64,000 nucleotides of DNA, from the NCBI GenBank assembly GCA_017984135.1, contig JAGNZZ010000001.1:119801-183800 (forward strand), written 5' to 3'. Within the stretch, counting starts at the first letter, position 1; each line of letters starts with the position of its first letter. This DNA comes from Chitinophagales bacterium (GTDB lineage Bacteria; Bacteroidota; Bacteroidia; Chitinophagales; JADIYW01). The position numbers and the translations under genes are program-made. A model generated the notes under the pieces. It was not told where the DNA came from, made no database searches, and was given only the letters and a program-made list of their open reading frames with translations. Positions 1 to 64,000 of the stretch are shown here, piece by piece.

Positions 1-2
1 AG

Positions 3-302
3 TTGTCAACAAATATATTTTACGAAGATTCAATTTCATATAGTATGTTGGGTGCTGTTTATACTACAAATTATACTCAAATCTTACATAGTTTTGATAC
101 TCTTCAAAACAAACTTATTACAGTTGGCAATGGTGTTAAGAACGGAAAATATTTCGTGATGTTTTTTAAAGATATTTCTGATACTTCTATCACAATTTAT
201 AAACACGAATGTGTTAGTGGAATTACTGAAGCAGAAGGCTTTGTAAAACCAGACGACAATACGACAGCAGATTATGGCTGGAACGTTTATTTGAAAAACT
301 AA
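3..302 (+). CDS. C-terminal fragment of a hypothetical protein (5' end lies outside the window)
   Basis: ORF is open to the window edge and is followed by a hairpin terminator at 330-357. No family recognised. Confidence 0.4.
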   Translation: MSTNIFYEDSISYSMLGAVYTTNYTQILHSFDTLQNKLITVGNGVKNGKYFVMFFKDISDTSITIYKHECVSGITEAEGFVKPDDNTTADYGWNVYLKN

Positions 303-329
303 TTAGTATATTTCTTTTTTATTTTTTTT

Positions 330-357
330 AACTCTGTTGTAAAACAGAGTTTTTTTT
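330..357 (+). terminator. Rho-independent terminator
   Basis: 9-bp stem aactctgtt / aacagagtt with a gtaa loop, followed by a T-run. Sits 28 nt after the stop of the 3..302 ORF. Confidence 0.65.
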
Positions 358-803
358 ATTTTTCTTTTTGATGATGAAAGAAATTGGATTAATAGAAACC
401 ATAAATGCTAAAAAAAATGAATTCCTTTAATTTTTTGATTTTCATTTTCATTTGCAACGTTTACTAATCAGTTTTAATTTATAAAAGTAAAAATTTCAGT
501 TTCGTATTTGTCTAAACAAATTTTTCATTTTATTTTTAAAGAAATAAAAAAATAATATATTATCGTTTGATAATATAAATTCATCATACAAAAGGAGATG
601 AGCTGGAAATTTTTAGTATCTAAACTAGAAGACATAGCATATACTTGGAATAAAAATGGCTTACGATTAACTTTTTATCCAAATCAACAAAAATAAATAA
701 ATGCTTGAGCAAACTTAAAAACAAACTAATTGAAAATTTTACACGCAAGCATTAGGTTTTGACAAAGCAAACAACTGTGATGATGTATTTATTCTTAATG
801 AAA

Positions 804-1676
804 TTAACTTGATTTTTCTTTCGATTTATCATTCTTATGACTTTTATCCAATTTAGAATCTTTCGTATTCTTTATTTTTTCTACTTTAATTTCACGTACA
901 GTAGTATCATTTAATAATGCAACATCTATTTGTGCAATATGATGTTTGCCATGCCATACATACGATGCTAAAACTTCTTTTAATGGGATACTTTTATTGT
1001 ATTCAGGATGTGTGTATGTTCTGTTGAAATCGTTCGCATCCATATTTTTTAAGATTGTATTCCATTTTTTATGGATATATTTTAATAGATGTATTGATGT
1101 CTTTACCGGTAATTGTATATCCGTTGTTTCTGCCCATAAATCTTGATTGTATGGCTTGATTGTTGGATTATTTTCCGTCAATGCTAGTTTATATCGAATA
1201 AACGCATTCATGTGGCTATCTGCTAAATGATGAATAATCTGTTCGATTGTCCAACCTCCATCTCTATAGGATAGTTGTAATTGATCTTTGTACTTAATTT
1301 TTTTGCTTACTTTTTTTAGTTGCTTAGGAATTTGACTTAATTCCTTTATTAATTTTTCTAAGATGGTATCGGTGTATTTTTCTGGCTCAATAAAATTTCC
1401 AATTGGAAAAATATTTTTATTGACAACTTCTTTTGATGATGATAACTCAACAGTTTTTTTTGAGATTTGTTTTAAATCCTTTGGCAGGTTTAAGCTTGTT
1501 TTTTTTGCAACTTTTACCGTAGGTTTTAATACATTAGGTGTAGTCAAAACCTTAGGTTTTATAGCTTGTTTGCTTTGTATAGGCTTTGTTGGTACTGTTT
1601 TTTTAGGTATTGATTTTGCTGTCTTTGCAATAGTTTTTTTTGCAATAGGTTTTGGAGTATTTTTTTTCGTTGCCAT
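804..1676 (-). CDS. DinB/YfiT-like metal-dependent hydrolase domain protein with a Lys/Pro/Thr-rich N-terminal extension and a Lys-rich tail
   Basis: The C-terminal ~170 aa carry the DinB/YfiT His pattern (HHLADSH ... WHGKHHIAQI). The first ~95 aa are low-complexity and K/P/T-rich (KKTIAKTAKSIPKKTVPTKP...). Confidence 0.7.
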   Translation of the reverse strand: MATKKNTPKPIAKKTIAKTAKSIPKKTVPTKPIQSKQAIKPKVLTTPNVLKPTVKVAKKTSLNLPKDLKQISKKTVELSSSKEVVNKNIFPIGNFIEPEKYTDTILEKLIKELSQIPKQLKKVSKKIKYKDQLQLSYRDGGWTIEQIIHHLADSHMNAFIRYKLALTENNPTIKPYNQDLWAETTDIQLPVKTSIHLLKYIHKKWNTILKNMDANDFNRTYTHPEYNKSIPLKEVLASYVWHGKHHIAQIDVALLNDTTVREIKVEKIKNTKDSKLDKSHKNDKSKEKSS

Positions 1677-1680
1677 AAAT

Positions 1681-3528
1681 TTAAAATTTAACTATAGTTC
1701 GTTCTATGATTTCGTTATTGCTTCGTACCACTAAATTATATGCACCACTTGCTAAGCCATCTAAATGAATTGTTTTATTATATAAACCTTTAGTTAAGTG
1801 ACCAAAAAATTCTTGTTTTAATATTTTGCCTGATAAATCCACTAAATTTACTTCTATTTTTTCAGAAGTAGCAACATTAAATTGTATAGTAACTCTATCA
1901 ATAAATGGATTAGGATATGCACTTAATAAAATTAAATTTGTTGATTTATTTTTAATAGCAGTGGTTAATTCGTCTCGTGGATTTTCGGGAGCAAAATAAT
2001 GCAAAGCATCTGTTTTAATGGTTTTAGAGCTAGCTTTTTTCAACCATCGAGTATTGTCTAATGTGAAGTATCCTGTTTCGTATGCTTGATTAGGATTTAA
2101 TTGAGTAATGGTAGGAACTGAATAAAAATCGCCTTGAGCAGCATTGTTTTGTAAGTCTAAAATACCATATCCTTTTTTATGTAAATCAACATATTTAATA
2201 TGAGGTAACAGTGAAGTGACTAAATTATAAATGGGATCTAAAGGAATAGGAGATGAGCTGGAAGTTACTGAAGTGCATACAAATTCCACACCTACCGATC
2301 CCGCACCTGTGGATGGATTGTATGTAGAAGTATTGTATGGTAAATCCATTGCCCAAGCAGTATGTATGTCGCCAGTTAATACAATTACATTTTTTATGTT
2401 ATTATTTAAAATAATATCGTATAATTTTTTTCGTTCTACACTATAGCCATCCCATTGATCATTATTCAACATGATTCCAAATGGAGTTAAATTGCCCATC
2501 ATTACTTGTTGTCCTATAATTTTCCATTTTGCAGTGGAATTTATGAGTTCCGTTTTTAACCATTGCATTTGTTCATTTCCAATAATATGTCTGGAAGAAT
2601 CATTTGTATTTCCACCTTGTAAACTTCTATCGTACAAGCGTGTGTCTAACATAAATATATCAGCCATATTTCCAAAGCTTAATTTTCTCCATATTCTATT
2701 TGGGTTGCTTACTTCCGGAAGCCTTGTTGGTAGCCATTCATCATTTGCTTGTTGTCCGGCACTTTTGCGCGCGCTCCATAAACCTTCAACTCCTGGAGTA
2801 TGGTTATCTGCTCCATCAGAATAAGAATTATTGGCAGTTTCATGGTCATCCCAAACTGTGATAAATGGAAATTGTTGATGTAATTTCATCAGTGCTGGAT
2901 CTAAACGATAAGATGAATATCGTTGACGATAATCGGCTAGCTTAATTATTTCATGCAATGGTTGTTGTCCATTTCTTGTTGCTGGTATTCCTGCATATTC
3001 ATAAATATAATCTCCTAAATGTAAAACAGCATCAATGTCGTTTCTTTCTCTAATTCTGTTATATACATTAAAGTATCCATTTGGATAATTGGCGCAGGAT
3101 ACAAATGCAAATCGCAATTGATTGGTGCCACTTACCGGAGCAGTTTTAGTTCTGCCTATTAATGAATTTCTTCCTAAAGCCGTAAACTCATAGAAATACC
3201 AAGTATTGGGTTGCAATCCGTTGACATCAATTTTTACACAATAATCTTTGGTGCTATCGGCTAAAAATGTTCCCGATTGTACAATGGATGTGAAATTTGT
3301 GTCTAGCGCTACACGCCAAGTTCCATTAACATTGTCATTCGTTTCCGGAGTAACTCGTGTCCATAGTATTACGGAATTTGGCGTTGGATCGCCAGAAGCA
3401 ACACCATGATAAAATGGAACTAAGGATGTGTCCACCATGGAACGTTCCGTGATGTCAATTGGTGAATCCGCAAATGAGACCAAGTGAAATGATAAAGAAA
3501 CTATAATGAAAATAAATAGTTTATTCAT
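1681..3528 (-). CDS. phoD: PhoD-family alkaline phosphatase/phosphodiesterase with a T9SS C-terminal sorting domain
   Basis: Signal peptide. Calcineurin-like motifs (GDYIYEY, VWDDHE, LTGDIHTAW). The C-terminal ~80 aa (LSAYPNPFIDRVTIQFNV...YNLVVRSNNEIIERTIVKF) look like a Por/T9SS type-A sorting domain. Confidence 0.85.
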   Translation of the reverse strand: MNKLFIFIIVSLSFHLVSFADSPIDITERSMVDTSLVPFYHGVASGDPTPNSVILWTRVTPETNDNVNGTWRVALDTNFTSIVQSGTFLADSTKDYCVKIDVNGLQPNTWYFYEFTALGRNSLIGRTKTAPVSGTNQLRFAFVSCANYPNGYFNVYNRIRERNDIDAVLHLGDYIYEYAGIPATRNGQQPLHEIIKLADYRQRYSSYRLDPALMKLHQQFPFITVWDDHETANNSYSDGADNHTPGVEGLWSARKSAGQQANDEWLPTRLPEVSNPNRIWRKLSFGNMADIFMLDTRLYDRSLQGGNTNDSSRHIIGNEQMQWLKTELINSTAKWKIIGQQVMMGNLTPFGIMLNNDQWDGYSVERKKLYDIILNNNIKNVIVLTGDIHTAWAMDLPYNTSTYNPSTGAGSVGVEFVCTSVTSSSSPIPLDPIYNLVTSLLPHIKYVDLHKKGYGILDLQNNAAQGDFYSVPTITQLNPNQAYETGYFTLDNTRWLKKASSKTIKTDALHYFAPENPRDELTTAIKNKSTNLILLSAYPNPFIDRVTIQFNVATSEKIEVNLVDLSGKILKQEFFGHLTKGLYNKTIHLDGLASGAYNLVVRSNNEIIERTIVKF

Positions 3529-3614
3529 AGATTTAATTTCTATAAAGTTATGATTTTTTGATGTATTTCATTTTAATTTTTCCATGAATTTATTTTGTAT
3601 TTTGTATGTATTTT

Positions 3615-4325
3615 TTATAGATATAAATAATAAGGCTGAAGAAGTTGAATAACTGCATCTGAATAGTGTCCTAATTCATTTTTAATTGCAACCTCTTGAT
3701 GGGATAATGGCTCATTTTTTTGGGTAGTAAAAACTGCGGCATACCTAAAATAGGAATGTGAGGTACTTTGTTTAAAGTAAATGGAATGTACTAAATGAAA
3801 GTTAAATTCGTACGCAATTTTTTCAATTTCATCTTTTCGAAAAAATGGAAATAAGCACGCAAATTGTCCATTCAAATTAAGTAGATTATGGATACTTTCA
3901 AATAATTCATAAATATTTAAATGTGTGGAATGTTTCGCAATTTTTTCTGTTGGAGAAAATGAAACAATTTTATCTTTAAAAAATGGTGGATTGCAAATAA
4001 TAAAATCAAATTTTTGTTGAAATGCATATTTTCTTATATCACCCAAAACAACCTCCAATCTATTATTCCAATGGCTGTTTTTGAAATTCGATTGTGTTTG
4101 TAAATATGCAGCTTCGTCAATTTCAATTCCGGTTATTGAAGCATTTGTTTTTTGAGCACACATTAAACTTAATAAACCAGTGCCAGTGCCGATATCTAAA
4201 ATAGTTTTTGTTGAAGTTGGAATAGGTACCCAAGCACCAAATAAACAAGAATCTGTACACACTTTCATGGCACACATTTCTTGTTCAATTTTAAATTGCT
4301 TAAACTGAAAATATGAATTTGCCAT
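3615..4325 (-). CDS. trmN6: tRNA1(Val) (adenine37-N6)-methyltransferase-like SAM methyltransferase (YfiC/TrmN6 type)
   Basis: N-terminus FQFKQFKIEQEMCAMKVCTDSCLFGAW, SAM-binding DIGTGTGLLSLM and an NPPF motif. Confidence 0.8.
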   Translation of the reverse strand: MANSYFQFKQFKIEQEMCAMKVCTDSCLFGAWVPIPTSTKTILDIGTGTGLLSLMCAQKTNASITGIEIDEAAYLQTQSNFKNSHWNNRLEVVLGDIRKYAFQQKFDFIICNPPFFKDKIVSFSPTEKIAKHSTHLNIYELFESIHNLLNLNGQFACLFPFFRKDEIEKIAYEFNFHLVHSIYFKQSTSHSYFRYAAVFTTQKNEPLSHQEVAIKNELGHYSDAVIQLLQPYYLYL

Positions 4326-4341
4326 ACTATGAAATTAAACT

Positions 4342-4376
4342 AAAAAAAATAGCTACCGTAATTTGTAGCTATTTTT
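4342..4376 (-). terminator. Rho-independent terminator downstream of htrA (A-run and T-run on both sides, so possibly bidirectional)
   Basis: Stem atagctac / gtagctat (4349-4356 / 4365-4372) with an 8-nt loop. On the minus strand it is followed by an 8-T run (complement of 4342-4349). Confidence 0.6.
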
Positions 4377-4401
4377 AATAAAAAATTTATTTAGATTTTA
4401 A

Positions 4402-5898
4402 TTAGTACCCAAATGCATAATATTTAAGTCCATTTTGGTCAGGATATTTTCCTTGTAACAGAATACCGTTTCCTTTACTATCATTAATCAAATCAATTAA
4501 ATCTTGTTTTTTTGTAACAGCTCTATTATTGATACCAATAATAATAAAACCAACTTGCATATTGGTATTTTGTTGAATGATGCCATCTGTAATTTTGTTC
4601 ACTCTTAATCCACCACTTGTGCCTAATTTTTTTGCTTCTAAATTGCTTATTTCTTCTACAGAGATGCCTAGGTTACCTAATATGTCATCTGATTTTGGTG
4701 ATTCTTCCTTGCTAAGTAAACTTGTTTTATTTTCTTTTGATTTTAAAACTACTTCTTTAGTTATTAAACTTCCATCTCTGAAAATTTCTACTTTAATTTT
4801 ATCGCCTGGACGATAACGAGCCACATGTTCTTGTAAATCAGCTGTATTTTTTATCTCCGATTCTCCTATTTTTAAGATAACATCTCCACGTTTTATGCCT
4901 CCAGTTTCTGCAGCACTTAATTTATTGACTTCCGCAATATAAGCTCCTTTAATTTCATTTAATTTTAAATCTTTAGCCAATTCTGCGTCCACCTCGCGAA
5001 TGCTAACACCTAAGAAACCACGTTGTACAATTCCGAAATCAATCATATCTTTTACTACTTTCTGAGCCAAGTTGGATGGAATAGCAAAGGAATAACCAGC
5101 ATAAGAACCAGTTGGAGTGGCAATGGCAGCATTAATGCCAACTAAATTTCCATTTAAATCGACCAATGCACCGCCACTGTTACCTGGATTTACGGCAGCA
5201 TCAGTTTGTATAAACGATTCAATAGCAAGGTTACCTGCTTTATCTCTTAATATATTAATATTTCTAGTTTTGGCAGATACTATTCCTGCAGTAACAGTAG
5301 ATGATAAATTAAATGGATTGCCTACTGCTAACACCCATTGACCTACTTGTACGTCGTCGGAATTGGCAAATGTTAAGTAACTCAAATTCGATGCATCAAT
5401 TTTAATTACGGCTAAATCTGTGTTTGGATCATTACCTATCACTTTTGCTTTAAATTCTCTATTGTCATATAAATTTACATTGATTTCATCCGCACCATCA
5501 ATAACATGGTTATTGGTCACTATATAGCCATCATTGCTAATAATTACACCGGAACCGGAACCTTCTTGTTCTTGTGGTGGCATATCATAAGGTGAACCAC
5601 CAAAAGGATCACCAAAAAATTGAAAAAATGGATTCTTGTTCTGCATATTTCTATCCTGTTTTTTCAGCTTCATTTTGGTGTTAATATGTACCACAGCTGG
5701 AGTGCTGATTTTTGCTGCGCCGATAAAAGCATCGTTTGGTAAATTACCATTATAACTCGCCAGTTTAAATACATCTTTATCCGATGATTCATTGTGTTTC
5801 AGCGTGGTAAAAATGCTATCATTATAATAGTGTATAATGGCTAACGTGGATATGGTACTTACAATACCAACAATAATGTACGCTAAGAATTTTTTCAT
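4402..5898 (-). CDS. htrA: Periplasmic serine endoprotease, HtrA/DegP/DegQ (Do) family, protease domain plus PDZ domains
   Basis: N-terminal anchor, trypsin-like domain with TNNHV...DLAVIK...GNSGGALV catalytic-triad context, and two PDZ-like regions. Confidence 0.9.
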   Translation of the reverse strand: MKKFLAYIIVGIVSTISTLAIIHYYNDSIFTTLKHNESSDKDVFKLASYNGNLPNDAFIGAAKISTPAVVHINTKMKLKKQDRNMQNKNPFFQFFGDPFGGSPYDMPPQEQEGSGSGVIISNDGYIVTNNHVIDGADEINVNLYDNREFKAKVIGNDPNTDLAVIKIDASNLSYLTFANSDDVQVGQWVLAVGNPFNLSSTVTAGIVSAKTRNINILRDKAGNLAIESFIQTDAAVNPGNSGGALVDLNGNLVGINAAIATPTGSYAGYSFAIPSNLAQKVVKDMIDFGIVQRGFLGVSIREVDAELAKDLKLNEIKGAYIAEVNKLSAAETGGIKRGDVILKIGESEIKNTADLQEHVARYRPGDKIKVEIFRDGSLITKEVVLKSKENKTSLLSKEESPKSDDILGNLGISVEEISNLEAKKLGTSGGLRVNKITDGIIQQNTNMQVGFIIIGINNRAVTKKQDLIDLINDSKGNGILLQGKYPDQNGLKYYAFGY

Positions 5899-5938
5899 AA
5901 TTTAAATTTAAAAGTAGAAGTATTGTTCGTATGGTAAA

Positions 5939-5946
5939 CAAAAATA
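5939..5946 (-). promoter_or_regulatory. Bacteroidota -7 promoter box (TATTTTTG) for htrA
   Basis: Perfect TAnnTTTG on the minus strand, 40 nt upstream of the htrA ATG (5898). Confidence 0.45.
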
Positions 5947-6018
5947 AAAAGCAAAGTTTCTTAGGTGCTGGTTAAAAAAAGTTAAAGATTTAATCAGATT
6001 TTTTTAGTGGAGAAAATG

Positions 6019-6026
6019 TACCTTTG
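6019..6026 (+). promoter_or_regulatory. Bacteroidota -7 promoter box (TACCTTTG) abutting the dapF start codon
   Basis: Perfect TAnnTTTG followed by only 4 nt (aacc) before the dapF ATG at 6031. Confidence 0.45.
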
Positions 6027-6030
6027 AACC

Positions 6031-6810
6031 ATGCATTTTAATTTTTATAAATATCAAGGAACTGGAAATGATTTTGTTTTAATTGATAATCGGTCTTTGT
6101 TTTTTCCAAATGAAAATATTGAGCTGATTCGAAAACTTTGTGATCGTAAATTTGGAGTTGGAGCGGATGGGTTAATGTTATTAGAAAACATAGAACAATA
6201 TGATTTTAAAATGGTGTATTACAATGCAGATGGCAATGAAAGTACCATGTGTGGAAATGGCGGAAGATGCATTGCAGCGTTTGCAAATCAATTGGGAATA
6301 GTGAAAGATAAAGGTAAATTTATGGCGATTGACGGCGTACATGATTTTACAATTGATAAAGATAATGTTCATTTAAGAATGATAGATGTTGCTGAAATAA
6401 AAATGGACAAAAATGATTATGTATTGTTTACTGGATCACCTCATTATGTTAGTTTTAGAACGGCTTTGTCGCAGATAAATATTTTGGAAGAAGCCCAAAA
6501 AGTGAGATATAATGATACATTTAAAGAAAAAGGAATTAATGTGAATTTCGTTGAGATTAAAGAGGATAATGTTAGTATGCGCACTTATGAACGTGGCGTA
6601 GAAGATGAAACATTATCTTGCGGTACTGGAACTGTTGCAGTAGCATTGTGTGTAGCACATATAAGAAATCAATCTGCTGGACAGATAAATATTAAAACAC
6701 CTGGCGGAATTTTATCGGTAGCATTTATGAAATATGAAAATAAATATACAGATATTTGGTTAATCGGTGCAGCCAATTTTGTATTTAGTGGCACTATAAA
6801 TATCGACTAA
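6031..6810 (+). CDS. dapF: Diaminopimelate epimerase
   Basis: N-terminus FYKYQGTGNDFVLIDNR and both catalytic-Cys contexts (STMCGNGGRC, ETLSCGTGTVA). Confidence 0.9.
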   Translation: MHFNFYKYQGTGNDFVLIDNRSLFFPNENIELIRKLCDRKFGVGADGLMLLENIEQYDFKMVYYNADGNESTMCGNGGRCIAAFANQLGIVKDKGKFMAIDGVHDFTIDKDNVHLRMIDVAEIKMDKNDYVLFTGSPHYVSFRTALSQINILEEAQKVRYNDTFKEKGINVNFVEIKEDNVSMRTYERGVEDETLSCGTGTVAVALCVAHIRNQSAGQINIKTPGGILSVAFMKYENKYTDIWLIGAANFVFSGTINID

Positions 6811-6813
6811 TTC

Positions 6814-7764
6814 ATGATTACTATTTATAAAAAAATAGAAGATACATTGCAAAGTATTCAACAAGTTGAAAAAGATTGTTGGATAAACATTGCGCCACCA
6901 TTTAGTATGGCACAATTGGAACAGTTTGCTAAAGAGCAAAGTATTCCATTTTCTTATATTGTCGATTGTATTGACCAATATGAACGTTCTCGATATGAAC
7001 AACAAGAAGATGCAAAACTAATCGTTATTAATACACCAATTTTAAACGAAGGTTTTGATTTAGAAGATGAAGCAACATACATAACCATTCCTGTTGGTAT
7101 TATTCTAATTCCCGATATTATCATTACGGTTTGTTCCGTAAACAATCCATTAATAGAATGGTTTGAACGAAATTTTCAAAAGAACATCAACCTCCAAAAT
7201 AGAAATGATTTTGTGATACGAATTTTTGAACGTAATATCTATTATTTTTTACATTATTTACGAGAAATAAATAAACGTATTTCACAAATCGAAAAAGAAT
7301 TAAACTATTCGAGTAGAAATCAAGAGTTGAACAAATTATTGCATCTTCAAAAAGCATTAATTTATTTTGTGAATGACTTACGTGCGGATGAAATGGTTTT
7401 ACTTAAAATTCAACGAAATGATTTTTTAGAATTGAAAGATGACGAACGAATAAAAGATAAATTTCAGGATATTCTGATTGATAATTCGCAAGCCTTGGAA
7501 ATGGCGAATGTGTATTCAAATATTTTAGGCAATATGATGGGTGCATTTGCGTCTATTATTTCTAATAATTTAGGCCATGTCGTTAATCGCTTAACAGCAG
7601 TAACCATTGCACTAATGTTGCCAACACTAATTGCTGGTATTTATGGAATGAACATTGATTTGCCTTTTCAACATCATGCACACGCTTTCACAATTGTTGT
7701 TTCCATTAGTATATTGTGTTCTCTTGTATTCGTATTTTATTTTAGAAAAAAAAGATGGTTGTAA
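6814..7764 (+). CDS. corA: CorA-family Mg2+/Co2+ transporter
   Basis: C-terminal two TM helices with the YGMN motif (GIYGMNIDLPF). Length fits the family. Confidence 0.8.
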   Translation: MITIYKKIEDTLQSIQQVEKDCWINIAPPFSMAQLEQFAKEQSIPFSYIVDCIDQYERSRYEQQEDAKLIVINTPILNEGFDLEDEATYITIPVGIILIPDIIITVCSVNNPLIEWFERNFQKNINLQNRNDFVIRIFERNIYYFLHYLREINKRISQIEKELNYSSRNQELNKLLHLQKALIYFVNDLRADEMVLLKIQRNDFLELKDDERIKDKFQDILIDNSQALEMANVYSNILGNMMGAFASIISNNLGHVVNRLTAVTIALMLPTLIAGIYGMNIDLPFQHHAHAFTIVVSISILCSLVFVFYFRKKRWL

Positions 7765-8811
7765 ATGAATAAACAATTAGAAACAATCCGAATTATTTTG
7801 ATTTTTTTTGCCAGTATCACTGTATTGTTTTTATTACATTTACTTCAAGAATTATTAGTGCCATTATTGTTGGCAATGTTTATTGCATTATTAATGCAAC
7901 CAACCTTAGTTTGGTTTGAAAAAAGAAAATTTCCACTTTGGCTTAGTGTAAGTATAATTTGGATTTTTTTATGTATGCTCTTTTTTTTAATTGGCGCATT
8001 TACATATAAAACTGGGATGGAAATTTATTCAGAAAAAGAATTTATTTTGACACAAGTACAAGATAAATTAGCTGGATTATTAAATATGTATAATCGATTT
8101 ACAGGTAAAGAAATTAATTTAGAACATTTAGCAAGTAAAATTTCTTCTAGTATTTCTTCCGAATTCATCATGGATAATTCTTCCTCTTTTTTTGGAAAAT
8201 TAGGTTCTACTTTTGAGGAGCTTTTATTGACAGCTATTTATCTAGTTTTGATTTTGTCGGGAATTTTAAAGTATGAAAACTACTTAATGTATTTAGGTGG
8301 AGAAGGCAAAAGTACCAAATATATCAAAGCATTTGAAGAAGTGAAAAGCTCGATTGTTTCCTACATGAAAGTGAAATTTATTATCAGCTTAGTCTATGGT
8401 TTGGGTATTACCTTTATCTGTTTTTTATTCGGACTGCAATTTGCTTTATTTTGGGGTTTTATTGGTTTTATTTTGAATTTTATTCCCGTTTTTGGTGCTA
8501 TCATTGGGTTAGTTCCTGTTTTTATAATGGCATTAATTCAGTTTAATACGCCAATTACCTCTATTATTTTAATAGTTGTTTCCTATATCTTTCATTTTGT
8601 TTTAGCGTCCGTTTTAGAACCTATTTATATGGGCAATCGTATCTCTTTAAACACCATTGTTATAATTACCGGCTTATTGTTTTGGGGTTATCTTTGGGGA
8701 ATTTATGGCATGTTTTTGTCCGTTCCATTGATGGTATTGACAAAAGTAATTTTAAGTCAAATTGAAGGTACTGATGTTATTGTTCGATTATTAGGTACTC
8801 AAAAGGAATAG
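7765..8811 (+). CDS. AI-2E family transporter (PerM/UPF0118-type permease)
   Basis: Polytopic membrane protein of ~350 aa with the typical C-terminal LSVPLMVL region. Its start abuts the corA stop. Confidence 0.75.
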   Translation: MNKQLETIRIILIFFASITVLFLLHLLQELLVPLLLAMFIALLMQPTLVWFEKRKFPLWLSVSIIWIFLCMLFFLIGAFTYKTGMEIYSEKEFILTQVQDKLAGLLNMYNRFTGKEINLEHLASKISSSISSEFIMDNSSSFFGKLGSTFEELLLTAIYLVLILSGILKYENYLMYLGGEGKSTKYIKAFEEVKSSIVSYMKVKFIISLVYGLGITFICFLFGLQFALFWGFIGFILNFIPVFGAIIGLVPVFIMALIQFNTPITSIILIVVSYIFHFVLASVLEPIYMGNRISLNTIVIITGLLFWGYLWGIYGMFLSVPLMVLTKVILSQIEGTDVIVRLLGTQKE

Positions 8812-8819
8812 AAAATCAT

Positions 8820-8990
8820 TTAATTGTCAATTAGTTCCGAATTGGAATTGATATTCTCATCTTTCCAAGGACAATGTTTACAGTCGTTTCCACAGCAATA
8901 TCCTCTTTTTAAATGATAAGCTTTGGTAAATACAAAGTATCCTTGCTCATTAATATAATAGTCGATATTTTCTATTAATTTTTCTTCCAT
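8820..8990 (-). CDS. 56-aa Cys-rich protein (GYCCGxxCxHCP motif; I recall this as the DUF5522 family, unverified)
   Basis: Not in the supplied ORF track because it is under 60 aa. My translation: MEEKLIENIDYYINEQGYFVFTKAYHLKRGYCCGNDCKHCPWKDENINSNSELIDN*. Its ATG (8990-8988) overlaps the prfB stop (8992-8990) as TAATG. Confidence 0.55.
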   Translation of the reverse strand: MEEKLIENIDYYINEQGYFVFTKAYHLKRGYCCGNDCKHCPWKDENINSNSELIDN

Positions 8991-10070
8991 TATTCGCTCT
9001 TATGCAGTAAATAGGCTTTAAAAAATCCATTTAAATCTCCGTCTAATACATTATCCGGATTGGTTACTTTGTAGCCGGAACGCAAGTCTTTCACCCAACG
9101 ATCGTCCAATACATAGCTGCGTATTTGTGAACCCCATTCATTCTTCATTTTTTGGGCTTCAATAGCATCACGTGCTTCTAATTGTTTTTGTAATTCAGCT
9201 TCATACAATTTGGATTTCAACATTTTTAAAGCAGTTTCTCTATTTTGTATTTGAGAGCGTTGTGTCTGACATTCACAAACTATGCCACTAGGTAAATGGC
9301 GTACTCGTACGGCAGATTCCGTTTTGTTAATGTGCTGTCCGCCGGCACCTTGTGCTCTAAACACATCCCATTCCAAATCAGCTGGATTGATTTCAATTTC
9401 AATAGAATCATCTACCACAGGATGCACAAACACCGAACAAAAGGAAGTCATGCGTTTACCTTGCGCATTAAAAGGGGAAATGCGTACTAATCGATGTACA
9501 CCATTTTCTCCTTTTAGCATGCCATACGCATAATCGCCAGAAATTTCCAATGCTACCGATTTTATGCCTGCTACGTCACCGGCTTGATAGTCAAGTTCAG
9601 TAATTTTATATCCATTTTTATTTGCCCACATCGTGTACATACGCATCAACATATTTGCCCAATCGCAAGCTTCGGTGCCGCCAGCACCGGCATTTATTTC
9701 AATGATAGCATTTAGATTGTCTTCTTCATTTTTTAGTGTTGATTTAAATTCATTTTCATCCAATTCATCAATAATAATTTGATATTGTGTGTCCAGCTCT
9801 TCATCAGTAGCTTCTCCAATTTCTTGAAATTCACGCAACACCTTCAAGTCATTGATTTTTGTATCAACGCTTTTGTACAAAGCTACCCAATGTTTGTTTT
9901 GCTTTATTTCTTTCATCAAAGCTTGCGCTTTGAGTTGATCGTTCCAAAAATCAGGAGCTAAAGTTTTAGCTTCATCGTCTTTTATCTGTTCAATTTTATT
10001 AGCGATGTCAAAGATATCTCCTGAAAGCTTCAATTCTTTCGAGGAGCGATTTGTATTGTTCGTTGGTCAT
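8990..10070 (-). CDS. prfB: Peptide chain release factor 2, expressed through a programmed +1 ribosomal frameshift
   Basis: Frame 0 from ATG 10070 reads MTNEQYKSLLERIEAFRRYL, then TGA at 10010-10008. The +1 frame continues DIANKIEQ... into the 8990..10033 ORF, which carries SPF and GGQ (GAGGQHINK) motifs. Confidence 0.92.
10007..10022 (-). promoter_or_regulatory. prfB +1 frameshift cassette: AGGAGA-TAT-CTT-TGA-C
   Basis: Minus strand reads AGG AGA TAT CTT TGA C. The slippery CUU, in-frame UGA followed by C, and an SD-like element 3 nt upstream match the layout of the E. coli site (AGGGGGUAUCUUUGAC). Confidence 0.9.
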
Positions 10071-10115
10071 AGTGTAAAAATAGATACAAATGTACGAAAA
10101 ATTAATTTTTCAATC

Positions 10116-10460
10116 TCAATAAAACGCATCTTCAAAATGCATGATTTTATTTTCATTTTCTATGGCGATAATATCAAAACGTAATTCGCCTTTCCAATCA
10201 TAAAGTTCAATATAAGCAGTTGCTGCTTCTTTCATTTTTTTTATCTTATGTCTTGATACAAATGATTCAGGATTTCCATAGATAGTTGCAGAACGAAATT
10301 TCACCTCCACAAAAATGATGGAGTTGTTTTTTTGAGCAATAATATCTATTTCGGCATGCTTATTCCTCCAGTTGGTGTATAAAATTTGAAATGCATTATT
10401 TTGTAAATAATCAAGTGCAAGTTTTTCTCCTTTTTCTCCATTTTTAGCAGCTAGTTTCAT
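10116..10460 (-). CDS. YraN-family (UPF0102) endonuclease-fold protein
   Basis: GEKLALDYLQNNAFQIL..NWR....EIDIIA......IFVEVK pattern, ~114 aa. Confidence 0.8.
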   Translation of the reverse strand: MKLAAKNGEKGEKLALDYLQNNAFQILYTNWRNKHAEIDIIAQKNNSIIFVEVKFRSATIYGNPESFVSRHKIKKMKEAATAYIELYDWKGELRFDIIAIENENKIMHFEDAFY

Positions 10461-10484
10461 AGAATTTATAGGATAAAGATAATT

Positions 10485-10510
10485 GATTTATGAGTTATGA
10501 TTTTTTTTTT
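10485..10510. repeat. Copy of the short dispersed GATTT..TTATGATTTT(T)n repeat family
   Basis: gatttatgagttatgatttttttttt resembles 60881-60903 (gatttcagatttatgattttttt). The 14-mer AGTTATGATTTTTT also occurs at 3547-3560 upstream of phoD. Confidence 0.4.
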
Positions 10511-10541
10511 GTTTTTTTACATTCAAATTTGATAAACAGAT

Positions 10542-11537
10542 ATGAAAATGGATGATCTTATTCAAGGATTTTCGGCACAAATACAACGTGCAATAGAAAT
10601 AGGTGAAAGTGCAAAAATTGGAAAAAATAAATTTCCAATTCGAAATATTCTAATTTCAGGATTAGGTGGTTCAGGTATTGGAGGTACTATTTTATCCAAT
10701 GTATTACGCGATGATATTGCTGTTCCTATTATTGTAAATAAAGAATATCAAATTCCCGCATTTATAAACGAAAACTCATTGGTGATTATTTCTTCTTATT
10801 CTGGAAATACAGAAGAAACACTTTCTGCTTTAATGCAGGCATTTAAAAAGAATGCTCAAATTGTATGTATCACTTCAGGTGGTTTGGTGCAAGAATATGC
10901 AGAAACCAATGATATTGATTATATTTTGATAGATGGAGGAGCACCACCACGTTCTGCATTTGGTCAATCGTTTATACAATTGTTGTATATTTTACATCAT
11001 TTAAGTTTACTGGAAGATGGTTTTAAAAAATACTTGCAAGCAGCTATTGAATTGTTAGATGCAGATGAAAATGAAATTAAAACACAAGCGAAAGAAATGG
11101 CATCGAAATTAAACGGAAAAATTCCGGTGATATATTCAGATGCAAAATTTGAAGGCGTTTCTATACGTTTCCGTCAGCAAATTAATGAAAATTCTAAGAT
11201 GCTTTGCTGGCATCATGTGGTGCCAGAAATGAATCATAATGAATTAGTAGGTTGGCGTGAGAAAAATGAAAACATTGCAGTTGTGTTTTTAAGGAACAAC
11301 AAGGATTTTGAACGGAACCAAGAGCGCATGGAATTTACCAAAGAAGTAGTAAGCCAATATACGAAAGATATTGTAGAAGTATATTCTAAAGGAGATCATG
11401 ATTTAATTCGTAGTTTGTATTTAATCCACTTAACTGATTGGGTGTCTTTTTATCTTGCTGAATTAAAAGGTGTGGATGCCATTGAAATTGATGTCATCAA
11501 TCGTTTAAAAGGCAAATTAGCCGAAAACCCATTTTAA
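10542..11537 (+). CDS. Bifunctional phosphoglucose/phosphomannose isomerase family protein (SIS domain)
   Basis: SIS-domain signature ISGLGGSGIGG...SYSGNTEET, ~330 aa. Confidence 0.75.
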   Translation: MKMDDLIQGFSAQIQRAIEIGESAKIGKNKFPIRNILISGLGGSGIGGTILSNVLRDDIAVPIIVNKEYQIPAFINENSLVIISSYSGNTEETLSALMQAFKKNAQIVCITSGGLVQEYAETNDIDYILIDGGAPPRSAFGQSFIQLLYILHHLSLLEDGFKKYLQAAIELLDADENEIKTQAKEMASKLNGKIPVIYSDAKFEGVSIRFRQQINENSKMLCWHHVVPEMNHNELVGWREKNENIAVVFLRNNKDFERNQERMEFTKEVVSQYTKDIVEVYSKGDHDLIRSLYLIHLTDWVSFYLAELKGVDAIEIDVINRLKGKLAENPF

Positions 11538-11557
11538 TAATTGATCGACATAAGTCG

Positions 11558-12259
11558 ATGTGTATGCAAAAAATAAATGTAGTTGATTTAGGTGAAATTG
11601 AATATGAAGATGCATTAAATATTCAAACTCAAAAATTCAATGAACTTATTGAACATAAAATAGCTGAGCAATCAAATGAACACGCTCATTGTTTGTATTT
11701 ATGTGAACACGCTCCGGTTATCACTTTAGGAAAAGCAGCAAAAGAAAATAATGTTTTGTTTTCAGAAATGATATTGCAAGAAAAAGGTATTTCCATTTTT
11801 CATATTAATAGAGGTGGAGATGTTACCTTTCATGGTCCAGGGCAAATCACAGGATATCCCATCCTAGATTTAGATTATTTCACCTCTGACTTGAAACAAT
11901 ACATGCGTTTGCTTGAAGAAGTAATTATAAGGACCATTGCACATTATGGAATTGAAGGATATCGAATGGAAGATGCTACGGGCGTTTGGGTACATTCAAG
12001 ACTGGATCATCAACCTAAAAAAATTGCTGCTTTTGGCGTAAAAACATCGCGCTGGATAACCATGCATGGATTTGCATTGAACGTAAATGTGGACTTAAAT
12101 TATTTCAATTTAATCAATCCTTGTGGCTTCACAGATAAAGGCGTTACTTCCATTCAACAAGAATTAAACGCAACAGTAAATGTGATTAAAGTAGATGATG
12201 TAAAACCTATTTTAGTAAATAATTTTAAACAGGTTTTTAATATTGATTTATTAGTTTAA
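11558..12259 (+). CDS. lipB: Octanoyltransferase (lipoyl(octanoyl) transferase)
   Basis: HAPVITLGK...RGGDVTFHGPGQITGYPILDL...KIAAFGVK...HGFALNV motifs. The start could be the ATG at 11564 instead. Confidence 0.9.
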   Translation: MCMQKINVVDLGEIEYEDALNIQTQKFNELIEHKIAEQSNEHAHCLYLCEHAPVITLGKAAKENNVLFSEMILQEKGISIFHINRGGDVTFHGPGQITGYPILDLDYFTSDLKQYMRLLEEVIIRTIAHYGIEGYRMEDATGVWVHSRLDHQPKKIAAFGVKTSRWITMHGFALNVNVDLNYFNLINPCGFTDKGVTSIQQELNATVNVIKVDDVKPILVNNFKQVFNIDLLV

Positions 12260-12284
12260 AAATCTTATTTATAGTGTATAATAA

Positions 12285-13325
12285 ATGAATCCACCAGAAG
12301 AAATATTGAACCAAGAACAAAATGAAGATGAATTATATGAACATCATCGTTTTGTGATTGACAAAGGCAAAGAACCAGTTCGTATTGATAAATATTTAAC
12401 CGACATTATTCCTAATATTTCTAGAAATAGAATTCAAAATGCTACAGAAGCAGGAAGTGTTTTGGTGAATGGAAAATCAGTAAAATCGAATTATAAAATT
12501 CGACCACATGATGTGATTCAGGTAGTATTACCAAATCCTGTTTGGGATTATACAGTAGAACCGGAAAATATTCCATTGGACATCGTGTATGAAGATGATG
12601 ATGTGTTATTAATTAATAAAAAGGCAGGCATGGTTTGCCATCCAGGTCATGGAAACTTTCACGGAACATTAGTGCATGCTTTGTTGTGGCACTGTAAAGA
12701 ATTACCTGAAATTTCTGACACAATGCGTCCAGGTTTGGTGCATCGCTTAGATAAGAATACTTCTGGATTAATTATTATTGGAAAATCAGAACATGCATTA
12801 ACACATTTATCGAAGCAGTTTTTTGATAGAACCATTAAACGACATTATATTGCACTCGTTTGGGGCGATATGGAAAAGCAAGAAGATAGAATTGTTTCTA
12901 ATATTACCCGCAATCCTAATAACCGAAAAACGTTCATTGCTGTAGAGGAGGAACATATTGGAAAATTTGCAGCTACTAATTATGAAGTACAGAAAAGATA
13001 TGGTTATACTACTTTGGTGAAATGTAAATTAGAAACGGGAAGAACGCATCAAATTCGGGTACATTTAAAATATATTGGACATACACTTTTTGGCGATTAT
13101 AGTTATGGAGGCGATCAAATTTTGTCAGGAACAATTTATGGAAAATATAAAACATTTATAGAAAATTGTTTTGCATTAATGCCTTATCATGCATTGCATG
13201 CACAAAGTTTAGGATTTGTGCATCCACGAACCAATGAAGAATTATATTTTGAAGTTCCATTGCCGGAAAACTATCAAAAAGTAATTGAAAAATGGGAAAC
13301 ATATTCTAAAGGATTTAAGCTCTAA
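12285..13325 (+). CDS. rluD: RluA/RluD-family 23S rRNA pseudouridine synthase (S4 domain plus catalytic domain)
   Basis: S4-like N-terminus (RIDKYL...SRNRIQ), catalytic HRLDKNTSGL and GRTHQIRVH motifs. Confidence 0.85.
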   Translation: MNPPEEILNQEQNEDELYEHHRFVIDKGKEPVRIDKYLTDIIPNISRNRIQNATEAGSVLVNGKSVKSNYKIRPHDVIQVVLPNPVWDYTVEPENIPLDIVYEDDDVLLINKKAGMVCHPGHGNFHGTLVHALLWHCKELPEISDTMRPGLVHRLDKNTSGLIIIGKSEHALTHLSKQFFDRTIKRHYIALVWGDMEKQEDRIVSNITRNPNNRKTFIAVEEEHIGKFAATNYEVQKRYGYTTLVKCKLETGRTHQIRVHLKYIGHTLFGDYSYGGDQILSGTIYGKYKTFIENCFALMPYHALHAQSLGFVHPRTNEELYFEVPLPENYQKVIEKWETYSKGFKL

Positions 13326-13630
13326 TTTTATTTTTTGTGGAAAAGATGTGCATTTCTCATTATAAAAAATTGTGGAAACAGGTATGAATTCTAAAGTGGA
13401 TAAAATTTGGAGAAATTACTTGACAAGTTCCAACAATTTTTACAACTTTAATTAAGTTATTTGATGTTTTAGTAGTAAGGGAAGTGAAAGAAATATGTTT
13501 GGTAAAACAAATGAAACTTTCAGCTGAAAAATGGTGTTAAAGCTATTTGGCAGAAATGAAAAAAGATTCAAATAATTAAAATAATGTAGATATAGTTAAC
13601 TGTAAAAAGTTAGTAAACTGCAAAATTTGG

Positions 13631-13665
13631 AAGACAAGGTTTTATGTAAAAATCTTGTCTTTTTT
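13631..13665. terminator. Hairpin terminator at the convergent gene boundary (clean T-run on the + strand; abuts the stop of the minus-strand EEP gene)
   Basis: Stem aagacaag / cttgtctt (13631-13638 / 13654-13661), then TTTTT on the + strand. Confidence 0.5.
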
Positions 13666-14722
13666 ATTTAATTTCTTTTAGAAATGCAATATAAGTAGGT
13701 AAGTGGTCGCTATAACCGGCATTGTAAATATTAAAATCCCAAGTGCGTTTAGGATATCCTTTATATTTTCCGGTTTTTTGCATCATAAAATCTTTCTTAA
13801 AGATGTAAGCCTTGTGAAAGAAAAAACCATTTTGATTTTTATTTAACCAAGCTTTAGAAAAAATAATTTGGTCGAATAATCCCCAAGCATCGTTATGAGC
13901 TAATGTGCCGATTCCTTTTTTAAAATAATCAATCCAAGGACTGTAAAAACCTTTTTCAGTGCATTTTTCAGGTTTGGCTGCTGTGTTTAAATATTTAATT
14001 AAGCTTTCATCAGTAGGATTGTCGTTTAAATCGCCCATCACTATTACTTTTGAATTAGGACTAACGGCTATTAATGAATCAGAATATTGCTTAATTACTT
14101 TTGCTACATAATTACGCATCGGTTTCGTCACTTCTTCGCCACCGCGACGCGAAGGCCAATGACCAACGAATACACTAATGGTGTCATCCAAATTTAAAAT
14201 TCCTTGCACAAACAAAACATCTCGAGTAGGTTTGGCATCTTTTACAGCCAATCTCAAATCAATAGGAATAGATTTGCTATAAAGCAGTTTAAAATATTTT
14301 GGATTGTAAACAAATCCGCAATCAATACTACGTGGATCGCTACCATTATAATGAACCACCTGATAGTTTCTATTTTTCAAACTCGGTTGATTGACTAAAT
14401 CCACTACTACTTCTTTATTTTCAATTTCAGCAGTTCCCCAAAATGCCATTCCGTCTGGCGACAAATCTGTTCCTATTTGTGCTACTACTTGTTCTAAATG
14501 TTTGATTTTATCTTTATAAATTTCTGCCGAATAATGCATGGAACCATTGGGTGTAAAATCGTCATCAAATGTCTTTGGATCATTAATGGTATCAAAAAAG
14601 TTTTCAAGATTGTAAAAACCGCCTACGATAATTTTATATTGTTTGGATTGCCCGAAAGCATTACTATATATTAGTGAAAAAATGAATACATTGAGTATTG
14701 CTATACATATATTTTTTTGCAT
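13664..14722 (-). CDS. Secreted endonuclease/exonuclease/phosphatase (EEP) family protein
   Basis: Signal peptide, then EEP-type blocks (YNLENFFD ... VGHWPSRRGG ... MGDLND ... SDHLP). I place the start at ATG 14722; the track's 14728 start is a TTG. Confidence 0.75.
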   Translation of the reverse strand: MQKNICIAILNVFIFSLIYSNAFGQSKQYKIIVGGFYNLENFFDTINDPKTFDDDFTPNGSMHYSAEIYKDKIKHLEQVVAQIGTDLSPDGMAFWGTAEIENKEVVVDLVNQPSLKNRNYQVVHYNGSDPRSIDCGFVYNPKYFKLLYSKSIPIDLRLAVKDAKPTRDVLFVQGILNLDDTISVFVGHWPSRRGGEEVTKPMRNYVAKVIKQYSDSLIAVSPNSKVIVMGDLNDNPTDESLIKYLNTAAKPEKCTEKGFYSPWIDYFKKGIGTLAHNDAWGLFDQIIFSKAWLNKNQNGFFFHKAYIFKKDFMMQKTGKYKGYPKRTWDFNIYNAGYSDHLPTYIAFLKEIK

Positions 14723-14725
14723 GGT

Positions 14726-14733
14726 CAAAAATA
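14726..14733 (-). promoter_or_regulatory. Bacteroidota -7 box (TATTTTTG) 3 nt upstream of the EEP gene ATG
   Basis: Minus strand reads TATTTTTG-acc-ATG(14722). Confidence 0.45.
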
Positions 14734-14804
14734 GGAATTATATGTGAAAATTGATTGTGGAAAATGTGAAATATTGTTGTAACATAAATTTAGATAATTA
14801 TCTT

Positions 14805-14812
14805 TACCTTTG
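14805..14812 (+). promoter_or_regulatory. Bacteroidota -7 box (TACCTTTG) for the TonB-type receptor gene
   Basis: Perfect TAnnTTTG 43 nt upstream of ATG 14856. Confidence 0.45.
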
Positions 14813-14855
14813 TTAGTCGTTTTTAAAAGAAATAGCAAATTCAATACCAAATTAT

Positions 14856-17468
14856 ATGTTTAAAAAAGCAGTAATTCTATTTTTTTGTGGTTGTATGTAT
14901 ATAAACATAAATGCAATTGCAAAAATCAAACAAGACACCAGCAGTACCACTTTGGATACGGGTAATAATCAACCATCGGACTCACTCATTAATAGTAAAA
15001 TATATGAAAATATTCCGACAGTTACCCTAGAAGATGTTGAGTCCAATGATGAATCCGGTTCAGATCAAGGAATTTCACCCATACTTTCAGCCGGTCGTGA
15101 TCCGTTTATTTCCGCAGCCTCATTTAACTGGGGAATTACTCGATTTAAAATTAGAGGATACGATTATGATTTTTTTGAAACGTATGTAAACGGCGTTCCG
15201 ACTGATTATATTGACAATGGTTTTTCATCATATAATTTATGGTCAGGTTTGAACGATGTAACCAGAAACCGAGAAAATTCCATCGGTTTAAATGTTTCCA
15301 CTTTTGCATTTGGTTCAGTAGGTGGTTTGTATTCTATTGATATGCGTGCTGCTAAACAACGTAAACAGCTGAGCGTTACAATAGGTACATCCAATAGAAC
15401 GTATGATTTACGAGGTGGCGTAACATGGGGTTCAGGAATTACAAAAAAAGGTTGGAGTATTGCTGTTTCCTTATTTGGAAGATGGGCAAAACAAGGCTAT
15501 ATTAAAGGAACATCTTTGCAGAGTATTTCCTACTATGCATCGGTGCAAAAATTCTTTAAAAACCAATCATTAGCATTAACTGCATTTGGTGTACCTACCA
15601 AACAAGGTAAAGCCACTTCTACTACGGAAGAAGCGTATGATTTAGCTGGGTCACATTATTATAATCCTAATTGGGGTTACCAAAATGGAAAAATTAGAAA
15701 TTCAAGAGTTGAATATAGACATCAACCTGTATTTATATTGACACACGAATGGAAGCCTAAAGACAATATGAACGTACTTTCTGCGGCAAGTTATAGTTTT
15801 GGTGAACGTGCTGTTTCTGGATTAGATAGATATAATGCAAAAGATCCAAGACCAGATTATTATAAATATTTACCAAGTTATATTGATGATTCAACCGTAC
15901 AAGAACAAGTTCGTGAAAATATTTTAGCCAATCCTGATTTATTGCAAATGGATTGGAATTATTTGTATTCCACAAACGGAGATGCTGGCAACTATACTAC
16001 TATTAAAGATGTGGATGGCATTCCTGGTAATGATGTAACTGGTCAACGTGCCTCTTATGTACTAAATGATGTGGTACAAAAATACCAACGTTTTAATTTA
16101 AATTCTGTTTATAATGTTACGGTGAAAAACTTTGATATCACTGCTGGCGCATCTTACCAATATAATCAAACTAAAAACTTTAAGCGTGTTAAAGATTTAT
16201 TAGGTGCTGATTTTTATGTAGATGTAGATGAATTTGTTGAAGGCGATTCCGGAAAATATTCATCGTATGCTCAAGCCGATTTAAACCATCCGAATCGTAT
16301 TGTAACAGTAGGTGATAAGTATGGCTACAATTATAGCCAAATTATTCATAAAGCAACTACTTGGGGTCAATTTAAAGCTAATTTTAAACATATTGATTTC
16401 TTTACAGGTGTAGAATTATCATACACATCACAACATAGAATTGGACATTTTAAAAATGGAATGAATCCAACTGAATCAGAAGGAAAGTCAAAAAGTGTAA
16501 ACTCATTTAATTATGCGGTAAAAGCCGGATTGACATACAAAATTAATGGTAGAAATTATATTTATGCCAATGGTATGTATTCAACTCGTGCACCTTATTG
16601 GAATAAACTATTTATTTCAAGTAGAACCAGTAATGAGGTTGCCAATGATGTAAAAAGTGAAAGTATAGGTTCTATGGAATTGGGTTATATTTTCATCCAT
16701 CCAAAAGTAAAATTAAAAGCCACAGGTTTCTTTACTAAATTTAAAGATGGTTCTAATTCCATTTTCTTCTATGATGATACCTATGAAAGTTTAACCAGCT
16801 ATACAGTTACTCAAATAGATAAAATTCATGCAGGAGCAGAATTAGGTATTGAAGCATCTTTATATAAAGGATTATCCGCTTCTTTGGCCGCTTCAATTGG
16901 TAAATATTTTTATAGCGACAGACAGCAAGTGATTGAAACTATTGATGCTGATCCAAATTTTAAAATGGTAGAAACAGTTTATACCAAAGGAATGAATGTT
17001 GGTGGAACACCACAAATGGCGTATAGTTTAGGCTTAAATTATCGTTCAAAAAAATTCTGGTACATCAGTGCAAACGTCAACTTCTTTGATTGGATGTGGA
17101 CAGATATTGCTCCTTCTCATCGTACCGAAAGAGCCGTGGATGCATTGGATCCAACTTCCGAGCAATATAAAAACATTCTTACTCAAGAACGCTTGAGCAA
17201 GAAAGGTGAGTGGACTTTAGACTTGTCCGGTGGCTACTCATGGAGATTAAAATCTACATTTAAAAAAATGAAAGTTAAAAATGCCGGAAATTATTACATC
17301 GTCATTAATGCCGGAATAAGCAATGTTACTAATAATAGAAACATCATTGTGGGTGCAAGAGAACAATTGCGATTTGACTTTGAAGAAAAAGATCCTTATA
17401 AGTTTCCTAAGAAATATTCGTATGCGTACGGAGCAAACTTCTATTTAAACTTGACTTTCAGAATGTAA
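14856..17468 (+). CDS. TonB-dependent-receptor-like outer-membrane beta-barrel protein
   Basis: Signal peptide, plug-like segment (RFKIRGYDYDFFETYVNGVP), ~700 aa of alternating beta-strand-like sequence and a C-terminal aromatic-rich end (YLNLTFRM). Confidence 0.7.
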   Translation: MFKKAVILFFCGCMYININAIAKIKQDTSSTTLDTGNNQPSDSLINSKIYENIPTVTLEDVESNDESGSDQGISPILSAGRDPFISAASFNWGITRFKIRGYDYDFFETYVNGVPTDYIDNGFSSYNLWSGLNDVTRNRENSIGLNVSTFAFGSVGGLYSIDMRAAKQRKQLSVTIGTSNRTYDLRGGVTWGSGITKKGWSIAVSLFGRWAKQGYIKGTSLQSISYYASVQKFFKNQSLALTAFGVPTKQGKATSTTEEAYDLAGSHYYNPNWGYQNGKIRNSRVEYRHQPVFILTHEWKPKDNMNVLSAASYSFGERAVSGLDRYNAKDPRPDYYKYLPSYIDDSTVQEQVRENILANPDLLQMDWNYLYSTNGDAGNYTTIKDVDGIPGNDVTGQRASYVLNDVVQKYQRFNLNSVYNVTVKNFDITAGASYQYNQTKNFKRVKDLLGADFYVDVDEFVEGDSGKYSSYAQADLNHPNRIVTVGDKYGYNYSQIIHKATTWGQFKANFKHIDFFTGVELSYTSQHRIGHFKNGMNPTESEGKSKSVNSFNYAVKAGLTYKINGRNYIYANGMYSTRAPYWNKLFISSRTSNEVANDVKSESIGSMELGYIFIHPKVKLKATGFFTKFKDGSNSIFFYDDTYESLTSYTVTQIDKIHAGAELGIEASLYKGLSASLAASIGKYFYSDRQQVIETIDADPNFKMVETVYTKGMNVGGTPQMAYSLGLNYRSKKFWYISANVNFFDWMWTDIAPSHRTERAVDALDPTSEQYKNILTQERLSKKGEWTLDLSGGYSWRLKSTFKKMKVKNAGNYYIVINAGISNVTNNRNIIVGAREQLRFDFEEKDPYKFPKKYSYAYGANFYLNLTFRM

Positions 17469-17498
17469 AAAAATATCTAAAAATATAACTTGAATAAT

Positions 17499-18863
17499 AT
17501 GACAACAACATTCAATAAACTGCTATTTACCTTGCTCGTTTTTACAGCAATCATATCAGTAACATCTTGTCGTAAAGACAAATTTGATGAGCCTAAACAA
17601 ATTACAGAAGATCCAAATTTGGATACCATTAGTATTTCTCGTTTGAGAGCCATGTACACTGGTGGTTCTCCTAAAACAATTACTGAGGAAGTAACCATTT
17701 CAGGAATTGTAGTAGGAAATGATATAAGTGGAAATATTTTTGAACAAATTTTTATAGATGATGGAAATAGCGCAATGCCTATTTTAATTGACAGAAGTGC
17801 ACTTTATGGCGATTTTCCAGTAGGCAGAAAAATTTATGTTAAATGTAAAGGTTTAGTTTTAGGCACTTATGGTGGTTTTCTACAATTAGGCGGATACGCT
17901 AATGGCGTGAGTGTAGAAGGAATTCCAGCTAATCTAATCACAAAATATATCGTAAAAGGACCAACTGGTTATAATGCAGATTCATTAGCTCAAACGATTA
18001 CCAATATCAACGACTTAAATAATTCCTATCATGGCCGTTTAATAAAATTGATGAATGTAGAATTTGATGATGCCTCAACAGATGTTCCTTTTGCGGACGT
18101 GAATCTTCCATCACCAACAACTGGCGAACGTTTCCTAAGAACTTGTTCTTCGCCATCTACTACTATTACCGTTCGAAATAGTGCTTACAGCAAATTTGCA
18201 TTTACCCATACACCAAAAGGAAATGGAACTGCGTATGGTATCTATTCAATATATAACAGTGAAAAACAATTACTTTTGCGCGATATCACAGACTTAAGTT
18301 TAACCAACTTTAGATGTGATGGATCAGATCCAAATGAAATTACTATTTTCTCAGAAAACTTTAATTCAATTCCTGGCAGCAATAATGGTACTTTAAACGT
18401 TACCGGTTGGAAAAATATTACTGAATTAAATTCTGCACTTTGGCAAAATGCTATTTTTGGTCCAATTAAATGTGCAAAAATTGATTCTTACAATGCTACA
18501 GATGGACAAATTGCATCATGGTTAATTACGCCATCCATCAACCTTGGTTCATCTGCTTCTAAAAAAATGAAATTTATGTTTGCACCTGGAAAAGCAGATG
18601 GTGTTTCTTCATTTAAAGTTTTAATTTCTACCAATTATGATGGAACAAGCACATCGCCACAAACATTTACATGGACTACATTGGCAGATACCATTTGTAC
18701 CACACCAGTTTCATCTTATGGTACATTAGCTCCTTTTAGAACACTCGATTTGAGCGCATACTCAGGCAATGTGTATGTTGCTTTTAAATATGATGCTTCT
18801 AAATCAGGTTCGCAACAACGTACTATTTACGAATTAGATGATGTGAAAATTTCAGGCTTGTAA
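17499..18863 (+). CDS. Surface lipoprotein with an N-terminal OB-fold-like domain (I recall DUF5689) and a C-terminal choice-of-anchor-J-like domain
   Basis: Lipobox (AIISVTSC). The segment TISGIVVGNDISGNIFEQIFIDDGNSAMPILI...GRKIYVKCKGLVLGTYGGFLQLG resembles the OB domain at the N-terminus of ExeM/NucH-type extracellular nucleases. Start taken as ATG 17499. Confidence 0.6.
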   Translation: MTTTFNKLLFTLLVFTAIISVTSCRKDKFDEPKQITEDPNLDTISISRLRAMYTGGSPKTITEEVTISGIVVGNDISGNIFEQIFIDDGNSAMPILIDRSALYGDFPVGRKIYVKCKGLVLGTYGGFLQLGGYANGVSVEGIPANLITKYIVKGPTGYNADSLAQTITNINDLNNSYHGRLIKLMNVEFDDASTDVPFADVNLPSPTTGERFLRTCSSPSTTITVRNSAYSKFAFTHTPKGNGTAYGIYSIYNSEKQLLLRDITDLSLTNFRCDGSDPNEITIFSENFNSIPGSNNGTLNVTGWKNITELNSALWQNAIFGPIKCAKIDSYNATDGQIASWLITPSINLGSSASKKMKFMFAPGKADGVSSFKVLISTNYDGTSTSPQTFTWTTLADTICTTPVSSYGTLAPFRTLDLSAYSGNVYVAFKYDASKSGSQQRTIYELDDVKISGL

Positions 18864-18884
18864 TTTTTATTTTTTCAATATTTT

Positions 18885-18919
18885 AAACGGAAATACAAAA
18901 TTGTGTTTCCGTTTTTTTT
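18885..18919 (+). terminator. Rho-independent terminator
   Basis: aaacggaaa...tttccgttt stem (extendable with a G-U pair), followed by an 8-T run. Confidence 0.7.
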
Positions 18920-18996
18920 ATTTCATTTATTTCATTTTTGTTTTGAAAATTTTTGATTGCTATCGGAATCATTTACTATTTTAGTGTAATAAAACG

Positions 18997-19713
18997 ATGC
19001 TGAAATTAGCTGTAAAATATTCCGAAAGTAAAAATGTATTACTTACTATCATTGTTTCAATGTTGGTGTTGTTTGCATTTATTCTTTTCACATTGTTTTC
19101 GCTCGATAAATTGAAATTAAATAATGAAAACGAAACAATTATCTTATTTAGTGCTATTATTTTTGGAAGTTTATTGGTGATTGTATCTATTTTAATGATG
19201 ATAAAAACCAAAGGCGATATTACGCATACCACCAATGGCATTGAAATCAATCTTGAAAAAACTACTTTTTTATATAAACAAAAAAATCAATTTATTGAAT
19301 TCGTAAACATCTCGAATATTTATTTAGATGAAGATAGTTATCATCGTAAAGTGATTTCTATAAAAACAAAACAACCATCTAAAACCATTTTAATAGAACC
19401 TAGAACATTAGACGATAATGCTAGATTTGAAACATATTGGAATGAACTTAATTCAAGTATCAGTACTTACAATACAAAGTCTATTATTACACATGAGATA
19501 ATTGAACGTAAAAGTATGTACTCTCAATGGTGGGCAAAAGCATTAGCCATTATTTCAGCAATTGTAGCTATAGGAATGATAATTCTTAAAATAATAAACA
19601 ATGAATCTGTTCCTACTTGGAGATTATTGTTTTATTTAGCGTATGTATTTCCATTTTGTTTTTTAGTATATTCAGCCATTAAAAAATCATCCAAACAAAA
19701 TAATGAAAGGTAA
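18997..19713 (+). CDS. Hypothetical membrane protein (TM helices at both ends)
   Basis: Hydrophobic segments at aa ~15-75 and ~175-230. No family recognised. Confidence 0.45.
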   Translation: MLKLAVKYSESKNVLLTIIVSMLVLFAFILFTLFSLDKLKLNNENETIILFSAIIFGSLLVIVSILMMIKTKGDITHTTNGIEINLEKTTFLYKQKNQFIEFVNISNIYLDEDSYHRKVISIKTKQPSKTILIEPRTLDDNARFETYWNELNSSISTYNTKSIITHEIIERKSMYSQWWAKALAIISAIVAIGMIILKIINNESVPTWRLLFYLAYVFPFCFLVYSAIKKSSKQNNER

Positions 19714-20569
19714 AGTAGTCGTAATTACTGGAAGTAATTCTGGAATAGGAAGAATCACAGCCACAGAGATTGCAAAAATGGGCGCACAAGTAGTGATGGT
19801 TTGTCGAAATGAACAAAAAGCAAAAGCTGTACAAGAAGATATCAATGCCTTAACTGGGTTGGGAAATTGTGATTTATTTATTTGTGATATTAGCTCACAT
19901 GCATCTATTAAAAATTTTGCAAAAGAAATTAGAATGCGGTACAATCATATTGATGTATTAATAAATAATGCTGGAGTTATAGTAGGTGAGCGCGAAATAA
20001 GTAAAGATGGTTTTGAGATGATGTTTGCTACGAATCATATAAGTTATTTTTTAGTAACACATTATCTATTAGATTTATTGAAAGCATCTGAAAATGCTCG
20101 TATTGTAAATGTGGCTTCGTTGGCACATCGTTTCACCAATATGAATTGGAATAATTTACAAGCAGAGAAAAATTTTAATTCATGGATTCAGTATGGCCAT
20201 ACCAAATTGATGAATATTTTATTCAACAAAGAGCTCGCTTACCAACTGAAAAAAAATACCAGTATCACATCTAATTGTTTGCATCCCGGAAATATCAATT
20301 CTAATTTTGGAAATAGTGGCAGTAAGTTAATGCAGTTTTTAATGAAAAACTTTGGCTTTGTTTTAACTACACCCGAAAAAGGTGCAGAAACCTCTATTTA
20401 TCTAGCTGTTTCTCCATTGGTGAAAGATAAAACAGGCATGTATTGGTATCGAAAAAACCCAACGATTCCATCTTTGGAAGCAATTAGTTCTGAGAATGCT
20501 AGAAATCTTTGGCAAATTACTATGCAACTAACTGGAATCAAAGAATTTGGCGTAGTTGATTTTGATTAA
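19703..20569 (+). CDS. Short-chain dehydrogenase/reductase (SDR) family oxidoreductase
   Basis: TGSNSGIG cofactor motif, NNAG, and a YGHTK active-site context (YxxxK). Confidence 0.85.
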   Translation: MKGKVVVITGSNSGIGRITATEIAKMGAQVVMVCRNEQKAKAVQEDINALTGLGNCDLFICDISSHASIKNFAKEIRMRYNHIDVLINNAGVIVGEREISKDGFEMMFATNHISYFLVTHYLLDLLKASENARIVNVASLAHRFTNMNWNNLQAEKNFNSWIQYGHTKLMNILFNKELAYQLKKNTSITSNCLHPGNINSNFGNSGSKLMQFLMKNFGFVLTTPEKGAETSIYLAVSPLVKDKTGMYWYRKNPTIPSLEAISSENARNLWQITMQLTGIKEFGVVDFD

Positions 20570-20597
20570 TTTCTTGAAATGTTAGAAATAAATTATA

Positions 20598-21326
20598 ATG
20601 AAGGTTTTTAATTTCTTTATAGATAATTTTCCTTCATTTAAGCAATTACTTTTATTGTTTCCCATTTCCATTTTATGGAGTTTGTTTAGCCTTTATTTAG
20701 CTGGAATTTGTAAGCAAAAGTGGAAATGGAAAACAGGTTATACTCGAAAATTATTTCACTTTCTCATTTTTATAAGTGCCTACTTTTATCAAAGGTATGC
20801 CGGAATTTCAGCTGTCTTTATTTTAGGTTGGTCTGTAACAATTGTGTTGATATATGCATGGATTCAAAACGCTAGTAATTTATTTTATGAAGCCATTGCA
20901 AGAGAGAAAGATGCACCTTATCGTACTAAATACATTGTTTTTTCCTATTTAGCTACATTTTTAGGTGGCGTTTTATCTAATGTTTTCTATGGTAGCTATG
21001 CCATTGTTGGTTATGTTGTAACCGGAATTGCCGATGCCATTGCAGAGCCAATTGGCACACGATATGGCAAGCACCAATATGCTGTTTTTAGTTTTGATGT
21101 CAAGAAAAAATCATATCGAAGTATAGAAGGTAGTATGGCTGTTTTTATTTCTTCTTTTATAATTATGATTGTATTTCAAGGTATTTCAGATTTTAATGTT
21201 CAATGTGCTTTACTTGCCTTTGGTATAGCAATGCTTTGCACACTTACCGAAGCATTTTCGCCAGGTGGATTTGATAACTTTATATTACAAATAGTTGCTG
21301 CTGGACTGGCTTTTTATTTTTTTTAG
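20598..21326 (+). CDS. Polytopic membrane protein, CTP-dependent polyprenol/diacylglycerol kinase-like (dolichol/phytol kinase family)
   Basis: GIADAIAEPIGTRYGKH...EGS motif resembles the cytidylyltransferase-family kinases. About 7 TM segments. Confidence 0.5.
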   Translation: MKVFNFFIDNFPSFKQLLLLFPISILWSLFSLYLAGICKQKWKWKTGYTRKLFHFLIFISAYFYQRYAGISAVFILGWSVTIVLIYAWIQNASNLFYEAIAREKDAPYRTKYIVFSYLATFLGGVLSNVFYGSYAIVGYVVTGIADAIAEPIGTRYGKHQYAVFSFDVKKKSYRSIEGSMAVFISSFIIMIVFQGISDFNVQCALLAFGIAMLCTLTEAFSPGGFDNFILQIVAAGLAFYFF

Positions 21327-22937
21327 TTAACGAATTCGTTTCGGTAAATTCTTTTTAAAAGCTTCAATATCAACTTGTACTTCGACTTCTTCATTCCAAA
21401 ATGGAATAAATTTTTCAATTTCTATTTTACGTTTTTGACGTACTAAATTTTCATAAGAATTTTTAGATAATAATTGTTCCAACCATAATGCATATTCAAA
21501 TTCACCGGTTTGTATTTCGTGCTCTCTTGCTTTTAGTAAAAGTTGCGTTTCTTTCACTAATTCGGTAATTTTTTTATCACTTTTTTTATGTTGTTGTATT
21601 TTTTTGAAAAATTCTAAAATTATTATTTCAATTGGTGTTGGATTATTCTTGCGAACCATATTGATTTCTTTCTCTAAAAAGGAAAATAGGTATTGTACAG
21701 ATTCAATGTTTTTCTCATACAAATGCGCAAACATTTGTAAAATGATATAGTTTATTTTATTGTATGAATCAATTTGATTCCAATATTCTTGAATTTTATT
21801 GATACAATAAAAAAAAGTATTAAAATTGATAGCACCCAAAGAAATTTCAGCACAATTTCCATAAAAAATCCATTTACTGCGCTGGTCTATTTCATCCGTT
21901 GCTTCTATCCATTGTATGATTTCTTTTACGATATTTTTTCCTTCATCAAAACGACCGGAAACGTTATAGAAATAAGATTGTAGCGACGCTAAACTCCATT
22001 CTACTTTGTATTTTATTTCGGAGTCGTTTTGAATAATTTGTAAATAAGATTTTTGAATACAGATCCATTTTTTTGCCGCATCAAAATTCAATAAATTTAT
22101 TTCACTTAAACATAAATTATGAATAGCAGAAGGCAATTGATATGGATGACTTGCATTAATTGCCGGATTTTGTGTATGCAATAAAATCAACTCTCTACAG
22201 TAATAATTCTGCATTTTTTTTTCATCGATGTGATTGTAGTAAAATATTAAACTTTCAATAGCATACATCTTTGCAATACTACAATTTGCTTGCTGTAATA
22301 ACTGTTCAATTTCATTTTTTATGTTGTTGTAAAATTGTTTATCTTCTTTAGTTTTGATATAACCAATTCTATTTTTAGATTCCATTAATTGTAACACTTT
22401 ATGACGTGCCGTTTGAGTATCTATGAAATTTTTAATTCCAGATTTTTTTTCAACCCAAAATTCGTCCAAACGTGCTTCGTTAAAACCTTGCAGACGAGTT
22501 GAAACTATAATTTTATTTTGATAGGTGATTAGCAATAAAACAAACTCAAATCGTTCATACTCATAAGCCATTTTTTTTGCTTTGGTTAATTCTTTAATTG
22601 CTTGATCAAATAAAGCTTTCTGTATTAATATTTCAATATTTTGGAGTTTATCTAATAGTATGTTATCAATAGAATGTTGCGTTCTGTATTCTTTTAATAC
22701 TTTTAAAATTTGCTGATATAAATAATATTTAGTTTCAGCATAATGTTTTTCTAAATACGCATCTTTAATTTGATACTTAATTTTTTTTTCGTCATATATT
22801 TCTGTTCGTTCTAATACATCAAACAACTTGATGTATTTTTTGTCTTTTACTTGATCAGAAAATGCTAGTTTGAAATATCTTTTTTCAGATTTATCTAAAG
22901 ACTGAATTAATTCGAAAAGATGATCTTTTTTTGACAT
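21327..22937 (-). CDS. Hypothetical all-helical protein (536 aa, TPR-like appearance)
   Basis: Long uninterrupted ORF with coding-like composition. No family recognised with confidence. Confidence 0.5.
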   Translation of the reverse strand: MSKKDHLFELIQSLDKSEKRYFKLAFSDQVKDKKYIKLFDVLERTEIYDEKKIKYQIKDAYLEKHYAETKYYLYQQILKVLKEYRTQHSIDNILLDKLQNIEILIQKALFDQAIKELTKAKKMAYEYERFEFVLLLITYQNKIIVSTRLQGFNEARLDEFWVEKKSGIKNFIDTQTARHKVLQLMESKNRIGYIKTKEDKQFYNNIKNEIEQLLQQANCSIAKMYAIESLIFYYNHIDEKKMQNYYCRELILLHTQNPAINASHPYQLPSAIHNLCLSEINLLNFDAAKKWICIQKSYLQIIQNDSEIKYKVEWSLASLQSYFYNVSGRFDEGKNIVKEIIQWIEATDEIDQRSKWIFYGNCAEISLGAINFNTFFYCINKIQEYWNQIDSYNKINYIILQMFAHLYEKNIESVQYLFSFLEKEINMVRKNNPTPIEIIILEFFKKIQQHKKSDKKITELVKETQLLLKAREHEIQTGEFEYALWLEQLLSKNSYENLVRQKRKIEIEKFIPFWNEEVEVQVDIEAFKKNLPKRIR

Positions 22938-22977
22938 AAATTAGTAATAAGTACAGCCTAAGTTAAGTATTATAACT

Positions 22978-22985
22978 TATTTTTG
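22978..22985 (+). promoter_or_regulatory. Bacteroidota -7 box (TATTTTTG) for the 23001 ORF
   Basis: Perfect TAnnTTTG 15 nt upstream of the GTG start at 23001. Confidence 0.4.
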
Positions 22986-23000
22986 TAAAAATAAACGAAC

Positions 23001-23354
23001 GTGCGTCATCGAGTTACAATTTTTATTGTTGTTTTAATGGGTTGTATTTTTGCATACCTCTATTCTATGAATAAGCTAATTATATTTAACCATTCAGAAA
23101 AAATAATTCAAAAAATAACGATTCAATCTAAACATAAAAATCTTATATTGAACGATGTAAAACCAAATACCATTGCGCGTGTGTCAATTTTTGCACCATT
23201 TAATAAAAGTGTTAAAGTGAAAGTGGAACAAATTGAAACAGTTCAATCCATTCAGTTTAAATTAGAAGGATTTATTTTTGGTGAACGACTTAACCAAATT
23301 GAGATTGATAAAAATGGTGCATTGCAGCATGGTGCATTAGGCTTGGAAAAATAG
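23001..23354 (+). CDS. Hypothetical small membrane-anchored/secreted protein
   Basis: N-terminal hydrophobic helix. A perfect -7 box upstream supports expression. Confidence 0.45.
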   Translation: MRHRVTIFIVVLMGCIFAYLYSMNKLIIFNHSEKIIQKITIQSKHKNLILNDVKPNTIARVSIFAPFNKSVKVKVEQIETVQSIQFKLEGFIFGERLNQIEIDKNGALQHGALGLEK

Positions 23355-24098
23355 TATAGATTTTACTAAAAACAACACTCCAATTATAAGTAATAAGTAG
23401 TGTACATAACGATTGAATTTATGTTCTTCAATTTGATTTCTAATTCGTGAACTTATAGCTAATGCCAATAAAACAAAAGGTAAACTGATTGCATAATAAT
23501 ACAATATCGTTTTATTTAAAATACCCGAAATATGCTGACCTACTAAAATGTATATATCATTCGGCATAAAATAACCTTGTAAGTTACTGATAAATTGTAT
23601 CGGCGACCAATTGCTTAACGTGCCAAAAATAACAATAGATGGACCACCGGAATTAAATGCACCACCTAATACACCGGCGAAAAAACCAAAAAAATACACG
23701 GAATAAGATGGTATTTTTTGAGCGTGAATTTCATTTTTAATAAATAAATTATATACAGAAACAGAAATAATTACCACACCTAAAACTATTTTTATAAGTT
23801 CTTCATTTCCATTTTTTAAGAAGTAAATTCCTGCTGGAACACCAATAAATGAGGCAATTAGAAGCTTTCTTGTAATTTTCCAGTCTATGTTTTTATAATG
23901 CTTAAAAAACATCAACGCAGATAAAGTTAAACCATTAATTGTCATTAATGGAGCAGCCATCTTTACCCCAATAATCATCGAAAGTAATGGCATGGCAAAC
24001 AAGGCATCACCAAAACCAAAAGTGCCATAGATTATTGAACCTATAAAAAGGATGAATGGTATAATAATTTCGATAGGAACTTGATTAAAATAATCCAT
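23337..24098 (-). CDS. TauE/SafE-family anion exporter-like membrane protein
   Basis: ~250 aa, 7-8 TM helices, with Gly-rich helix motifs typical of TauE/SafE (DUF81). Confidence 0.75.
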   Translation of the reverse strand: MDYFNQVPIEIIIPFILFIGSIIYGTFGFGDALFAMPLLSMIIGVKMAAPLMTINGLTLSALMFFKHYKNIDWKITRKLLIASFIGVPAGIYFLKNGNEELIKIVLGVVIISVSVYNLFIKNEIHAQKIPSYSVYFFGFFAGVLGGAFNSGGPSIVIFGTLSNWSPIQFISNLQGYFMPNDIYILVGQHISGILNKTILYYYAISLPFVLLALAISSRIRNQIEEHKFNRYVHYLLLIIGVLFLVKSILFFQA

Positions 24099-24561
24099 TT
24101 TTATTTTTTACTTCATTTTCATAGACTTCGTCGATGGCTAACTCAAAACTATCGGCTGCTTCTGTGGCTAAAATATCACATCTGTTATTTTCTTTATTGG
24201 TAGAATGTCCTTTTATCCAAATAAATGTGATATTTTGATATTCATACAATTTTAAAAATCGTTTCCATAAATCACGATTCTTTTTCTTAGCAAAATCTTC
24301 TTTCATATTCCATTGAAAAACCCAACCTTTCTCCACGGATTCCACTACATATTTTGAATCGGAATAAATGGAAATTTCTAAATCTTGTTTTTTTAAGGCT
24401 TCTAAGCCGGCAATTACGGCTAATAATTCCATGCGATTATTGGTGGTATGTCGAAATCCTTTTGACAGTTCTTTTCGATGTCCTTGTGCCAATAATACTA
24501 CACCATATCCGCCAGGTCCGGGATTGCCTCTTGAAGAACCATCTGTATAGATTTCAACCAT
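24085..24561 (-). CDS. rnhA: Ribonuclease HI
   Basis: IYTDGSSRGNPGPGGYG...NNRMEL...SDSKY...W.KGH...N..D motifs. Confidence 0.9.
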   Translation of the reverse strand: MVEIYTDGSSRGNPGPGGYGVVLLAQGHRKELSKGFRHTTNNRMELLAVIAGLEALKKQDLEISIYSDSKYVVESVEKGWVFQWNMKEDFAKKKNRDLWKRFLKLYEYQNITFIWIKGHSTNKENNRCDILATEAADSFELAIDEVYENEVKNKNGLF

Positions 24562-24612
24562 GTGTGGAATTGTTTTGAGCGAAGATAAGTGTATTCCATT
24601 TATTTTCGTGTA

Positions 24613-25248
24613 GTGACTAAGAAAGAAAAAATTTCATTTATTTTAAAAACATTGGATAACCTATATCCCAATCCACCAATTCCATTGGATCATACAGATG
24701 AATATACCTTATTAATTGCCGTGTTGCTTTCTGCGCAATGTACGGATGTACGTGTGAACCAAGTGACGCCTGCATTGTTCAAGTTGGCGAATAATCCTAA
24801 AATGATGTCTGAAATTTCTGTAGAATCCATTAAAGAAATTATTCGGCCATGTGGGTTATCACCAAGAAAATCGCAAGCAATTTCAGAACTATCACAAATT
24901 TTAATAGATAAACATCAAGGAAAAGTTCCAAATACCTTTGAAGATTTAGAAGCATTACCAGGTGTTGGTCATAAAACTGCCAGTGTAGTGATGAGCCAAG
25001 CCTTTGGTGTGCCTGCATTTCCAGTAGATACACATATTCATCGTTTAGCGTATCGATGGAAGTTGAGCAATGGAAAAAGCGTGGAACAAACAGAAAAAGA
25101 TTTAAAAAAACTTTTTTCGGAAGATTTATGGAACAAATTACACCTGCAAATTATATACTATGGACGTGAATATTGCACGGCAAGAGCACACGATATTGAT
25201 AAATGTATAATATGTGCAAAAATTGAAAAAAAAGCTGTTAGAAAATAA
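24613..25248 (+). CDS. nth: Endonuclease III (DNA-(apurinic/apyrimidinic site) lyase)
   Basis: HhH-GPD motifs (LLSAQCTD, LPGVGHKTASVV, VDTHI). The start is ambiguous with no in-frame ATG nearby: GTG 24613 gives (M)TKKEK..., and the track uses GTG 24589. Confidence 0.88.
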   Translation: MTKKEKISFILKTLDNLYPNPPIPLDHTDEYTLLIAVLLSAQCTDVRVNQVTPALFKLANNPKMMSEISVESIKEIIRPCGLSPRKSQAISELSQILIDKHQGKVPNTFEDLEALPGVGHKTASVVMSQAFGVPAFPVDTHIHRLAYRWKLSNGKSVEQTEKDLKKLFSEDLWNKLHLQIIYYGREYCTARAHDIDKCIICAKIEKKAVRK

Positions 25249-25291
25249 ATATAATTACTACCTTTAACCTTTAATAACTAAAACTAACCCG

Positions 25292-26290
25292 ATGAAAAAA
25301 ATCATCTCAAGCACACTACTTTTAATTGCATTGACTTGTATCCCGTTTTTGTCTAATGCCGCAGATGAAGGAGATGGTCACGACATTGGTTTTGCATTAG
25401 GGCCAAATTTTGCATTAACCGATTTAGGTGGTGCTAAGAAAATTGGATCTCCGTTTATTCGAGATGTTGATTTTAAAGCTACTCGATTTAGCATATCTGC
25501 ATTTTATAGATACAATGTAAATAAGTTTTTTGCAGTAAGAGCCAACTTAATGTATGGTATGTTATCTGCGGATGATAAAAATACAGATGGTGTTCCTCCT
25601 GGACCAAATGGCCCAACAGATAGTTGGTATCGTGCGCGTAGAAATTTAAATTTTACAACTCATTTTTTTGAATTCCAAGCCATAGGAGAAGTAAATTTGA
25701 AAAAATATATTCGCAACCAAGCAAAAGGTTCAAAAGAAAGATGGGCACCTTATGTAGGTGCTGGTGTTGGATTCTTCTATTTTAATCCATATACAAAATA
25801 CAATGGTACAAAAGTAAAACTAAAACCATTAGGCACAGAAGGTCAAACCGTTGGGGTAAAAAAAGGGTATAGTAATTTTCAATTTGATTTAATGGCATTA
25901 GTTGGTATTAAATATAATGTTTCTAAAAAATTCTCTATTGCTTTAGAAGGTATTTATCACCAAACATTTACCGATTATTTGGATGATGTAAGTGGAAACT
26001 ATGTAAATCCTGACTTATTGGCTAGTATGTCACCTTTAGGACAAGAATTACAAAACAGAGCCAATACCGGAAATTATCCAGATAATACATTCAACTTTGT
26101 AGAAGGTCAGAAAAAAACAAATGGTGCATTAAATGTTGGAGGAACAGGAAATCAACGTGGTGATAAAAAAGACAATGACCAATTTTTTCAGGTTCAATTG
26201 ACATTTACATTTATGATTCCAACAATGACATTAGGCGATGCTGGTCGCAAAAATCCATATAATCATAAGTTTTCTTGTCCAAGATGGTAA
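25292..26290 (+). CDS. Outer-membrane beta-barrel protein (porin-like; possibly DUF6089 family)
   Basis: Signal peptide and alternating beta-strand pattern. Confidence 0.55.
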   Translation: MKKIISSTLLLIALTCIPFLSNAADEGDGHDIGFALGPNFALTDLGGAKKIGSPFIRDVDFKATRFSISAFYRYNVNKFFAVRANLMYGMLSADDKNTDGVPPGPNGPTDSWYRARRNLNFTTHFFEFQAIGEVNLKKYIRNQAKGSKERWAPYVGAGVGFFYFNPYTKYNGTKVKLKPLGTEGQTVGVKKGYSNFQFDLMALVGIKYNVSKKFSIALEGIYHQTFTDYLDDVSGNYVNPDLLASMSPLGQELQNRANTGNYPDNTFNFVEGQKKTNGALNVGGTGNQRGDKKDNDQFFQVQLTFTFMIPTMTLGDAGRKNPYNHKFSCPRW

Positions 26291-26316
26291 GCATTTAATT
26301 GACTAAATAAATAAAT

Positions 26317-26344
26317 AAAATCCCAAGTTAATTGGGATTTTTTT
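26317..26344. terminator. Bidirectional Rho-independent terminator between convergent genes
   Basis: Stem aaaatcccaa / ttgggatttt, A-run upstream and T-run downstream. Confidence 0.65.
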
Positions 26345-26355
26345 ATGTCTATTAA

Positions 26356-27300
26356 CTAGCAAATAAAATTAATCTTTTTAGATAGATTGAGTAAGGTCAT
26401 AGGAGCGTAGCCAATAAATTCACCATCCATATCAATTGAAATATCACGTGTTTCTAAGGATTCAATGCTCACTTTATCCAAACTGAAATAATGTACTTCA
26501 GGATGTTCAATTTTTTCTCCTTTTTTTACTTTGCTTAGGTTTTTGAAATAATCCATTAAGTTCACATCTCCAATTATTACAATTTCAAATTTTCCATCCG
26601 TAATGCTGGCATCGGGTGCTACACACAATCCATTTCCAAAATATTTTCCATTGGCGACCACAAAGTTGATGGCTTTTCCTTCCCACGTAAAATCATCGCT
26701 GAATGCTTTAATTTTTACTTTTTCATAAGTTGCCAATGTGGATGTTATTGCCCAGAAATAATTTATGTCTGGGCCAACTAAAGGAATTTTATTTTGTAGT
26801 TTTAGTACAGTTTCTCCACCCATACCAACATCTGTAATATTGATAAAAAAACGATGAGCGGCTTCTTGTTTATTTTTAAAGTAAGAAACCCAACCAATAT
26901 CGATTAGTTGAGATTTATCTTGGCTTATTAATATCTTTAAATCAGTTATTTCTTTTGATATTTTTACCGTTTTAGCAAAATCATTTCCACTTCCTGATGG
27001 AAAAACACCCACTTTTATTTTTACAATTTTTTCCCAGTCATAAGCATCTGGTGTGTTTCCTAATCCAATTTTATGTGCTTCAATAATTCCATTAATGGCT
27101 TCGTTTAAAGTACCATCACCACCACAAATAATTAATGTATCATAATTTCGTGAAATTGCATTTTTTGCCAGCTCCATTATGTGGCCAACGTATTCAGAAA
27201 TAAAAAATTTTGGTTCAAATTCTTTGAAATGAACGTCTATGTTTTTCTGTAATTTATGTAAACCTCGAGCTGAACCATTTAATAGAAATGCAAGTTTCAT
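26356..27300 (-). CDS. Diacylglycerol-kinase-family lipid kinase (YegS/BmrU type)
   Basis: DAGK catalytic-domain motifs (LIICGGDGTLNEAINGI, GSGNDF). Confidence 0.8.
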   Translation of the reverse strand: MKLAFLLNGSARGLHKLQKNIDVHFKEFEPKFFISEYVGHIMELAKNAISRNYDTLIICGGDGTLNEAINGIIEAHKIGLGNTPDAYDWEKIVKIKVGVFPSGSGNDFAKTVKISKEITDLKILISQDKSQLIDIGWVSYFKNKQEAAHRFFINITDVGMGGETVLKLQNKIPLVGPDINYFWAITSTLATYEKVKIKAFSDDFTWEGKAINFVVANGKYFGNGLCVAPDASITDGKFEIVIIGDVNLMDYFKNLSKVKKGEKIEHPEVHYFSLDKVSIESLETRDISIDMDGEFIGYAPMTLLNLSKKINFIC

Positions 27301-27364
27301 AAGTATAGTTTTGAATTAGTTGGTTTTTTTAAGAGAATGAATTTAATGAAAATAATTTAATTTT

Positions 27365-28915
27365 TTATTTCCAGGTATGCATAGACGACCATGATGAATA
27401 ATATGCATTTTTTTCTTCATCTTTTTGGTGTTCAGACCAGTTTAATTCTATTGCAAGTAACTTGCATATTTCATCAATAAATTGATAATCATATTGTTTC
27501 ATTTGATAAGTAATCAGTGTTCTTCTGGTTAATATATCATCTAATTTTTGAGCATGTTGATGTTGAATGAAAAAGAGTATTTCAGCCATACAATATGGAT
27601 ATTTTTCAAAGTTATGGGTAATATTTTCATTGTCTCTAGCAATATTTGCAATTAACGTAGCATTTTTAATTCCATAACGATGTTTAAATCGGTCAATTAA
27701 TGTATTAATTTTAATTTCATTATTTCCATTTGCTGCTATAATATGTTTTTCTTCAATAGTTTCAACAGCCTTTTCTGCCATAGATAAAAATGAGGTTAGT
27801 TTTCCACCTGAAATGGTAAGCATGTTATCATTGTTCCACCATAATTGATAATCACGCGAACGATCCTTACTTTTTTTATTTTCAGCATCATTCAGTAAAG
27901 GTCTAATGCCGGCAAATACACTTAGAATATCTTGATGAGTAAGTTGCTTTTCTTTTAGTTGAGCATTGACACTATTTAATATATAATTGACTTCATTTTC
28001 TAAAACAGGAATTTCTTCGTTGCTTTCGGTGTAATCAGTATCGGTAGTGCCAACAATATTTAAATTATCATCCCATGGCATACACCAAAGCATTCGGCCA
28101 TCTCCATTGGAAGTAGGCAATAGCAACACACAATCCTTAGGAAAATGTTCCGCCGACATAATTAAATGTATTCCTTTGCTTGGTTGCATGAATTTTTTAT
28201 TCTCATTCGGATTAAAAGTATGCATTAAATCATCCGTCCAGATGCCGGTCGCAGAAATAAAAACTTTCGATTTTATTTGTTGAGTAAAGTTTGAAATCTT
28301 GTCTTTACAAATGATGCTACTAATACTATTTTCATTTTTTTTAAATTCGATTAATTCAAAATAGTTAATAGCCACAGCACCTAAATCTGTTGCTTCTTGT
28401 ATTACTTCATTCGTTAAACGGGCATCATTTGTTTTTGCATCATAATAAACGAAACCACCTAACATGGAATCTGTTTTCAGTTGAGGAAATTTTTCTTTTA
28501 TTTCTTCTAATTCAATTTCTGAATGTTTAGGCATGCTACTTTCGCCGGTTAAGTAATCATAACCGGAAAGTCCAATGCCTAATTTAATTTTACTTAATCT
28601 TGATTTATAAATAGGCATAAAGAAAGGCTGAGGCTTCACTAAGTGAGGATATTCTTTTAGTAAATGCTCTCTCTCGTGCAAGGCTTCTTTTACTAATTTT
28701 ATTTGTAAATGTTGCAAATATCGTAAGCCACCATGTATCATTTTTGCAGAACGCGAACTCGTGCCAAATGAAAAATCATGCTTGTCTATTATTAGCGTTT
28801 TCCACCCTTTTTTTGCAGCTGTTAATGCGATTCCGGCACCCGTAATTCCACCACCAATAACGACAACATCGAATAATTCTGAAGTAGCTCGTTGTATGTT
28901 ATAGGCTCTTTTCAT
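27365..28915 (-). CDS. glpD: FAD-dependent glycerol-3-phosphate dehydrogenase/oxidase
   Basis: N-terminal DVVVIGGGITGAGIA dinucleotide fold, SSRSAKMIHGGLRYL motif, ~516 aa. Confidence 0.85.
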   Translation of the reverse strand: MKRAYNIQRATSELFDVVVIGGGITGAGIALTAAKKGWKTLIIDKHDFSFGTSSRSAKMIHGGLRYLQHLQIKLVKEALHEREHLLKEYPHLVKPQPFFMPIYKSRLSKIKLGIGLSGYDYLTGESSMPKHSEIELEEIKEKFPQLKTDSMLGGFVYYDAKTNDARLTNEVIQEATDLGAVAINYFELIEFKKNENSISSIICKDKISNFTQQIKSKVFISATGIWTDDLMHTFNPNENKKFMQPSKGIHLIMSAEHFPKDCVLLLPTSNGDGRMLWCMPWDDNLNIVGTTDTDYTESNEEIPVLENEVNYILNSVNAQLKEKQLTHQDILSVFAGIRPLLNDAENKKSKDRSRDYQLWWNNDNMLTISGGKLTSFLSMAEKAVETIEEKHIIAANGNNEIKINTLIDRFKHRYGIKNATLIANIARDNENITHNFEKYPYCMAEILFFIQHQHAQKLDDILTRRTLITYQMKQYDYQFIDEICKLLAIELNWSEHQKDEEKNAYYSSWSSMHTWK

Positions 28916-28919
28916 TTTA

Positions 28920-30575
28920 TCAACTAAATAATTTACCTGGATTCATAATTCCTTTTGGATCCAATTTATTTTTTATCGATTTTAATACCTCTAATGCTAA
29001 ATCATTGGAATATGTTTTGTACCATTTTTGATGATCAGCACCAACGCTATGATGGTGTGACACAGAACCATTGTGTTGCATAATAGTGTTAGTCACTAAT
29101 TCTTTTATTTCATTCCATTGTTCCACTTCTCTTCCTTTAAGCATAGGTGTAATCACGGTGAAATACATACAAGCTGCATTTGGATAAACATGTGAAATAT
29201 GAGCTAAAAAAATGCCTTTATTTTTATTAAATGCTGAAAACTTACTAAGCTCTTTAGTTAAGGCTTGATGTAGCTTTTGTACATCTTTCCATTGCACTAA
29301 AGTTTCCATAGTGTCGATATAAATAGAATGTTCCACCAACGTATCACGCAAATAAGGAAGTTTAAATCTACTTTCAGCCCATTTGTCGCCAATGGTATTG
29401 GGAGCCAGCATGCCTTTGTGTTTATCCACTAAGTCTTTTGCTAAAATTATTTGAGAAGACACACTAAAATCACCTTGAGGGAAACGCATAATGCAAACAC
29501 AAGGTTCGGTTAAATTTTTCCATTGTAAAATAAATTTCTGAGCTTCTTTTTTAAAATCATTTAATAAACCAGGTTGGCCTGTTGATGCTGACATTTTTGA
29601 AAATAAGTTAGTTTCATTGGCATCAGATAAACGAACTACGGATGGTTTAATTCCGGATTGGATTAATTCTTTTAAATAATTACTGCCTTGTTGGAAAGAT
29701 GGAAATAGAGCAACAATCCATCTGTAGTTTTTAGGTAGCTTTTTAATTTTTACGGTTGCTTCTGTTACAACACCTAATGTGCCTTCACTGCCAACAAAAA
29801 ATGGCAATACATTAATGCCTGAAGCATCGTGAGAAAATGCATTGCTTTCTAATGTTCCTATTGGTGTGGCTACTTTTATTTTTTCTACTAAATCTTCTAT
29901 TTTTCCGTAATAGGTAGATTCTTGACCAGCACCACGTGTTACAATCCATCCACCTAAAGTTGAGTATTCAAAAGATTGAGGAAAATGACCTAAAGTATAT
30001 CCTTTTGCATTCAGTATTTTTTCTAATTCAGGACCAAATATTCCGGCTTCAAACGTTGCCATGCAATGCTCTTCATCTATTTGTAACATGCGTTTGTATT
30101 TACGTAAATCTAAGGTACAAATAGCTTCTGCTTTCGATTGTAAATTATCCAATGATAATGCACCCACTACATTTGTGCCACCTCCAAAAGGAATAATAAA
30201 TACATTGCTTTCACTGGCTTGTGTTAAAACATATTGAATTTCATCGTGTGTAGTAGGAGTAATCACCACATCCGGCGATACAAAATCATTTCCATTGAAA
30301 ATACGAATGACATCGTAATAACTTTTACCTAATGAAACCGTTAATCTATCCTCTTCATTAAAGGATATTTTTTTAGGATGAAGTGATGCAAAAATATCTT
30401 TTATTAAATTTTTTTTCTTTTCAGATAAAATAGGCAATTCAAATGATTTTGGTGGAAAAAAATCTTCTCTTAAGCGCATTTTCCATCGCTCTTCCACCAT
30501 GTCTTTTAATTTTGGATAATCATTTATATGTTTTAATTCGTTTGGGTCGCCCCATCTCCACCAATTACGTTGCAT
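28920..30575 (-). CDS. FAD-linked oxidase resembling alkyl-dihydroxyacetone-phosphate synthase (AGPS)
   Basis: N-terminal WWRWGDP start, PCMH-type FAD-binding domain (PDVVITPTTHDEIQYVL...IIPFGGGTNVVG), and a C-terminal HHHSVGADH block as in AGPS-like proteins. Confidence 0.7.
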   Translation of the reverse strand: MQRNWWRWGDPNELKHINDYPKLKDMVEERWKMRLREDFFPPKSFELPILSEKKKNLIKDIFASLHPKKISFNEEDRLTVSLGKSYYDVIRIFNGNDFVSPDVVITPTTHDEIQYVLTQASESNVFIIPFGGGTNVVGALSLDNLQSKAEAICTLDLRKYKRMLQIDEEHCMATFEAGIFGPELEKILNAKGYTLGHFPQSFEYSTLGGWIVTRGAGQESTYYGKIEDLVEKIKVATPIGTLESNAFSHDASGINVLPFFVGSEGTLGVVTEATVKIKKLPKNYRWIVALFPSFQQGSNYLKELIQSGIKPSVVRLSDANETNLFSKMSASTGQPGLLNDFKKEAQKFILQWKNLTEPCVCIMRFPQGDFSVSSQIILAKDLVDKHKGMLAPNTIGDKWAESRFKLPYLRDTLVEHSIYIDTMETLVQWKDVQKLHQALTKELSKFSAFNKNKGIFLAHISHVYPNAACMYFTVITPMLKGREVEQWNEIKELVTNTIMQHNGSVSHHHSVGADHQKWYKTYSNDLALEVLKSIKNKLDPKGIMNPGKLFS

Positions 30576-30685
30576 AGCTTAATTTTTATGTAAATTACAA
30601 CAATACGATTAAGAAAACCAAATCAAATAAACATTAAATCCAATTCATTATTCGATGATTTTAAGTCTATCCGTTTTAAATTCAG

Positions 30686-30693
30686 TATCTTTG
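30686..30693 (+). promoter_or_regulatory. Bacteroidota -7 box (TATCTTTG) for the ABC-F gene
   Basis: Perfect TAnnTTTG 20 nt upstream of ATG 30714. Confidence 0.45.
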
Positions 30694-30710
30694 CACCAAA
30701 TTTTAGATAG

Positions 30711-32345
<1,635 letters not shown>

Positions 32346-32365
32346 TTTATTTTTTAAATAAAATT

Positions 32366-32409
32366 GACAATATATCGACAAAAGATTGTTTGGTATATTG
32401 TCTTTTTTT
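32366..32409 (+). terminator. Rho-independent terminator
   Basis: Stem gacaatata / tatattgtc followed by a 7-T run. Confidence 0.6.
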
Positions 32410-32440
32410 ATTTTAGATATTCATTTCAAAAATTTAAAAC

Positions 32441-33415
32441 ATGATTTTACCACAACAAGATTTCATATACGACCAACACCAAACGGTAGTGCCATTTGGC
32501 ATTTATGATGATTTAATAAAAAATGTCGATACATCATCAGTCGATAAACAAGGATTTGTAGCTAAAAAAAGACGTACAGAACGAAAAGCTTGGATTTTTG
32601 TAGGCGTGTTTAGTCCTGAATTAATTTGTGGCCTCGCAATAGTGGATGCAGGAATGGTAGCCACTGCATTTTCCTATTTTTATTCATTTAAAGACAGCTT
32701 ATTTGAAGAAGATAAAATCACGGTTCCCTTGGGTTTCCCAACCGATTTTAACCCAAATTTAGACAGTGAATGGAAGTTGGGAAACTATCTCATAAAAACA
32801 GAAAATGGCAAAATGAAACTCCAATATGTTGGTAAATATAAGTTATACATGGAATTGGAAAATACGGCGAATGGAGTTAGTATTGTAGCACCTTCAAAAG
32901 GAGATAAGCCGTTTAATTTTACTTACAAGAATGTATGTTTACCTGTAAAAGTGCAAATAAATAAAGGCAATACGAATACTTATGCAACAAGTGGAAAATA
33001 TGGTTCAATAGATTTTACAAAAGGGTTTCCGCCAAGAGAAACTATTTGGAATTGGTTGTCATTTATTGGAATTACAGAATCTAAAAAATCTATCGCAGTT
33101 AATTTAGTAGATAGGTTTAATAATAATATGGAGAATATTTTGTGGATTGATGGACAAAAAACCACCTTGTCATCCGCTACTTTTTCGATGCAAGCGCCTT
33201 ATGACAAATCGGATTGGAATATTACCACTCAAGATGGAATATTAAAATGTCATTTATCGCCTTGTGGTGCGCGAAGTGAAAATATAAATGCATTAGTGAT
33301 GAAAAGTAAATTCATTCAACCATTTGGAACACTAGATGGTTCCGTAATGATAGATGGGAAAGAGGAAAAATTTACTGCAATCGGCGTAGCCGAAGACCAT
33401 CATGCTATTTGGTAA
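32441..33415 (+). CDS. Hypothetical protein (I tentatively recall DUF2804)
   Basis: 324-aa ORF with a coding-like profile. The family assignment is from memory only. Confidence 0.45.
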   Translation: MILPQQDFIYDQHQTVVPFGIYDDLIKNVDTSSVDKQGFVAKKRRTERKAWIFVGVFSPELICGLAIVDAGMVATAFSYFYSFKDSLFEEDKITVPLGFPTDFNPNLDSEWKLGNYLIKTENGKMKLQYVGKYKLYMELENTANGVSIVAPSKGDKPFNFTYKNVCLPVKVQINKGNTNTYATSGKYGSIDFTKGFPPRETIWNWLSFIGITESKKSIAVNLVDRFNNNMENILWIDGQKTTLSSATFSMQAPYDKSDWNITTQDGILKCHLSPCGARSENINALVMKSKFIQPFGTLDGSVMIDGKEEKFTAIGVAEDHHAIW

Positions 33416-33423
33416 CGTGCACA

Positions 33424-34302
33424 TTATTCGGCTAAAACTCCAAATTTTCCAGTGTTATAATCTTCAAATGCTTGGACCAATTCTTCAGGGTTATTCATCA
33501 CGAATGGTCCATGAGCTGCTATTGGTTCATCAATTGGTTCTCCACTTAATATTAACACAATCGATTTTTCATTGGCTTTTATTTTAATTTTTTCGCCATC
33601 ATTTTTCAGCAACACAAAGTGATTAAAAGGAGCGTTGCTGCTTTCGTTTACAGTAATATCACCTTCTATAACTAACAATGCGGTATTGTATTCTTTTGGA
33701 AATAAAAATTCTACTTCGCTATCTTGATTCAATTTTGCATTATATAGATGTATTGGGGTGAAAGTACTGGCAGCACCTTGAATGCCTTGATAATTTCCGG
33801 CAATAATTTCCAGTTCACCTTGTTGCTTATTCAAAATAAAACGTTGAATCCTATTATTTGATAACGCTTGATATTTTGGAGAACTCATTTTATCTTTTGC
33901 AGGTAAATTAATCCATAATTGTACCATTTGAAACTCACCACCATTTTTACTCCATTCTTTCTCATGAAATTCTTTATGTAAAATGCCAGCAGCAGCAGTC
34001 ATCCATTGCACATCGCCTTCCTCAATAATTCCACCGCCACCACTACTGTCATGATGTTCCACTTTTCCTTTATAAGCAATTGTGACTGTTTCAAATCCAC
34101 GATGTGGATGTACACCAACGCCACGAGGAATTTCTCTAGCACTAAATTGGTATTTAGAATTATAATCTAATAGAATAAATGGTGACATCCTTTTCATACT
34201 TAAGCTTGGAAAACTTGGAATGAAATTGTGCACTCTAAATCCATCTCCTACAAAATGTGGTTCACTGGGCGCAATAATTGCTTCTACTGTTTTATATAAC
34301 AT
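33424..34302 (-). CDS. Pirin-family bicupin protein
   Basis: HPHRGFETVTIAYKGKVEHHDS metal-binding motif, ~290 aa. Confidence 0.9.
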   Translation of the reverse strand: MLYKTVEAIIAPSEPHFVGDGFRVHNFIPSFPSLSMKRMSPFILLDYNSKYQFSAREIPRGVGVHPHRGFETVTIAYKGKVEHHDSSGGGGIIEEGDVQWMTAAAGILHKEFHEKEWSKNGGEFQMVQLWINLPAKDKMSSPKYQALSNNRIQRFILNKQQGELEIIAGNYQGIQGAASTFTPIHLYNAKLNQDSEVEFLFPKEYNTALLVIEGDITVNESSNAPFNHFVLLKNDGEKIKIKANEKSIVLILSGEPIDEPIAAHGPFVMNNPEELVQAFEDYNTGKFGVLAE

Positions 34303-34336
34303 ACTCTAATTTTTTTTAAAATAGATATAGAAATAA

Positions 34337-34344
34337 CAAACTTA
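34337..34344 (-). promoter_or_regulatory. Bacteroidota -7 box (TAAGTTTG) for the pirin gene
   Basis: Perfect TAnnTTTG on the minus strand, 34 nt upstream of ATG 34302. Confidence 0.4.
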
Positions 34345-34455
34345 GGTTTATAATGTTTTTGTTACTTAGAAACATTCCTGTTTTTTGGCATAAATATTGT
34401 TTTGTGAACTTGTAAATTATAATTATTTTAGCATTTATTAAAACCAATTTTTTAT

Positions 34456-35019
34456 ATGAAACAATTACTATTAATAGCATTTGCATTTTGTTTGTTTACA
34501 ACCAGTAATGCACAAGTAACTGTAAATGGAGTTACATTACCATCCAAATTAAAAACAACTACTTCGGAACTTACCTTAAACGGTGCTGGTGTTCGTAAAA
34601 AAGCATTTTTTAAAGTGTATGTATTAGGTTTGTATTTGCAAGCAAAAAGTACCGATGCGGTAAGCATTCTAAAATCGGATAAAGATATGGCAGTGCGTTT
34701 GCAAATTACTTCAAGTGTTGTAAATAGTGATAATATGTCAGAAGCCATCCATGAAGGTTTTACTAAGTCATTGGGTGGAAATACTGCACCATTAAAATCT
34801 AAAATTGACAATTTTATTTCTATTTTTTCTAAAGAAAAAATTAAAGAAGGTGATGTATTTATTTTAGATTATACTAAAGAGATTGGTGTGAAATCGTATA
34901 AAAATGGAAAATTATTGGCTACAATTGCTGGTGAAGATTTTAAAGATGCCTTATTTGGAATATGGTTAGGTGCTAATCCAATTGATTCTGGGTTAAAAAC
35001 AAGCATTTTAGGAAAATAA
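34456..35019 (+). CDS. Chalcone-isomerase-like family periplasmic protein
   Basis: Signal peptide plus LTLNGAGVRKKAFFKVYVLGLYL, characteristic of the bacterial chalcone_isomerase-like family. Confidence 0.7.
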   Translation: MKQLLLIAFAFCLFTTSNAQVTVNGVTLPSKLKTTTSELTLNGAGVRKKAFFKVYVLGLYLQAKSTDAVSILKSDKDMAVRLQITSSVVNSDNMSEAIHEGFTKSLGGNTAPLKSKIDNFISIFSKEKIKEGDVFILDYTKEIGVKSYKNGKLLATIAGEDFKDALFGIWLGANPIDSGLKTSILGK

Positions 35020-35038
35020 TATCTACTTAAAATAGTTG

Positions 35039-35069
35039 AAATGCGTTCTGTTAAGAACGCATTTTTTTT
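35039..35069 (+). terminator. Rho-independent terminator
   Basis: 11-bp stem aaatgcgttct / agaacgcattt, gtta loop, 8-T run. Confidence 0.75.
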
Positions 35070-35112
35070 ATCCTTATGTTAAAGTTGTAAATACAATAAA
35101 GAAATTGAATTT

Positions 35113-36918
35113 TTATTTTCTTGGGGTGAGTTTGTTAATCTTGTTTTCTTCATTTACATCTAGTCCATTTTTTTGTGTTTGACCTTTAAACAACTGTTGC
35201 TTATTTTGGAATAATTGCTTGCTAGAATCTTGTATTTCACGATTGTCTTTTCGTACAAATAATTCTTTTTTGGGTTGTTCAAATGGATTTCTACCTTTAT
35301 ATCTTGGTGTTAATTCATTTTCTTCAAATAATTTATGAGATAAGAAAAGTTCTCGTCTTGCACTGCGTGCTATTAAGCCTTCCGTTGGATTATAAACACC
35401 TTCAATGCCATCGAAAGCAATAGGAGAAACTTGTTCCATTTTAAAAGCGGAAGCAGTTTGTGCAGCATCTAGGTTTACTTTAGATTGATAATCGAAATAT
35501 TTTTTTACAATTTTACGTACATAATTAAAAGGTTCTTGTCCACGGCAATAGCCATATTTTACCACTGGATCACGGTAAAATTTTGGATTCGATTTATACA
35601 ACATAAAATATTCTACTGAACCATCCCATTTATCTTTTGGATATCCATTTTTTTCCGCCAAACGCATGGCATCTTGTACATGTCCTGGTCCTGCATTGTA
35701 TGAGGCTAAAATAAATTTTATACGTTGCGTAAAATCGGTAACGTTTGACCACATTTTTTCCAAATATTTTAAATAATCTGTTCCACCTTTAATGTTAGCA
35801 TTTGGATTGTAAACTTGTGAAGCAGGAACGCCAATTTGTCGCGCAGTTCCAGGCATTAATTGCATTAAACCTTGTGCACCACACCAAGAACGTGCGTTGG
35901 GATTGAATTTAGATTCTTGATAGATAACCGCTGCGACTAACCGCCAATCCCAATTTATTTTTTTTGCATGCTGTTGAATAATGGCATCATAATGAGAAAT
36001 CATTCCTTGCTGTAATTCGGCATTTTCATCAAACCCAAATTGAATGTATTTATTTTCATTAAAGTACTTAAAATAGAGAGTACTGTATAGTTTTTCTTTC
36101 TCAAAAAGTGCTATCCATTTGTTTACATGTGCTAACAATTCAGGTGCATTTTTACGAACAGCCCAATGCAATGCTTCCGGTTTTCCAATGGAAGTATTTA
36201 CATCTAAGTTTTCAAAATAAGATTTGTTGACTAATGCCACATCTTTATTTGCTATGGTATAATCAATTTCATGATTGGCTACTGCTTCAATGATATCGTC
36301 TGTACTTCTTCCATCTGGCAAAATGCGTACATCCATGTTAATGCCAATGGAATCGGATACTTCTTTCAGGTGATTATAGTAAATTGAATTATCTGCAACA
36401 TAAATAATTTTATCTGCCAACTGTTCTACGGAAAGTAAAAGTGTATCCTTTATATGTGTGCTATCTGTTGGATTATTGCTAATGCTCGCTTTTCGCTGCA
36501 CAATGACTTGTTCCACACTTCTATATGGATTTGTTAAAGAGATTTGATGTTTAATTACTTGGCTATTCAATAATCCATTGGCAATAATATCGCCTTTGCC
36601 TTCGTTTAATAAGTTAAATGGATTTTCTTTAGCTTGAGCAATTACTAATTCTAATTTTACGCCCAATGAATGTGCATATTGTTGCATCAATTCATATTCA
36701 AAACCTAAACGTTGTCCTTTGTAAATAAAATAACCAATAGAATTATATTCTATAATGACACGCAAAACACCACGCTCTTTAATCTCATTGATGTCGAAAG
36801 AAACAGTAGGTTCAGAAATGGTATTTTTTTTATCTTGATATTCAGCTAACCATTTAGTTGCTAAAAAGGAGATAATGGTAAACAAGGTTAATAATATCCA
36901 ATTTCTTGTAGTGTTCAT
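35113..36918 (-). CDS. MltF-like membrane-bound lytic murein transglycosylase (solute-binding-like domain plus SLT domain) with a long C-terminal extension
   Basis: SBP_bac_3-like N-terminal half. SLT catalytic block (AVIYQESKFNPNARSWCGAQGLMQLMPGTA...YNAGPGHV). Confidence 0.8.
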   Translation of the reverse strand: MNTTRNWILLTLFTIISFLATKWLAEYQDKKNTISEPTVSFDINEIKERGVLRVIIEYNSIGYFIYKGQRLGFEYELMQQYAHSLGVKLELVIAQAKENPFNLLNEGKGDIIANGLLNSQVIKHQISLTNPYRSVEQVIVQRKASISNNPTDSTHIKDTLLLSVEQLADKIIYVADNSIYYNHLKEVSDSIGINMDVRILPDGRSTDDIIEAVANHEIDYTIANKDVALVNKSYFENLDVNTSIGKPEALHWAVRKNAPELLAHVNKWIALFEKEKLYSTLYFKYFNENKYIQFGFDENAELQQGMISHYDAIIQQHAKKINWDWRLVAAVIYQESKFNPNARSWCGAQGLMQLMPGTARQIGVPASQVYNPNANIKGGTDYLKYLEKMWSNVTDFTQRIKFILASYNAGPGHVQDAMRLAEKNGYPKDKWDGSVEYFMLYKSNPKFYRDPVVKYGYCRGQEPFNYVRKIVKKYFDYQSKVNLDAAQTASAFKMEQVSPIAFDGIEGVYNPTEGLIARSARRELFLSHKLFEENELTPRYKGRNPFEQPKKELFVRKDNREIQDSSKQLFQNKQQLFKGQTQKNGLDVNEENKINKLTPRK

Positions 36919-37059
36919 GTTTTTAATCTTGTATTAGATGTAATTCATTGTTAATTACTGACTTTTATAGAAATAAATTTTAGGTTGTTTATTATTATTT
37001 TAGCAAACGAATATCTGAATAGTTCCTACAATATTCAATTTTTTTTTGTTTTTTTTGTA

Positions 37060-37515
37060 ATGAATAGTATAAATGTTTTTTCGATGGATGAAATTTTAGA
37101 TGAAAAAACCTATGAAACTCGTACGGTAGAATATGCATCCTTTATCCAACGTAGCCTTGCTTTTGTTGTGGATATTGCATTGTTGAATTTAATTTGTTTT
37201 GCTACTAACAGATATTTCGGTATTGCGCCTACATTGCAACTGTTCATCACTTCAAATTGGTGGCAATTAATCCTTATTTTTTCAATCTATTATATATATT
37301 TTGAAGGAGGTGAATGGAATGCTACATTAGGCAAGCAAATCGTAAATATTCGTGTGTTAAATGAAGAAAAAAGAGATATTGATTATTGGATGGCTAGCAA
37401 ACATTTATTTTTTTCTGTTTCACTTTTTTTTGGATTTATTGCAATACTAACCAATGTTAAAAAGCAAACATTAGCCGATTTGATTTGTAAAATAATAGTT
37501 GTAAATAGAAACTAA
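37060..37515 (+). CDS. RDD-family membrane protein
   Basis: ASFIQRSLAFVVDIALL... RDD-type TM arrangement. Start taken as the first ATG (37060); the track's TTG 36985 extension is poly-Phe junk. Confidence 0.65.
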   Translation: MNSINVFSMDEILDEKTYETRTVEYASFIQRSLAFVVDIALLNLICFATNRYFGIAPTLQLFITSNWWQLILIFSIYYIYFEGGEWNATLGKQIVNIRVLNEEKRDIDYWMASKHLFFSVSLFFGFIAILTNVKKQTLADLICKIIVVNRN

Positions 37516-38178
37516 TTATTCAGATATATGCATTAATTCTTCTTGTTCTAATCGAACATAATTCATTCCTAAATTATACTCTTTATCAAATAATTTCAAC
37601 AATTGTCTGTACGCAAAAACATTGCTAATCCAATCAATTCCATTCACATCAATAATCACATATTTGTAATTTGGATTTTGTTTAAAAAATTCAAAGTACA
37701 TTTTTTCCAGACGATTTAAATATATTCTGGACATATTTTGTTCGTAATCTCTTCCTCGTTTTCTGATGTTTCGCAAAAGTTGATCAGAATCGGCATGCAA
37801 ATAAAAAATGATTTCAGGTTTAGGTAATTTCTTATAAATTTGATCAAAGAAATGTTTGTAAAGTCTATATTCTTGTTTGTTTAAATTTACTTTGGAAAAC
37901 AATAAACATTTTTGCAGCATATAATCCGTTACTGTAAAATTGGAAAAAATATTGGGTTCGCTGAAAATACGTGTGAGCTGTTGATAGCGTTCAATTAAAA
38001 AAGACATTTCTAATTGTAAAGCGTATTTAGAATTATCTTCATAGAATTTAGGCAAATATGGATTGTCTTCAAAGGCTTCCAAAATAAGTTGACCTTTAAA
38101 TTCTTCAGCAAGCAAAGATGCTAAAGTGGTTTTGCCAGCACCAATATTTCCTTCGATTCCAATAAATTTATACTTCAT
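37516..38178 (-). CDS. Deoxynucleoside kinase
   Basis: P-loop IGIEGNIGAGKTTL, ERS-like and RxRxR (IRKRGRDYE) motifs. Confidence 0.85.
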   Translation of the reverse strand: MKYKFIGIEGNIGAGKTTLASLLAEEFKGQLILEAFEDNPYLPKFYEDNSKYALQLEMSFLIERYQQLTRIFSEPNIFSNFTVTDYMLQKCLLFSKVNLNKQEYRLYKHFFDQIYKKLPKPEIIFYLHADSDQLLRNIRKRGRDYEQNMSRIYLNRLEKMYFEFFKQNPNYKYVIIDVNGIDWISNVFAYRQLLKLFDKEYNLGMNYVRLEQEELMHISE

Positions 38179-38201
38179 ATTTACGATACAACAATTTATG
38201 A

Positions 38202-38690
38202 TTATTTAGGAGTAAAAATACCAACTTTCAAGTCATCTGCACAAATTTTTATTAATTCTTCTATTGTTTTTTTAAAAATGGGATGAATATAACTTTTATT
38301 TACTTCCATTAAAGGTTGCAGTGTAAATTTTCTGAGATGTAAACGTGGATGCGGAATTTGCAAATTTTTGGCATGTAAAATGTACCCTTCATAAAATAAA
38401 ATATCAATATCAATAGTTCGAGCTGCATTTTGTTGCTTATTGGTTCGTCCTAGATTTTTTTCAATTTTTTGTAAAATATGTAAAAGTTGAAATGGCGTTT
38501 TTGAAGTACTTAATTCCAATACTTGATTTAAATATTTAGGTTGATTTAAATTTCCCCAAGGTTCTGTTTCATAAATGCTGGAAACCTGCAATATTTCTCC
38601 CACTTCTAGTTGCAAATAGTGTTTGGCGGCCAAAAGATATTGAATTCTATGGTTTTTATTAGAGCCTAATAGTAAATAAATCGTATTCAA
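38202..38690 (-). CDS. folK: 2-amino-4-hydroxy-6-hydroxymethyldihydropteridine diphosphokinase
   Basis: YLLLGSN...SSIYETEPWG...YLNQV...RTIDIDILFY...HPR motifs. TTG start. Confidence 0.88.
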   Translation of the reverse strand: MNTIYLLLGSNKNHRIQYLLAAKHYLQLEVGEILQVSSIYETEPWGNLNQPKYLNQVLELSTSKTPFQLLHILQKIEKNLGRTNKQQNAARTIDIDILFYEGYILHAKNLQIPHPRLHLRKFTLQPLMEVNKSYIHPIFKKTIEELIKICADDLKVGIFTPK

Positions 38691-38717
38691 GATTAATATT
38701 TTACCAATAATAACAAC

Positions 38718-38725
38718 TAATTTTG
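38718..38725 (+). promoter_or_regulatory. Bacteroidota -7 box (TAATTTTG) for sppA
   Basis: Perfect TAnnTTTG 43 nt upstream of ATG 38769. Confidence 0.4.
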
Positions 38726-38768
38726 AACTTTCTTTAAAAAAATATCATTTAATACCTAAAAATAAAAT

Positions 38769-40547
38769 ATGAGATCATTTTTGAAAACGTTTTTTGCTTG
38801 TTTATTTGCATTTGGATTTGTTATTTTTTTTATATTTTTCTTCTTAATCGGTGGAATATTAAGTGATGGCGAATCGGCACCTAAGTTAGAGGCGAACAGT
38901 ATTTTAAACCTCACTTTAAAAGGAGAAATTACAGACAGAGCATATACCAATCCATTTAGAAATATCAATCCGGTGAGTGCACTTACAGGAACGGTTTCAG
39001 ATGCATCCACCATTGGGTTGTTTGAGTTAAAAGATGTTTTAAAATATGCCAAGCAAGATGAAAATATAAAAGGTGTTTTCTTAAATATTGATGAATTACA
39101 AGGCAATCCATCCACTATGTTTGAGTTGCGAACAGCATTAGCAGAATTTAAAAAATCGAATAAGATTTTATATGCCTATTCCAATTCAACACCAGAAATT
39201 AATTTCATGATTAACACGTTGGCCGATAAATTTTATATCAATCCATTAGGAGATTGTGAGTTTGATGGTTTTGCTATGCAAATGGATTATTACAAAGGAT
39301 TGATGGATAAATTAGGTATTGAGTATAAAGTATTTTATGTAGGAGAATACAAGAGTGCCACTGAAAGTATGCGCAGAACCAATATGAGTCCGGAAGATAG
39401 ATTGCAACGCAGTGAATTATTAAATGATATTGCAGGTAACTATTTAAGTTTTATTCATCAAAATACAAAAATCACCATTGACAGTTTAAAATTATTACAA
39501 GATAATTTAACGGTAATGACATCGAAAGATGCTGTAAAATATGGTTTAGCATCAGGTGTGAAATATGAAGATGAAGTAATGGATGAAATTAAATCCAAGT
39601 TAGGCTATAAAAAATCAGATGATTTGAAACTGATTTCATTCAATAGTTATAATGAAATTGTTAAATCAAAAACAAAGAAAAAAGAGGAAAACAAAATAGC
39701 CGTGTTGTATGCGGAAGGCACCATAAATGATAGCAAATCAGACGATGGTGTAATTGGTGGCGTTGCTTACGTAAAATTGATAAATGAGATAAATAAAGAT
39801 GCATCCATAAAAGGATTGGTGTTGCGTGTAAATTCGCCTGGCGGAAGCGCATTTGCTTCTGAACAAATTTATCATACATTGAAAAAATTAAAAACAAGAA
39901 TTCCAATTGTCGTTTCTATGGGTGATTTTGCGGCTTCAGGTGGTTATTATATTTCTGCAAATGCCAATAAAATTATTGCAGAACCCAATACAATAACAGG
40001 TTCCATTGGAATTTTTGGCATGATTCCAAATATTCGCAAAGCAATGAATGAAAAAGTAGGTGTTACTTTTGATGAAGTGACAACTGCAAAACATGCCAAC
40101 TTTTTTAATTTAGTGAATGATTGGGATGAACTAGAAACGAGTAAAGTACAACATCAAGTAGAAAGTGGATATGCCATATTTTTAGATAGAGTTTCCACTG
40201 GTAGAAATATGGATACCGCAGCTGTTAATAAAGTGGCTCGTGGTCGTGTATGGACAGGGCAAGATGCCTTAAAAATTGGCTTGGTAGATGAATTAGGTGG
40301 CTTGGATTTAGCAATACAACGAGTAAAAGAATTAGCAAAAATTAAAAATGCAGAATTAGTAAATTATCCCAAAAGCAAAAGTATGGTTGAAAATATTTTG
40401 AGCGAATTAATGGGAAATAAAGAAGATGCTAATTCGAAAATGCTAAAAAACATTACGCCACAACTGCTGTTTTATAAACAATTAGAGCAAATTCAATCCT
40501 TAGGAATTTATCAATATAAATTGCCTTACGAAGTAAAAATTAGATGA
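38769..40547 (+). CDS. sppA: Signal peptide peptidase SppA, 67K type (tandem S49 domains)
   Basis: N-terminal TM, two ClpP/S49-like halves, catalytic context GDFAASGGYY. Confidence 0.9.
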   Translation: MRSFLKTFFACLFAFGFVIFFIFFFLIGGILSDGESAPKLEANSILNLTLKGEITDRAYTNPFRNINPVSALTGTVSDASTIGLFELKDVLKYAKQDENIKGVFLNIDELQGNPSTMFELRTALAEFKKSNKILYAYSNSTPEINFMINTLADKFYINPLGDCEFDGFAMQMDYYKGLMDKLGIEYKVFYVGEYKSATESMRRTNMSPEDRLQRSELLNDIAGNYLSFIHQNTKITIDSLKLLQDNLTVMTSKDAVKYGLASGVKYEDEVMDEIKSKLGYKKSDDLKLISFNSYNEIVKSKTKKKEENKIAVLYAEGTINDSKSDDGVIGGVAYVKLINEINKDASIKGLVLRVNSPGGSAFASEQIYHTLKKLKTRIPIVVSMGDFAASGGYYISANANKIIAEPNTITGSIGIFGMIPNIRKAMNEKVGVTFDEVTTAKHANFFNLVNDWDELETSKVQHQVESGYAIFLDRVSTGRNMDTAAVNKVARGRVWTGQDALKIGLVDELGGLDLAIQRVKELAKIKNAELVNYPKSKSMVENILSELMGNKEDANSKMLKNITPQLLFYKQLEQIQSLGIYQYKLPYEVKIR

Positions 40548-40628
40548 TAAAAAATAAATTTAAATAAGATTTAATTAGAAATGAATTTTATAAATTAAAT
40601 AGCAAAAAGATAATTCACGTTTTAGTTA

Positions 40629-40994
40629 TTATCTGCCACGTTTTCCGCCACGTTGGAAGCCACTTTTTCCAGGAAAATTTTTTCTAGCTTTATCGAAATC
40701 GCCTTTAAAGTTGGTGCCACCTTTTCCAAAATTTTTCTTTTTGGGCTTTTCATTTTTTACTTCAGATTTGCTCACAATAATGGCACGATCCATCACAATG
40801 CTGGCATCTAATGCTTTAATGGCTTGTAGTGCTTCGTGATCGTTGGGCATCACCACAAATCCAAATCCTTTATTTTGTCGTGTAATTTTATCAATAATAA
40901 TTTTTACGGATTCCACTTCTCCAAATTGCTCAAAGAGTTCTTTTAATGCTTGTTCTTTTAGTTTAAATGGCAAGCTGCCTACAAAAATATCCAT
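40629..40994 (-). CDS. RRM-domain RNA-binding protein with a Gly/Lys/Arg-rich tail
   Basis: RNP2 IFVGSL and RNP1 KGFGFVVM motifs. The C-terminal region is KKKNFGKGG...RGGKRGR. Confidence 0.85.
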   Translation of the reverse strand: MDIFVGSLPFKLKEQALKELFEQFGEVESVKIIIDKITRQNKGFGFVVMPNDHEALQAIKALDASIVMDRAIIVSKSEVKNEKPKKKNFGKGGTNFKGDFDKARKNFPGKSGFQRGGKRGR

Positions 40995-41030
40995 ATCATT
41001 TATTTTTATAAAAATACTTTTAAAAATTGA

Positions 41031-41066
41031 AATAAAAAATCCTGAACTTTTTTAAAGTTCAGGATT
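41031..41066 (-). terminator. Rho-independent terminator after the 41104..41523 gene
   Basis: 12-bp stem aatcctgaactt / aagttcaggatt. On the minus strand it is followed by TTTTTTATT. Confidence 0.7.
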
Positions 41067-41103
41067 CACATCATTTGACTTCAAGAATTAAACCAGCATT
41101 ACT

Positions 41104-41523
41104 TTATGATTTAATGCTGTTTAAAATTTTATTGAACTCTTCGTATTGTTTAAGTTCAACTAAATTAGGATCATTTTCCAATTTTGCTTTGTTATTAAAA
41201 CCGGCATTTACAGCTTCTTTGAGTGCTTTTAATGCTTGGAATTTGTCGTTGGTACGTGTTAAAGAACAAGCTTGATTGTACATAATTTGTGCATATACAT
41301 TACTGTAATTTGCTTTTTCCTTATCCGTTAAAGTATTGTACGAATTTAACCAAACAGTTACCGTTTTATTGGCATTTTCGTATTGGTTGGCAGCGATATA
41401 CTTTGCCGAAAGTGCCTGCATTTGTTGTGAATAGGTTTCAAACTGTGAAACATTGATGGCTGGTTTTGCGATAGATAGAAGACATAAGCTTCCTAATACT
41501 ATCATAAGAGATAATTTTTTCAT
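41104..41523 (-). CDS. Hypothetical secreted helical (TPR-like) protein
   Basis: Signal peptide and a helical repeat appearance. It has its own terminator. Confidence 0.5.
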   Translation of the reverse strand: MKKLSLMIVLGSLCLLSIAKPAINVSQFETYSQQMQALSAKYIAANQYENANKTVTVWLNSYNTLTDKEKANYSNVYAQIMYNQACSLTRTNDKFQALKALKEAVNAGFNNKAKLENDPNLVELKQYEEFNKILNSIKS

Positions 41524-41638
41524 GTGTTTAATTTTTAAATGATTAAGATTTTTTTTTAATAGTTTTTTTATTTTTTAATGAGTCAAAACATTCGAACATT
41601 TATTACAATTATTACTGACTTTTAAGATATTTTAACGG

Positions 41639-43447
41639 TTAATCAATTGGTATTAATTCACCATTTACCATTCTGAAAATATAATGTTGTTTGCTTAAAT
41701 TAATGTTTATTTCATCTTCAATTGAATCAAAATGATCATCTTGTTCATCGCTGAAACGTTCGTGTGCTTCTTGTATTTTTTCTCGTGCATGATCTAACTT
41801 TTCTTGAGCTCGATCTAATTCTTCTTCAATGTTTTTATTGCCTTCTACATTAATAATGATTTTTGTAGAATCTTTTTGAATTTGAATTTTTGCATTCGGG
41901 ATAACAGGTGGTGCAGGTGGTGCAGGTGGCATTGGATGTTTAACATAATCCCAGTTAAAAGAAATCATATCTAAGTCGATATATTTTTCAGTATTATTAT
42001 CCCAACGGATTATTTTGCCTTCAGGAACAAACACTTTTATTTTTAATTTCTGATTTCTGAATTTTATATTGTTTTTATTAAATTCAATAAAAGGATCTAT
42101 AACTATTCGGTTGTTTACCTGAGTCATTTGATGATTAAATGAAACCGCATTATCCAACGCTTCTTGTGTATTTCTGCCATTAGCGGAATATTCTCTAACA
42201 ATAGAAAATGAATCGTTTATACTTGGATATATTTCAATTTCAACTGGATAAATATTTTCATTATGGTCAGCCACTAATTCTATAATATCTGAAATTCCAT
42301 TAATTTCAATATTGTCACCAGAATGTTCATGATCTAATAATGCCGGATTGATAGTCAATTGCAATGTGTCCAAATTATCGGCATTTTGAATGCTAAAAGA
42401 CTGATTTATTTTGCGTTTTTCTGCTATCAATTGTTTTGCATGATAACCACTAATATTGATTAACAAAAATCCAAATAAAAACAAGCCGATTAATGGAAAA
42501 ACCAATTGTTTTCTAAGTGGTTTTGTTTTTTTAGATAATACATGAATTAACGTTACAACGCCTAAAATTACTGGAATAATACATATCAATAATATACCAA
42601 TACCAAACATCCAACCATCTGAGCTACTTTCAAAAAAGAATCGGTTGGCTAATGGAATTCCAAAAATGGAAATGAACGCAATTACCAAAGCACCAATAAA
42701 CAAGCCCAAAACAGTGGCACCTCCAATTAATGCAGCTAAAACAGCACCTAATCCCAAAATAAATTTGATAAATAAGAGTACAAATTTTCCGATAAAGTTG
42801 ACAATTTTAGACAAAACGCCATTGGAGTTTTTACTTACATTATCCGATACTTTATTGAATTCATCTTTCACCTTTTTTTCGATATTACTCAAGTTGATTT
42901 TTTCCCCTTTCATTTCTAATTTTTGAGCCGAAGTAGTTGCTTCTGGCAAAATTATCCATAAGATAAGATAGATTAAAAATGGTGAACCAAATCCAATTAT
43001 AACAAAAATAATGAATGCTAATCGCAACCAAACGGGATCGTTAATGCCAAAGTAATAACTCAATCCGGAACATACACCAGCAACTAATGCATTGTCGTTG
43101 TCTCTAAACAATCGTTTGGAAGTAGATGTAGATGCAAATTCGGTTTGTGTAGTGGTATTTTGTTCCGCCGTTGTGTTGGTTGAGTCTTCTGAAACATCAA
43201 ATTCTTCGGGCTTTCCCATGTTATTAATTGCAGCATTTGCATCTTCCATGGAAATAATAATATTTTTTCCTTTAGCTAAAAACAGCTCGGCAAAACGTGC
43301 CTTAATATCGTTTAAAATTTCATCTTTACCTTCTTCATTTACATAAAATTTTTCTAATGAATTAAAGTAAGAAAGTAATTGTTCGTACGCATCTTCATTG
43401 ATGTTGAAGATTTGTCCAGCAAGGTTAATATTGAAAGTCTTTATCAT
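41639..43447 (-). CDS. PspC-domain membrane protein (large, with a C-terminal extracytoplasmic region)
   Basis: PspC motif RLFRDNDNALVAGVCSGLSYYFGINDPVWLRLAFII. Multiple TM helices. Directly downstream of padR. Confidence 0.75.
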   Translation of the reverse strand: MIKTFNINLAGQIFNINEDAYEQLLSYFNSLEKFYVNEEGKDEILNDIKARFAELFLAKGKNIIISMEDANAAINNMGKPEEFDVSEDSTNTTAEQNTTTQTEFASTSTSKRLFRDNDNALVAGVCSGLSYYFGINDPVWLRLAFIIFVIIGFGSPFLIYLILWIILPEATTSAQKLEMKGEKINLSNIEKKVKDEFNKVSDNVSKNSNGVLSKIVNFIGKFVLLFIKFILGLGAVLAALIGGATVLGLFIGALVIAFISIFGIPLANRFFFESSSDGWMFGIGILLICIIPVILGVVTLIHVLSKKTKPLRKQLVFPLIGLFLFGFLLINISGYHAKQLIAEKRKINQSFSIQNADNLDTLQLTINPALLDHEHSGDNIEINGISDIIELVADHNENIYPVEIEIYPSINDSFSIVREYSANGRNTQEALDNAVSFNHQMTQVNNRIVIDPFIEFNKNNIKFRNQKLKIKVFVPEGKIIRWDNNTEKYIDLDMISFNWDYVKHPMPPAPPAPPVIPNAKIQIQKDSTKIIINVEGNKNIEEELDRAQEKLDHAREKIQEAHERFSDEQDDHFDSIEDEININLSKQHYIFRMVNGELIPID

Positions 43448-43475
43448 GACGTTTATTTTTATTTATTATGATTTT

Positions 43476-43847
43476 TTAGTTTGATTCTTCTATTTTTTGA
43501 TAATTGCTTGCCTTTTCTACGGCATTAGAAAGTTCGTTCCAGGTTCCTTTTAAATCATCCAAAGCAGATTGACCGTCAAGCGTTAAAGTAAAATATTTTC
43601 TAGGTGGTCCTGAATTGGATTCTTTCCATTCGTAGGTGAGTAGTCCTGCGTTTTTTAATCGAGTAAGCAGTGGATAAACGGTTCCTTCCACCACTAACAT
43701 ATTTGCATTTTTTAAAGCATCTAAAATATCGGAAGCATAAACTTCGCCGCGCGAAATAATTCCAAGAATACAAAATTCCAAGATGCCTTTTCGCATCTGT
43801 ATTTTCGTATTTTCGGTACTAAACGCTGTTGATTGTTGTGTAGCCAT
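43476..43847 (-). CDS. PadR-family transcriptional regulator
   Basis: Winged-helix block GILEFCILGIISRGEVYASDILDAL...EGTVYPLLTRLKNAGLL. Confidence 0.9.
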   Translation of the reverse strand: MATQQSTAFSTENTKIQMRKGILEFCILGIISRGEVYASDILDALKNANMLVVEGTVYPLLTRLKNAGLLTYEWKESNSGPPRKYFTLTLDGQSALDDLKGTWNELSNAVEKASNYQKIEESN

Positions 43848-43887
43848 GTTATTAATTAATTTGTTTTAATCGTTAATATTCTAAAAA

Positions 43888-44241
43888 TTATTTTTGAAGG
43901 ATAAATCTCATTGAATTTATTTTTCCTGGTTGAGCTACATAATGGTAAGTAGCATTTTCAATAAATTTCACCACTTCTTCTTTTGCTTTATTGCTTTCAC
44001 TGTTTACGTAGGTAATAAATGCTTTTCCATTTTCATTGATCATGTAATCCACATTTACTTCTGTGCGTTCTTCAAGATTGCTTTCATCCTCATTTTTTAA
44101 TTTTAGGTTGCTTACATCCAATCTCTCCACTTTGAGCATTGCTTGTTGGTGGTTGTAATTTTTGTTGTTTTTTGCAAAACTTTCTTTTTCGAGTGCAGGT
44201 AACATTACTAATGTTATGGCTGCGATTATTAGATTATTCAT
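43888..44241 (-). CDS. Hypothetical small secreted protein (first gene of the padR-pspC operon)
   Basis: Signal-like N-terminus, same strand and 40 nt upstream of padR, with a -7 box upstream. Confidence 0.45.
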   Translation of the reverse strand: MNNLIIAAITLVMLPALEKESFAKNNKNYNHQQAMLKVERLDVSNLKLKNEDESNLEERTEVNVDYMINENGKAFITYVNSESNKAKEEVVKFIENATYHYVAQPGKINSMRFILQK

Positions 44242-44285
44242 ATTGTTTTATTTTAAGATTTTACTTAACCAAGTATTTTACAATG

Positions 44286-44293
44286 CAAAGATA
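44286..44293 (-). promoter_or_regulatory. Bacteroidota -7 box (TATCTTTG) for the 44241-padR-pspC operon
   Basis: Perfect TAnnTTTG on the minus strand, 44 nt upstream of ATG 44241. Confidence 0.4.
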
Positions 44294-44305
44294 AGTTTAA
44301 AACAT

Positions 44306-44321
44306 TGTATTATGCAATACA
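44306..44321. promoter_or_regulatory. Palindrome TGTATT-ATGC-AATACA, candidate PadR operator
   Basis: 6-bp perfect inverted arms located 13-28 nt upstream of the -7 box (the -33 region). It overlaps a second inverted repeat, tacaatg/cattgta (44279-44285 / 44303-44309). Confidence 0.3.
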
Positions 44322-44432
44322 TAGTAGTATATTTTAACATTTATTTTTATAAATAGTTGATTATTAATAGTAAAAAAATTAAATTTTTTGTTGAATTAAT
44401 ATTCATTTTAACATAAAATGCGTAAATTAATG

Positions 44433-44440
44433 TACTTTTG
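44433..44440 (+). promoter_or_regulatory. Bacteroidota -7 box (TACTTTTG) abutting the MscS-family gene start
   Basis: Perfect TAnnTTTG followed by 4 nt (aagt) and ATG 44445. Confidence 0.45.
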
Positions 44441-44444
44441 AAGT

Positions 44445-46058
44445 ATGATTTTTATGCGATTTTATAATTTCATTTTATTAATTCTAATTTTATCAGCAAA
44501 AATTGGTGTATCGGCTACAGCAGATGCCAATAATTCACCGTATGATGTAGTATATAATCACACTCATTTTTTAAAAAACACTTCCTATGATGAATTAAAA
44601 TCGGCGAATTCATTTAATATTCCAAATAGAAAAAAACGCATTGAAGCGGCGAAAGATTTATATGAAATTTTATATGGAAAAGGAATTGATTTAAATGCAC
44701 TTGTTCGTAAAACACCTGATAATCCAAGCTATATAGATTCAGCCAGCTTTAGAGCAATTTATATTTTAGACAAACATTTGCCAGAAGTTTTTGTAGAGAA
44801 AGTAGGAAATCATTGGTATTATTCGCAAGCCACTATAGATGTATTGCCTTCGTTGCATAAAAAAATATTCCCATTTGGCACCAATTTTTGGGCAAATTGG
44901 TTTCCGTTTCATGCTAATGAAAAGTACTTGAAACTACATCCATGGCAATGGATAGGAATTGGTATAATAAGTGTTGCATTCTTGTTTGCGTTTTTTTTAT
45001 TGCGTTTCTTTTTCCATTTTATTTTTAATAAATTTTTATTTAAAAAATATGCCAATGAAATTCAAGATGTAGATAAATTAAAATCGATTTCAAAATTATT
45101 TTCTATTTGGATTGGCTTTATAGTTTTACAAACATTTATCCCAACACTTTTTATTTCTCCCAAATATTCCATCGCACTAATCAACGGTGTAAATTTTATT
45201 GCAGCATCCATCCTTGTTATTGTAATTTATAAACTGGTAGAACTTTTTATTTTTTATGTTTTAAAATATAAAAATGATTCCTCAGAACAATGGAACGAAC
45301 AAGTTATTTCTGTAGCACAAAAGTTTATAAAATTCACGGTTGTATTTGTAGGATTGTTTTATGTATTAAATACATTAGGCGTTAATTTTGCCACTATCAT
45401 CGCCGGTTTATCGGTCGGCGGTTTGGCATTAGCGTTGGCTGCACAAGATACCGTCAAAAATTTTATATCATCGGTAATGATTTTTATTGACAAGCCATTT
45501 AAACTAGGCGATACCATTAAAAGTGATAGTGTAGAAGGTGTAGTACAAGAAGTTGGATTTCGTTCCACACGAATTAAAACGGCTGATGAATCTTTGATTT
45601 ATATATCGAATGCCAAGTTATTGGAAATGATTATTGATAATAAAGGCTATCGTGTATTTAAGAAATTTAAAACTGAAATTCTATTGCCTTATCATACGCC
45701 ACTACATATTGTTGAACAATTTATTGAAGGTATAAAAACAATTTTATTAAAATATCCATACACTAAAAATTCTACGATTGATGTGCATCTTTCCAATATA
45801 AAAGAAACTGGAATTTCTATTACGATTAGTTATACGTATAAAGTATATAATCAGCGTGAAGAGTTAAATCATCGCGAATTTATTTTACTAAAAATATTAA
45901 GTTTAGCTGAATTATTGCACATCAAATTATTTGAAAATAAAAATCAAATTATTACTACAAACCCTGAACCTGATGAAGTATTAAATGTGGATGATGTAAG
46001 CCATAAACTAGATAAATTTTTTGTTCAGTTTGATGATCAAGTGAGTAAAGTAAAATAA
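44445..46058 (+). CDS. Mechanosensitive ion channel (MscS) family protein with an extended N-terminal periplasmic/TM region
   Basis: MscS core (GLSVGGLALALAAQDTVKNFISSVMIFIDKPFKLGDTI...GVVQEVGFRSTRIKT). Confidence 0.85.
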   Translation: MIFMRFYNFILLILILSAKIGVSATADANNSPYDVVYNHTHFLKNTSYDELKSANSFNIPNRKKRIEAAKDLYEILYGKGIDLNALVRKTPDNPSYIDSASFRAIYILDKHLPEVFVEKVGNHWYYSQATIDVLPSLHKKIFPFGTNFWANWFPFHANEKYLKLHPWQWIGIGIISVAFLFAFFLLRFFFHFIFNKFLFKKYANEIQDVDKLKSISKLFSIWIGFIVLQTFIPTLFISPKYSIALINGVNFIAASILVIVIYKLVELFIFYVLKYKNDSSEQWNEQVISVAQKFIKFTVVFVGLFYVLNTLGVNFATIIAGLSVGGLALALAAQDTVKNFISSVMIFIDKPFKLGDTIKSDSVEGVVQEVGFRSTRIKTADESLIYISNAKLLEMIIDNKGYRVFKKFKTEILLPYHTPLHIVEQFIEGIKTILLKYPYTKNSTIDVHLSNIKETGISITISYTYKVYNQREELNHREFILLKILSLAELLHIKLFENKNQIITTNPEPDEVLNVDDVSHKLDKFFVQFDDQVSKVK

Positions 46059-46104
46059 TTTTTTTAGTACATTTATTTTTTCAAATTTTTAATTATTATT
46101 ATTG

Positions 46105-46833
46105 ATGAATACTAAAGCGGAGATATTTAATGAAATTGTAGAAGAACGTCGTTCCATTCGAATTTATGATGCTCAATTTCCATTTGATGAAAGTGCAGTA
46201 ACACGAAGTTTAGAACGCGCATTGCTATCGCCTAATTCCAGTAATTTACAATTATGGGAATTTTATAGAGTAAAAACTAAATCCAAAAAAGAAGAATTAG
46301 TAACCTATTGTTTAGGTCAAAAATCTGCAAAAACAGCCAATGAATTAATTGTTATTGTAACGCGAAAAGATAAATGGAAAAAACATGCCAATTTTATTTT
46401 AAATGAAGCCATGAATGATTTTCCAGATAAATTAGAGAAGAAACATCATCTAATTATGAATTATTACAAAAAATTAATTCCAGCATTATACTATTCTGAT
46501 GTGGCTGATATTTCGGGTAAACTAAAGAAAATTGCGGCCGACTTTAGCGGCACATTTAAGCCCATTCCGCGTGAAGTAACCGCTACGGATGTTCGTATTG
46601 TGGTACATAAAAGTGCTGCTTTAGCTGCGCAAACTTTTATGCTCAGCATGAAAGCAGAAGGATATGATTCTTGTCCAATGGAAGGTTATGATAGTGAACG
46701 AGTCAAAAAGTTTTTAAAATTACCCAAAGCAGCTGAAATTAACATGATTATTTCGGTGGGAAAAGCCAAACCAGAAGGCATTTATGGCAAACGTGTACGT
46801 GTTCCTAAAAATGAAGTTTTATTTGAAATTTAA
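46105..46833 (+). CDS. Nitroreductase-family protein
   Basis: RRSIR..D...P......L..A..SPNSSNLQ.W.F pattern and a conserved C-terminal GY block. Confidence 0.8.
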   Translation: MNTKAEIFNEIVEERRSIRIYDAQFPFDESAVTRSLERALLSPNSSNLQLWEFYRVKTKSKKEELVTYCLGQKSAKTANELIVIVTRKDKWKKHANFILNEAMNDFPDKLEKKHHLIMNYYKKLIPALYYSDVADISGKLKKIAADFSGTFKPIPREVTATDVRIVVHKSAALAAQTFMLSMKAEGYDSCPMEGYDSERVKKFLKLPKAAEINMIISVGKAKPEGIYGKRVRVPKNEVLFEI

Positions 46834-47435
46834 TGGAACCACTACTCAAAGGAATACTTGCCGGAATCACTATTAGTTTGATGGTTGGACCCATTTTTTT
46901 AGCCTTAGCCGATATTACGATGTCGAAAGGTTGGCGCAGTGGATTGGCGTATGTTTTTGGCGTGATAGTGAGTGATATTATTTTAATTTATTGCATAGAA
47001 ACGCTGCTGCAACAGTTTCCTTTTGATAATGAATTAAAACAGAAAATTGGTTTAATTGGCGGCGTACTTTTAATGGTGTTTGGTGTGGTTACGTATTTAG
47101 CAAGGTCTAATTTAAAAGCAGTTGATGTAACTTCTGTTAAAACCATTATGGGTGCAATTTTGAAAGGTGTTACCATTAATATTTTCAATCCGTTTGTGAC
47201 TGTTTGGTGGATAACGATGTATTCTACCATTTCTATTCAATATAATTCCAATTCGGATAAATTTTTATTCTATTTTGGAATATTGTGGATGGTGTTTTTA
47301 TTTGATTTATTGAAAATGAAATTTGCGTATTACTTAAAACAAAGATTAACGTTGCAAAATTTAGGCTACCTTAAAAAAATTGTGGGTGTTTGTTTATTTC
47401 TTTTTGGTATTGGAATGATTGTGAAAGTAATCTAA
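46833..47435 (+). CDS. LysE-family amino-acid efflux translocator
   Basis: ~200 aa, 6 TM helices, N-terminal GPIF(L) motif (MVGPIFLAL). Confidence 0.7.
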   Translation: MEPLLKGILAGITISLMVGPIFLALADITMSKGWRSGLAYVFGVIVSDIILIYCIETLLQQFPFDNELKQKIGLIGGVLLMVFGVVTYLARSNLKAVDVTSVKTIMGAILKGVTINIFNPFVTVWWITMYSTISIQYNSNSDKFLFYFGILWMVFLFDLLKMKFAYYLKQRLTLQNLGYLKKIVGVCLFLFGIGMIVKVI

Positions 47436-47503
47436 AAATCAACTTAAAATACTGTTCTATTTCTGTTTCTGTTTTGATTTTATTCAATTACAATATTTCT
47501 GAC

Positions 47504-48409
47504 TTACGATGCTTCTTCATCATCTTGCATCGCAAAGGCTATGCTTTTATAGTTGACATAATCATCTACTGTATTGAATCGAAAATTAGGATATTCAGCC
47601 ATGAATTTTCTATTTTTCAAACCACCTTGCAATGGACGTGCTGCCGGCGCGTTAATTTGTTCAGTAGTTAAAGGAATTAATTCATATTCGGCATCTGGAA
47701 AATATTTTAAAATGGTTAGTGCCAATTGTATTCGATTCATATAATCGGTTCCTGCAATATTATAAATTCCAGATTTGCCATCATTTATTAATAAATACAA
47801 ACAACGTGCTATGTCAGCAGCATTAATTGGAGTGGCATATTGGTCAATCGGTAAACGTAAGTTGAGTTTTTGTTGTTCAAATATTTGATCAATCATCCGT
47901 GATACAAAATTTTTGCCACGTTCTTCATCGCCATATACATTTGTAATGCGTAAAACTAAATTAGTTTGATTTGCGTTTAAAACGGCTTGTTCGGCTTCTA
48001 ATTTATGCTTTCCATAAATAGATATTGGATTCGTCGTGGCTGTTTCTTCATAAGGTCCATCGTTGCCATCAAAAATATAATCGGTAGAAATAAACACTAA
48101 TTTGGCATTGAGTGTTTTACTTAGTTCAATCATGTTTTGAGTGGAAACCACTGTTTTTTCGTAACTTTCAGCTTCATTTTGTTCACAATAATCTACATGT
48201 GTCAAAGCACCACAATGTACAATTACATTGGGATTAAATTTATGCACATCAAAATTATTTTCATTTTCCAAATTTAAGGTATCATAGAAAACAGTTTGTT
48301 TGGTTTCGTAAGAAAAATAAGTGCCTACACAATTCCAACCTTTTTCTTTAAAGGCATTAAAACAATTAGAACCTACTAAGCCAGATGCACCAATGATGAG
48401 AACTTTCAT
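47504..48409 (-). CDS. RmlD-like NAD(P)-dependent sugar-nucleotide reductase (dTDP-4-dehydrorhamnose reductase family)
   Basis: MKVLIIGASGLVGS Rossmann start, STDYIFDG, and YGKHK (YxxxK). Confidence 0.75.
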   Translation of the reverse strand: MKVLIIGASGLVGSNCFNAFKEKGWNCVGTYFSYETKQTVFYDTLNLENENNFDVHKFNPNVIVHCGALTHVDYCEQNEAESYEKTVVSTQNMIELSKTLNAKLVFISTDYIFDGNDGPYEETATTNPISIYGKHKLEAEQAVLNANQTNLVLRITNVYGDEERGKNFVSRMIDQIFEQQKLNLRLPIDQYATPINAADIARCLYLLINDGKSGIYNIAGTDYMNRIQLALTILKYFPDAEYELIPLTTEQINAPAARPLQGGLKNRKFMAEYPNFRFNTVDDYVNYKSIAFAMQDDEEAS

Positions 48410-48435
48410 TTTTATATTTTTATAATTTTAATTTG

Positions 48436-49464
48436 TTACCATTTAATTTGATTAAATTTTTTTAATCCTTTTATGAAATATAACCATACGATACTATCGT
48501 TCAAAATACCTGTTTTATTTGGTATTTTGGTGGTAAATTGCTGTTCTATTTCATTTCTTTTTTTATCCCATTTAGGCTTGTTTTTATAATAAGCTTTAAT
48601 GGCATTTTTAATGGCATTTGCTTCTTTAAAATTTAACGTTAAACATGCTTTTAACCAAGCAATGCCATCCAACATATTTCTTATGAAAGCAATGGAATGA
48701 AGTTCATTTGAGGATAAATTTTTATGTAATAATATGCGATTATTTCTAAAATTTAAAAATGTTTTTTGTGGATTTGATTTATTTAAAGTGCCGCCACCTA
48801 CATGATACACAATACTATCTGCACAATAGTAAATTTTATAGCCTATATTTTTTAATCGCCAACATAAATCAATTTCTTCCATGTGCGCAAAAAAATCGGA
48901 ATCTAATCCACCTACAGCGTGATACAATTTTGCACGAATAAATAAGCAAGCACCACTTGCCCAAAAAATTTCAATATTAGAATTGTATTGACCAACATCG
49001 GTTTCGCAAGTTTCAAAAATCCGACCTCTACAAAACGGAAAACCATATTTATCTATAAAACCACCAGCAGCACCTGCATATTCAAATTTATTTTTATCGG
49101 AATGAGATAAAATTTTAGGTTGACAAGCGGCGATAGTTTCATCTTGTTGCATGTAATAAATTACATGTTCTATCCAATTAGGAGTTACTTCGACATCTGA
49201 ATTTAGAAGTACATAAAAATCACTTTCAATATGCTGTAATGCATCGTGATATCCACCTGCATAACCAGTATTTACTTTGTTTGAAACAATTTTAATGTTA
49301 GGAAACTTAGCAGCAAGAAACTCAATGGAATCATCCGTAGAAGCATTGTCTGCAATAATAATTTCAGTATTAGGATAAGTAGAATGTTGTATCACATTGG
49401 GTAAAAATTTTTCTAACCAATGTTTCCCATTATAATTTAATATGACGACAGCTACTTTTTGCAA
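48436..49464 (-). CDS. Family-2 glycosyltransferase
   Basis: VAVVILNYNG...IIADNASTD...LNSDVEV (DxD-like). TTG start. Confidence 0.85.
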   Translation of the reverse strand: MQKVAVVILNYNGKHWLEKFLPNVIQHSTYPNTEIIIADNASTDDSIEFLAAKFPNIKIVSNKVNTGYAGGYHDALQHIESDFYVLLNSDVEVTPNWIEHVIYYMQQDETIAACQPKILSHSDKNKFEYAGAAGGFIDKYGFPFCRGRIFETCETDVGQYNSNIEIFWASGACLFIRAKLYHAVGGLDSDFFAHMEEIDLCWRLKNIGYKIYYCADSIVYHVGGGTLNKSNPQKTFLNFRNNRILLHKNLSSNELHSIAFIRNMLDGIAWLKACLTLNFKEANAIKNAIKAYYKNKPKWDKKRNEIEQQFTTKIPNKTGILNDSIVWLYFIKGLKKFNQIKW

Positions 49465-49488
49465 ACTATATTGAATAAAAATGTCTCT

Positions 49489-50370
49489 TTAATATTTAAT
49501 GCCGGCACGTTTCCAACGACGATGGCTCCAAAGCCAGTATTCCGGTTTTTGTTGAATATCATTTTCCAACAAACGTACGTATTTTTCTACAATTTCATCT
49601 TCTGTATTTTTCGCTGCATGTTTGGTGATGGTGTCGAATTTTATTTCATAAAAACCACGATTTATTTTTTGGATGGAAGCATATAAAACAATGGCATCGG
49701 TTTTTTGTGCTAATGCGCCAAAACCTTTGTAAAATGGTGTGTTTTGACTCAAGAATTTTGTCCAATATGCTTTGTCTGTTTCCACTGGTGTTTGGTCTGC
49801 AACAAATGCCACTAAACAAGGTTGTTTTTTTAATTCAACATAAAGAGATTTAAGTTGATGATTGGCAATTAATTGACCACCTAATCGAGTTCTGTTTTTT
49901 AATAAAAATTTTTCAAACGTTTTATTACTGGGTGAAGCATAAAGCGCAATTGATGGTAATTTTGTTTCTAATGCAGCAAGGAGCGAAGCCCATTCCCAAT
50001 TACCATAATGGCCTAATACAATGAATATAGATTGTCCACTTTGTTCATATTTTTTAAGCAAAGCATAACTTTCATGTTGAATAAGCATACGTTGTGCCAG
50101 TTGTTTTCTAGACATGGTTATACTTTTTATGGTTTCCATCAAAAAATCAGCTAGATGCCTATAATAATTATTTCGAATGAACCATAATTCTTCACTTCGT
50201 TTATCGGGAAATGCATGGATTAAATTGAGGTCAATAATTGATTTTCGATATGGAATTATTCTATTAAAAATAAAATATAATAAATCACTCAAGAAAAGTA
50301 AAAATGAAAAAGGTAAATAGGAAAGTAGCTGAGCGCAGAAAAGTCCTATTTTTGTTAAAAGCCATTGCAT
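49489..50370 (-). CDS. Lysophospholipid/lipid A late acyltransferase family protein (LpxL/HtrB-like)
   Basis: N-terminal TM and an HxxxxE-type block (GHYGNWEW), ~290 aa. Confidence 0.7.
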   Translation of the reverse strand: MQWLLTKIGLFCAQLLSYLPFSFLLFLSDLLYFIFNRIIPYRKSIIDLNLIHAFPDKRSEELWFIRNNYYRHLADFLMETIKSITMSRKQLAQRMLIQHESYALLKKYEQSGQSIFIVLGHYGNWEWASLLAALETKLPSIALYASPSNKTFEKFLLKNRTRLGGQLIANHQLKSLYVELKKQPCLVAFVADQTPVETDKAYWTKFLSQNTPFYKGFGALAQKTDAIVLYASIQKINRGFYEIKFDTITKHAAKNTEDEIVEKYVRLLENDIQQKPEYWLWSHRRWKRAGIKY

Positions 50371-50394
50371 GGTGCTAAATTAGGTATATTTTAA

Positions 50395-50414
50395 GATTTC
50401 AGAATTATGATTTT
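50395..50414. repeat. Copy of the short dispersed repeat GATTTCAGAnTTATGATTTT
   Basis: gatttcagaattatgatttt matches gatttcagatttatgatttt (60881-60900) at 18 of 20 positions by manual alignment. Lies 25-44 nt upstream of the minus-strand start at 50370. Confidence 0.5.
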
Positions 50415-50494
50415 ACAATATTTATGCTATTATTTTATTTATTTTTAAAACGTATAGAAATCCTGATTTTTAAATAATCAACTATCTTTACGGC

Positions 50495-51121
50495 ATGAAT
50501 AGAATGTTGATTGAGTCACAATACATTGGAACTTGTAGCTATTGGAAATTATTATTGAACGCTCCGGAAATATGTTTTGATAAGCATGAACATTATGTAA
50601 AACGAAGTTATAGAAATCGGGCACATATATTAAGTGCCAATGATGTATTGAGATTAAGTATTCCATTAGAAAGTGGAAAGAATCAACACTCAGCGATGAA
50701 AGATGTTCGTATTTCGTATAAAGAAGATTGGCAAAGTTTACATTGGCAAAGCTTAATTTCCTGTTACAGTCGTTCTCCTTTTTTTGAGTTTTATGAAGAT
50801 AGAATTAAGCCATTTTACATCAAAAAATATGATTATTTATTAGAATTTAATCTTGATTATTTCAATGTGATTTCATCCATCTTAAAACGAAATATCACAG
50901 TACATGAATTAGATCGTTACTATAAATCGGAAGAGTATCATGGAAATGATTTTAGGAATTTTATATTACCCAGAAATGCACGTATCGAATATTTTCCGGA
51001 ATATACACAAGTGTTTAATGATAGAATGGAATTTAAACCAGAATTATGTGTGTTGGATTTAATTTTTAATACTGGAAATCAAAGCGCCACTTATCTTGAT
51101 AAGATTGTACTTAAATTTTAA
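50495..51121 (+). CDS. WbqC-family protein
   Basis: IESQYIGTCSYW...KHEHYVKRSYRNRAHILSANDVLRLSIPL matches my recollection of the WbqC-like family. Confidence 0.7.
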   Translation: MNRMLIESQYIGTCSYWKLLLNAPEICFDKHEHYVKRSYRNRAHILSANDVLRLSIPLESGKNQHSAMKDVRISYKEDWQSLHWQSLISCYSRSPFFEFYEDRIKPFYIKKYDYLLEFNLDYFNVISSILKRNITVHELDRYYKSEEYHGNDFRNFILPRNARIEYFPEYTQVFNDRMEFKPELCVLDLIFNTGNQSATYLDKIVLKF

Positions 51122-51941
51122 CTTCTAATTCCACGTTCCAAAGTTCGGAATTTTCATCTTTGTCAAATTCTTTAGTAAGCTTGACATCTAGTTTTAAATT
51201 TACTAAATTAATGTCTGCAACTTCTTTAGTGCTGATGCTATATGTTTTTAAATCATTTTGTATGCTTTCTATTTTTTGCAATTTAGCATTTGACAAATTA
51301 TAGTTTCTAAGTTGAATGACTACATAATTATACATGCCAATAGCTTTACTTCTATCTGAAGTTTTTATGAAGCCACAATTCCAACTATATTTGCCGTTTT
51401 GTTGATTTTTTATAAATGTAGATTCATACGCACCATTAACTATATAGTTACAAAAAAATTTATTGTTTGTATTGGGAATTTTTATGGAATCCAAAGCATA
51501 CTTTGCATTATATTTTAACTGTGAAATAGTATGATTGATGCCATCTGTTAATGAATAGGATTTGTAATCTGGAACTGACCACCAAGTTGGATTCATGTCT
51601 AAGGTGACTCGAATTCTATTAATTTCGTAATATTTTTCAATGGCATTATAGCGTAATACTTTTAAGCTCATGGGTGTGCCTACTGTACCTTGTACTAATT
51701 TTAAAACTTCACTATAACTCATTTTATGAATAGGCACTTTGTCTATTTCTAAAATCAAATCGCCAGGTCGAATGGAATGAGCATGCAAGTAATGGTTTAT
51801 CTCTAATGATTTGATTTTAAAACGTTGCGTAGTAGAATCAAAAATGGCTTGCCCACCAATTCCTCCGATTTTTGCAGATGGAGTATATGCTGTTGTTAAA
51901 ACAAACAGTGTTCCAAGAATAAAAAAATTGATAAATCTCAT
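51111..51941 (-). CDS. Secreted PDZ-domain protein, otherwise uncharacterised
   Basis: Signal peptide and a PDZ-like segment (IRPGDLILEIDKVPIHKMSYSEVLKLVQGTVGTPMSLKV). Start taken as ATG 51941. Confidence 0.55.
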   Translation of the reverse strand: MRFINFFILGTLFVLTTAYTPSAKIGGIGGQAIFDSTTQRFKIKSLEINHYLHAHSIRPGDLILEIDKVPIHKMSYSEVLKLVQGTVGTPMSLKVLRYNAIEKYYEINRIRVTLDMNPTWWSVPDYKSYSLTDGINHTISQLKYNAKYALDSIKIPNTNNKFFCNYIVNGAYESTFIKNQQNGKYSWNCGFIKTSDRSKAIGMYNYVVIQLRNYNLSNAKLQKIESIQNDLKTYSISTKEVADINLVNLKLDVKLTKEFDKDENSELWNVELEVKI

Positions 51942-51950
51942 GTTGCGATA

Positions 51951-51958
51951 CAAAATTA
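51951..51958 (-). promoter_or_regulatory. Bacteroidota -7 box (TAATTTTG) for the PDZ gene
   Basis: Perfect TAnnTTTG on the minus strand, 9 nt upstream of ATG 51941. Confidence 0.4.
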
Positions 51959-52001
51959 ACGCGACTAAATGTTAAAGTTATTGATTTTTATCAACTTTTG
52001 T

Positions 52002-53522
52002 TTAAAGCTTCTTAAATAATCCGCCAAATTCCATCATTTTCATCAAATCAGATACTTTTATTTTTCCGGACATAAATGCTTCTTGAGGATTCAATTTTCC
52101 TGTTTCAACAGCCACGTAAGTGGCATCATCGGTTTCTACGGTGCAGTCAACTGCAATTTGTCCACTATTCCCATTATTAATGATTTCTAAAATACCATCA
52201 TTTATAGATACAAAATACGTTGCTGAATCAAATTTAAATTCCATATTTAAATTTTTTCCTTTTGCTTTCTCTGTTTTAAATCGGGAAGGCAAAGTTTGAA
52301 AAACAGCCTCTACAGAATCTAATGAAGTATGTTCTTCTTTATTGATTGAAGTAGCTCTATCGTAGTTGGTATCATCAATAATCATTTTAGCTAAAATTTC
52401 TCTCATAATTTCTGAGGTTCCACCACCAATTGTTCCGATTCGAGAATCTCTGAATGCTCGTGCAATTTTAAAATCTTCCATATAACCATAACCTCCAAAA
52501 ACTTGTAGAATTTGATAGGCACATTTATCTGCTAATTCGGATGCTAACAGTTTAGAAATAGAACTTTCTTTTACAGCATATTTTCCTTCGTTATGCATTC
52601 TGCAAGTTTGTAATACATAGAATTTTATTGCTTCCGTTTCAGCGGCTAATTGTGCTACTTTGTGTCGCAGTACTTGAAATTTATTAATTGGACGACCAAA
52701 TGCATGTCTTTGACTCATATATTCCAATCCATATTGTATCATGCCTTCGCAAGCGGAATATCCCATGATTGAACCTGCTAATCGTTCTAATTGCAAGCCG
52801 CCCATTAAATAATAAAATCCTTTTCCTTCTTCGCCTAATAAATTTTTTGTTGGCACTTTTACATTATCAAAATGCAATTCTGCCGTGTCAGATGCATGCC
52901 AACCTAATTTTTTTAATTTGGTTTTAGATATGCCTTCACTATTTAAATCTACCACCAACAAACTTACGCCTGCTGCGCCAGCACTTGTGTTGGTTTTACA
53001 AACCAAGATTACAAAATGCCCGTAAACGCCATTAGTGATAAATGTTTTAGAGCCATTAACAACGTAGTAATCACCTTCTTTTATTGCGCGAGTTTGTATG
53101 TTAGCCACATCGCTGCCTGCACCTGGTTCTGTGATGCCAATACTGCCAATTTTTTCGCCGGCAATGGCAGCTTTGAAAAATGTTTCTTTTAAGTATTCAC
53201 TTCCATGATGTAAGATGTATGGACTGCTCATGCATACTTGTACGGCTGCCGTGATGGCAAAACCGCCAGAAAAGACTTTAGACACTTCTTCTAACATGAC
53301 AACAGTATAGAAAAAGTCGAGATTGCTTCCGCCATATTGCTCTGGAAAGCTGAGTCCGAAGTAACCCATTTCGCCAAATTTTTTCCAAAATTCACGAGGA
53401 ATTTTTCCATCTAATTCCCATTGGTCGATGTGAGGAACGGCTTCTGCTTTTAAAAAATCTTGAATGGATTTTCTGAACATTTCATGTTCTTCTGTAAAAT
53501 AGTAGGATAGTGCTGTTGACAT
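52002..53522 (-). CDS. Acyl-CoA dehydrogenase fused to a C-terminal SCP2 sterol-carrier-like domain (paralog 1)
   Basis: ACAD core to ~aa 385 (GITEPGAGSD..., GGYGYMEDF...IGGGTSEIM). The last ~110 aa (LPSRFKTEKAKG...LNPQEAFMSGKIKVSDLMKMMEFGGLF) are SCP2-like. Confidence 0.85.
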   Translation of the reverse strand: MSTALSYYFTEEHEMFRKSIQDFLKAEAVPHIDQWELDGKIPREFWKKFGEMGYFGLSFPEQYGGSNLDFFYTVVMLEEVSKVFSGGFAITAAVQVCMSSPYILHHGSEYLKETFFKAAIAGEKIGSIGITEPGAGSDVANIQTRAIKEGDYYVVNGSKTFITNGVYGHFVILVCKTNTSAGAAGVSLLVVDLNSEGISKTKLKKLGWHASDTAELHFDNVKVPTKNLLGEEGKGFYYLMGGLQLERLAGSIMGYSACEGMIQYGLEYMSQRHAFGRPINKFQVLRHKVAQLAAETEAIKFYVLQTCRMHNEGKYAVKESSISKLLASELADKCAYQILQVFGGYGYMEDFKIARAFRDSRIGTIGGGTSEIMREILAKMIIDDTNYDRATSINKEEHTSLDSVEAVFQTLPSRFKTEKAKGKNLNMEFKFDSATYFVSINDGILEIINNGNSGQIAVDCTVETDDATYVAVETGKLNPQEAFMSGKIKVSDLMKMMEFGGLFKKL

Positions 53523-53540
53523 GATAATTAAATAATTTAG

Positions 53541-53555
53541 TAATTAAATAATGTA
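53541..53555. repeat. Left arm of a perfect 15-bp inverted repeat flanking four-helix-bundle gene 1
   Basis: taattaaataatgta is the exact reverse complement of 53942-53956 (tacattatttaatta). A partial tandem copy lies at 53524-53537. Confidence 0.7.
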
Positions 53556-53563
53556 ATAATTAA

Positions 53564-53938
53564 TTAGTTTATTTTAATATTTAACTTTGAAGTTGATATT
53601 ATTTTAGTGAGTATTTTTCTAATTTCTAATAGTTTATCAATTAAATTTTGAGTATCAGGATAGGTATCAACTGCATTGCATATTTCTAACCAATATTCAG
53701 TTTCTTCCAATTCCTTTAATGCAATTTTTATTTTATGAATAAAATCATTTTTACTTTCAGCATTTTGTGCTTCTCTTACATTTGCACCAATTGATGTTCC
53801 TGATTTTAATAATTGATTTGAAATAATAAATTTTCTATTTGATTCTAATAATTCACAATACATGACTTTTTGAATTGAAAAATCAAAAGTCAATTTTAAT
53901 ATTGGATTGCTATTTTTTTCCATAATAGATTTTTTCAT
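53564..53938 (-). CDS. Four-helix-bundle protein (23S rRNA intervening-sequence protein family)
   Basis: SIGANVREAQNAESKNDFIHKIKIALKELEETEYWLEI, the family's hallmark. Confidence 0.85.
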   Translation of the reverse strand: MKKSIMEKNSNPILKLTFDFSIQKVMYCELLESNRKFIISNQLLKSGTSIGANVREAQNAESKNDFIHKIKIALKELEETEYWLEICNAVDTYPDTQNLIDKLLEIRKILTKIISTSKLNIKIN

Positions 53939-53941
53939 TCC

Positions 53942-53956
53942 TACATTATTTAATTA
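53942..53956. repeat. Right arm of the perfect 15-bp inverted repeat; overlaps the stop codon of ACAD-SCP2 paralog 2
   Basis: tacattatttaatta. Its last 3 nt (53954-53956, tta) are the TAA stop of the 53954..55480 gene. Confidence 0.7.
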
Positions 53957-55480
53957 TTTTATTGTTTCATTATTAAATTTTCGGAACAAAGTACCTAACT
54001 GCATCATTTTTCCTAAATCACTTACTTGAACTTTGCCACTCATAAATGCTTCTTGCGGATTAAGATTTCCTGTTTCAATGGCAATGTACGTTGCTTGGTT
54101 AGTAGTTACTATCAAGTCCACAGTTGACGGTCGACGGTCGACAGTGGACAAAGCAACTTGCTTGTTTTTTATTTGAACCCAATGATTTTTTTCATCTTCA
54201 AATTCAAACAACACATTCAACACTACTCCATCTGCTTTTTCTGTTTTTAATCTCGAAGGTAAACTATTGATGATATCATCAATGCTTACATCTTTAGATT
54301 GTGGTCGGTCGACTGTGGGCTGATAGCTTTTATCATCAATAACCATTTTCGATATAATCTCCAACATAATTTCTGATGTTCCACCGCCGATAGTGCCTAA
54401 GCGTGAATCTCGGAAAAAACGTGCCGCTTTGTATTCTTCCATATAACCATAACCACCAAACATTTGCAAACATTGATAGCCTAATTTATCAGATAATTCT
54501 GTGGCTAAATATTTTGACATAGAAGCTTCTTTAACGCAATATTTTTTCTCGTTATGCATTTGGCAAATTAAATAGGTATAAGTTTTTATACTTTCTAATT
54601 CTGCACTGAGTTGTGCCATTCGATGTCGCAAAACTTGAAATTTATTGATGCTTTTTCCAAATGCTTTGCGTTCACTCATATATTGCAAGGTGTATTGTAT
54701 CATTAATTCAGATGCAGCAATTGCTCCTAAGGCTAAGGTCAATCTGTCTAATTCAAAACGCTGCATGATGTAGTAAAATCCTTTGTTTGCTTCACCTAAT
54801 AAATTGGATATTGGCACTTCCACCTTATCGAATGCAATTTCTGCCGTATCACTGGCTTTCCAACCTAATTTTTTCAAATTATTTCTCGAAACACCTTTTG
54901 CATTTCCATCTACCAAAATCATAGATATACCACTTGCGCCAGAGTTGGCAGTTTTGCAAGCTACAATCATATAATCGGCTAAATAGCCATTGGTAATAAA
55001 ACATTTGCTTCCGTTGATGATGTATTTATCACCTTGTTGGATTGCTGTAGTTTTTATTCCGGCAACATCGCTTCCTGCGTGTGGCTCAGTAATGGCTAAA
55101 CATCCAACTATTTCTCCGGCAATGGCTTTATGTAAATATTTTTCTTTTAATTCGTCAGATGCTTCGTGTTTTAAATGCGACATAGACAAATATGGATGTG
55201 CGGAAATGCTTGCTGCAAAACCACCGCTCCAACATTTGCCTACTTCTTCAATAAAAATAACATCGTACCAAAAATCTAAATTAGAACCGCCGTATTTTTC
55301 TTCTTGCGTAATCCCAAAAAATCCCATTTCACCAAAACGCTTAAAAATTTCTCTGGGCAAAAATCCATCTTCTTCCCATTGGTCAATATTGGGTATTACT
55401 TCTTTATCCAAAAAATCGCGAAACGTTTTTCTAAATAATTGATGTTCCTCTTTTAAATAATATTGTTCTAAAATGCTCAT
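53954..55480 (-). CDS. Acyl-CoA dehydrogenase fused to a C-terminal SCP2 sterol-carrier-like domain (paralog 2)
   Basis: Same architecture as 52002..53522 (GGYGYMEEY...IGGGTSEIM; LPSRLKTEKADG...LNPQEAFMSGKVQVSDLGKMMQLGTLF). Confidence 0.85.
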   Translation of the reverse strand: MSILEQYYLKEEHQLFRKTFRDFLDKEVIPNIDQWEEDGFLPREIFKRFGEMGFFGITQEEKYGGSNLDFWYDVIFIEEVGKCWSGGFAASISAHPYLSMSHLKHEASDELKEKYLHKAIAGEIVGCLAITEPHAGSDVAGIKTTAIQQGDKYIINGSKCFITNGYLADYMIVACKTANSGASGISMILVDGNAKGVSRNNLKKLGWKASDTAEIAFDKVEVPISNLLGEANKGFYYIMQRFELDRLTLALGAIAASELMIQYTLQYMSERKAFGKSINKFQVLRHRMAQLSAELESIKTYTYLICQMHNEKKYCVKEASMSKYLATELSDKLGYQCLQMFGGYGYMEEYKAARFFRDSRLGTIGGGTSEIMLEIISKMVIDDKSYQPTVDRPQSKDVSIDDIINSLPSRLKTEKADGVVLNVLFEFEDEKNHWVQIKNKQVALSTVDRRPSTVDLIVTTNQATYIAIETGNLNPQEAFMSGKVQVSDLGKMMQLGTLFRKFNNETIK

Positions 55481-55498
55481 ATTTTCTCGTGATTTATT

Positions 55499-55590
55499 TA
55501 CCGCAAAGAGCGCAAAGGCTACCGCAAAGTTCGAAGAGGTTTATTTTTATAACCGCAAAGTATTTTAAGTTTTTCGCAAAGTTTTAAAGG
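55499..55590. repeat. CGCAAAG-motif repeat block (five copies), left flank of the GxxExxY gene
   Basis: cgcaaag at 55502, 55511, 55523, 55554 and 55575. The sub-block aaccgcaaag-N10-tttttcgcaaag (55551-55582) is mirrored at 56052-56083. Confidence 0.7.
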
Positions 55591-55591
55591 T

Positions 55592-55969
55592 TTATAATCC
55601 GTTTACTATTCTTTTTATTCCATGTTTTAAAAGGGTTACATTGAAATTTATTAATAAGCCAAGTTTGTAATTTCCAAGTTTTAAGTAAGTAAGCGTTTGT
55701 GCTAAATGAATGTCATTTAACGCTTCCACACTTTTTATTTCAATTACTAATTTTTCTTCCACCAATAAATCAATTCTATAACCGCAATCAAGTTTAACTT
55801 CTTCAAATAGTAATGGTATTGCTTTTTCTTTGTCAACTTTTAATCCTTCCTTTTTCAACTTATAATATAAACATTCTTGGTATGCACTTTCTAAAAGCCC
55901 AGGTCCTAATGCATTATGAACATCAATTGCTATACCTATAACAAAATGTGATAATTCATTTTCTTTCAT
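55592..55969 (-). CDS. GxxExxY protein (PD-(D/E)XK nuclease-fold family)
   Basis: GLLESAY motif and a D...E.K block (RIDLLVEEKLVIEIK), 125 aa. Confidence 0.85.
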   Translation of the reverse strand: MKENELSHFVIGIAIDVHNALGPGLLESAYQECLYYKLKKEGLKVDKEKAIPLLFEEVKLDCGYRIDLLVEEKLVIEIKSVEALNDIHLAQTLTYLKLGNYKLGLLINFNVTLLKHGIKRIVNGL

Positions 55970-56040
55970 TTTCTTCTATTATTACTTTGCTATAATTCCA
56001 TATTTGCTTTTTGCTATATAGTTGATAAATCATTTCAACT

Positions 56041-56083
56041 TACTTTGTGTCCTTTGCGAAAAATCTTTGAGCTCTTTGCGGTT
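56041..56083. repeat. Inverted CGCAAAG-motif arm, right flank of the GxxExxY gene
   Basis: Reverse complement reads aaccgcaaagagctcaaagatttttcgcaaaggacacaaagta, an imperfect inverted copy of 55551-55590. Both aaccgcaaag and tttttcgcaaag are exact. Confidence 0.65.
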
Positions 56084-56088
56084 AATGA

Positions 56089-56952
56089 TTAATTAATTGT
56101 TTTGATATTCAGCATTTCTCTTGTCTCAGAAATACTTGCAATTTCTCTGTCTAACATACGTGCTAATGTTGCGCCGGCTTCTACACATTCGCCGTTTGAT
56201 TTTGCCATTTCGCCATTGGGTAAGTAGAAATTATCTTCTAATCCAACTCGAAAATTTCCACCCATCGTACAAGCAATAGCAGCCAATTGCCATTGCTTTC
56301 TACTGATAGCAATCACTTGCCAAAATTCATTTTCCGGTACTTGCTTTATTTGATGCATTAAATTTTCTACTGTTGCAGGAATACCACCAAGCACGCCCAT
56401 TACTAAGCTGTAACATGCATTATCAGGAATTAATCCCATTTCTCGAAGTGGCACAACATTATGAATATGTCCGGTGTCGAAACATTCCATTTCCGGACAA
56501 ATATTATTTTCATTCATTGTTTTTACAACTTTAATCATCGTGTCAAAGGAGTTTTCAAAAACGGCATTCCAATAAAATTGTTTTTGTTTTTTGGAAAAGA
56601 TAGCATAGTTCATGCTGCCCATATTAAACGCTGCCATATCGGGTTTTGTAATCGGCAAATGCTTGATTCTTTCTTCTACGGAAAGACCGATTGCGCCTGT
56701 AGAAAAATTGATAATCACATCTGAAGAATGTTTGCGTACCTCCGCTTTAATTTCTTCAAATACTTCTGTTCGCCAACTTGGAATACCATTGTCTTCGCGC
56801 GCGTGAATGTGTACAATACTTGCGCCGGCATCTACTGCGCGTTTGGCTTCTTCACCTAATTCTCTTGGTGTGTATGGTATGGCAGGACAATGTGAACGGT
56901 TGGTGGCTGCTCCTGTGAGCGCTGCACTTAGTATTAGTTTTTTGTTTGACAT
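56089..56952 (-). CDS. Beta-keto acid cleavage enzyme family protein (BKACE; 3-keto-5-aminohexanoate cleavage enzyme-like, DUF849)
   Basis: LTGAATNRSHCPAIPYTPRELGEEAKRAVDAGASIVHIHAR, typical BKACE N-terminus, ~287 aa TIM-barrel size. Confidence 0.8.
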   Translation of the reverse strand: MSNKKLILSAALTGAATNRSHCPAIPYTPRELGEEAKRAVDAGASIVHIHAREDNGIPSWRTEVFEEIKAEVRKHSSDVIINFSTGAIGLSVEERIKHLPITKPDMAAFNMGSMNYAIFSKKQKQFYWNAVFENSFDTMIKVVKTMNENNICPEMECFDTGHIHNVVPLREMGLIPDNACYSLVMGVLGGIPATVENLMHQIKQVPENEFWQVIAISRKQWQLAAIACTMGGNFRVGLEDNFYLPNGEMAKSNGECVEAGATLARMLDREIASISETREMLNIKTIN

Positions 56953-56979
56953 TTATTTGATTTTTTTTGTTTATTTATT

Positions 56980-57140
56980 AACCGCAAAGTTTGCTAAGTA
57001 ATATATTCGCAAAGATTGCAAAGTTTTTATTTCTATTTTTCCATTTTTATATTAACCACAAAATATGCTAAGTTATTTCAAAGTATTCAAGATTTTCTAC
57101 AAGAACTTTGCGTAATTCTGAAACTTCGAGATTTGCGGTT
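56980..57140. repeat. Gene-less CGCAAAG inverted-repeat element (MITE-like or empty cassette)
   Basis: aaccgcaaag...ttcgcaaag...ttgcaaag (56980-57025) faces the inverted ctttgcg...tttgcggtt (57098-57140). A degenerate third copy lies at 57054-57090. No ORF lies between them. Confidence 0.6.
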
Positions 57141-57146
57141 AGTATT

Positions 57147-57971
57147 TTAATTTCCAATCCAATTTGGTTTTCGTTTTTCTTTGAATGCAGTTAAGCCTTC
57201 AGCTGCATCTTTACTTTGTAAACATTGCATCAACATAGCATGCAAATATTTGTGTTTTTCATCGGCATTTTTTGTTTTCATTTCTTGAAATGCTTTCAAG
57301 CCCAATCGTATGGCAGTAGGTGATTGTTCTTTGATTGCTGCAATTAATTCTTGTACTCGATTTTCTAAATTATCTGCAGTTACTACTTCAGAAACCAATC
57401 CGATTTCTTTTGCTTCACTTGCTGTCAATGTTTTAGCTCGAATGCATAAGTCTAACAGTTGGCGTGCCGACATTAAAGGCTCTAATGTTGCCATTACTTG
57501 AAATGGAAAAATGCCGCGTTTTACTTCAGGCAATCCAAATTTGGCTTCTTCAACGGCGATGACGTGTGTGCAACCACCAATCATTAAAAATCCACCGGCA
57601 TAAACATCGGCATGTACTTGTGCAATGCAAGGTTTATGTAAGCCGTTGAATTCATCGCCGAGTTTGACCATATCTTTTGGCATAGGTATGGTAGATTGTT
57701 TTTCGGCAGTGTTTTCACCAGCAAAGGCTTTTAAATCTGCACCGGCACAAAAGGTTGGTCCGTTGGCTTTGAGAACCACGCACCATATAGCATTGTTGTA
57801 ATGTGCATAAGCTAATGCGAATGCTAATTCATTTGCTAAAGGTGCGTGAAAAGCATTGCGTTTTTCCGGTCGATTGAGTGTGATGGTTAACACGTTTTCC
57901 TTTTCTTCGACAAGTAGGTAAGTAAAACTTTGTTCGTTGAAATTATGGATGTCTTGTTGTGAGTAGAGCAT
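57147..57971 (-). CDS. Enoyl-CoA hydratase/isomerase (crotonase) family; by context probably methylglutaconyl-CoA hydratase
   Basis: Crotonase fold motifs (FCAGADLK, GGGFLMIGGC-like, LPEVKRGIFP). Located between the MCC subunit genes and BKACE. Confidence 0.8.
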   Translation of the reverse strand: MLYSQQDIHNFNEQSFTYLLVEEKENVLTITLNRPEKRNAFHAPLANELAFALAYAHYNNAIWCVVLKANGPTFCAGADLKAFAGENTAEKQSTIPMPKDMVKLGDEFNGLHKPCIAQVHADVYAGGFLMIGGCTHVIAVEEAKFGLPEVKRGIFPFQVMATLEPLMSARQLLDLCIRAKTLTASEAKEIGLVSEVVTADNLENRVQELIAAIKEQSPTAIRLGLKAFQEMKTKNADEKHKYLHAMLMQCLQSKDAAEGLTAFKEKRKPNWIGN

Positions 57972-57976
57972 ATTTA

Positions 57977-58006
57977 TTTATGATTTATGAATTCAGATTT
58001 GAGATT
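57977..58006. repeat. 30-nt AT-rich element tttatgatttatgaattcagatttgagatt
   Basis: 28 of 30 positions match the reverse complement of 61253-61282 by manual alignment. Contains the palindrome TGAATTCA. Lies 6-35 nt upstream of the hydratase start. Confidence 0.6.
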
Positions 58007-58030
58007 AATTTATTCTAACTTTACTTTTCA

Positions 58031-58285
58031 TTTTTTTATGAGATTCCCTTTTACAAGGGAATGACATTTATATCTTAATGTAACCACGTCATTCTCACGA
58101 AAGTGGGAATCTTATTTTATTCCATTTTTATTTTCATTTTATATTTTTTTGAGATTCCCTTTTACAAGGGAATGACATTTATATCTTAATGTAACCACGT
58201 CATTCTCACGAAAGTGGGAATCTTATTTTATTCCATTTTTTCTTTTCATTTTTTTATGAGATTCCCTTTTACAAGGGAATGACAT
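58031..58285. repeat. 2.3 tandem copies of a 107-111 bp structured repeat, downstream flank of the GIY-YIG gene in gene orientation
   Basis: Anchor 'gattccc' at 58042, 58153 and 58260. Each unit has hairpin 1 (attccctt-ttac-aagggaat) and hairpin 2 (attc[t/c]cac-gaaa-gtgggaat). The third copy is cut after hairpin 1 by the gene's stop codon. Confidence 0.85.
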
Positions 58286-58636
58286 TTAATATCCAAAATA
58301 TTTTTTAGATTCATTATAATCTATTATATCCAATTCTGAATACCAATCAATCGCTAAATCTACTCTTTCTTTATTTATAGTATCAATTAATTCATCTTTC
58401 CATTTTCTATTCCATTTCTTTAATTGTTTTTCTCTTTCTATTGCGTTTGCCATATTATTAAACTCCTCGAAATAAATCAACTTTTTTATTTTGTATTTCT
58501 TTGTGAATACTGAACCATCGCCTTGTTTGTGCTGTAAAATTCTATACCATAAATAAGATGTGACACCAATATAAATTACATTACCAAAATTATTGGAGAT
58601 AATGTAAATACATGGATGTTTATTGTCTATTCTCAT
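58286..58636 (-). CDS. GIY-YIG nuclease-domain protein (small URI-domain type, COG2827/UPF0213-like)
   Basis: IYIISNNFGNVIYIGVTSYLWYRILQHKQG...FTKKY...LIYFEEF...AIEREKQLKKWNRKWK. Confidence 0.9.
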   Translation of the reverse strand: MRIDNKHPCIYIISNNFGNVIYIGVTSYLWYRILQHKQGDGSVFTKKYKIKKLIYFEEFNNMANAIEREKQLKKWNRKWKDELIDTINKERVDLAIDWYSELDIIDYNESKKYFGY

Positions 58637-58644
58637 GTTTAATT

Positions 58645-58845
58645 GTTTTTATAAGATTCCCTTTTACAAGGGAATGACATTTGTGTATTAATGTAACCAT
58701 GTCATTCCCACGAAAGTGGGAATCTTACTTTATTCCATTTTTTCTTTTCATTTTTTTATGAGATTCCCTTTTACAAGGGAATGACATTTGTATCTTAATG
58801 TAACCACGTCATTCCCACGAAAGTGGAAATCTTACATTATTTCAA
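58645..58845. repeat. Two further tandem copies of the same 107-bp structured repeat, upstream flank of the GIY-YIG gene
   Basis: Anchor 'gattccc' at 58655 and 58762, in the same orientation as the left block. The last copy runs up to the mccA stop codon (58846). Confidence 0.85.
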
Positions 58846-60861
58846 TCATTCTTTCATTTTTATCAATAACGTTCCGTTTTCTACAAATTGTTTTTCATTA
58901 ACATATATTTCTTCTACTTCGCCGTCGCTGTGGGCTTCAATGGTGCTTTCCATTTTCATAGAAATCATTTTTAATAAAGCATCGCCACTTTTTATTTTGT
59001 CGCCGGCTTTTACTAATACTGCCGTTATTTCGCCTGGCATGGGTGCAATGTATGCACCTTTTACTGTTTCTTCAATTGGACTTGGAAATTTATCTACACT
59101 AAACAAAACAATTTGCCCAAGTTGTGGTGAATGTATGAAATATTGATTACCGTTTTTAGAGAAGAAAAATTTTCGACGAATATTATTTATTTCAAAAGTG
59201 TGCCAATTGTTTCGGGATTTCTCTCTCGCCTTAAGCGAGATCGAATGAAGGTGCTCGTTATAGGTATGGTGTTTTGAAGCGAAATGTTTATCTGCAAATG
59301 AAATATGTAAATATCCGTTTTCGTTTTTGTATTCTACCAAAAATTCAAAGCCGTTAAAGCTGTATTTTTCTTGTTGCGCTTGATAGAAATTATTGCGCCA
59401 ACCTGCAGGAACGCCTTTTGCTAAGGATCTTTCATTTTCTCTTTGTAAAAAACGATAATGTTGCAAGGCACAAGTCAAAATATCCAAGGTTTCTTGCGGA
59501 TAATTTTCACCGGTATATTGGAATTTGTTATCCAAGAAATGCGTATCAAAATTTCCATTTTGGAAATCTTCGTTTTGTAATATAGATACTAAGAAATTTT
59601 TGTTTGTTGTAAAACCAGTTAAAACAGTTTCTTGCAATGCTAAAGTCAATTTAGCGATGGTTTCGTTTCTGTTTTTTCCTTTAGCAATTATTTTTGCAAT
59701 CATTGGGTCGTAGAAAGTTGAAATTTCTGAACCGCTTTCAATTCCGGTGTCATAACGCAAACCATCAATAGTTGCAGGTTGCCAATTCAAAATTTTTCCA
59801 CTTACTGGCATAAAATTGTTGGCTGCATCTTCGGCATATAAACGCACTTCAATAGCGTGTCCGTTTTGGGTAATTTCATTTTGTGTAAAAGGAATTGCAC
59901 TTCCTTGTGCTACTTCTATTTGCAATCGAACTAAATCTAAATGGGTAACTTCTTCTGTAACTGGATGTTCGACTTGCAAACGCGTGTTGACTTCCAAAAA
60001 ATAATAAGATTGGTCGTGAGTAACAATAAACTCTACTGTTCCAGCATTATCGTATTGAATAGCTTTACATGCAGCAACAGCCGCATCACCCATTTTTTTT
60101 CGTGTTTCTTCTGTGATAAAAGGAGATGGGCTTTCTTCTATTATCTTTTGATAACGCCGTTGAATACTACATTCACGTTCAAAAATATGCAATGCATTTC
60201 CATGTTTATCTCCAAAAATTTGAAACTCTATATGTCGAGCAGAATCGAAATATTTTTCTATTAAAAGTGTATCATCGCCGAAACCATTTAATGCTTCTGA
60301 TTTTGCTTCGGCAATGGCTTTGTCTAACTCTTTTTCTTCACACACAATGCGCATACCTTTACCGCCACCGCCAGCACTTGCTTTCAATAAAACAGGAAAT
60401 CCAATTTCAATTGACTTTGTTTTAATGGTTTCAATACTTTGGTCATCGCCTTGATAGCCAGGAATGGTTGGAACATGGTGTGCTTGCATAATTTTTTTTG
60501 CACCAATTTTAGAGCCCATCACTTCAATAGCTTTTGGATGAGGTCCAACCCAAATCATGTTTTCAGCTATCACTCGTTGAGCAAATTCAACACGCTCGCT
60601 CAAAAAACCATAACCTGGATGAATAGCATTTGCACCGGTTTTTTTTGCTGCATCCATAATTTTATCGATTATTAAATACGATTCATTCGGTTGCTTTCCT
60701 CCGATACGAACAGCTTCATCAGCGAGTTTAACAAACAATGCATTTTCATCCGCATCAGAAAAAACAGCAACAGTGGCAATGCCCATTTCTCTGCACGTTT
60801 TAAAAATCCTGCAAGCAATTTCCCCACGATTGGCAACTAATAATTTTTTTATTTTAGACAT
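58846..60861 (-). CDS. mccA: Biotin-dependent acyl-CoA carboxylase alpha subunit (biotin carboxylase plus BCCP), methylcrotonyl-CoA carboxylase type by context
   Basis: KKLLVANRGEIACRI start, ATP-grasp motifs, and a C-terminal biotinyl domain (SMKME). Confidence 0.85.
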   Translation of the reverse strand: MSKIKKLLVANRGEIACRIFKTCREMGIATVAVFSDADENALFVKLADEAVRIGGKQPNESYLIIDKIMDAAKKTGANAIHPGYGFLSERVEFAQRVIAENMIWVGPHPKAIEVMGSKIGAKKIMQAHHVPTIPGYQGDDQSIETIKTKSIEIGFPVLLKASAGGGGKGMRIVCEEKELDKAIAEAKSEALNGFGDDTLLIEKYFDSARHIEFQIFGDKHGNALHIFERECSIQRRYQKIIEESPSPFITEETRKKMGDAAVAACKAIQYDNAGTVEFIVTHDQSYYFLEVNTRLQVEHPVTEEVTHLDLVRLQIEVAQGSAIPFTQNEITQNGHAIEVRLYAEDAANNFMPVSGKILNWQPATIDGLRYDTGIESGSEISTFYDPMIAKIIAKGKNRNETIAKLTLALQETVLTGFTTNKNFLVSILQNEDFQNGNFDTHFLDNKFQYTGENYPQETLDILTCALQHYRFLQRENERSLAKGVPAGWRNNFYQAQQEKYSFNGFEFLVEYKNENGYLHISFADKHFASKHHTYNEHLHSISLKAREKSRNNWHTFEINNIRRKFFFSKNGNQYFIHSPQLGQIVLFSVDKFPSPIEETVKGAYIAPMPGEITAVLVKAGDKIKSGDALLKMISMKMESTIEAHSDGEVEEIYVNEKQFVENGTLLIKMKE

Positions 60862-61246
60862 ATTTTGATTTCAGATTTATGATTTCAGATTTATGATTTT
60901 TTTTAGCTTTTAGTGTTTTTAGAATAGCTGAAAATATAGCAGTTAATTCATTTGATTCTTTGATTAATTCTTCTAATCCATTTAATTTTGAATTTGTTTC
61001 TTCAAATAGTTCAACCCAATAAATACATTCATCTGCTTCTTCTTGAACAATATTTATTTTATTGATAAAATCTGGGTTTGATTTACCTCTTAATGCAGAA
61101 CGATAATTTGCACCAACGGATGTTGATGCTCTAACGATTTGTTTAATTATGATTACATTAGCATAAGTCGGTTTTATGTTTTCAGTAAATTTTATAGTAT
61201 TTACAGCAAATTTTTTTGTTCTATTTCGTAGTTCAATTGAGTTCAT
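60854..61246 (-). CDS. Four-helix-bundle protein (23S rRNA intervening-sequence protein family), copy 2
   Basis: SVGANYRSALRGKSNPDFINKINIVQEEADECIYWVEL. The 3' end overlaps the mccA start by 8 nt (TATGTCTAA). Confidence 0.85.
   Translation of the reverse strand: MNSIELRNRTKKFAVNTIKFTENIKPTYANVIIIKQIVRASTSVGANYRSALRGKSNPDFINKINIVQEEADECIYWVELFEETNSKLNGLEELIKESNELTAIFSAILKTLKAKKNHKSEIINLKSKYV
60866..60903. repeat. Perfect 14-nt tandem duplication (gatttcagatttat x2, plus a partial third) with a T-run
   Basis: Units at 60867-60880 and 60881-60894. They encode the last ~13 aa of four-helix-bundle copy 2. Related to 50395-50414, 10485-10510 and 57977-58006. Confidence 0.75.
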
Positions 61247-61252
61247 ATTATA

Positions 61253-61282
61253 AATCTTAAATCTGAATTCTTAAATCATAAA
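61253..61282. repeat. Inverted copy of the 30-nt AT-rich element
   Basis: Reverse complement tttatgatttaagaattcagatttaagatt versus 57977-58006. Lies between the mccB stop (61288) and the four-helix-bundle start (61246). Confidence 0.6.
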
Positions 61283-61287
61283 TTCAA

Positions 61288-62892
61288 TTACATTCTAAAC
61301 ACACCCCAAGCATTTGTTCCTTTTACTTCATTTATATAGGTTAATGCTAATATTAACCCAAATACATGTCGTGTATCTCTTGGGTCGATGATGCCATCAT
61401 CCCAAAGTTGACCTGTAGCAAAGAATGCATTACTTTGTTTTTCTATTTCCATTTTCATAAATTCTTTCATTTGTGTTGCTTGTGTTTCGTCGTATTGTTG
61501 ACCAGATTTAATAGCGGCTTCTTTGCTGACCATTTGCATGACACCAGCTAATTGTTCTGCACCCATAACCGCAATCATAGAGTTTGGATAGGAAAATAAA
61601 AAACGTGGATTATAAGCTCGACCGCACATCGCATAATTTCCTGCGCCATACGATGCGCCCATCATTAAAGTAAACATAGGTACTTCGGAATTAGAAACCG
61701 CATTAATCATCTTGGCACCATCTTTAATAATGCCACTTTGTTCGTAATCTTTTCCCACCATAAATCCTGTAATGTTTTGTAAAAATAGGATAGGTGTGTG
61801 GTTCATATTGCACAACTGAATAAAGTGTGCACCTTTGTTAGACGAATCATTAAATAAAACGCCATTATTTCCGATGATTGCAATAGGATAACCGTGAATT
61901 TTTGCATAACCGCAAACTAACGTAGTGCCATATTCTTTTTTAAACTCGTGAAACTCTGAACCATCTACTATGCGAGCAATTACTTCTCGGCAATCAAAAG
62001 GAACTTTAGTGTCCACAGAAACAATTCCGAGTAACTCGTCGATAGGATAATGAGGTTCTTTATAATTTTGAGATTTGAGATTTTGGATATGAGATTTTAA
62101 ATTTAGATTAGCCATTAATTCTCTTGCAATTCTGATTCCATCTAATTCATCTTGCGCTAAATAATCGGAAACGCCTGAAATTTTTGAATGCATTTCTGCT
62201 CCACCTAAAGTTTCATCATCTACAATTTCATTCGTAGCCATTTTTACTAATGGTGGTCCGGCTAAGAAAACTTTAGCATTGTTTTTAATGAAAATAGTAT
62301 AATCGCTCATACCTGGAATATATGCACCGCCGGCAGTTGAATTTCCAAAAACGATAGAGATCGTTGGCACACCTTGTTTAGAACGACGTGTAATTTCTTT
62401 GAAATTATTTCCACCTAAATTAAACACTTGTGCTTGGTCGGGCAAGTTGGCACCTGCACTTTCCACTAAACTGATTCCTGGTAAATTATTTTCTCGTCCA
62501 ATTTCTGAAATACGTAATGCTTTTTTCAAAGAAGCAATATCAATAGCACCACCTTTATTAGTGCCAACATTTGAAGTGATTAAACACATTTTTCCAGATA
62601 CAAAACCTATACCAGCAACCATAGTGCCACCTGTTCCAAAGCCACCTTTTACACCTAATCCTGCTAAAGGACATAATTCTAAAAATGGAGAATCTTGGTC
62701 GAGTAATAATTCTATTCGTTCACGGGCTAAGAACTTGCCTTGTGATTTCGCTTTAGTAGTATGTTTTTCATCTCCTTGAAATATGGATTGTTTGAGATGT
62801 TTTTCTAACTCAGCAATTTTATCAAGCATCTTAGAATAATTCTCTTTATATGATGCAGCGGTTGTATTTATTTTTGTTTTTATAGTGGACAT
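61288..62892 (-). CDS. mccB: Acyl-CoA carboxylase carboxyltransferase (beta) subunit, methylcrotonyl-CoA carboxylase type
   Basis: N-terminal region (GKFLARERIELLLDQDSPFLELCPLAG) resembles the MCC beta subunit more than PCC beta. Tandem crotonase-like CT domains, 534 aa. Confidence 0.85.
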   Translation of the reverse strand: MSTIKTKINTTAASYKENYSKMLDKIAELEKHLKQSIFQGDEKHTTKAKSQGKFLARERIELLLDQDSPFLELCPLAGLGVKGGFGTGGTMVAGIGFVSGKMCLITSNVGTNKGGAIDIASLKKALRISEIGRENNLPGISLVESAGANLPDQAQVFNLGGNNFKEITRRSKQGVPTISIVFGNSTAGGAYIPGMSDYTIFIKNNAKVFLAGPPLVKMATNEIVDDETLGGAEMHSKISGVSDYLAQDELDGIRIARELMANLNLKSHIQNLKSQNYKEPHYPIDELLGIVSVDTKVPFDCREVIARIVDGSEFHEFKKEYGTTLVCGYAKIHGYPIAIIGNNGVLFNDSSNKGAHFIQLCNMNHTPILFLQNITGFMVGKDYEQSGIIKDGAKMINAVSNSEVPMFTLMMGASYGAGNYAMCGRAYNPRFLFSYPNSMIAVMGAEQLAGVMQMVSKEAAIKSGQQYDETQATQMKEFMKMEIEKQSNAFFATGQLWDDGIIDPRDTRHVFGLILALTYINEVKGTNAWGVFRM

Positions 62893-62966
62893 AATTTTCT
62901 TTTTTTAAAACAACAGGATGTTTAAAAAACATTAACAAGTATAAGCATTTTCTATTAATTTGACTA

Positions 62967-62979
62967 AACGTTTGGTAAA
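62967..62979. promoter_or_regulatory. Candidate operator, copy 1 of AACGTTTGGTAAA
   Basis: Exact 13-mer repeated at 63053-63065. Contains the palindrome AAACGTTT. Lies where a -33 element for the minus-strand operon would be expected, relative to an imperfect -7 box TATACTTG at 62936-62943. Confidence 0.35.
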
Positions 62980-63052
62980 AAATTATTTGTAAAATTTGTG
63001 TTAATTCATATCAAGCACTTGATATTCAACATTAAAAGCGGTAAAACAAACG

Positions 63053-63065
63053 AACGTTTGGTAAA
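63053..63065. promoter_or_regulatory. Candidate operator, copy 2 of AACGTTTGGTAAA
   Basis: Exact 13-mer, embedded in CAAACG-AA-CGTTTG (63047-63060). Ends 2 nt before the -33 TTTG of the SCP2-gene promoter. Confidence 0.35.
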
Positions 63066-63067
63066 TA

Positions 63068-63099
63068 TTTGGAATAATTAAAATCTTTATTTACATTTG
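63068..63099 (+). promoter_or_regulatory. Bacteroidota promoter for the SCP2 gene (-33 TTTG and -7 TACATTTG)
   Basis: TTTG at 63068-63071, 20-nt spacer, TAcaTTTG at 63092-63099, ATG 33 nt further on. Confidence 0.5.
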
Positions 63100-63132
63100 T
63101 TTATTCATATTAATTAATAAAAATCAACTCAA

Positions 63133-63459
63133 ATGACAGCAAAAGAAATTGTATTAGGATTACCTAGCAGACTAAAATCAGAAGAATCTGCAGGACAAAG
63201 TGGAACCTTCCATTTTAAATTAGAAGGCGATAATGGAGGTGAATTTACAGTAACTGTAGCAGATGGTGTTTGTACAGTAGCAGAAGGTTTAAACGGAGAA
63301 GCTGATTGTCTAATCTCAGCATTAGCCAGCGATTTTGAAGATGCAGAAGAAGGACGTGTAAATAAACAAATGGCAGTAATGATGGGTAAAATTAAAATTA
63401 GTAATTTAGGAGCAATGCTTAAGTTTCTAGGAATGTTTAATGAAATAGAAGCAGCATAA
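63133..63459 (+). CDS. Stand-alone SCP2 sterol-carrier-like domain protein
   Basis: LPSRLKSEESAG...FHFKLEGDNGGEFTVTV...ADCLISA...MAVMMGKIKISNLGAMLKF. Same domain as the C-termini of the two ACAD fusions. Confidence 0.8.
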   Translation: MTAKEIVLGLPSRLKSEESAGQSGTFHFKLEGDNGGEFTVTVADGVCTVAEGLNGEADCLISALASDFEDAEEGRVNKQMAVMMGKIKISNLGAMLKFLGMFNEIEAA

Positions 63460-63481
63460 AGTACATTCTATCTTTATTATT

Positions 63482-63511
63482 AAAAACAGCTCTAAATGAG
63501 CTGTTTTTTTT
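63482..63511 (+). terminator. Rho-independent terminator
   Basis: Stem acagctc / gagctgt with a taaat loop, followed by an 8-T run. Confidence 0.75.
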
Positions 63512-63600
63512 ACGAATTCTAATTAAAACCGACCGAATGCTAATTTATCAAGCATAGCACATAGTTGATATCTAAGTTTACACTAATTAAAATAAAGACT

Positions 63601-64000
63601 ATGAAAAATAAACTAAAATTGGGAATAACTTGTTTAATAACATTTATTTCCTTGTTATTGATGATTACTTCTTGTAAAAAAGAAGCACCAATCAAAAATA
63701 AAAATTATGCTGATATTAAAAGTGTAAATTGGGAAGATCGAATTGGTGAAGAATTTGAAGTGGAAGGATTTATTATTTCAGAAGGAAATACTAAACCAAT
63801 TATTACTTCGGAGCCTGAAAATTACTTATTTGACGGCCTTTATCCAGAATCTGAATATTTACATCTAGAACTACAAAGTCCTAATGATAACTTAAATAGT
63901 TTTCATGGAAAGAAAGTTCGGATAAAAGGAATTTTAGAAAAAAATACAGATGCTTCTATTTTGGGTACTGCTGCAAAATTTGGCAATTCTTCTTTAGCTA
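63601..64000 (+). CDS. Lipoprotein of unknown function, N-terminal part (runs off the window end)
   Basis: Not in the ORF track because it has no stop. My translation: MKNKLKLGITCLITFISLLLMITSCKKEAPIKN..., with a lipobox (ITSC). The frame stays open to position 64000. Confidence 0.55.
   Translation, partial: MKNKLKLGITCLITFISLLLMITSCKKEAPIKNKNYADIKSVNWEDRIGEEFEVEGFIISEGNTKPIITSEPENYLFDGLYPESEYLHLELQSPNDNLNSFHGKKVRIKGILEKNTDASILGTAAKFGNSSLA

Follow-up and report, generated by a model that had tools for sequence, protein, structure and literature searches.

The window, i.e. the whole 64-kb stretch of DNA analysed here, contains a catabolic operon encoded on the minus strand (Table 1). A small extra gene occupies almost every gap of this operon, the gap between the enoyl-CoA hydratase-family and BKACE-family genes being the sole gene-free one. 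The longest inverted repeats of the window are those bracketing four small genes, and the type of repeat is specific to each gene family. One small gene, encoding a protein of the GxxExxY (PDDEXK_3) family, sits with its matching arms 1 kb downstream of the hydratase-BKACE spacer. On the operon strand this gene is preceded by AACCGCAAAG..CGCAAAG..CACAAAG and followed by five CTTTGCG copies, ending with CTTTGCGGTT/A. The element described below was found at two loci only within the window; no whole-genome census of the organism was made.

Table 1. Features of the hydratase-BKACE spacer, the GxxExxY cassette and the surrounding operon (positions in the window)
Feature	Position	Strand	Remarks
Whole intercistronic spacer	56953..57146	-	194 nt, hydratase-BKACE gap
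Enoyl-CoA hydratase-family (ECH_1) ORF	57147..57971	-	upstream neighbour of the spacer
BKACE-family ORF	56089..56952	-	downstream neighbour of the spacer
Outer right arm of the gene-less element	56980..57023	+	aaccgcaaagtttgctaagtaatatattcgcaaagattgcaaag; four-heptamer layout complete: AAC-CGCAAAG-tt-TGCTAAG-n9-CGCAAAG-at-TGCAAAG
Upstream (left) arm of the gene-less element	57106..57140	-	operon (-) strand: AACCGCAAAT-ctcgaag-...-CGCAAAG; reverse complement aaccgcaaatctcgaagtttcagaattacgcaaag
Inner degenerate right-arm copy (R')	57054..57090	+	AACCACAAAA-ta-TGCTAAG-...-TTCAAAG
Two 51-nt direct repeats	56952-57002; 57026-57076 (span 56952..57076)	+	76% identical
GxxExxY / PDDEXK_3 gene	55592..55969	-	125 aa; candidate trans-acting protein
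Left arm of the gene-carrying cassette	56040..56083	-	AACCGCAAAG-ag-CTCAAAG-n7-CGCAAAG-ga-CACAAAG
Right-arm array of the gene-carrying cassette	55499..55581	+	five CGCAAAG copies; three termini [T/A]ACCGCAAAG at 55499, 55520, 55551
Carboxyltransferase	61288-62892	-	
Biotin carboxylase subunit	58846-60861	-	
Acyl-CoA dehydrogenase (two genes)	53954-55480; 52002-53522	-	
Four-helix-bundle protein genes (PF05635)	60854-61246; 53564-53938		small genes in operon gaps
GIY-YIG protein gene	58286-58636		small gene in operon gap

The first-pass annotation had described the spacer as holding inverted CGCAAAG arms with no ORF between them. All the strings that it quoted are present, and no ORF of at least 50 aa lies entirely within the spacer; a 64-aa ORF of the plus strand (56807-57001) overlaps the spacer edge and mostly covers the BKACE gene. 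The arm starts at 56980 and 57054 and the end at 57140 were placed correctly, but the other ends lie at 57023 (not 57025) and 57106 (not 57098), and the string quoted for the degenerate copy (aaccacaaaatatgctaagttatttcaaag) extends over 57054-57083, not to 57090.

Read along the operon strand, the spacer contains AACCGCAAAT...CGCAAAG, then the degenerate CTTTGAAATAACTTAGCATATTTTGTGGTT, and finally CTTTGCaatCTTTGCG...CTTTGCGGTT. Compared with the termini AACC[G/A]CAAAG...CTTTG[C/T]GGTT, positions 56980-56989 are an exact match and positions 57131-57140 (AACCGCAAAT) contain one mismatch; over their terminal 13 nt, the two outer arms show 92% complementarity. The outer right arm carries four heptamers (offsets 0, 9, 25 and 34). 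Heptamer 1 (with one mismatch) and heptamer 3 are left in the left arm, the latter displaced to offset 29 versus ~21 in the family, and heptamers 2 and 4 are eroded. The left terminus lies 6 nt past the hydratase stop codon, and the right arm ends 27 nt ahead of the BKACE start codon. Each of the 51-nt direct repeats consists of one right-arm terminus and the 28 nt beyond it. As the repeats include both the arm and its flank, they point to a duplication or conversion of arm plus flank.

It was confirmed that the arms and the heptamer clustering in the spacer are more than a product of chance. The CGCAAAG heptamer occurs 13 times in the window versus 5.1 expected, a number reached in none of 100 shuffles, and 10 of the 13 copies fall within 55502-57112. 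Clusters of at least three heptamers in 45 nt number three in the 64 kb, versus 0.09 in first-order Markov simulations; two of the three correspond to the arms flanking the GxxExxY gene, and the third to the outer arm in the hydratase-BKACE spacer.

A scan with the GxxExxY protein, restricted to one genome per species, was used to collect 80 comparison loci (72-90% identity), which were thus picked by protein similarity and come mostly from metagenome-assembled genomes. They span Chitinophagales, Saprospirales, Flavobacteriales, Bacteroidales, Cytophagales, Sphingobacteriales, Ignavibacteria and one Marinimicrobia genome. Matches on complete chromosomes include OZ244113.1, OY781921.1, OY760498.1 and OZ245731.1. 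The left flank in this family reads TTAAC-C[G/A]CAAAG, 2 nt, heptamer 2, 4-6 nt, heptamer 3, 2 nt, heptamer 4, and the right flank is its mirror, ending with CTTTG[C/T]GGTTAA. An arm comprises 3-4 heptamers (C[G/A]CAAAG) at offsets 0, 9, ~21 and ~30 from the TTAACC terminus; among 111 arms, heptamers start at offset 9 in 79, at offsets 20-23 in 84 and at offsets 29-33 in 56. When at least two forward heptamers upstream and at least two inverted heptamers downstream were required, both arms were present at 57 of 77 GxxExxY genes and at none of 1007 control segments from the same loci. The earlier claim that the spacer shares its architecture with the arms of the GxxExxY gene is upheld, heptamer arms of equal design being found in the spacer and around the gene.

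The histogram of distances between arms, put forward as a check in the first-pass annotation, proved to be bimodal. Among adjacent termini of the 80 GxxExxY loci, 31 pairs are 42-160 nt apart (mode 80-100 nt) and are all gene-less, and 34 pairs are separated by 431 to ~650 nt, with the GxxExxY gene inside 33 of them; no pairs were found between 160 and 430 nt. In the window spacer, the inner pair of termini (57054-57140) spans 87 nt, within the gene-less class, and the outer one (56980-57140) reaches the top edge of this class with 161 nt. Gene-less copies often adjoin a GxxExxY gene, and sometimes they occur as complete doublets on both sides of it or in tandem arrays (L042 and L067).

Similar distances were observed outside this set. 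An unselected metagenome sample, drawn by the left-arm pattern, yielded 137 arm matches, with only two gene-carrying pairs and 65 solo arms without a partner; 26 of its 38 pairs are 60-120 nt long. No GxxExxY ORF was detected in any of the 22 metagenome loci with gene-less pairs, and no recurrent gene was found beside the solo arms. Matches to the termini only in viral contigs were mostly at chance level, as expected for 18 fixed bases, and multi-heptamer arms alone were retained. These gave 10 true pairs, nine at 70-143 nt and one at 247 nt, with none at 320-501 nt.

The position of the element relative to neighbouring genes is also regular. The left terminus lies a median of 9.5 nt past the upstream stop codon, sometimes overlapping it, the right terminus lies a median of 17 nt ahead of the next ATG, and in 53 of 64 loci the GxxExxY gene has the orientation of both neighbours. 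Such intercistronic placement may result from targeting, or from purifying selection that removes disruptive insertions. The data show that the element family exists, that it is tightly linked to GxxExxY genes, and that it includes a gene-less class of 42-160 nt.

The GxxExxY protein matches Pfam PDDEXK_3 (E 1.9e-41) and NCBIfam TIGR04256, and no transposase family. The 2012 survey of the PD-(D/E)XK superfamily listed PDDEXK_3 as being of unknown function and subject to multiple transfers (PMC3424549). The GxxExxY/PDDEXK_3 family is very large, with more than 8000 relatives in one search. Residues E27, D67, E77 and K79, which are of catalytic type, do not vary among 51 sequences representing two clades. 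The protein accordingly has the acidic and lysine positions expected on the alpha-beta-beta-beta-alpha-beta core of PD-(D/E)XK nucleases. No PDB chain was matched by sequence with either the protein or its profile. An AlphaFold model built from a two-clade alignment reached a pLDDT of 93.7 (46 with a one-clade alignment), and its closest solved folds were Cas4, lambda exonuclease, Bax1, tRNA-splicing endonuclease and Hjc. All its PDB neighbours are PD-(D/E)XK proteins, with modest scores (best E 2.6e-3, TM 0.54). On the strength of this model the cassette protein is predicted to be a PD-(D/E)XK-fold nuclease, for which there are no activity data.

GxxExxY is the sole protein constantly linked to the arms. 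When the left arm is compared with the reverse-complemented right arm, the heptamer positions agree in 46-100% (mostly at least 70%) and the 2-nt spacers between heptamers in 12-26%, versus 31% by chance. In 42 of 43 elements the two arms agree in heptamer type (CGC or CAC), and the two types occur side by side in one genome, where each has a gene copy of its own. Proteins of the second GxxExxY clade (Flavobacterium, 33-35% identity) are accompanied by CACGAAT/ATTCGTG arrays with TTTAAACACGAAT termini at two independent loci; the presence of a different heptamer in this distant clade indicates that repeat and protein co-vary. Since the heptamers are conserved and clade-specific and the spacers between them are non-complementary, we infer that the heptamers are GxxExxY binding sites, although no binding data are available. 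Residue 122 differs with the heptamer type, being V in combination with CGC and I in combination with CAC. It was considered as a specificity determinant and rejected, as the change is conservative and possibly only a lineage marker.

Relatives of the window organism were compared through BKACE orthologues and their contigs. The hydratase-BKACE gap is empty (31-42 nt) in L094, L096, L161 and L163, whereas L162 and L164 have a gap of 85-88 nt that lacks heptamers; one stray CACGAAG was found in the spacer (31-88 nt) of one of these six element-free relatives. In the more distant L098 the gap of 598 nt contains an unrelated repeat. The CGCAAAG element is present at this junction only in the window species (including its haplotype L005) and in the sister species L014, which form one clade on the BKACE tree, with 87.6% nucleotide identity of BKACE. 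By parsimony, its restriction to this clade indicates a single gain in the common ancestor followed by inheritance; the polarity of the insertion is based on a single-gene neighbour-joining tree. Vertical inheritance of the copy across ~12% BKACE nucleotide divergence also implies that movement is rare.

Other junctions of the operon differ among the relatives as well. A CACAAAG-type GxxExxY cassette occupies the four-helix-bundle gene slot of the window in L094, L161 and L162, a gene-less CGCAAAG element lies at the slot of the GIY-YIG cassette in L014 and L163, and L164 has a 53-nt mini-element following BKACE.

The first-pass annotation had taken the element as evidence for mobility and had advised a comparison of the spacer in related genomes. 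The refuting condition that it had named, a spacer conserved base-for-base, was not fulfilled, and six relatives bearing the operon lack the element. The claim of mobility therefore stands as far as the presence or absence at the junction is concerned, but transposition is inferred and not shown. No target-site duplication or excision footprint was identified at the junction, the flanks being AT-rich and too diverged, and filled (window, L014) and empty (L094, L096, L161, L163) sites could not be aligned base-for-base. The bases beyond AACC/GGTT prolong the inverted repeat (TT..AA or TG..CA) and form no direct repeat.

Neither PHROG nor PADLOC provided an informative family. No published description of the arms or of their link to GxxExxY was found; few subscription journals were covered, and an earlier description is not excluded. 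The inverted-repeat family is widespread in Bacteroidota, is gained and lost between operon genes, and is apparently undescribed.

The copy at the junction of the sister species L014 is clean. It is 85 nt long (TAACCGCAAAGtaCACAAAGgaaatCGCAAAG...CTTTGCGaaaaaacttaaaatcCTTTGCGGTA) and is predicted to form an extended hairpin (z -8.3, versus approximately -7 for other canonical copies). The predicted fold of the window copy is weak (z -2.0 for the whole spacer and -2.2 for the inner pair, versus -7 to -8.3 for canonical gene-less copies), which we read as decay of the copy. The window species is present in metagenome ERZ28653773 and related samples. In 12 contigs of this species the spacer is near-identical; the few variants are a duplication of 8 nt, the loss of 1 nt from the left terminus, and the haplotype L005, in which the right arm differs. 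L005 corresponds to the L014 element with ~70 nt added in the loop, and this insert bears the degenerate arm copy. The right arm and leader of L005 share 96% identity with their L014 counterparts; in the haplotype of the window, another version, with 76% identity to the inner copy, has taken the place of this outer arm and leader. The window copy is thus a decayed relic, rearranged through duplication or conversion of an arm.

At its site, the window copy probably travels in the operon transcript as an inert passenger. No TAnnTTTG (the Bacteroidota -7 box) occurs in 53785-58584, and neither a sigma-70 hexamer pair nor a terminator (GC-rich hairpin with a T run) was found on the minus strand of the spacer. 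A search with Rfam covariance models over 52000-63000 gave no match (E up to 5) in 56953-57146 or in the GxxExxY flanks. As the spacer has no ORF entirely within it and no -7 box, minus-strand terminator or Rfam match, it is presumably read through in the operon transcript. The sole Rfam matches in 52000-63000 were spurious, miRNA-like, and located at the GIY-YIG hairpins.

Based on these observations, we favour, with moderate confidence, the explanation that the spacer contains a decayed non-autonomous member of an inverted-repeat family whose full form carries the GxxExxY gene. According to this hypothesis, the GxxExxY protein would bind the heptamer arrays associated with it, and would spread or maintain both the full and the gene-less copies through cleavage and then either repair or a transfer step of unknown nature. 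The nuclease encoded 1 kb downstream would act in trans on gene-less copies, by analogy with RAYT proteins serving REPINs or with a homing nuclease converting empty sites. The gene-less copy is probably recognised in trans by this PD-(D/E)XK nuclease; no mechanism of transposition has been shown. As the protein is a 125-aa nuclease without known strand-transfer activity, the term 'transposase' is not established for it. In a broader sense, we tentatively suggest that GxxExxY (PDDEXK_3) proteins might be the dedicated nucleases of an unrecognised class of selfish elements. With clade-specific heptamers, they would propagate or maintain cassettes and a much larger gene-less population between cistrons of Bacteroidota and other phyla, as a REPIN-RAYT analogue built on a different nuclease fold.

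The main rival explanation, which we regard as unlikely but cannot set aside, places the function of the arms at the RNA level. The arms would pair in the polycistronic transcript as an intervening sequence, and either an RNase III-type enzyme would cut there, as in 23S rRNA intervening sequences, or the hairpin would stabilise or insulate the cistrons; gene-less copies would be hairpins with such a processing or stabilising role. The element would then have spread by recombination or with an unrelated enzyme, GxxExxY being cargo and not the engine. The very stable hairpins predicted for canonical gene-less copies are consistent with such a role, as is the long-range pairing in the predicted fold of the window GxxExxY cassette flanks (z -3.3; 22-nt arms 91% complementary), and the same can be said of the operon co-orientation and the exact stop-to-start placement. 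In addition, four-helix-bundle genes of the '23S rRNA-intervening sequence protein' type (PF05635) reside in equivalent cassettes of the same operon. These cassettes do not encode a nuclease, yet they are built in an analogous way, from inverted arms containing arrays, which keeps the RNA-level explanation alive; the logic shared by the cassettes may be independent of a cassette-encoded nuclease. On the other hand, the heptamers are conserved in hosts from 31% to >50% GC and the spacers between them are non-complementary, which is the opposite of what a purely structural role predicts. Moreover, the motif changes with the protein clade, many solo arms have no partner, and the window copy persists despite having lost most of its predicted stability. 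A role in RNA and the reading as a mobile element are not mutually exclusive, and there are no transcript data.

The first-pass annotation had also considered that the spacer might be the scar of a lost cargo gene. In that case the arms would be what remained after the deletion of a GxxExxY gene formerly located between them at this junction. In-place decay of GxxExxY cassettes is indeed seen: at the slot where the window has its live gene, L094 retains intact arms around a pseudogene interrupted by an in-frame stop, and in L162 a GxxExxY copy is disrupted by an internal duplication. The window spacer is also longer between its outer termini and messier than canonical gene-less copies. However, the extra length is the insertion of ~70 nt with its arm copy, not gene remnants, and a tblastn search of the spacer with the GxxExxY protein detected no fragment. 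The element at the L014 junction is canonical and compact, no relative carries a gene at the hydratase-BKACE junction, and random deletion would not produce a tight gene-less size class separated by a vacant interval from the gene-carrying one. The scar is therefore not favoured, and we consider its formation at this site improbable.

It is even harder to see the repeats as an operator, promoter or terminator of the catabolic operon, an interpretation to which we assign very little weight. The TTTG and TAnnTTTG motifs belong to the Bacteroidota promoter-box consensus, and the repeated motif, which is intercistronic in position, contains TTTG. Nevertheless, six relatives that share the operon do without the element at this junction, the region has no complete TAnnTTTG box and the minus strand of the spacer no terminator-like site (see above), and in many phyla-level lineages the arms are also found around GxxExxY genes at unrelated loci. 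A fortuitous resemblance within AT-rich intergenic sequence, for which one may cite the 31% GC of the window and its eight one-mismatch 10-mers versus 3.65 expected, is effectively already refuted by the heptamer clusters, the clean orthologous copy in L014 and the family-wide architecture.

The value of the decayed window copy is that it reveals a widespread, apparently undescribed element family tied to proteins of unknown function. Clade-specific arrays, together with abundant gene-less palindromes, suggest a testable role for the large GxxExxY/PDDEXK_3 family, and constitute a candidate new system of short-site-specific DNA recognition by a nuclease. Heptamer arrays account for many unannotated intergenic repeats in Bacteroidota genomes. 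The catabolic operon resembles a landing strip, nearly all of whose gaps are filled, in a relative-specific manner, by small cassettes from three gene families or by the empty shells of such cassettes, an observation relevant to the evolution of operons as well as to errors of assembly and annotation.

Several known systems share some of these features. As in the case of homing endonucleases, a small nuclease gene occupies a site that can also be 'empty', and GIY-YIG, a classical homing nuclease fold, is found in a neighbouring cassette. However, the 'empty' form is here a repeated palindromic element and not a unique target in a host gene, and the GxxExxY cassette has no intron or intein context. 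The intervening sequences of 23S rRNA (with a PF05635 ORF) also have a small ORF bounded by inverted repeats that can pair in the transcript, and the same ORF family is present in equivalent cassettes of the window operon. The window element, in contrast, lies between protein cistrons, the ORF family of the CGCAAAG arms is different, and no processing has been demonstrated. The Correia (NEMIS) elements of Neisseria, ERIC, RUP and BOX are palindromic sequences of ~100-150 nt that lack a transposase, are co-transcribed with neighbouring genes and can form long hairpins in mRNA. They have no sequence relationship with the window family, which differs from them by its heptamer-array arms and its linked protein gene.

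In a loose sense, the gene-less element linked to GxxExxY fits the definition of a MITE. It is short (42-160 nt) and non-coding, it has terminal inverted repeats, its ends are common to a longer gene-carrying form, and its presence or absence differs among close relatives. The description in the first-pass annotation of a gene-less, MITE-like relative of the GxxExxY cassette is thus supported by the size classes and by the comparison of relatives. Unlike in MITEs, no target-site duplication was seen, the gene-carrying form lacks a recognised transposase, and many copies are arranged in tandem arrays or as complete doublets flanking the gene.

The similarity to the REPIN-RAYT system is more extensive. 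In both cases a single small gene has short repeats of its own on both sides, in inverted orientation, intergenic gene-less inverted doublets of ~100 nt are far more numerous than the gene, and the sequence of the repeats tracks the protein clade, with mostly vertical inheritance and occasional gain or loss. On the other hand, RAYT is an HUH Y1 (IS200/IS605-like) transposase, whereas the protein of the window family is a PD-(D/E)XK-fold GxxExxY protein. REP sequences are single imperfect palindromes of 20-40 nt with a conserved GTAG/CGTC head, whereas the arms described here consist of 3-4 direct heptamers with an AACC terminus. The hosts of the window family are Bacteroidota and other non-proteobacterial lineages, and its copies are strictly intercistronic and co-oriented with the operon. 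As the protein class and the repeat structure fail the defining tests of REPIN-RAYT, the element resembles this system but stands outside it. Judged by analogy, REPIN-RAYT is the closest analogue of the GxxExxY-linked element, without the latter being a member of it.

The GIY-YIG gene of the window is flanked by tandem units of approximately 110 nt, each of which contains two hairpins, and GTCATTCCCTTGTAAAAGGGAATC occurs in five exact copies within these flanking units. In a contig of the window species (L010:816-999) the GIY-YIG gene is missing and about 1.3 tandem units are retained; therefore, the GIY-YIG cassette is likewise polymorphic for presence/absence within this species.

Coordinates of the GIY-YIG and four-helix-bundle cassettes in the window
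Feature	Window position	Strand	Repeat flanks
GIY-YIG gene	58286-58636	-	57990-58285 and 58640-58840
Four-helix-bundle cassette, including repeats	53524-53973		
Four-helix-bundle cassette, including repeats	60861-61290		

Two copies of the GxxExxY cassette, i.e. the small PDDEXK_3 nuclease-fold gene between inverted heptamer-array arms, are decaying in place in the comparison loci. The copy of L094:4365-4860 carries an in-frame TAA stop codon (YQECL*YKL) between CGCAAAG arms that are still intact, and the ORF of L162:5926-6466 is disrupted by an internal duplication. On the right side of the window cassette (55499-55560), three consecutive termini (outer arm ends) of the form [T/A]ACCGCAAAG were found at 55499, 55520 and 55551, of which the outermost shows the best pairing to the left arm, with 91% complementarity over 22 nt. 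Arm duplication is thus present at this cassette as well. Residue 122 of the GxxExxY protein (window 55604-55606) differs with the arm type: where the gene has CGCAAAG arms, 84% of the proteins carry V, and where the arms are of the CACAAAG type, 92% carry I. This difference may be a lineage marker or related to specificity.

A second clade of GxxExxY proteins (33-35% identical) is represented by L276:12700-13400 and L285:1395-1965 (Flavobacterium taihuense). Its genes are flanked by CACGAAT/ATTCGTG heptamer arrays with the termini TTTAAACACGAAT...ATTCGTGTTTAAA. The change of protein clade is accompanied by a change of the repeat motif. In the GC-richer set, comprising metagenome contigs L165-L284 (mean GC 50%) and viral contigs L101, L103, L106, L108, L112, L116, L119 and L122, the arms consist of three heptamers with a strict 9-nt period, and the hosts are probably non-Bacteroidota. 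Many of these arms are solo, lacking an inverted partner, and neither a nearby GxxExxY ORF nor a recurrent neighbour gene was found beside them.

One and the same junction is occupied by the cassette in four Flavobacteriaceae genomes (L020:4577-7298, L036, L037 and L043), which suggests long vertical persistence at a single site. The cassette has a 105-aa membrane protein as one neighbour and a 640-aa protein as the other; by eye, we take these to resemble NADH dehydrogenase subunits K and L. A single metagenome-assembled genome (GCA_035911035.1) contains two versions of the operon, L009 (JAMHWH010000074) and L164 (JAMHWH010000012), differing in cassette content and sharing 86% nucleotide identity in BKACE; this reflects either a bin of two mixed species or a duplicated operon. 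In a more distant relative (L098:2903-3500), the hydratase-BKACE gap is 598 nt long and holds an unrelated repeat family with cagtattgggtattgagtatttagacgaggggaat... units.

Both four-helix-bundle genes of the window (PF05635, '23S rRNA-intervening sequence protein') lie between their own AT-rich inverted repeats, and the gap between BKACE and the acyl-CoA dehydrogenase gene in L163 (4365-4534) is occupied by a gene-less array of the four-helix-bundle-type repeat (14 gaaataat units, then cattactt-type units). Therefore, the design of a small gene within array-type inverted arms, together with gene-less shells, is common to at least two to three unrelated gene families.

Follow-up and report, generated by a model that had tools for sequence, protein, structure and literature searches.

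In the Ssn system, described in 2025 by Chenal et al. (Nat Commun, PMC11893778), a tiny enzyme recognizes hairpin repeats of its own in single-stranded DNA and cleaves them. The repeat, named the "Ssn-related motif" (SRM) in that study, is the dRS3/NTS repeat of Neisseria (PMC11893778). SsnA enzymes from four species bind and cut solely single-stranded DNA beside their own repeat, and are inactive on RNA, double-stranded DNA and the reverse strand (PMC11893778). The characterized enzymes nick just 5′ of the hairpin, and mutation of SsnA residues Y6, Y17 and E64 abolishes cleavage, whereas on the substrate side the 5′ GTC and the 3′ C of the repeat are critical in N. meningitidis (PMC11893778). 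A flanking SRM is present in 71% of Ssn homologues, with homologues being defined by an E value below 1e-10 and a coverage of at least 75% (PMC11893778).

The window analysed here is a 64,000-nucleotide stretch of DNA from a Chitinophagales bacterium (Bacteroidota). It holds a cluster (58031..58845) situated between the mccA gene (biotin carboxylase/mccA-type, 58846-60861, minus strand) and the gene of an ECH-family (enoyl-CoA) hydratase (57147-57971, minus strand). This region is most likely an Ssn-SRM module, composed of a gene for a presumably cd10448-type Ssn-family GIY-YIG endonuclease and a cluster of cognate hairpin repeats. The ssn gene and its repeats are a Bacteroidota example of the published Ssn system and not a new kind of element. 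The module is located within a leucine/branched-chain catabolic operon of co-oriented genes, with which ssn is probably co-transcribed. The flanking genes encode metabolic enzymes, the other neighbours that were checked being small PDDEXK_3, IVP and SCP2-domain genes, and a domain search found no transposase gene among these checked neighbours.

The ssn gene (58286..58636, minus strand) encodes a 116-aa protein that is predicted by Pfam and BLASTP to be a single-domain GIY-YIG nuclease homologous to SsnA. Its sole Pfam match is PF01541 GIY-YIG (residues 8-80, E 8e-15), and no NCBIfam model was found for it. The open reading frame and the Pfam match agree with the preliminary description of this locus, in which a 116-aa GIY-YIG gene lies between the hydratase and mccA genes and the complement of its stop codon (tta, 58286-58288) immediately follows ...gggaatgacat. 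The reference for comparison was the 94-aa N. gonorrhoeae orthologue (L140 998-1282) rather than N. meningitidis CAX49033.1, the gonococcal protein being taken as SsnA by its length, its Y6, Y17 and E64 residues and the 16 NTS flanking its gene. BLASTP gave 43% identity over 91 aa (E 3e-24), with the alignment covering 97% of gonococcal SsnA and 78% of the 116-aa protein, which places the latter within the published definition of a homologue; the tblastn match to the gonococcal orthologue had an E value of 8e-15 in a 7.3-Gb database. Residues Y11, Y22 and E69 align with SsnA Y6, Y17 and E64 at the same spacing (11 and 47), and the four residues Y11, Y22, R32 and E69 do not vary among 27 homologues.

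The locus thus shares with Neisseria Ssn/NTS a single-domain GIY-YIG protein of about 100 aa with aligned catalytic Tyr/Tyr/Glu residues and, on both sides of the gene, clustered GTC-ATTCCC-N8-GGGAAT-C hairpins in mixed orientation. It differs in the 20-aa C-terminal extension of the 116-aa protein relative to SsnA, which is common to its clade, in its Chitinophagales host and in a catabolic-operon position that is conserved between species. Other small GIY-YIG proteins are less close. A PDB sequence search returned only weak matches to UPF0213/YhbQ-type proteins (PDB 1ywl and 1zg2, E 1e-4 and 0.05), which implies that there is no solved Ssn structure. These proteins are likewise about 100 aa long and have only one GIY-YIG domain, but we know of no link between their family and flanking hairpin repeats. 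The homing endonucleases I-TevI and I-BmoI have the catalytic domain and the selfish-gene flavour in common with Ssn, yet they cleave double-stranded DNA at alleles that lack the intron and possess a DNA-binding domain at the C-terminus, whereas the protein described here is a bare domain encoded outside introns and phages. A homing-endonuclease reading was rejected on domain content.

The repeats around ssn comprise five copies of a 107-111 bp unit with nine hairpins of 24 nt each. The 26-mer GATTCCCTTTTACAAGGGAATGACAT occurs exactly five times in the 64 kb (at 58042, 58153, 58260, 58655 and 58762; chance expectation 0), yielding unit periods of 111, 107 and 107 bp, and Tandem Repeats Finder reports two arrays, 58005-58293 (period 111) and 58638-58861 (period 107). 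Both results bear out the five direct copies that had been described, together with their anchors and periods. The second half of the unit, GTCATTCYCACGAAAGTGGGAATC, is found four times (58088, 58199, 58701 and 58808, the last with one mismatch) and is absent from copy 3. The gene had been proposed to replace this half; the half is indeed missing, but copy 3 does not mark a gene-insertion site, since related species have a complete unit downstream of ssn, which argues for a lineage-specific deletion.

All nine hairpins have the form GTC-ATTCCC-N8-GGGAAT-C. Five of them can be recognized when the gene strand is read and four when the other strand is, and the SRMs form inverted pairs. The former are the hairpin 1 copies, each forward on the minus strand: copy 1 (58042..58065), copy 2 (58153..58176), truncated copy 3 (58260..58283), which begins 2 nt past the ssn stop codon, copy 4 (58655..58678, GTCATTCCCTTGTAAAAGGGAATC), the end of which lies 18 nt upstream of the ssn ATG, and copy 5 (58762..58785). 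The latter are the hairpin 2 copies, each forward on the plus strand: copy 1 (58088..58111, GTCATTCTCACGAAAGTGGGAATC) and copy 2 (58199..58222), both with one T.G mismatch, copy 4 (58701..58724, GTCATTCCCACGAAAGTGGGAATC) and copy 5 (58808..58831), in which the single mismatch reported before is C.A. With their native flanks the hairpins read ...ACACAAATGTCATTCCCTTGTAAAAGGGAATCTTA... on the minus strand and ...GTAACCATGTCATTCCCACGAAAGTGGGAATCTTA... on the plus strand. Within 500 bp of ssn, two forward and two reverse hairpins lie upstream and three forward and two reverse hairpins downstream. Hairpin 2 of copy 4 is letter-identical to an NTS variant that occurs six times around N. gonorrhoeae ssnA, where spurious ORFs encode SFPRRRES, SRFRGNDE, VIPAQAGIQ and SFPRKWES.

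The dRS3 core ATTCCC-N8-GGGAAT, the 20-bp definition used in pathogenic Neisseria, is matched exactly by six of the nine hairpins (6 observed vs 0.05 expected), although dRS3 is defined without the oriented flanks present here. In Neisseria, dRS3 is also a site of prophage integration and recombination, and nothing similar was seen at this locus. The hairpins consisting of GTC, an 8-bp stem and C number nine in the 64 kb, every one within the cluster, and no dispersed copies were found in the other 63 kb of the window, in contrast to the hundreds of repeats per Neisseria genome. The genome-wide role of the many-copy Neisseria repeat may therefore not apply here.

A further difference concerns the published degenerate SRM pattern, HGTCWYN(0-2)YYVSBRHN(0-5)WNVSBRGN(0-2)RNCYNB (PMC11893778). 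This pattern does not match anywhere in the window, even when 2 substitutions are allowed, the best window hairpin being 3 substitutions off in a hand alignment, because the inner stem is AT-rich: the gene-strand hairpin has TT-GTAA-AA as its inner stem and loop. The pattern also fails on 54 of the 78 gene-proximal hairpins of homologues, canonical-looking ones included. As a membership criterion it was rejected for being too strict at the last base, and it was treated as a narrow search tool. The experimentally critical parts, namely the palindrome, the 5′ GTC and the 3′ C, are all present in the window hairpins. Since the AT-rich variant escapes the pattern, repeat censuses based on it probably undercount.

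Independent evidence for the link between gene and repeat is provided by positional enrichment and orientation in a sample of 80 distant metagenomic homologues (42-57% identity). Up to 300 nt from the gene, the hairpin density is 3.1 per kb, compared to 0.22 per kb farther away and 0.034 per kb in shuffled sequence, which makes the hairpins 14-fold denser near the gene than at a distance. Their orientation shows the expected bias (36 forward and 14 reverse upstream, 59 reverse and 26 forward downstream), and the typical arrangement places a forward hairpin before the start codon, at a median distance of 36 nt. The hairpin follows ssn homologues regardless of the neighbouring genes. The stem pairs covary (all seven, with changes on both sides) and the GTC and 3′ C are invariant, but this covariation is not independent proof, since the sequences had been preselected as hairpins. 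The suggestion in the preliminary description that small GIY-YIG genes of other phyla come with such palindromes and the spurious peptides these encode is correct: it agrees with the published system (PMC11893778), is borne out by the 80 homologues and can be seen at the gonococcal locus.

The hairpin is also found solitary, in unrelated contexts, in at least six phylum-level groups and in both related and unrelated genomes. A scan of species-representative genomes, a set from which the window's own genome is absent, returned 44 copies of the exact 24-mer in 36 genome stretches from Bacteroidota, Ignavibacteria, KSB1, Peribacteria, Alphaproteobacteria and Bdellovibrionales assemblies, with no GIY-YIG ORF nearby in 33 of the 36. 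The unit boundaries drawn in the preliminary description recur in 7 of the 44 copies, but a doublet of a forward hairpin, a 12-50 nt spacer and a reverse hairpin is commoner (25 of 44). In viral contigs (IMG/VR), the generic hairpin core occurs in at least 120 stretches and an ssn-relative protein is encoded at 10 loci; the small number of the latter points to no clear phage vector.

Two functions had been suggested for the repeats, as recognition substrate of the nuclease or as elements of RNA processing, stability or attenuation. The characterized Ssn enzymes act on single-stranded DNA only, which supports the substrate idea, by analogy with these family members, and leaves the RNA idea unsupported. 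According to the RNA-level explanation, the repeats act mainly in the operon transcript, in processing, stability, attenuation or as a switch, and the GIY-YIG protein is either incidental or itself acts on RNA. The units do lie between co-oriented genes of an operon, in spacers that are very probably transcribed, with no sense-strand terminator interrupting the operon, and their RNA folds stably (-22 to -33 kcal/mol, z-scores -4 to -7). Folding of both strands recovered the two local hairpins and the alternative long-range pairing that had been proposed, which amounts to two alternative conformations; the loops are GNRA-type. The MFE fold of an 84-nt unit is one long hairpin on both strands (z-scores -4.2 to -6.8), the two-hairpin form being 4-11 kcal/mol worse as RNA and 1-4 kcal/mol worse as DNA, and in copy 2 the DNA optimum is the two-hairpin form. 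However, the conserved GTC...C asymmetry is found only on the antisense strand in four of the nine hairpins, the same hairpin stands beside ssn homologues in any gene context as well as alone in the groups listed above, and N. meningitidis SsnA neither binds nor cuts RNA (PMC11893778). No Rfam family was matched, a scan of Rfam 15 (E up to 1) giving sub-threshold, miRNA-precursor-shaped matches of 20-31 bits against cut-offs of 72-100. Furthermore, the notion that wobble changes preserve the pairing fails family-wide: the single mismatches counted on the recognized strand comprise 27 G.T and 26 A.C, so that G.U is not favoured over A.C in either reading and the mismatches carry no signal for which strand folds. 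A primarily RNA-level role is hence improbable, while an extra RNA-level effect may exist, since the cluster hairpins are very probably transcribed.

A related proposal, that the hairpins are terminators or insulators against antisense transcription through the operon, draws on three terminator-like sites in which hairpin 2 is followed by a T-rich run (plus strand only, vs 0.3 expected); no such sites were found on the sense strand, which likewise lends the attenuation idea no support. Yet these T-runs are the mere complement of spacers that are A-rich when read on the gene strand, the hairpin 1 copies lack them, and the hairpins of GC-rich homologues are mostly without a T-run as well. As the proposal in addition leaves the conserved GTC...C flanks and the link to the gene unexplained, we regard it as very improbable.

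The evolution of the locus also speaks for a DNA-level Ssn module. At least five species-level genomes carry ssn at this place in the operon, and in related Chitinophagales the place is filled with differing numbers of units. Compared to the orthologue in L001/L002, ssn has a dN/dS of 0.086 with the same dS as the neighbouring genes and, as judged from these substitution rates, is under purifying selection. It is a long-term, vertically inherited and selected resident of the catabolic operon. The gene-strand AT-rich 24-mer is invariant between species at a synonymous divergence of about 1.3. Neutral tandem duplication of intergenic DNA with chance palindromes and no function would account for the near-identical, head-to-tail copies, but it is contradicted by this cross-species conservation, by the identity of the 24-mer in distant phyla and of one hairpin in Neisseria, and by the 14-fold hairpin enrichment beside homologous genes, and is hardly credible. 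Array length is identical in six strain-level contigs, whereas the number of units shifts between species, presumably via recombination or slippage among the repeats.

More serious is the possibility that an active IS/MITE-like element has left the cluster behind as its footprint. A forward SRM, ssn and a reverse SRM would then make up the autonomous form and short-spacer forward-reverse doublets the non-autonomous form, with Ssn excising or copying the elements via single-stranded intermediates, broadly like IS200/IS605 or REP/RAYT. The inverted-repeat end geometry fits, cuts inferred from the published cleavage would fall just outside each doublet, the unit number varies among related species, and the same hypothesis has been raised by the authors of the Ssn study (PMC11893778). 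The abundance of doublets among the exact 24-mers (reverse hairpin 12-50 nt downstream), mostly in GIY-YIG-free stretches, is likewise in its favour, and a mobile-element family would explain why letter-identical 24-mers occur in at least six phylum-level groups, from Bacteroidota to Bdellovibrionales. On the other hand, the position of ssn is syntenic with a dS equal to that of its neighbours, the array length is constant among strains, target-site duplications were not seen by eye, and ssn relatives are rare in viral contigs. An exact look-up found the Ssn protein at this locus only, as did the look-ups of the PDDEXK_3 and four-helix-bundle proteins for each of these, and hence there is no sign of multiple identical copies. 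In addition, we know of no strand-transfer activity of a GIY-YIG domain alone. An active element of this kind is accordingly unlikely, although it is the least unlikely of the alternatives.

REP/BIME-RAYT systems resemble the cluster in having short extragenic palindromes that form single-stranded DNA hairpins, arranged in inverted-pair clusters flanking one linked small gene. They differ in that RAYT is an HUH/Y1 (IS200/IS605-like Y1) transposase, whereas the gene inside the present repeats encodes a GIY-YIG nuclease; a RAYT reading was rejected on this domain content.

By analogy with the four biochemically tested homologues, the Ssn-SRM module may work as follows. When the DNA becomes single-stranded, at the replication fork, during repair, upon uptake or conjugative entry, or possibly in the non-template strand during transcription, each repeat would fold into an 8-bp hairpin with a GNRA-type tetraloop. 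Ssn would bind this hairpin solely in the GTC...C orientation and nick the single strand a few nt 5′ of the GTC. As the SRMs are arranged in inverted pairs, the cuts are predicted, on both strands, within the 22 nt that separate the two hairpins of each unit. Candidate pay-offs include the trimming or restriction of incoming single-stranded DNA, as in Neisseria, the control of recombination at the locus, and self-maintenance of a selfish module.

Elsewhere in the same operon, flanking inverted repeats of their own accompany a PDDEXK_3/GxxExxY gene (family TIGR04256) and each of two four-helix-bundle 23S-IVS-type genes (family TIGR02436). The window also holds an inverted-repeat pair of the PDDEXK_3 type without a gene, and the flank repeats of the four-helix-bundle type persist without the gene in the relative L002. 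These genes could represent analogous "small protein plus cognate repeat" systems, undescribed as such, and they hint that the principle of a small nuclease plus its own repeat is maybe more general. That ssn modules and gene-less doublets constitute a genuine mobile-element family, by a logic that may extend to the neighbouring small genes with repeats, is unlikely.

In annotations, the gene should be named ssn and the array described as Ssn-related motifs, rather than as a riboswitch-like or attenuator element. What is new at this locus is the Chitinophagales host, the conserved operon position under purifying selection and the AT-rich repeat variant that is invariant between species. Natural enzyme/substrate pairs such as this one could add to the available sequence-specific cutters of single-stranded DNA. 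The vertical stability of ssn in a housekeeping operon, together with purifying selection, argues for a retained cellular function and not for a recent invasion.

The repeat array between the enoyl-CoA hydratase gene (57147-57971) and the mccA-type biotin carboxylase gene (58846-60861) is a genuine, non-random feature, correctly observed in the preliminary description. The 26-mer GATTCCCTTTTACAAGGGAATGACAT is confined, within the window, to the five positions reported there (58042, 58153, 58260, 58655 and 58762), with none expected by chance, and Tandem Repeats Finder reports two arrays with the same periods of 111 and 107. The copies show few differences when aligned. Four of them carry the second half of the unit, GTCATTCYCACGAAAGTGGGAATC, the final one with one mismatch. 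The cluster (58031-58845, minus strand) contains the described GIY-YIG gene of 116 aa (58286-58636, minus strand; Pfam E 8e-15), whose stop codon indeed adjoins a half unit. All nine hairpins in the window consist of GTC, an ATTCCC-type 8-bp stem, a tetraloop and a C; the forward orientation is on the minus strand for five of them and on the plus strand for the other four.

This is exactly the form of the repeats of the Ssn/NTS system described in Neisseria (Chenal et al., Nat Commun 2025; PMC11893778), namely GTC, a palindromic stem and C in mixed orientations. About half of the Neisseria dRS3 copies (ATTCCC-N8-GGGAAT) sit inside an oriented element of ~28 nt, the NTS (CGTCATTCCCGCGMAVGCGGGAATCYRG), whose critical positions are the base triplet on the 5' side of the palindrome and the C immediately 3' to it (PMC11893778). 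SsnA is a 94-aa single-domain GIY-YIG protein, the gene of which is flanked in many phyla by NTS-like "Ssn-related motifs" (SRMs), with at least one SRM in 71% of the homologues and SRMs on both sides in 42% (PMC11893778). The exact dRS3 definition is matched by six of the nine window hairpins (0.05 expected). No window hairpin matches the printed degenerate SRM pattern, from which they are three substitutions away by hand alignment because their inner stem is AT-rich. The same pattern misses 54 of the 78 gene-proximal hairpins in our metagenome homologue sample and is regarded as a narrow search device.

The gonococcal ssnA locus (NZ_CP119140.1, 1881278-1883550) was reached through PLSDB, in which N. 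gonorrhoeae chromosomes are filed as plasmids; these complete 2.17-Mb records are almost unannotated and constitute a data-quality trap. With the window protein as query, tblastn gave one match site per N. gonorrhoeae chromosome (E 8e-15), a 94-aa ORF with Y6, Y17 and E64 as described for SsnA (PMC11893778) and with 16 NTS in the surrounding 2.27 kb. The two proteins are 43% identical over 91 residues (BLASTP, E 3e-24), and the window residues Y11, Y22 and E69, invariant in 27 homologues, line up with the SsnA catalytic residues. Moreover, six of the gonococcal NTS share the sequence GTCATTCCCACGAAAGTGGGAATC, which is identical to hairpin 2 of copy 4. Spurious repeat-encoded peptides of the kind named in the preliminary description are present at this locus (SFPRRRES, SRFRGNDE, VIPAQAGIQ) and are also found as false extensions, N- or C-terminal, of several homologues in databases.

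The earlier statement that small GIY-YIG genes are accompanied by such palindromes is supported by a metagenome scan with the 27-sequence alignment, which yielded 80 loci with relatives of 42-57% identity. A hairpin was counted where GTC, a stem of 8 bp allowing a single mismatch, a 3-9-nt loop and C followed one another, a definition that leaves the stem sequence free. Hairpin density is 3.1 per kb at up to 300 nt from the gene, compared to 0.22 per kb farther away and 0.034 per kb in shuffled sequence; a covariation count is biased, as the sequences were picked for being hairpins, whereas this positional enrichment is free of that bias. A hairpin was found upstream at 36 of 74 loci, downstream at 44 of 70 and on both sides at 22 of 64, with 36 forward versus 14 reverse hairpins upstream and 59 reverse versus 26 forward downstream. 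The stems vary by lineage (ATTCCCGC, ATGCTGAA, ACCCTGAA, ATGCCGGA and others), while GTC and the 3' C are constant.

Folding of the 84-nt unit yields a single long hairpin on both strands, under RNA as well as DNA parameters, with GATTCCC/GGGAATC as outer stem, GGGAATGAC/GTCATTCCC as inner stem and z-scores of -4.2 to -6.8. The alternative fold, two local 8-bp hairpins with tetraloops, is 4-11 kcal/mol weaker as RNA and just 1-4 kcal/mol weaker as DNA, where it is the optimum for copy 2, so that the earlier term 'switchable' is thermodynamically fair. An action of the repeats at the RNA level is very improbable. Sites resembling intrinsic terminators, hairpin 2 followed by CTTAYTTTAT, do occur (58091-58110, 58202-58221 and 58704-58723; three found versus 0.3 expected), but solely on the plus strand, which is antisense to the operon; the sense strand has none, and an Rfam search returned no family match.

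The closest relatives of the window protein (82-83% identity) are encoded in Chitinophagales assemblies, likewise between mccA and the hydratase gene. At two such loci, L001 and L002, complete units flank ssn on both sides, with 1.5 and 3.5 units upstream, respectively, and 1.5 downstream in each; truncation of copy 3 in the window thus reflects a local deletion and not, as previously proposed, a replacement of half a unit by the gene. The segment between the two hairpins measures ~50 nt in these loci and 22 nt in the window. Between the three loci, almost all copies of the gene-strand hairpin GTCATTCCCTTGTAAAAGGGAATCTCA are unaltered, while the plus-strand hairpin is variable. For ssn, amino acid identity to L001/L002 is 82.6%, with dS 1.3 and dN/dS 0.086; the neighbours mccA (80%), ECH (88-89%) and BKACE (94%) together range from 1.1 to 1.6 in dS and from 0.03 to 0.11 in dN/dS. 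Such a pattern points to vertical inheritance under purifying selection. In other assemblies the exact protein is found at this locus only, for instance in GCA_035911035.1, with 2 differences from the window in 2,490 compared positions. Array length is the same across six strain-level contigs, the sole variation being two SNPs in the central segment of copy 4. Taken together, the analysis shows that the window protein and its repeats are members of the Ssn/SRM system, both under selection here.

Copies also occur apart from the gene. Among species-representative genomes, 36 stretches contain the exact 24-mer GTCATTCCCTTGTAAAAGGGAATC; their labels include Chitinophagales, Flavobacteriaceae, Bacteroidales, Ignavibacteria, KSB1, Peribacteria, Alphaproteobacteria and Bdellovibrionales. 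A GIY-YIG ORF lies nearby in only three of the 36; these are all from Chitinophagales and have the gene either downstream of mccA or in identical repeat context. A reverse-oriented hairpin follows 25 of 44 copies of the 24-mer at 12-50 nt and precedes only seven, so that free-standing copies commonly take the form forward hairpin, spacer, reverse hairpin, the outer ends being GTCA...TGAC. The window array can be read accordingly as three such doublets (58088-58176, 58199-58283 and 58701-58785, plus strand), two hairpins at the ends, and ssn with a 5' hairpin of its own. On this reading, the unit described previously straddles the junction between doublets.

These doublets, together with the identity of the 24-mer across phyla, would fit a mobile element, a hypothesis raised by Chenal et al. 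(PMC11893778). This reading is nevertheless doubtful, as ssn synteny is stable, no target duplications are visible and no joining activity is known. The 24-mer, loop included, is common to assemblies whose labels span six or more phylum-level groups, an 'Enterobacteriaceae' bin among them; either the loop is also constrained, or spread was recent and horizontal, or assemblies are mis-binned. The generic core GTCATTCCC-N8-GGGAATC is found in at least 120 viral or proviral IMG/VR contigs, some with dense arrays (23 copies in L160), and a relative of the nuclease is encoded at only 10 viral loci.

For SsnA of four species, binding to the hairpin requires single-stranded DNA and one orientation, cleavage falls a few nt 5' of the hairpin, and no activity is seen on duplex DNA or RNA (PMC11893778). 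By analogy, the window Ssn would bind folded hairpins in single-stranded DNA and nick 5' of them, which would place cuts in the 22-nt junctions between doublets on both strands. In Neisseria, SsnA trims incoming transforming DNA (PMC11893778), a role that may or may not apply here because the window holds no dispersed repeat copies.

Four small genes, belonging to three families, lie in the operon, where all genes around ssn are on the minus strand, and each of the four is flanked by inverted repeats specific to its family. A PDDEXK_3/GxxExxY gene of 125 aa (55592-55969; TIGR04256, E 2e-42) lies between an acyl-CoA dehydrogenase gene (53954-55480) and the BKACE gene (56089-56952) and is enclosed by inverted repeats based on ACCGCAAAG/CTTTGCGGT (region 55496-56086), for example 55496-55517 with 56065-56086 (22 nt, 91% complementary). 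The whole 600-bp insert is absent from L001 and L002, where the BKACE-dehydrogenase gap is 5 nt. The BKACE-hydratase spacer (56952-57147; 194 nt versus 32-88 nt in L001/L002) holds a gene-less TAACCGCAAA/TTTGCGGTTA pair with the same ends (56976-56988 with 57132-57144), which looks like a miniature derivative of this element. A 130-aa four-helix-bundle gene of 23S rRNA IVS type (60854-61246; TIGR02436) is enclosed, within 60854-61290, by an inverted repeat made up of AATCATAAATCTGAAATC-type units (39 nt; 60861-60899 and 61252-61290, 79% complementary); the gene is present in L001, and L002 has lost the ORF and kept the flanking repeats. A second such gene (53564-53938; 124 aa, 31% identical to the first), between the dehydrogenase gene named above and its paralogue (52002-53522), has its own inverted pair AATTAAATAATGTA/TACATTATTTAATT. 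The AATCATAAATCTGAAATC motif has seven matches in the window versus 0.67 expected, including gene-less ones with 1-3 mismatches at 57989-58006, 50395-50412 and 10485-10502, one of them immediately upstream of the hydratase start and adjoining the Ssn array. Within the carboxyltransferase gene (61288-62892), a 7/14-bp tandem repeat TTTGAGA/ATTTTGAGATATGAG (62065-62109) resembles the ATATGAGAT repeats of the L002 mccB-mccA spacer and may be an intergenic-type repeat that entered the coding region in frame.

A literature search found no report on other small operon genes with their own flanking inverted repeats, those of PDDEXK_3 included. The window system is a new Chitinophagales member of the kind described in 2025 and not categorically new.
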